Of a stretch of 15,360 nucleotides of DNA, positions 1 through 15,360 are shown in pieces. The translations under genes were made by a program, and so were the position numbers. How positions within the stretch are numbered: the stretch's first letter is position 1; every line of letters starts with the position of its first letter. Below the pieces are notes generated by a model. The model did no database searches and had not been told where the DNA came from. It saw only the letters and a list, made by a program, of their open reading frames with translations. Source of the DNA: Bacteriovoracaceae bacterium (lineage in GTDB: Bacteria; Bdellovibrionota; Bacteriovoracia; Bacteriovoracales; Bacteriovoracaceae); NCBI GenBank assembly GCA_049599895.1, contig JBMYPC010000073.1, forward strand, positions 1-15,360. Reading direction: 5' to 3'.

Positions 1-453
1 ATAACAATAGTGGTAGTAGTAGTTAGTGTTTACAATTTAGTTGGAAATAATAATGTAAATATTGGTGGAAATGTTGAAACAAGATTCAGTCGATCAGATG
101 TGAAATATGATCGTGAGTCATGTACTTACACAACTTACGAGCGAGTTTGTAAGCCAGTCTGTAAGCAAAAGTGTCGAACAAAACCAGATGGAACAGAAGT
201 TTGTCGTGAAAAATGCCAGCGTAAATGTGAAAGAGAAGAAGTTACGAAATGGGGTAAACAAGATGTTGAGTATCATTATGAGTATGAAGACAGAGACTAT
301 CTTGTGACTCTTTTTGCTCCAGGTACAAATATGGAGACGGCAAGCTTTAATGGAACTTGGCATGATTCTGATAAAGTTTATGACTATAAAGGATACTGTG
401 AGGGACCTCGTGGTCGCCATCACAGACATCACAATCACTTTGATTGGGACTAA
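1..453 (+). CDS. Hypothetical Cys-rich protein, probably 5'-truncated by the window edge
   Basis: Frame 1 is open from base 1 to TAA at 451-453. Contains CKPVCKQKC...CREKCQRKC and a His-rich tail. A strong hairpin follows. Confidence 0.7.
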   Translation: MTIVVVVVSVYNLVGNNNVNIGGNVETRFSRSDVKYDRESCTYTTYERVCKPVCKQKCRTKPDGTEVCREKCQRKCEREEVTKWGKQDVEYHYEYEDRDYLVTLFAPGTNMETASFNGTWHDSDKVYDYKGYCEGPRGRHHRHHNHFDWD

Positions 454-490
454 TAATTTCAATTAATTAATTAAGAATATACCAATCTTC

Positions 491-523
491 GTGGGACCAA
501 ACTCTTTGGTCCCACCTTATTTT
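491..523 (+). terminator. Rho-independent terminator
   Basis: Perfect 11-bp stem GTGGGACCAAA (491-501) / TTTGGTCCCAC (505-515), followed by CTTATTTT. Confidence 0.75.
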
Positions 524-661
524 CACCTCATAAATTGACAACATCGTCCAAACTTCATAGACCCTTGTAATCTTTACAACATCCATTGGTTTTTAACGCT
601 ATGCGATTTAAAGTTATTAGTGAAATAACCATTTTTAACACGAAGAAAAAAAGAGGGACAC

Positions 662-1108
662 ATGAAAGCATTATTACATTTCATTTTTATCGGACTTCTC
701 GCAGTCAGCTGTGGAAGTGATAACGAAAATAATGATGGATCGGTAGTTAATCCAAACGACAACAACAGCGTTTGTAGAGACGCCTACGGAAACGTTTACA
801 ACTGTAATGGATCAAACCGTTACGGAAGTCGAAACCTTGAGGAATGTGGAAACATCAAATTCTACAGTAACTTCAATATCCGAATTGGATTTGATGGAAT
901 TAGAACTGGAAGCGACGACGTTTTCCTACTCAGCAACTACTATAGCGGTGGAACAATTTTAATTGCTAATAACAACTCGACAAGAAGTAAACTTTCAAGA
1001 ATTGCCAACGAAGGAATTGTTTACGGAAACTACGCTTGTGTAAGTGGTCAGTACCACCAAAACGCAAACGGAGTAAGAGTTCTTAGAGTAAACAGAGTAA
1101 GACAATAA
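662..1108 (+). CDS. Hypothetical lipoprotein
   Basis: Lipoprotein signal MKALLHFIFIGLLAVS-C, an Asn/Asp-rich linker, and an AGAGGGA RBS-like sequence upstream. Confidence 0.8.
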   Translation: MKALLHFIFIGLLAVSCGSDNENNDGSVVNPNDNNSVCRDAYGNVYNCNGSNRYGSRNLEECGNIKFYSNFNIRIGFDGIRTGSDDVFLLSNYYSGGTILIANNNSTRSKLSRIANEGIVYGNYACVSGQYHQNANGVRVLRVNRVRQ

Positions 1109-1130
1109 TCTCTTTTTTCGATAAATAGAT

Positions 1131-1162
1131 AAAAAAGACCCCGGCTGAGTTCGGGGTTTTTT
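1131..1162. terminator. Bidirectional intrinsic terminator between convergent genes
   Basis: AAAAAAGACCCCGG-CTGAG-TTCGGGGTTTTTT: GC-rich stem with A and T tracts on the two sides. Confidence 0.85.
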
Positions 1163-1775
1163 ATTGCTCTTTTCCGAAATCATTCTTAAAACTCTCTGTT
1201 TGCCCTGCTTGAAGAACCATTAGAAATGAAATAAACGATTGAAAAACCTCTTCTCTTGAAACTTTATCGGGCTTAGGAATATGGATAAATCCTGTTCTAA
1301 GACCTTCTTTTTGAAGATGATAATTCAACTGATAGAAAGTGTAATTGCAAATATATGTTCCTGCTGAAAAAGAGATCTCTGTGGGGATCTTAGCATCTTC
1401 TGAAGCTTTGGCCATCGCTCTGATGGGGAGTTTTGTAAAAAGACCATCTTCTCCATCTGAGGCAATTTTCTGTCCTTTGGGTTGAACCCCAACGTTATCA
1501 GGGATTCGTGCATCAATGAGATTTATCGCAACTTGCTCTAGTGAGATTTTATCGCGAACACCGGCAAGCCCATAGGAAAGGATCACATCAGGCTTAAAAG
1601 ACTCGGCTTCGGCTTTTAAGATTTCAAAACAACTCTCAAATTCTACAGGGAGAACAATTCCCTTTACGACTAGACCCTCTTCAAATGTCTTGTTTTGAAT
1701 ATCGTAAATCAGATCTTCCGAAGGATTCGAACTTCCTCCATCAAAAGGCTTAAAACCTGAAACCAGAACTCTCAT
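1161..1775 (-). CDS. pcp: Pyroglutamyl-peptidase I (peptidase C15)
   Basis: Motifs SGFKPF..NPS, SLEQVAIN (Glu), SAGTYICNY (Cys) and GFIHIP (His). AGGAG RBS upstream. Confidence 0.95.
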   Translation of the reverse strand: MRVLVSGFKPFDGGSSNPSEDLIYDIQNKTFEEGLVVKGIVLPVEFESCFEILKAEAESFKPDVILSYGLAGVRDKISLEQVAINLIDARIPDNVGVQPKGQKIASDGEDGLFTKLPIRAMAKASEDAKIPTEISFSAGTYICNYTFYQLNYHLQKEGLRTGFIHIPKPDKVSREEVFQSFISFLMVLQAGQTESFKNDFGKEQ

Positions 1776-1786
1776 TAACTCTCCTT

Positions 1787-1802
1787 TGGCACCCCAGTTG
1801 CA
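1787..1802 (+). promoter_or_regulatory. Sigma54 (RpoN) -24/-12 promoter
   Basis: TGGCACCCCAGTTGCA matches TGGCAC-N5-TTGCW with exact GG-N10-GC spacing, about 35 bp upstream of ATG 1838. Confidence 0.7.
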
Positions 1803-1837
1803 TTATATCTTCATGAAAGAAAAAATTGGGGGAAAAA

Positions 1838-2290
1838 ATGAAGACTTATAGACTGAAAGCTGTATCAATTTTCATCAAACTGTCTATTGTTTTGACAGTT
1901 TTAAGTTTCAAATCGGCTTTTGCCTGTGTGGTTGATCCTTTTAATCCAAGCGAGAGCTGTTCAGGACCAACGGTTATTAGCACTACAGGTAATACTGCTC
2001 AAACTCTCGCGGCCAATGCCATAACTGTAACAAGTGCACTTATAACAGATGGCTTTTTTCCAAGTGAAGGTATGGGGACAGGCTTTCAACTTGTGTCCTC
2101 TTTAAAATCAAACCTTGGTCAGCTCAATGGTATTTCTTATAACGATTGGGCCCAAAATGGATCTTTAGGAAGCTATTATAATAACAATATGTACACCATG
2201 AGCCGAAGTATGTTTGCACCTCAGCCAGTGATCATGCCTCAACCTGGATACTATCGTGCTCCAGCTTCAAGTATGGCAATTGGTTATTAA
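1838..2290 (+). CDS. Hypothetical secreted protein
   Basis: ATG 1838 follows GGGGGA. Signal peptide ends in SAFA. Gly/Ser/Asn/Met/Pro-rich, with RAPAS near the C-terminus. Confidence 0.7.
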   Translation: MKTYRLKAVSIFIKLSIVLTVLSFKSAFACVVDPFNPSESCSGPTVISTTGNTAQTLAANAITVTSALITDGFFPSEGMGTGFQLVSSLKSNLGQLNGISYNDWAQNGSLGSYYNNNMYTMSRSMFAPQPVIMPQPGYYRAPASSMAIGY

Positions 2291-2895
2291 TTAAAATGAT
2301 TTTTTAATGTGCAGGCGATTGAGGTCTTTTCCATTCTGATGTCAGACCACTTTCTTTCGTTGTAATAAACGAATTGTGGGACTCGCCCTATTTCTTGATA
2401 GCCCATGTGCTGATAAAAATCTCGCGCTCTTTTATTAAACTCAAAAACTCCAAGTTCAATTTTCTTAGCCCCATTTTCAAAACACTTAGTCTCTAAAAAG
2501 TTTAAGGCCTCTTTGCCAACACCTTTTCCCCAATAAGACTTATCCCCAATAGTGATGCTAATCCAAGCTGTCTTTTCAGCTGAGTCATTAAGAAGTAATG
2601 GGAAATTGAACCTATAACTCATTTCTCCGATGGGTTTTTCACCATCAAGAATGAGAAAACCTGTTTCAGATTTTTCCGCACTTTCGATTCGACTTTTAAG
2701 TGATTCTTTAGTCCACGTCACATACTCTGAGCTTTCTTGTCGAAGTGGAAAAATGAGTTTCCTGATCTCTGGATCATTTTCCCATGTCACCATTTCTTCA
2801 ATACAGCTAGCTGCAATCTCTGTGAGTGGTTGAAATTTTAAATTTGATACTCGACGTTTTGACTTTAGAACTTCTCTATAATGTTCCACATGCAA
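2287..2895 (-). CDS. GNAT N-acetyltransferase (RimJ/RimL-like); start uncertain
   Basis: Acetyl-CoA motif IGDKSYWGKGVGKEAL, and LGVFEFNKRARDFYQHMGY. Confidence 0.9.
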   Translation of the reverse strand: MHVEHYREVLKSKRRVSNLKFQPLTEIAASCIEEMVTWENDPEIRKLIFPLRQESSEYVTWTKESLKSRIESAEKSETGFLILDGEKPIGEMSYRFNFPLLLNDSAEKTAWISITIGDKSYWGKGVGKEALNFLETKCFENGAKKIELGVFEFNKRARDFYQHMGYQEIGRVPQFVYYNERKWSDIRMEKTSIACTLKNHFN

Positions 2896-2965
2896 TCCCT
2901 TCCTAAGACCGATAGAAATATTATGCCTCGGAACTTCTGATCATGCAAAATGAAAGAAAAAAACT

Positions 2966-3244
2966 CTAGAAGCCAAAGCCACCAGATGAACCACCACCGA
3001 AAGCGACATTTCTTTCTTCAACATTTCCTTTGCCTTCTCTCAGTCGATTGGCATAGCGAACATTCCTCTTTAAGAATTCTTTTTCACCAAGGAGAAAGAG
3101 TTCTATGTCATGAATATAACAAAGAGATATATGAACAAGATGGTGTCTAAAAACTCTATAAAGCTTTCGATGATAAAGCTGAGGTCTTTTGGGACCATTT
3201 CGATGACGATAATCGTCACCCATTGATTTGCAAATGTCACACAT
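2966..3244 (-). CDS. Small hypothetical protein with CxxC and CxxH motifs (putative metal binding)
   Basis: ATG 3244 preceded by AGGAGA. Sequence MCDIC...LCYIH, 92 aa, Gly-rich tail. Confidence 0.7.
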   Translation of the reverse strand: MCDICKSMGDDYRHRNGPKRPQLYHRKLYRVFRHHLVHISLCYIHDIELFLLGEKEFLKRNVRYANRLREGKGNVEERNVAFGGGSSGGFGF

Positions 3245-3272
3245 GAGACTTCTCCTACTAAACCTACTATTC

Positions 3273-3300
3273 CTATCGGCAGTATGAGTTTTCAACTTCA
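3273..3300 (-). promoter_or_regulatory. Possible sigma28 (FliA) promoter
   Basis: Minus strand reads TGAAG-N15-GCCGATAG. The -10 is close to GCCGATAA, while the -35 and spacing are imperfect. Confidence 0.4.
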
Positions 3301-3425
3301 AATTTTATGACTGAGGATTTCACTCCAAATTATCTTTATTATAGAGAAAACGAGGAATATCTAAGAATTTGCAAGCATTTATCCCTGGTTGCTGTAAACT
3401 AGAGAGAATAAAAATTAGCGTATTT

Positions 3426-4346
3426 ATGACAGAAATAAAAAAACCGACTCAAATACAATACTATCTGGCCCTCTTTTATTGCCTCGTTGTTGGGGTGATC
3501 TTTGCCTATCATTATTTTGCGGCAAAGGAGGTCATGCAAAGTATTGGACCTCTTCCCCTATCAGCTGTGCGTGGGATTGTTGGTGGTCTTTTTCTTTTTG
3601 CGCTTTTTCATAAAAAAATAAAATATTTTACTTTCGATCTTTTTAAAAAAGTTGTGGTAGTTGCGATTCTTGGCTTCTTCATTAACCAAATCTTTTTCAT
3701 GGTGGGACTCACTAAAACTCAGCCCTTAAATGCCGCCATCATTAACAATACGATCCCTATTTTCACAAGTCTTATGGCAATTATTTTTGGCCTCGAGGCC
3801 TTCCGCTATCGAAAGATTATTGGAATTTTTCTTGGTTTTGCTCTTGTGATTCTTCTTGCGATTCTAGGCTCCAGCTCAGGTTTTACAGGAATTAATACGG
3901 GAGATCTCTATATCTTCTTTAACGTTATTTCCCTTTCAATCTCATTTGTTTATGTGAAAAAAATTATCAATGACAAAACACCACATGAAATGATCAGTGC
4001 CGGAATGATTTTTTTAGGTGGGATAATGCTAAGTCTCATTTGTTTTAAAGAAATTCCAGCAGTTTTTGAATATACCTTTCAGAGCAATTGGACCCTTTGG
4101 CTTATGTTCTTCGAAGTCATCCTTTCAACCGCTGTAGTTTATTGGCTTAATTTTAAGGCCCTGCAAACCCTTGATTCATCAGTGATGACTATCTTTATTT
4201 ATTTGCAACCTATTCTTGCAGCGAGCTTTGAGTATTTTCTTTTTGGCTCAACTCCAAAGCCTATCAACTACATTATTTTTCTTGGGATTATTGTTTCAGG
4301 TTATTTGGTTGTAAAAAAAGACAAAGTCAAAGACGAGAACAACTAA
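3426..4346 (+). CDS. DMT/EamA family transporter
   Basis: About 10 hydrophobic segments in two repeats, with NAAIINNTIPIFT and IYLQPILAA..EYFLFG. ATG 3426 is preferred over TTG 3369. Confidence 0.9.
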   Translation: MTEIKKPTQIQYYLALFYCLVVGVIFAYHYFAAKEVMQSIGPLPLSAVRGIVGGLFLFALFHKKIKYFTFDLFKKVVVVAILGFFINQIFFMVGLTKTQPLNAAIINNTIPIFTSLMAIIFGLEAFRYRKIIGIFLGFALVILLAILGSSSGFTGINTGDLYIFFNVISLSISFVYVKKIINDKTPHEMISAGMIFLGGIMLSLICFKEIPAVFEYTFQSNWTLWLMFFEVILSTAVVYWLNFKALQTLDSSVMTIFIYLQPILAASFEYFLFGSTPKPINYIIFLGIIVSGYLVVKKDKVKDENN

Positions 4347-5578
4347 TCTCTTGGTAACGCTTTTCCAAGGACATCTTGATTCTCAACGTAGATGACCTTT
4401 TCAGTATCATCCATGATGACTCCAAACTTAATATCGATGTTTTCATTATCAAAAGAAGCAACATTTCTGGAAAGGGCAACATTTGTGATCTTTCCGTAAT
4501 AGACTTTATTGTCTTTTATAAAGACAAGTTTCTCTCCTTTTCTAAGAGAATACTCACATCGCATACAGTTGTATCTCTTATCAACAAGGATCATATCGTT
4601 CTTTAAAATATTTAATTTTGATGAACTATTAAAAACTTGATAATACCCGAACTGATTAACGTCAAACATTAAGACACTATAAAAACAAATAAAGACAAAG
4701 AAGATCTTTATCGGAAGAGAATGACGATAAACTTTTTCTTCATATTCTTTATCGCGTTTTTTATTGTCGTTGTCTTCATCAAGTTGCTGCGTTAGAGACT
4801 TATAAAAGATTCCCTCTGTTATAAAGAAATGAACAATTCCGCAAACAATAAGAATTGAAAATTGAATATTAAGAAGATTCCAAAAATAATCTCCCATGAA
4901 GTTTATTTTGACTTTATAAAGCTGTTTCCAAAAAGTAAGAAAGCTTGCGATAAAAGGAACGAGAATATAAGTCACTAAAAGTTTCATTCTCTCAGTGCCA
5001 AAACATGATTCGTAAACACGTGAAAGCCTGTGATCTGCACAAATAACAGAATATCTTAGCGGTGTATAAGTTTTATCTTCTCCTTCCCAATATCCCCACC
5101 TATGAAGCTCTTCAAGAAGTTTCTCTGCTCGATGGAGAAAACCCGAGAAATAATATGAACGCTCTTTTGTTTTAACGGTAAACATTCCTAGAAAAGGAAT
5201 GAATCCCTGTTCAACTCCTGTCACCTCACCAAATTCGACTTTAATTGCATCTTCTTCGTTCTTATCGACAATCAAAAAATAGTTTGGGTAAATATAGATC
5301 TTCTTTTCAAAAAGCTTCTTAAAAAACTTCTTACTCCAAAACCTTAGTCCTAAAAAACCAAACAAAGAAAATGAGCTCAAAACAATGTAAGCTGAAAATT
5401 GATTCCCAGTCATTTCTGATTTGAGAAGAAGTGGAATGATGAGAAATAGAATCGTAATGAAAAGAAGGCCTTTCTCAATCATCTCTGAAACAAAACATAA
5501 AAGCTTTCCATGCCGAGCATAGTTCAAAGTTCGAACTGGCATTTTCTGAAGAACAATGTTGGTTTCAGGTATTTTCAT
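4343..5578 (-). CDS. Multi-pass membrane protein with a possible degenerate S26-like C-terminal domain
   Basis: Long ORF with about 5 hydrophobic segments. The C-terminus NDMILVDKRY...LRKGEKLVF...VLGKA recalls signal peptidase I boxes. Start 5578 (ATG) or 5590. Confidence 0.7.
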   Translation of the reverse strand: MKIPETNIVLQKMPVRTLNYARHGKLLCFVSEMIEKGLLFITILFLIIPLLLKSEMTGNQFSAYIVLSSFSLFGFLGLRFWSKKFFKKLFEKKIYIYPNYFLIVDKNEEDAIKVEFGEVTGVEQGFIPFLGMFTVKTKERSYYFSGFLHRAEKLLEELHRWGYWEGEDKTYTPLRYSVICADHRLSRVYESCFGTERMKLLVTYILVPFIASFLTFWKQLYKVKINFMGDYFWNLLNIQFSILIVCGIVHFFITEGIFYKSLTQQLDEDNDNKKRDKEYEEKVYRHSLPIKIFFVFICFYSVLMFDVNQFGYYQVFNSSSKLNILKNDMILVDKRYNCMRCEYSLRKGEKLVFIKDNKVYYGKITNVALSRNVASFDNENIDIKFGVIMDDTEKVIYVENQDVLGKALPRD

Positions 5579-5646
5579 AGTTTTATCCAAATAACATTTC
5601 GGATAAAAACTTAAGATTTCATAAAGTTAGAGTCTGTTACTGATGA

Positions 5647-7092
5647 TCAGGAAAGTTTTGCCATTACCGCTTTTAATAGTCTCCAGAATTGCTCAACTGA
5701 GTTGATATCAACACATTCATCAGGAGAATGGGCATTTCGAATATCGGGACCAAAAGAAATCGCCGGAAGCCCTTGTTTTTTAGCAATCAAGACTCCACAT
5801 TCAAGCCCTGCATGCATGGCCAAAACCGTTGGGACCTCTTGAAAGGTTTCTCGAAAAACATCATTGCATAAAGAAATTAATGGATTGTTTATATCAGGTT
5901 TCCAGCCAGGATAGCCTGTATCGATTGAAAGTTCAAAACCACCAAGCTCCGAAAGTGCCTTTAATTTAGACTCAATGACATCGGCTTGGAGGTTATCATT
6001 AAAGCGAAAAGAGTTGAGGATAAACACTTCCCCATCTTTTAAAATAAACTTTGCAAGATTTGCGGAGAGACTTGTTAAAGGTAGCTCAAAGTCTGATTCA
6101 AAACCAAACACTCCTGATGGAAAAAGAGTGACAAAGTTTATTAATTCTTTTGAAGATTCCTCGCTAAGAAATTTTCTTTTTTCTGTTTCGCATTTCTCAA
6201 GATTGACTTCGTAAGAAAGATCATCTTTGTTCATCGTTTGATGAAAGAGTTCGATTCGAGACGATATCAGATCAATAGTTTTCTCTTCATCCCCTGATAT
6301 CGTAAAGAAAACTTCACCATCTCGAGGGATGATATTGTGGGCCTTTCCAATTTGCGCCTCACTTAATAAGACCTCTGTGTTTTTAAGAAGCCCCAATAAA
6401 TACAAAATTGCATTTTGCCTACCAAGGTGAATATCAACTCCGGAATGCCCACCTTTAAAGTTTTTAACTTCAAGCTTGTAATAGGATCTTTCAAGTTCTT
6501 CAGCATCAAGCATTTTAAAAACTTCAGCGCACTTTCCTCCAGCACAACCAATAAAAAACTGTCCAAAGTCTTCACCATCTAAGTTAAAAAGAAACTCTCC
6601 TTCGAGAAGTTTAGGATCAAGGTCCAAAGCTCCAAAAAGGCCTGTTTCTTCTTCAACAGTAAAAAGAAGATTCAGTGGAGGGCACTTTGCTTTTGAATCA
6701 ATTAACGCTAAAGCAGCCGCGCAACCAATGCCATTATCCGCCCCCAAAGTCGTGCCATCGGCCCTTAGCCAGTTATCATCGCGATAAATTGGAATCTCTT
6801 GAGTTTTAAAATCAAACTCAAGGCCAGGTCTTGCGTCACAGACCATATCAACATGGTTTTGAATGATGACTCGAGGAGTTTTGGGATCGACTCCAGCCGG
6901 ATCATAATGAATGGAAAGGTTTCCCTTTTCATCTTGAAAGAAATTGAGCTTTCGCTCTTTGGCGAAGTTTACAAGATAATCCAAAATGAGCTCTTCATAA
7001 CCTGAAGGCCTCGGGGTTTTAGTAAAATCAATAAACTTGTCCCAAAGGATAGCGGAATCAAGTCCTGCAAAAGAATCTTTTGAAATTTCCAT
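5647..7092 (-). CDS. pepD: Aminoacyl-histidine dipeptidase (peptidase M20C)
   Basis: Motifs PRPSG, QNHVDMV, TTLGADNGIG, EETGL, GGHSG, HAGLECG and HSPDE. Confidence 0.95.
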   Translation of the reverse strand: MEISKDSFAGLDSAILWDKFIDFTKTPRPSGYEELILDYLVNFAKERKLNFFQDEKGNLSIHYDPAGVDPKTPRVIIQNHVDMVCDARPGLEFDFKTQEIPIYRDDNWLRADGTTLGADNGIGCAAALALIDSKAKCPPLNLLFTVEEETGLFGALDLDPKLLEGEFLFNLDGEDFGQFFIGCAGGKCAEVFKMLDAEELERSYYKLEVKNFKGGHSGVDIHLGRQNAILYLLGLLKNTEVLLSEAQIGKAHNIIPRDGEVFFTISGDEEKTIDLISSRIELFHQTMNKDDLSYEVNLEKCETEKRKFLSEESSKELINFVTLFPSGVFGFESDFELPLTSLSANLAKFILKDGEVFILNSFRFNDNLQADVIESKLKALSELGGFELSIDTGYPGWKPDINNPLISLCNDVFRETFQEVPTVLAMHAGLECGVLIAKKQGLPAISFGPDIRNAHSPDECVDINSVEQFWRLLKAVMAKLS

Positions 7093-7208
7093 AAGTTAGC
7101 GTATATTCAAAAAAAAATGAAATCAAGTATCAAGGCCTAAAACTTGATAGACTCAGTAATATTTACTAATTTAGAGTCATAACAATCTCTAATTTAAGGT
7201 TTAAAAAA

Positions 7209-7481
7209 ATGCACCCAAGGCTCATTTTCATTCTCATGGTTCTCATTATCGCGGGATTAGTTCTTCTTCAAAGATCAACGGCAAAGAAGACCAAAGCCCT
7301 GATGGAAAAAGAAAGAAAGTATTACGATCTTTTAAGTCAATTTAAGCAATCTCCTACAGATGAGATCCCTGAAGAGCTTAAGAGTGCTGCCATTCATTAC
7401 GGCAAAGAAAAAGGTCTTAACGATACTGAAGCTCTTCGCAATCTTGATAATGACCTTAGTATTATGAGCAACCCTCAATAG
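7209..7481 (+). CDS. Small hypothetical protein with N-terminal membrane anchor
   Basis: N-terminal hydrophobic helix followed by a charged region. AAGG upstream. Divergent from pepD. Confidence 0.7.
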   Translation: MHPRLIFILMVLIIAGLVLLQRSTAKKTKALMEKERKYYDLLSQFKQSPTDEIPEELKSAAIHYGKEKGLNDTEALRNLDNDLSIMSNPQ

Positions 7482-7501
7482 ATTTAAAAAAGTATGTATT
7501 A

Positions 7502-7891
7502 ATGGAAGATGAAAGACTCACAAGCCTAAAAGATAGCCTTAAAGTTTTAAAAAAAGAAAACTTCTCCGAGCATGTGGAGCAAGAAGCGACAATACTTCTT
7601 TCTCATGAAATTGATCTTTTAAGTTTTGCCGTGAATTGCATTGATGATAATTTTCTAGAGATCAAGCAGCAATCTGAACAAAAACAAGTCCTTCATTTTA
7701 ACAAAGACCTTTTTAATGAAGCTTCAGATGAAATGTTGTTCTCCACGCTTCTTATTCAACCTTATCTTATAATCCAAGACAAAGTGAAACGAGATCTTTA
7801 CCTCAAAGAGCAGGACTCTTCTCAAGATTCGGAATCGGAAGAAGTCTCATCTCAAGAAGGTGAGAGCACTCCAGATGAGGAAAACTCCTAG
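7502..7891 (+). CDS. Hypothetical protein with acidic low-complexity tail
   Basis: 129-aa ORF 20 bp after the previous gene, filling the gap to the convergent gene. Confidence 0.65.
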   Translation: MEDERLTSLKDSLKVLKKENFSEHVEQEATILLSHEIDLLSFAVNCIDDNFLEIKQQSEQKQVLHFNKDLFNEASDEMLFSTLLIQPYLIIQDKVKRDLYLKEQDSSQDSESEEVSSQEGESTPDEENS

Positions 7892-8427
7892 GTTTTTTTA
7901 ACAGAAGAGAAAACCGATTCATCCAAAAACTGGTTTTTATAATCAACATAACTCTTATAATGATTTGAATACTGATGAATTTCTTCTTCAGTCAGCTCTC
8001 GAATCACTTTTGCAGGGTTTCCTCTGATAAGAACATGGGATGGATATTTTTTTCTTGGAGGAACTAAACTTCCAGCAGCAACAAGAGAGTTTTCACCAAT
8101 TTCACAACCATCAAGTAAACAGGAATTCATCCCAATTAAACTTCCCTTTCCTACTGTGCAAGCATGAAGTGTTACACTATGGCCAACACTTACATTTAAA
8201 CCAATAATAAGAGGCATCTCTTCAATCACATGAAGCATACAAAGGTCTTGAATGTTGGTGTTCTTGCCAATTTTAATTTGGCTGACATCTCCTCTGACAA
8301 CAGAGTTAAACCAGATAGAGACATTGTCTTCGAGCTCAACATCTCCAATGAGCTTTACACCATCAGCGAGATAGACACCTTCTCCTATTGATGGAATAGC
8401 GTCTTTAAATCGATAAATTTTACCCAT
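7888..8427 (-). CDS. Gamma-carbonic anhydrase family / hexapeptide repeat protein (YrdA-like)
   Basis: IGDVEL..VSIWFNSVVRGD, NIQDLCMLH and VGHSVTLH give three His ligands. GNPAKVIREL also present. ATG 8427 is preferred over TTG 8451. Confidence 0.92.
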   Translation of the reverse strand: MGKIYRFKDAIPSIGEGVYLADGVKLIGDVELEDNVSIWFNSVVRGDVSQIKIGKNTNIQDLCMLHVIEEMPLIIGLNVSVGHSVTLHACTVGKGSLIGMNSCLLDGCEIGENSLVAAGSLVPPRKKYPSHVLIRGNPAKVIRELTEEEIHQYSNHYKSYVDYKNQFLDESVFSSVKKT

Positions 8428-8444
8428 TGGAAATGGCCCTGGTT

Positions 8445-8930
8445 TTACCAAGGAAGTTTAGAGATATATGTCGAAACGTTTTGAATATCTTCATCCGATA
8501 GCTTTTTAACAAACGGATACATTTTTTTATTCACTCTTACCTGATCACGAATTTGGGTAATGGACTGAACCAGATACCATTGAAGTTGACCACCAACCTT
8601 TGGTGCCTTTTGACCAACTTTCCCCTCACCTTTTTTACCGTGACAAGAAATACACTTTCCATAAATTTTATGACCAGCTTCAAGCTCTGGAGTATCGAGA
8701 ACAACGAGGACTTCTTCAACAACCTCTTCCTCAACTGCAACTTTTGGAGCTAGCATTTCAGCTCTTTTCTTTTCAAGTTCGCTTAGTGTTGCAACTCGAG
8801 CTTCATGAGATTTTTTAAGCTCTTCATAGTTAAAACGCTCATTGCTTACAGGCAATTCTTTGTAACTTGATAAACCAAGAACAACGAAAAAAAGAATACA
8901 AGATACTGAGAAGACTACCAACCGAGTCAT
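8445..8930 (-). CDS. Membrane-anchored monoheme cytochrome c (c553/c4-like)
   Basis: N-terminal hydrophobic segment, CISCHG heme motif, APKVGGQ..YL, likely Met ligand in KKMYPF, LSDEDI. AGGAG RBS upstream. Confidence 0.9.
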   Translation of the reverse strand: MTRLVVFSVSCILFFVVLGLSSYKELPVSNERFNYEELKKSHEARVATLSELEKKRAEMLAPKVAVEEEVVEEVLVVLDTPELEAGHKIYGKCISCHGKKGEGKVGQKAPKVGGQLQWYLVQSITQIRDQVRVNKKMYPFVKKLSDEDIQNVSTYISKLPW

Positions 8931-9018
8931 TTCGGCTTCTCCTTAACATAAGTCATAAAAATTACACGGATTTCAGTATAGTATTGGATGGGAGCAAAGT
9001 AAATTCAAACTTGCACTT

Positions 9019-9573
9019 CTAACGAATTATAGGCCCGTGTCCAGTAAGGACAAAAACCTCTTCAATTGACTCAACAAATCGAACTCTTTCCAAGTCCTCT
9101 TGAGACATAAAACCCTTTTCAGTCATTTGATTAAAATGGGCGATTAAATGGTCGTAATACCCGTCAACATTGAGGACGAAGCATTTCTTTTGATGAAAAC
9201 CAAGCTGTGACCAAGTGTAGATTTCAAAAAATTCATCCATGGTCCCTGGACCACCTGGCAAGGCCACAAATGCATCGGAATGATCATACATAATCATTTT
9301 TCTGTCATGCATTGAATCAACTACTTTCAACTCAGTGCATCTTTGCTCGGTGATTTCTCTGGTTTGAAGAGATCGTGGAATCACTCCAAGAACTTCACCG
9401 GAGTTTTCCAATGCCGCTCGAGCAACCTCTCCCATAATTCCGATCTGGGCGCCACCATAAACAAGTTTGATTTTTTTCTCAGCTAAAATCTTTCCAAGTT
9501 TATAGGCCGTCTCCATATAGATTGGCTTCGTTCCCGTTCTTGAGCCGCAAAAAACTGCGAGTGATTTAATCAT
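9019..9573 (-). CDS. LOG family nucleotide monophosphate phosphoribohydrolase (TIGR00730-like)
   Basis: Motifs VFCGS, LVYGG..GIMG, MHDRK and ALPGGPGTMDE. Start overlaps the tlyA stop (ATGA). Confidence 0.95.
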   Translation of the reverse strand: MIKSLAVFCGSRTGTKPIYMETAYKLGKILAEKKIKLVYGGAQIGIMGEVARAALENSGEVLGVIPRSLQTREITEQRCTELKVVDSMHDRKMIMYDHSDAFVALPGGPGTMDEFFEIYTWSQLGFHQKKCFVLNVDGYYDHLIAHFNQMTEKGFMSQEDLERVRFVESIEEVFVLTGHGPIIR

Positions 9574-10337
9574 GGAAGTTCCTTTAGGATAGCTTTGTCC
9601 TTCATCATAATATTTTTCTTAAGTAATAGAAAATACTCTTGATTACCTGTTTTGCCTTTCACCAAACATTTCATGGCCTTAACAAGTTCAAAATGATTTT
9701 CAAAACAAAGCTTTAAGAAATTATTCAGAAAGCCTAGGACCTCTTCATCAGGACAAGTCACTATACCTTTTGAATTGAGATTCTTTTTTCCAACTTCAAA
9801 CTGAGGCTTAAAAAGAAGTAAGGCCAAACCTTCATCTCTAATAATATTGCTCATCTCAGTCACGACTAAATTGAGACTGATAAAAGAAAGATCACTCACA
9901 ATAAGATCAACTTTTTCCTCAAGAATACTAAGGTCCTTGGCATTTACTTTCTCGAGGTTCATAACCCTAGAATCATTTCGAAGCTTTGCATCGAGCTGAT
10001 CACTACCAACGTCAATGGCATAAACTTTTTTTGCCCCTCGAAGAAGAGCGACTTCAGTAAAGCCACCAGTTGAAGCCCCTATATCGGCTACAGTTTTGTC
10101 TTTGAAATCAATTAGGAATTCATCAAGAAATGTCTCGAGTTTATGAGCACCACGACCAACATACGGATCGAGCTCCTCTATTGTCACATCCTCTTCAGAG
10201 CATATATGCCCTGGCTTGGTAACGATTAGACCCTTCACACGAACTTTACTTCCTTGAATCAAATCTCTCGCATGAGAACGACTTCTTGATAATCCAAGTG
10301 TCACAAGTTGCTTATCTAATCTGTCTTTCGTTTTCAT
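9570..10337 (-). CDS. tlyA: TlyA family rRNA (cytidine-2'-O)-methyltransferase
   Basis: N-terminal S4 domain (RLDKQL..SRS), then DIGASTGGFT, YAIDVG, DLSFISL, KPQFE and GNQEY. Confidence 0.95.
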   Translation of the reverse strand: MKTKDRLDKQLVTLGLSRSRSHARDLIQGSKVRVKGLIVTKPGHICSEEDVTIEELDPYVGRGAHKLETFLDEFLIDFKDKTVADIGASTGGFTEVALLRGAKKVYAIDVGSDQLDAKLRNDSRVMNLEKVNAKDLSILEEKVDLIVSDLSFISLNLVVTEMSNIIRDEGLALLLFKPQFEVGKKNLNSKGIVTCPDEEVLGFLNNFLKLCFENHFELVKAMKCLVKGKTGNQEYFLLLKKNIMMKDKAILKELP

Positions 10338-10344
10338 TGAAATT

Positions 10345-10764
10345 TTAATGGGCCTCTAAAATTTTAGCTTTTAACTCAAGACTCTGATTTTCATTAAATG
10401 AAAACTCTTTTTGAACTTCACCTTCAACTTTTAGAAGAAGTTCAATTTCTTGAAAGAGGTTTTGAGATTTTTTCGAGGCTGTGCCCTTAAGAAGATACTC
10501 ACTTTTTGCTTCAGTTGGTGTTATTTTGAAAGCGAGGGTTAACCCATCACGAATGGAAATTGCCGCTTCTTGATCAATTCGTATTTCTTCAAGGCTATGA
10601 GCTTCACTTAAAAGAATCGACTTGCCATCAAAGCCCTTTTTATGAATCATACTTATACTCATACTCAGTGAAGTAATTTTTTCTGCATAAAGACTTCCAC
10701 TTTGAATAGAAAGAAAGAGTCCCAACAAAAGTTTAAGTATGAATCGAGTTTTTTCTATTTTCAT
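10345..10764 (-). CDS. Hypothetical secreted protein
   Basis: Signal peptide-like N-terminus ending in SLYA. Stop is 7 bp upstream of the tlyA start on the same strand. Confidence 0.65.
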   Translation of the reverse strand: MKIEKTRFILKLLLGLFLSIQSGSLYAEKITSLSMSISMIHKKGFDGKSILLSEAHSLEEIRIDQEAAISIRDGLTLAFKITPTEAKSEYLLKGTASKKSQNLFQEIELLLKVEGEVQKEFSFNENQSLELKAKILEAH

Positions 10765-11104
10765 TAATGTTCTCTATCTCGGGCTTATCTTTTATTTATG
10801 CCTAAACAAACCAGGGGGCCAAACGCCCTCAATCCCCCATTTTGATAAAGTTCTCCACTTTGGCATTTATTTTGTGTTGAACTTTTTTCTTTTTCTCATC
10901 ACTCGAAAAACAAAAATCGTTTTTCTTTTTAATCTTTTTATTGGATCACTCATTGAATCCATCCAATACATTCTTCCCTACAGGTCCTTTGAAGTTCTTG
11001 ATCTTCTTGCGAATACTTCAGGAAACATTATATCCCTATTGCTTATTTTAAAAATTCCTCTTCTGCAAAAGACCCTTCAAAAGTTAAACCCAGAGGTCCG
11101 GTAA
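10739..11104 (+). CDS. VanZ family membrane protein
   Basis: FDKVLHFGIY and IESIQYILPYRSFEVLDLLANTSG are typical VanZ-like motifs. About 4 hydrophobic segments. Confidence 0.88.
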   Translation: MNRVFSIFINVLYLGLIFYLCLNKPGGQTPSIPHFDKVLHFGIYFVLNFFLFLITRKTKIVFLFNLFIGSLIESIQYILPYRSFEVLDLLANTSGNIISLLLILKIPLLQKTLQKLNPEVR

Positions 11105-11843
11105 GTAAGAGTCCATCTTCAAGTTTAGCTCCCAGTCGCTTAGCCGAAAATTCTCCTCCACGAGTTTCAATCTTTACTGACTCAAGGTCTGGATTGTTTT
11201 TAAAATAAGACATAGCGACTGCACTCACACCTGTTCCTGAAGAATAGGTTTCATCTTCTACCCCTCGTTCAAAAACTCTCATTTCAATAAGACCCTTTGA
11301 TTTCCCTCTATAGAAATCAACATTTGAGCCATTCTTAAACCTTTGATCATGGCGAATTTTTGAAGCCAAATCCACAAAGTTCTGAACCTCTAGATCTCCT
11401 ACCTCAAAAACACTATGAGGAACTCCTGTATTGATATAAAGAGAACTTTTATTTTTATAAAGATTAGTGATGTCGATTTCTCCAACTTCAGTAATGTCAT
11501 TCATTTTAATCCAACAGGACTCATCAGAAACTTGCACGTCGTAACTATGTTTTTGGGTGAGAACTTTCGCTTCAGTATTAGGAGATATGAAATTCGATCG
11601 ATAAAAATAATCCGTGACGGCCCTGAGGCCATTGCCACACATTTCAGCTTCACCGCCGTCGCTATTGTAATAAATCATAGTAAGAGGATCGGTTTTGTAG
11701 AAGATGATTCCATCAGCACCAATGCCAAAGCGGCGATGACAAAGCCTTGCAAGATCAAGCTTCTCTCTTATGGCATTACCATCCTTTTCGCTAAGCAAAA
11801 TAAAATCATTGCCAGCAGCGGAATATTTCACGAACTTAATCAC
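11043..11843 (-). CDS. dapF: Diaminopimelate epimerase family protein (second catalytic Cys replaced by Ser)
   Basis: Motifs KYSAAGNDF, RRFGIGADG, NSDGGEAEMCGNG, NTGVPH, ERGVEDETYSSGTG and LTGP. GTG start with GAGGTG RBS. Confidence 0.9.
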   Translation of the reverse strand: MIKFVKYSAAGNDFILLSEKDGNAIREKLDLARLCHRRFGIGADGIIFYKTDPLTMIYYNSDGGEAEMCGNGLRAVTDYFYRSNFISPNTEAKVLTQKHSYDVQVSDESCWIKMNDITEVGEIDITNLYKNKSSLYINTGVPHSVFEVGDLEVQNFVDLASKIRHDQRFKNGSNVDFYRGKSKGLIEMRVFERGVEDETYSSGTGVSAVAMSYFKNNPDLESVKIETRGGEFSAKRLGAKLEDGLLLTGPLGLTFEGSFAEEEFLK

Positions 11844-11939
11844 TGCGTCACCTCAGAAAGATTGTCAAAAACATCATGAGAAAGTTATAACTTATTTTCA
11901 CTCAATACTAAATCATATGACCACGATTTAGTTCAAGAT

Positions 11940-12016
11940 GGGACATTAGCTCAGTTGGTTAGAGCTCCCGGCTCATAACCGGGCGGTCGCAAGTTCAAGT
12001 CTTGCATGTCCCACCA
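11940..12016 (+). tRNA. tRNA with anticodon CAT; most likely tRNA-Ile2 (lysidine), otherwise elongator tRNA-Met
   Basis: 77-nt cloverleaf: acceptor GGGACAT/ATGTCCC, D arm GCTC/GAGC, anticodon arm CCCGG-CTCATAA-CCGGG, T arm GCAAG-TTCAAGT-CTTGC, encoded ACCA. The G1-C72 pair argues against the initiator tRNA. Confidence 0.95.
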
Positions 12017-13569
12017 TTAAATTGCTTATCACAACCATTTGTTGTGATTTTTGGAAAGACTCCTAAAAAGGGAGCCTTTTTTATGTGTAGCTTCACCGAA
12101 TAATTATCAACCATTTCAATTTTCTCGAATATCTGGCTAATCAGCGCTCTTTTTGTTGACCTATCTAAACTCTTAAACCTATTAGAATATGTAGCGATCT
12201 TTTGCTGCACTATGGAAATATCAGGCTTTTTAAGCATAAGCTCTTTTAGATTCTCTTTTTCTTCGATTTTTTTAACCAGCCCTATTTTCTTGTTTTCAAC
12301 ATCGTTTAATTTTTTGCTCAATGTCTCAATCGCTGGCCCACTCAAGTCATCTCTTGTCATATATTCAACAATCCTATCGCATTGTTTTTCTAGCTCTGTA
12401 ACTTTATTTTTTAGTTTACTAATTTCACTACTGATTCTTCTCAAACCATCTCGCTGTTTTGCAACGCTCTTTTGAACTAGCTTTTCTAAATGTCCTGAGT
12501 TCTTAAAGTAGCTAATTACACGTTCTTCGATCTGACTTTCTAGAAGTGAAGCATTTATCCTTTGTTTCGATTTTTTTGAATAGTAATAACGATAATCTTT
12601 TGATCTCCCATGACCAACATGGCCCTGCAATGGTGATCCATCCTTAGAAATGAGTACTCCAGAAAGTAAATATATGTGATTTCTTTTCCCGCACCGTGCC
12701 TGAAACTTTTTTAATTTCTCACGCTTAGAGACAACTTCATATACCAATGATTCGTCTAGGATAGGCTCATAGTCTAAATTACTTGTTATTTCTTGCTTGG
12801 TCTTCTTATCAACATAATGATAACGAGAGATATACCTCCATTCGACATTCTTTAAGATATTATTAAACCTAAAAGAACTGAACGGCTTTCCTTTATCAGT
12901 AATTCCCTCAGCATTCGCTCGTCTAATTGCCTCTGCCTTGCTTGAACTCTCTAAGAATAAATGCAGCAATCGTAAGAGATCTTTAATCTCACTCTCATTT
13001 CTGATGAAATGCCCCTTTCTGTCTGGACAGCGGTCTAAGCCTAGCAAGTCTCCAGCGCCATTTATTTTCCCATCTTTCTCCAAGCGATCTAAAATGTTTC
13101 TTTTAATTCTTAATCCTGTAACCTTACTTTCGTAAGTTGCAAGAGACGCCATCATTGTTTCTAGCATTTCACCAGAAGGGTCATCAGTGTCTAAATTTGA
13201 TCCAATAAATTTTAATTTAACATTATTTTTATCACAGTGTTGCTTAAACAATAGGTAGAAGAAAGTATCACGCATAACTCTTGAAAGCTCTGAACATACG
13301 ACTCTATCAACTTCACCTTGATCTATTAGCGTCCAAAGTCTTTGAAATCCGGGCCGTTCCATATCTCTTGCTGACATCCCAGCATCTTCAATTACTTCAA
13401 TAACCTTGTAAGGAATGCCTTTTGATTCATATTCTCTTTTTATCTCATCCTCAGCACGTCTCTTTTGCACGGGAAGTGAACCATCTTCGATACGGATACC
13501 ATTATAGAATGCTTGTCCTTTTGTGCTAACTCGAATGTAGATTAGAATTCTAATCGTTTCAGTGCTCAT
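11995..13569 (-). CDS. Large serine recombinase (integrase)
   Basis: 524 aa. Catalytic YIRVST (Ser15), DAGMSA..ERPGFQRL, ELSRVMRD, a recombinase domain, a YLLSG..YRYY ribbon-like region and a long coiled coil. GGAGAG upstream. Confidence 0.95.
   Translation of the reverse strand: MSTETIRILIYIRVSTKGQAFYNGIRIEDGSLPVQKRRAEDEIKREYESKGIPYKVIEVIEDAGMSARDMERPGFQRLWTLIDQGEVDRVVCSELSRVMRDTFFYLLFKQHCDKNNVKLKFIGSNLDTDDPSGEMLETMMASLATYESKVTGLRIKRNILDRLEKDGKINGAGDLLGLDRCPDRKGHFIRNESEIKDLLRLLHLFLESSSKAEAIRRANAEGITDKGKPFSSFRFNNILKNVEWRYISRYHYVDKKTKQEITSNLDYEPILDESLVYEVVSKREKLKKFQARCGKRNHIYLLSGVLISKDGSPLQGHVGHGRSKDYRYYYSKKSKQRINASLLESQIEERVISYFKNSGHLEKLVQKSVAKQRDGLRRISSEISKLKNKVTELEKQCDRIVEYMTRDDLSGPAIETLSKKLNDVENKKIGLVKKIEEKENLKELMLKKPDISIVQQKIATYSNRFKSLDRSTKRALISQIFEKIEMVDNYSVKLHIKKAPFLGVFPKITTNGCDKQFNGGTCKT
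12028..12082 (+). terminator. Two terminator-like hairpins downstream of the tRNA, inside the integrase CDS
   Basis: ATCACAAC-CATTT-GTTGTGAT followed by TTTT (12028-12052), and AAAGACTCCT-AAAAA-GGGAGCC followed by TTTTTT (12055-12082). Confidence 0.55.
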
Positions 13570-13786
13570 TTAAGGCTCTCCAGAAAAATAAAACGATGTC
13601 CTCTTGAAGCTCTATCCCTTCATCTTTTTCTAGCAAATATATTTTTTTGTTAATTTTCTTGCGTTTTGATTTCTTTAATTTTAGCACACACTGTTTACAA
13701 CGAGAATCTCGTCCATTTTTTCCATTGGACTTTAAGTAAAAGGACTTAAATGTTTTACTCTTCTTACAAAGACTGCAAACCTTCAT
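13559..13786 (-). CDS. Small basic zinc-finger protein (CxxC-22-CxxC)
   Basis: MKVCSLCKKSK..F..G..SRCKQC. Overlaps the integrase start by 11 bp. Confidence 0.75.
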   Translation of the reverse strand: MKVCSLCKKSKTFKSFYLKSNGKNGRDSRCKQCVLKLKKSKRKKINKKIYLLEKDEGIELQEDIVLFFWRALNEH

Positions 13787-13832
13787 AAAGGTTTGTTATC
13801 ACCACTTTCCGAAAGTATTTAGGTCTAAAGTA

Positions 13833-14714
13833 TTAGTCTACTTTCATTTTACCAAATGCTATTTTTAAATAAACTTTATCTCCAGACTTTTTAAGAAATT
13901 TAAAATCCTTTCTTAATTTAGCGTTTTCCTTCAAAATTTTGCCTTTTACCTTGTTGTGAACCTCCATAAGAGTTTGTCCTTGTTTTTCCTTATTTATTCC
14001 TATCTTATCAATTTCAGAGAGTGACATCTGATTACGCTTTAAAACAGAAAATAAGTTTTTTTTCTTGTTCTTTTTTCCATATTCCACAATGAGTTCAAGG
14101 TAGAGCGCCTCTCTTTCGGAAATTTTAAGACTTTTTGCCTCTTTCCAATTCTTTTCCATTATCCTGTAGATCAGTTCTTTCTTTTTACTTCCATTTAAGC
14201 TTTTAATCTCTCTAATTGAGATTACAGGAGTAGTTTCCTCAATAAGAAAGGAAAAACCTTCAAATTCCTCCTTAATTAGCTTAGCCTTGCTAAGAGAGTC
14301 TCTGTTAAAAACCTCTAAGAGAAAATACTCTTTACCTTCAAAATGAACCTCCGTTTTCATTAAATCAAGTAAAGCAATTTTTTGATTAAGACTTAAAAGA
14401 TCTCCTTCAATAAGACGAGTTAGTTCCTTAATCCCACCCTTCGTACTATAAAGACTAAGACAAAATAAAAACAATTTTTTTATTTGAGAGTTTTTAGGTC
14501 TTCTTTTATATTTTTTAAAAATTCTCTCATATCTAGTTAGCAGCAATGTCCAAAATAACTTGCGCCTTCCATTTTTTGAAAACTCCTTGCGAGTTATTTT
14601 TGTTTTCGCTATAGCCTTAATGTCATCAACTTCAAATAAAGAGCAAATGCATTTTTCAAAGGATTCTCTCTTTGAATTGAAATAATAATTACCAAAGAAT
14701 TCATAAGCTTTCAT
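13833..14714 (-). CDS. Lys-rich hypothetical protein, possible C-terminal winged helix
   Basis: 293-aa ORF with GAGGAG RBS. LKISEREALYLELIVEY loosely resembles the start of OmpR-type DNA-binding domains. Confidence 0.7.
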   Translation of the reverse strand: MKAYEFFGNYYFNSKRESFEKCICSLFEVDDIKAIAKTKITRKEFSKNGRRKLFWTLLLTRYERIFKKYKRRPKNSQIKKLFLFCLSLYSTKGGIKELTRLIEGDLLSLNQKIALLDLMKTEVHFEGKEYFLLEVFNRDSLSKAKLIKEEFEGFSFLIEETTPVISIREIKSLNGSKKKELIYRIMEKNWKEAKSLKISEREALYLELIVEYGKKNKKKNLFSVLKRNQMSLSEIDKIGINKEKQGQTLMEVHNKVKGKILKENAKLRKDFKFLKKSGDKVYLKIAFGKMKVD

Positions 14715-14820
14715 AACGTCTCCTCACTTTGGAAGTGCCCCCCATCATTTCTTGTGGAGACTTCCAAAAAAATAATTATATTTAAACACTAATATTAATT
14801 CATCAACTAAGGAGATTTTG

Positions 14821-15135
14821 ATGAAAGAATTTACTTATTTTTACAACGTGACCCTACCTGAAACGAGCTACATTGAAAACCGCTCAAACGAAGTTTTTAT
14901 AGACATTATGAATAGGGCGTCTTCTCGTTTAGAAAACTACCTTATCCGAAAAGGAATTGAGTACGACAAAGTTCTAATCTCAAGCTATCTGCTGATAATT
15001 CCGAAGGAGATCGATTCTGAAGCGAAATGCTTTATCGACAATATTCAGGACCTTTTTGATTTATTCAAAGCCTTCGTCGAAGAAGAAGCTTCATCAATCC
15101 AAGTTCCAATTAATATTCAAGCCGCAAATGCATAG
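14821..15135 (+). CDS. Hypothetical protein (104 aa)
   Basis: AAGGAG at 14809-14814, then ATG 14821. Divergent from the integrase-side genes. Confidence 0.75.
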   Translation: MKEFTYFYNVTLPETSYIENRSNEVFIDIMNRASSRLENYLIRKGIEYDKVLISSYLLIIPKEIDSEAKCFIDNIQDLFDLFKAFVEEEASSIQVPINIQAANA

Positions 15136-15189
15136 AGGGCCTTGTTGTACTTAGTAATCAAACTTAAGTTGCAACAAGTAATTTAAAGA

Positions 15190-15259
15190 ACTGAGTAACC
15201 TCTGGGCTTTTACTGTAATTTCAATACGAAAAAACTGTAAATTACAGAGGTTACTCAGT
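15190..15259. repeat. Perfect 15-bp inverted repeat with 40-bp spacer
   Basis: ACTGAGTAACCTCTG (15190-15204) and CAGAGGTTACTCAGT (15245-15259) are exact reverse complements. Confidence 0.95.
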
Positions 15260-15282
15260 CAACAAACTTGAAAGTGGTAAAT

Positions 15283-15360
15283 ATGACAAAAAAGAAAAAA
15301 TATTTTAATCAGAGATCAAAGTATAAGTATATGCCAGACAAGGTGTTTATATCAGTTTAC
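15283..15360 (+). CDS. Possible gene start truncated by the window end
   Basis: ATG 15283 opens 26 codons (MTKKKKYFNQRSKYKYMPDKVFISVY) with no stop before the edge. Confidence 0.45.
   Translation, partial: MTKKKKYFNQRSKYKYMPDKVFISVY

Follow-up and report, generated by a model that had tools for sequence, protein, structure and literature searches.

For serine integrases the key issue is how direction is controlled, and the known directionality factors are separate proteins that are hard to find. In the canonical large serine integrases the integrity of the gene does not depend on the state of the element, and a separate factor sets direction. A different arrangement has been described for the myxophage Mx8, where attP lies inside int and integration rewrites the 3′ end of the gene, altering the activity of the product without abolishing it; the accessible text of PMC6070905 calls this a 'molecular switch', and in the available part of PMC4383910 the enzyme is a tyrosine recombinase. 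Likewise, the 'suicidal' integrases of SSV1, pTN3 and pT26-2 have the att site in the gene, with int(N) and int(C) left at opposite ends of the integrated element; in the available sections of PMC8371274 (2021) the intact SSV-type gene is viewed as its own directionality factor, and self-disrupting integrases, of the tyrosine family, are called exclusively archaeal.

Among serine recombinases, DsiB of the Dehalococcoides ssrA islands is a ∼540-aa reverse-strand protein that always overlaps attL and has no stop codon of its own (McMurdie et al. 2011, PMC3146451, available text). Its authors speculated that it may reach full function only when on the circle or when preceded by an adjacent island, and their islands, which occur in tandem, carry a small second serine recombinase in the module (same text). 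The description of Islander from 2015 states, in its available part, that serine recombinases are not known to target tRNA genes (PMC4383910), and the word 'tRNA' has zero occurrences in the main text of Durrant 2022 (PMC10083194). The layout reported below is not described in the accessible portions of PMC12884075, PMC11551731, PMC12424338 and PMC10083194, and our literature search, made over listings and abstract beginnings and leaving most subscription journals uncovered, returned no serine integrase that regains a whole domain on excision.

The integrase gene and its target tRNA

The window, by which we mean the whole stretch of DNA analysed (15,360 nt), is an entire contig, C73, of a Bacteriovoracaceae genome; its features are listed in Table 1. 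The integrase encoded there on the reverse strand, intN in its integrated form, has a Resolvase domain (PF00239) at residues 9–159 (E = 4.3e-26), and the N-terminal serine catalytic domain has its RxS nucleophile motif, R13, S15, R72, R97 and R100 all being conserved. The recombinase domain (PF07508) was matched at E = 0.0083, which is under the curated cut-off, and at E ≤ 0.01 in 15 of 20 aligned members. Its closest named homologues are from Bacteriovoracaceae. With a catalytic domain, a possible recombinase domain, short att sites and partly inverted arms, it resembles the canonical large serine integrases SPbeta, TP901-1, Bxb1 and phiC31, and profile matches to the TP901-1 and SPbeta structures were obtained. 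Unlike them, the intN clade has no zinc-ribbon cysteines and inserts at tRNA ends: intN has no four-cysteine zinc ribbon (no CxxC is present in that region), and PF13408 was found in one of 20 members. Zinc-ribbon cysteines do occur in a more distant fused protein (L053).

Table 1. Features of the window and of its likely far end; positions without a contig name are those of the window
Feature	Position	Strand	Basis
dapF, host flank, marks left edge of element	11043–11843	−	PF01678, E = 3.2e-37; synteny in relatives
Target tRNA, anticodon CAT; host arm of attL	11940–12016	+	ARAGORN
T-loop TCA, antisense of the TGA stop of the integrated integrase	11995–11997	+	sequence
intN, large serine recombinase, integrated short form, 524 aa, catalytic Ser15	11995–13569	−	
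att core, last 6 nt of the tRNA; crossover placed near 12011/12012	12011–12016	+	
Element arm of att site; opposite strand codes integrase residues	12012–12047	+	
8-bp hairpin and T run inside integrase CDS, possible replacement tRNA terminator	12028–12052	+	fold −8.1 kcal/mol, z −1.9, weak
Intrinsic-terminator-like site inside integrase CDS	12060–12084	+	1 versus 0.2 expected in shuffles; folding z −0.9, weak
75-aa four-cysteine protein, end overlaps integrase start, candidate directionality factor	13559–13786	−	
293-aa element gene, no Pfam/PHROG match	13833–14714	−	
105-aa element gene, no Pfam/PHROG match	14818–15135	+	
ORF start cut by contig end	15283–15360	+	may continue as 344-aa open ORF at C105 end
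Likely matching core	G000:C105:1907–1912		
intC following that core, 126 aa	C105:1908–2288	+	

The original prediction had the integrase ORF enter the tRNA by 22 nt, take its final six codons (GGTCKT) from the CCA end, acceptor stem and T stem read in reverse complement, and end at a TGA that is the antisense of the T-loop TCA; ARAGORN and inspection of the sequence confirmed each of these points. Residues 521–524 and the stop are tRNA antisense, and 520 residues are common to the predicted circle form. The tail peptide is filler and not special, since every frame that reads antisense into this tRNA in the same register would acquire it; an unrelated 190-codon antisense frame in a relative (L029) has the same tRNA-derived ending. 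The cause of the overlap is the att site within the gene, and what goes beyond chance is a recombinase without any stop codon of its own. Among 29 other loci of the phylum, the homologue extends into the gene of a tRNA or tmRNA in 19, does not in nine and is doubtful in one; the genes entered are those for Asn, Asp, His, Arg, Pro, Val, Ala and Met-type tRNAs and for tmRNA. The target tRNA of the window, called Met by ARAGORN, is the sole CAT tRNA assembled in its own genome, and from G1–C72 (paired), C29–G41 and C5–G68 it is probably Ile2.

Like DsiB in the available text (PMC3146451), the window recombinase lies on the reverse strand, overlaps attL and lacks its own stop. The targets differ: DsiB uses the T-loop of tmRNA with a 20-bp repeat (same text), whereas the intN family uses the acceptor end with a core of 6–17 bp, also in those relatives that target tmRNA.

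The same CAT tRNA was followed in 29 relative loci, in 24 of which dapF stands beside it. The empty alleles that the original prediction called for are common: 28 of these loci carry the tRNA without such an integrase and one has a recombinase behind it, the DNA downstream of the tRNA being shorter than 750 bases in four of the 29. The tRNA locus is an insertion site, and the window holds the left end of an integrated element. In several relative loci a terminator-like hairpin follows directly after the CCA; in the window the element arm appears to supply the tRNA with terminator-like hairpins, as judged from weak folding scores (Table 1).

A CxxC..CxxC ORF lies immediately upstream of the integrase in 22 of 33 loci, the window counted; no family name was found for the four-cysteine protein. 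A perfect 15-bp inverted repeat (15190–15204/15245–15259) just 5′ of the ORF at 15283 is a possible operator or origin site of the element.

The att core and the two forms of the gene

Far ends were sought in up to 100 kb of DNA behind the integrase loci. In 19 pairs from relatives the far-end repeats are 6–17 bp long, start 6–13 nt from the tRNA end and exclude the T loop. Short cores with partly inverted arms of ∼25 bp were seen in the relatives; the rebuilt attP arms are partly inverted repeats (G260), which in the clearest pairs are centred 5–6 nt from the tRNA end, and this arm symmetry was used to place the crossover in the window. The shared cores of the 19 pairs support the claim that the att core lies inside the integrase CDS and, together with the centre of symmetry, place the crossover on the 3′ side of the T loop. 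The long direct repeat of the tRNA 3′ end that had been anticipated was not found in the window's own genome, the window core being only ∼6 bp. Its best match there, 13 bp at C153:653, sits inside a host ORF and was rejected. Far ends chosen by repeat length alone for G062 (second site), G111 and G320 were wrong or unsupported, and profile-guided sites were substituted. No circle or empty-site junction was present in the contigs of four sequencing runs, contigs being a format that drops rare forms.

On the rebuilt circle the integrase frame stays open and enters intC, a conserved domain with its start at the far-end core. intN and intC are in frame in 19 of 19 cognate pairs (18 loci), a count over related, non-independent elements that is not a probability; three reading frames occur, and within any one element the two parts agree in theirs. 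Nine of the 19 pairs built the first intC profile, and the other ten were found with the profile, their cores being located without use of the frame. In the 15 pairs measured, the tail is 2–32 aa when integrated and 149–170 aa on the circle. The original prediction had asked whether translation across a rebuilt attP would return the same C-terminus: it did not in any of these pairs, each of which gains an in-frame intC on the circle, and the difference, a whole domain of ∼125–170 aa, is larger than the few residues that had been expected. No intC was found in the DNA examined for nine other tRNA-overlapping loci, eight of which reach a contig or locus edge within 1–36 kb; in G168 the DNA examined extends over ∼37 kb.

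Fused ORFs of 738–784 codons also occur naturally, in G303, G241, G237 (two) and G386, and two further fused proteins were found in the database. Those of G303 and G241 stand at tandem junctions behind a tRNA-adjacent island; for G237 and G386 the surrounding DNA that was examined holds no tRNA. The sole non-cognate tandem junction examined, in G241, is out of frame. The reconstructions show that in the relatives the gene spans attP and that its two states encode different predicted proteins, and we regard the split-gene layout (intN/intC) of the family as close to certain.

Two groups of loci show further arrangements. In G126 (L131–L132), G194 (L128–L129) and G168 (L126–L127) the integrated ORFs read antisense through a whole tRNA-Ser or tmRNA gene, giving frames of 698–857 codons whose long tails are filler and not intC. 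In G241:C2 (L120–L121, L143) a triple tandem at tRNA-Pro combines two integrase types with different frames at a single target; the junction between the two types is out of frame, and the one between matching types forms a 753-codon fused ORF.

intC is a predicted DNA-binding domain. Matches to helix-turn-helix families lie in its first half, and the second half aligns with residues 170–246 of the SPbeta integrase, in the recombinase-domain region (E = 1.9e-9). The fold from a single sequence was poor (pLDDT 44), and a model based on an 18-sequence alignment was used instead; in this AlphaFold model intC forms two small helical domains (pLDDT 85, pTM 0.49). Foldseek gave no match to the PDB at E ≤ 0.001, the phage collection held no match, and among plasmids there were partial recombinase-domain matches only, in six. 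Of 200 genomes of the family, 96 contain intC.

Could the overlap instead be an accident, the recombinase having decayed or been domesticated and its stop codon lost? An unrelated antisense frame can have the same ending, as L029 shows, and the contig of the window holds no far end. However, 19 of 29 homologues overlap an RNA gene, the gene is missing at this site in 28 of 29 relatives, and complete elements with attR and intC exist, one of them at the same CAT tRNA. This element (L066, 8.5 kb) also encodes a primase, a repressor-like protein and a small resolvase, and its attR is followed by a terminator-like hairpin. Like the element of G260, it lies in full on a single contig. An accident is already contradicted for the family, and we think it scarcely tenable for the window. 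Nor do we expect the main control to act at the RNA level, by pairing or collision of the convergent tRNA transcript with the end of the integrase mRNA; the original prediction had suggested that tRNA transcription could damp expression of the integrase. The two genes are indeed convergent and overlapping, and a tRNA precursor would span ∼60–90 nt of the integrase 3′ end, but terminator-like hairpins within 70 nt of the CCA end would shorten this overlap, and the conserved in-frame domain at the far end is left unexplained; such control is very improbable.

The split gene works like Mx8 and SSV1 and is a member of neither group. As in Mx8, it is bacterial, attP lies inside int, and integration swaps the C-terminus; the Mx8 enzyme, in the available texts, is the tyrosine recombinase of a phage, with unrelated chemistry and an unrelated tail, whereas the window integrase belongs to the serine family. 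As in the SSV type, the att site is in the gene and intN and intC stand at opposite ends (in all 19 relative pairs and, likely, in the window and contig C105). In the archaeal systems, by the accessible account (PMC8371274), Int(C) is catalytic and both halves are inactive; here intN keeps all catalytic residues, only an accessory DNA-binding domain is detached, and the enzymes are of the serine family and Bacteriovoracaceae-related. For DsiB the available text names no missing domain; for the present family the missing part is identified, as a ∼150-aa helix-turn-helix plus recombinase-like domain.

The likely far end of the element

The far end of the window's element is not on its own contig. 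A profile search of the same genome found intC on several contigs, of which four were set aside: the two copies on C62 belong to an array at tRNA-His, the core on C112 is tmRNA- or Ala-type, and the copies on C183 and C214 are broken. Contig C105, by comparison, carries the last six bases of the window tRNA followed by intC in the frame of the window. Its arm is symmetric to the window arm at 15 of 26 positions, the tied best among 1,807 core sites (mean 7.0, s.d. 2.3), for a scoring span that was picked after the C105 match had been viewed and with a chance site, C84, tying the score; known pairs score 7–20. In the reciprocal test the window tRNA was the best of 29 RNA ends for C105 (15 versus 12), and of the controls C62:2937 picked its own tRNA while two more gave no clear choice. 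Two tRNA-Val genes of this genome are followed by the repeat that also comes after the C105 core, which is what a displaced tRNA end should show. Contig depth is the same in the window/C105 comparison (9.1–9.4 versus 9.13), in a run that may be the source of this DNA.

The cut ORFs with which C73 and C105 end could be two parts of a single homologue, P0041, which is the only other homologue of the open 344-aa ORF of C105; the match of the C73 piece to the P0041 N-terminus is weak (4 of 8 identities, E = 2.9). A join of C73 and C105 would leave an intact tRNA at the empty site, and no contig joins the two. We consider it probable that C105 is the far end of this element, which would then measure ∼12 kb and encode a circle form of 644 aa. 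Against the join stand, besides the lack of a spanning contig, the C105 intC, which is 25–30 aa shorter than most and may be decaying, the repeat on the host side and a sibling module on C125.

The host side of the C105 core sits in a multi-copy repeat. This palindromic repeat of up to ∼200 bp (L139:1575–1906) is also found at C118:1820–1876 and C1:54988–55075, on C15 and C53, and elsewhere; repeats of this type start right after the CCA of at least two tRNA-Val genes and break assemblies. Contig C125 has a repressor-like gene and a small resolvase resembling those of C105 (79–88% DNA identity in two stretches) and is probably part of a sibling element. The likely far-half cargo (L139:3767–5641) consists, in a row, of a 316-aa protein without known function, a STAS-like DUF4325 protein and a PIN-like protein, and by its predicted products resembles a defence or toxin–antitoxin module. 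Of the six-gene module that accompanies DsiB in the available text (with DsiA, RecF, ParB, Mom and a large protein), only a small resolvase has a counterpart here, on C105; no match to ParB, Mom or RecF was found in the three other element ORFs of the window and the 11 ORFs of C105, an incompletely assembled element.

Proposed role of the split gene and cassettes without intN

Given these data, we lean, with moderate confidence, towards a model in which the integrase gene spans its own att site and the gain of an extra predicted DNA-binding domain on excision acts as a built-in state switch; that the split gene has a role in directionality we hold to be similarly plausible. The chromosomal copy would end in the four tRNA-derived residues and the excised circle would encode the longer enzyme, which would arise only from circles or tandem junctions. 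The long form would be the efficient integrating enzyme, because intC would bring in a helix-turn-helix together with another domain of recombinase type that serves att DNA. Excision by the short form, in which the catalytic and main DNA-binding regions are retained, would be rare or would depend on a cofactor; the four-cysteine protein encoded upstream is the candidate. Once integrated, an element would have less integrase activity of its own and would need no repressor to achieve this.

Alternatively, the fusion may be real and the job of intC unrelated to direction, such as autorepression or binding to an origin or promoter, with both forms recombining alike. On its own, intN still has the catalytic domain and the region of the recombinase domain, intC is similar in its first half to generic helix-turn-helix regulators, and a separate candidate cofactor gene is located upstream of the integrase in 22 of 33 loci. 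Against this, the att-binding recombinase domain is copied in the second half of intC, pointing to att DNA as its target, and tethering to the integrase would be needless for a separate regulator; we think this reading rather unlikely.

The main result against a pure fusion model comes from elements that have no intN at all. At tRNA and tmRNA ends there are arrays of 2–9-kb cassettes, each with an att arm and a mostly intact intC, in G007 (five copies), G409, G013, G120, G175, G496 and, on C62, the window's own genome. The array junctions seen are tRNA-end cores flanked by intC; integrons are marked by an IntI tyrosine integrase and attC hairpin sites. In three of five genomes checked (G007, G013, G120) a full-length integrase homologue was not found. 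Pairwise dN/dS of intC is 0.05–0.10 among seven tmRNA-type copies, 0.17–0.37 among the five of G007 and 0.2 for the two of G409, values that indicate purifying selection. A pure fusion model explains these cassettes only via co-excision or tandem fusion, by which their intC could be kept up together with a neighbouring intN.

These cassettes raise the possibility that intC is a small protein of its own, made from the integrated element and acting in trans, for instance as an excision factor, with the fusion being secondary. The intact, selected intC of the cassettes and the three genomes without a detected integrase homologue fit this, as do the stand-alone 'recombinase domain' clusters of similar appearance in the Atlas, commonest in Bdellovibrionota and Spirochaetota, and the ATG, GTG or TTG present within the first 40 codons of 11 of 18 intC. 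However, the position of the start is not conserved: seven of the 18 have no start codon in that stretch, nor does the likely intC of the window on C105, and one of 18 has a Shine–Dalgarno-like motif. Moreover, intN and intC agree in frame in all 19 pairs, with three frames in use, and selection on the cassettes could be inherited or stem from co-excision with a neighbouring intN. We judge action in trans to be unlikely and retain the state switch as our working model.

A broader version of this model, which we offer tentatively and regard as doubtful, is that a widespread bacterial family of serine integrases splits its gene as a directionality switch with intC as built-in factor, and that small intN-less cassettes, stacked at the same tRNA ends and each with its intC intact, complete and use the integrase of a neighbour through co-excision or tandem fusion, in integron-like capture. 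If true, predatory bacteria would possess an integron-like gene-capture system based on a serine recombinase.

What is new here is a serine integrase split at its att site with the detached domain identified, the precedents being Mx8, SSV1 and the remark on DsiB. DNA rearrangement itself would add or remove an integrase domain. The intN/intC family contradicts two statements in the available texts, that serine recombinases do not target tRNA genes (PMC4383910) and that self-disruption is exclusively archaeal (PMC8371274), and the 2011 speculation on DsiB, as worded in the accessible part of PMC3146451, becomes testable with defined short and long proteins. Databases hold mostly short forms with tRNA-antisense tails, so that tool miners working at tRNA ends would clone an incomplete enzyme. 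With intC in nearly half of the family's genomes, these elements would be a major route of gene traffic there.

The cassette arrays lie at L184–L186 (G007:C1:147,000–169,000), L194, L199, L200, L189, L193 and L140, and those of G007 have paralogous cargo genes in common. The window's own genome holds three further sites: an intact integrase running into tRNA-Asp (G000:C33:20676–22267), a decayed integrase at tRNA-His with two intC copies (G000:C62:3–10648, L140), and an intC copy whose core is of tmRNA or Ala type (G000:C112:1458–1916, L141).
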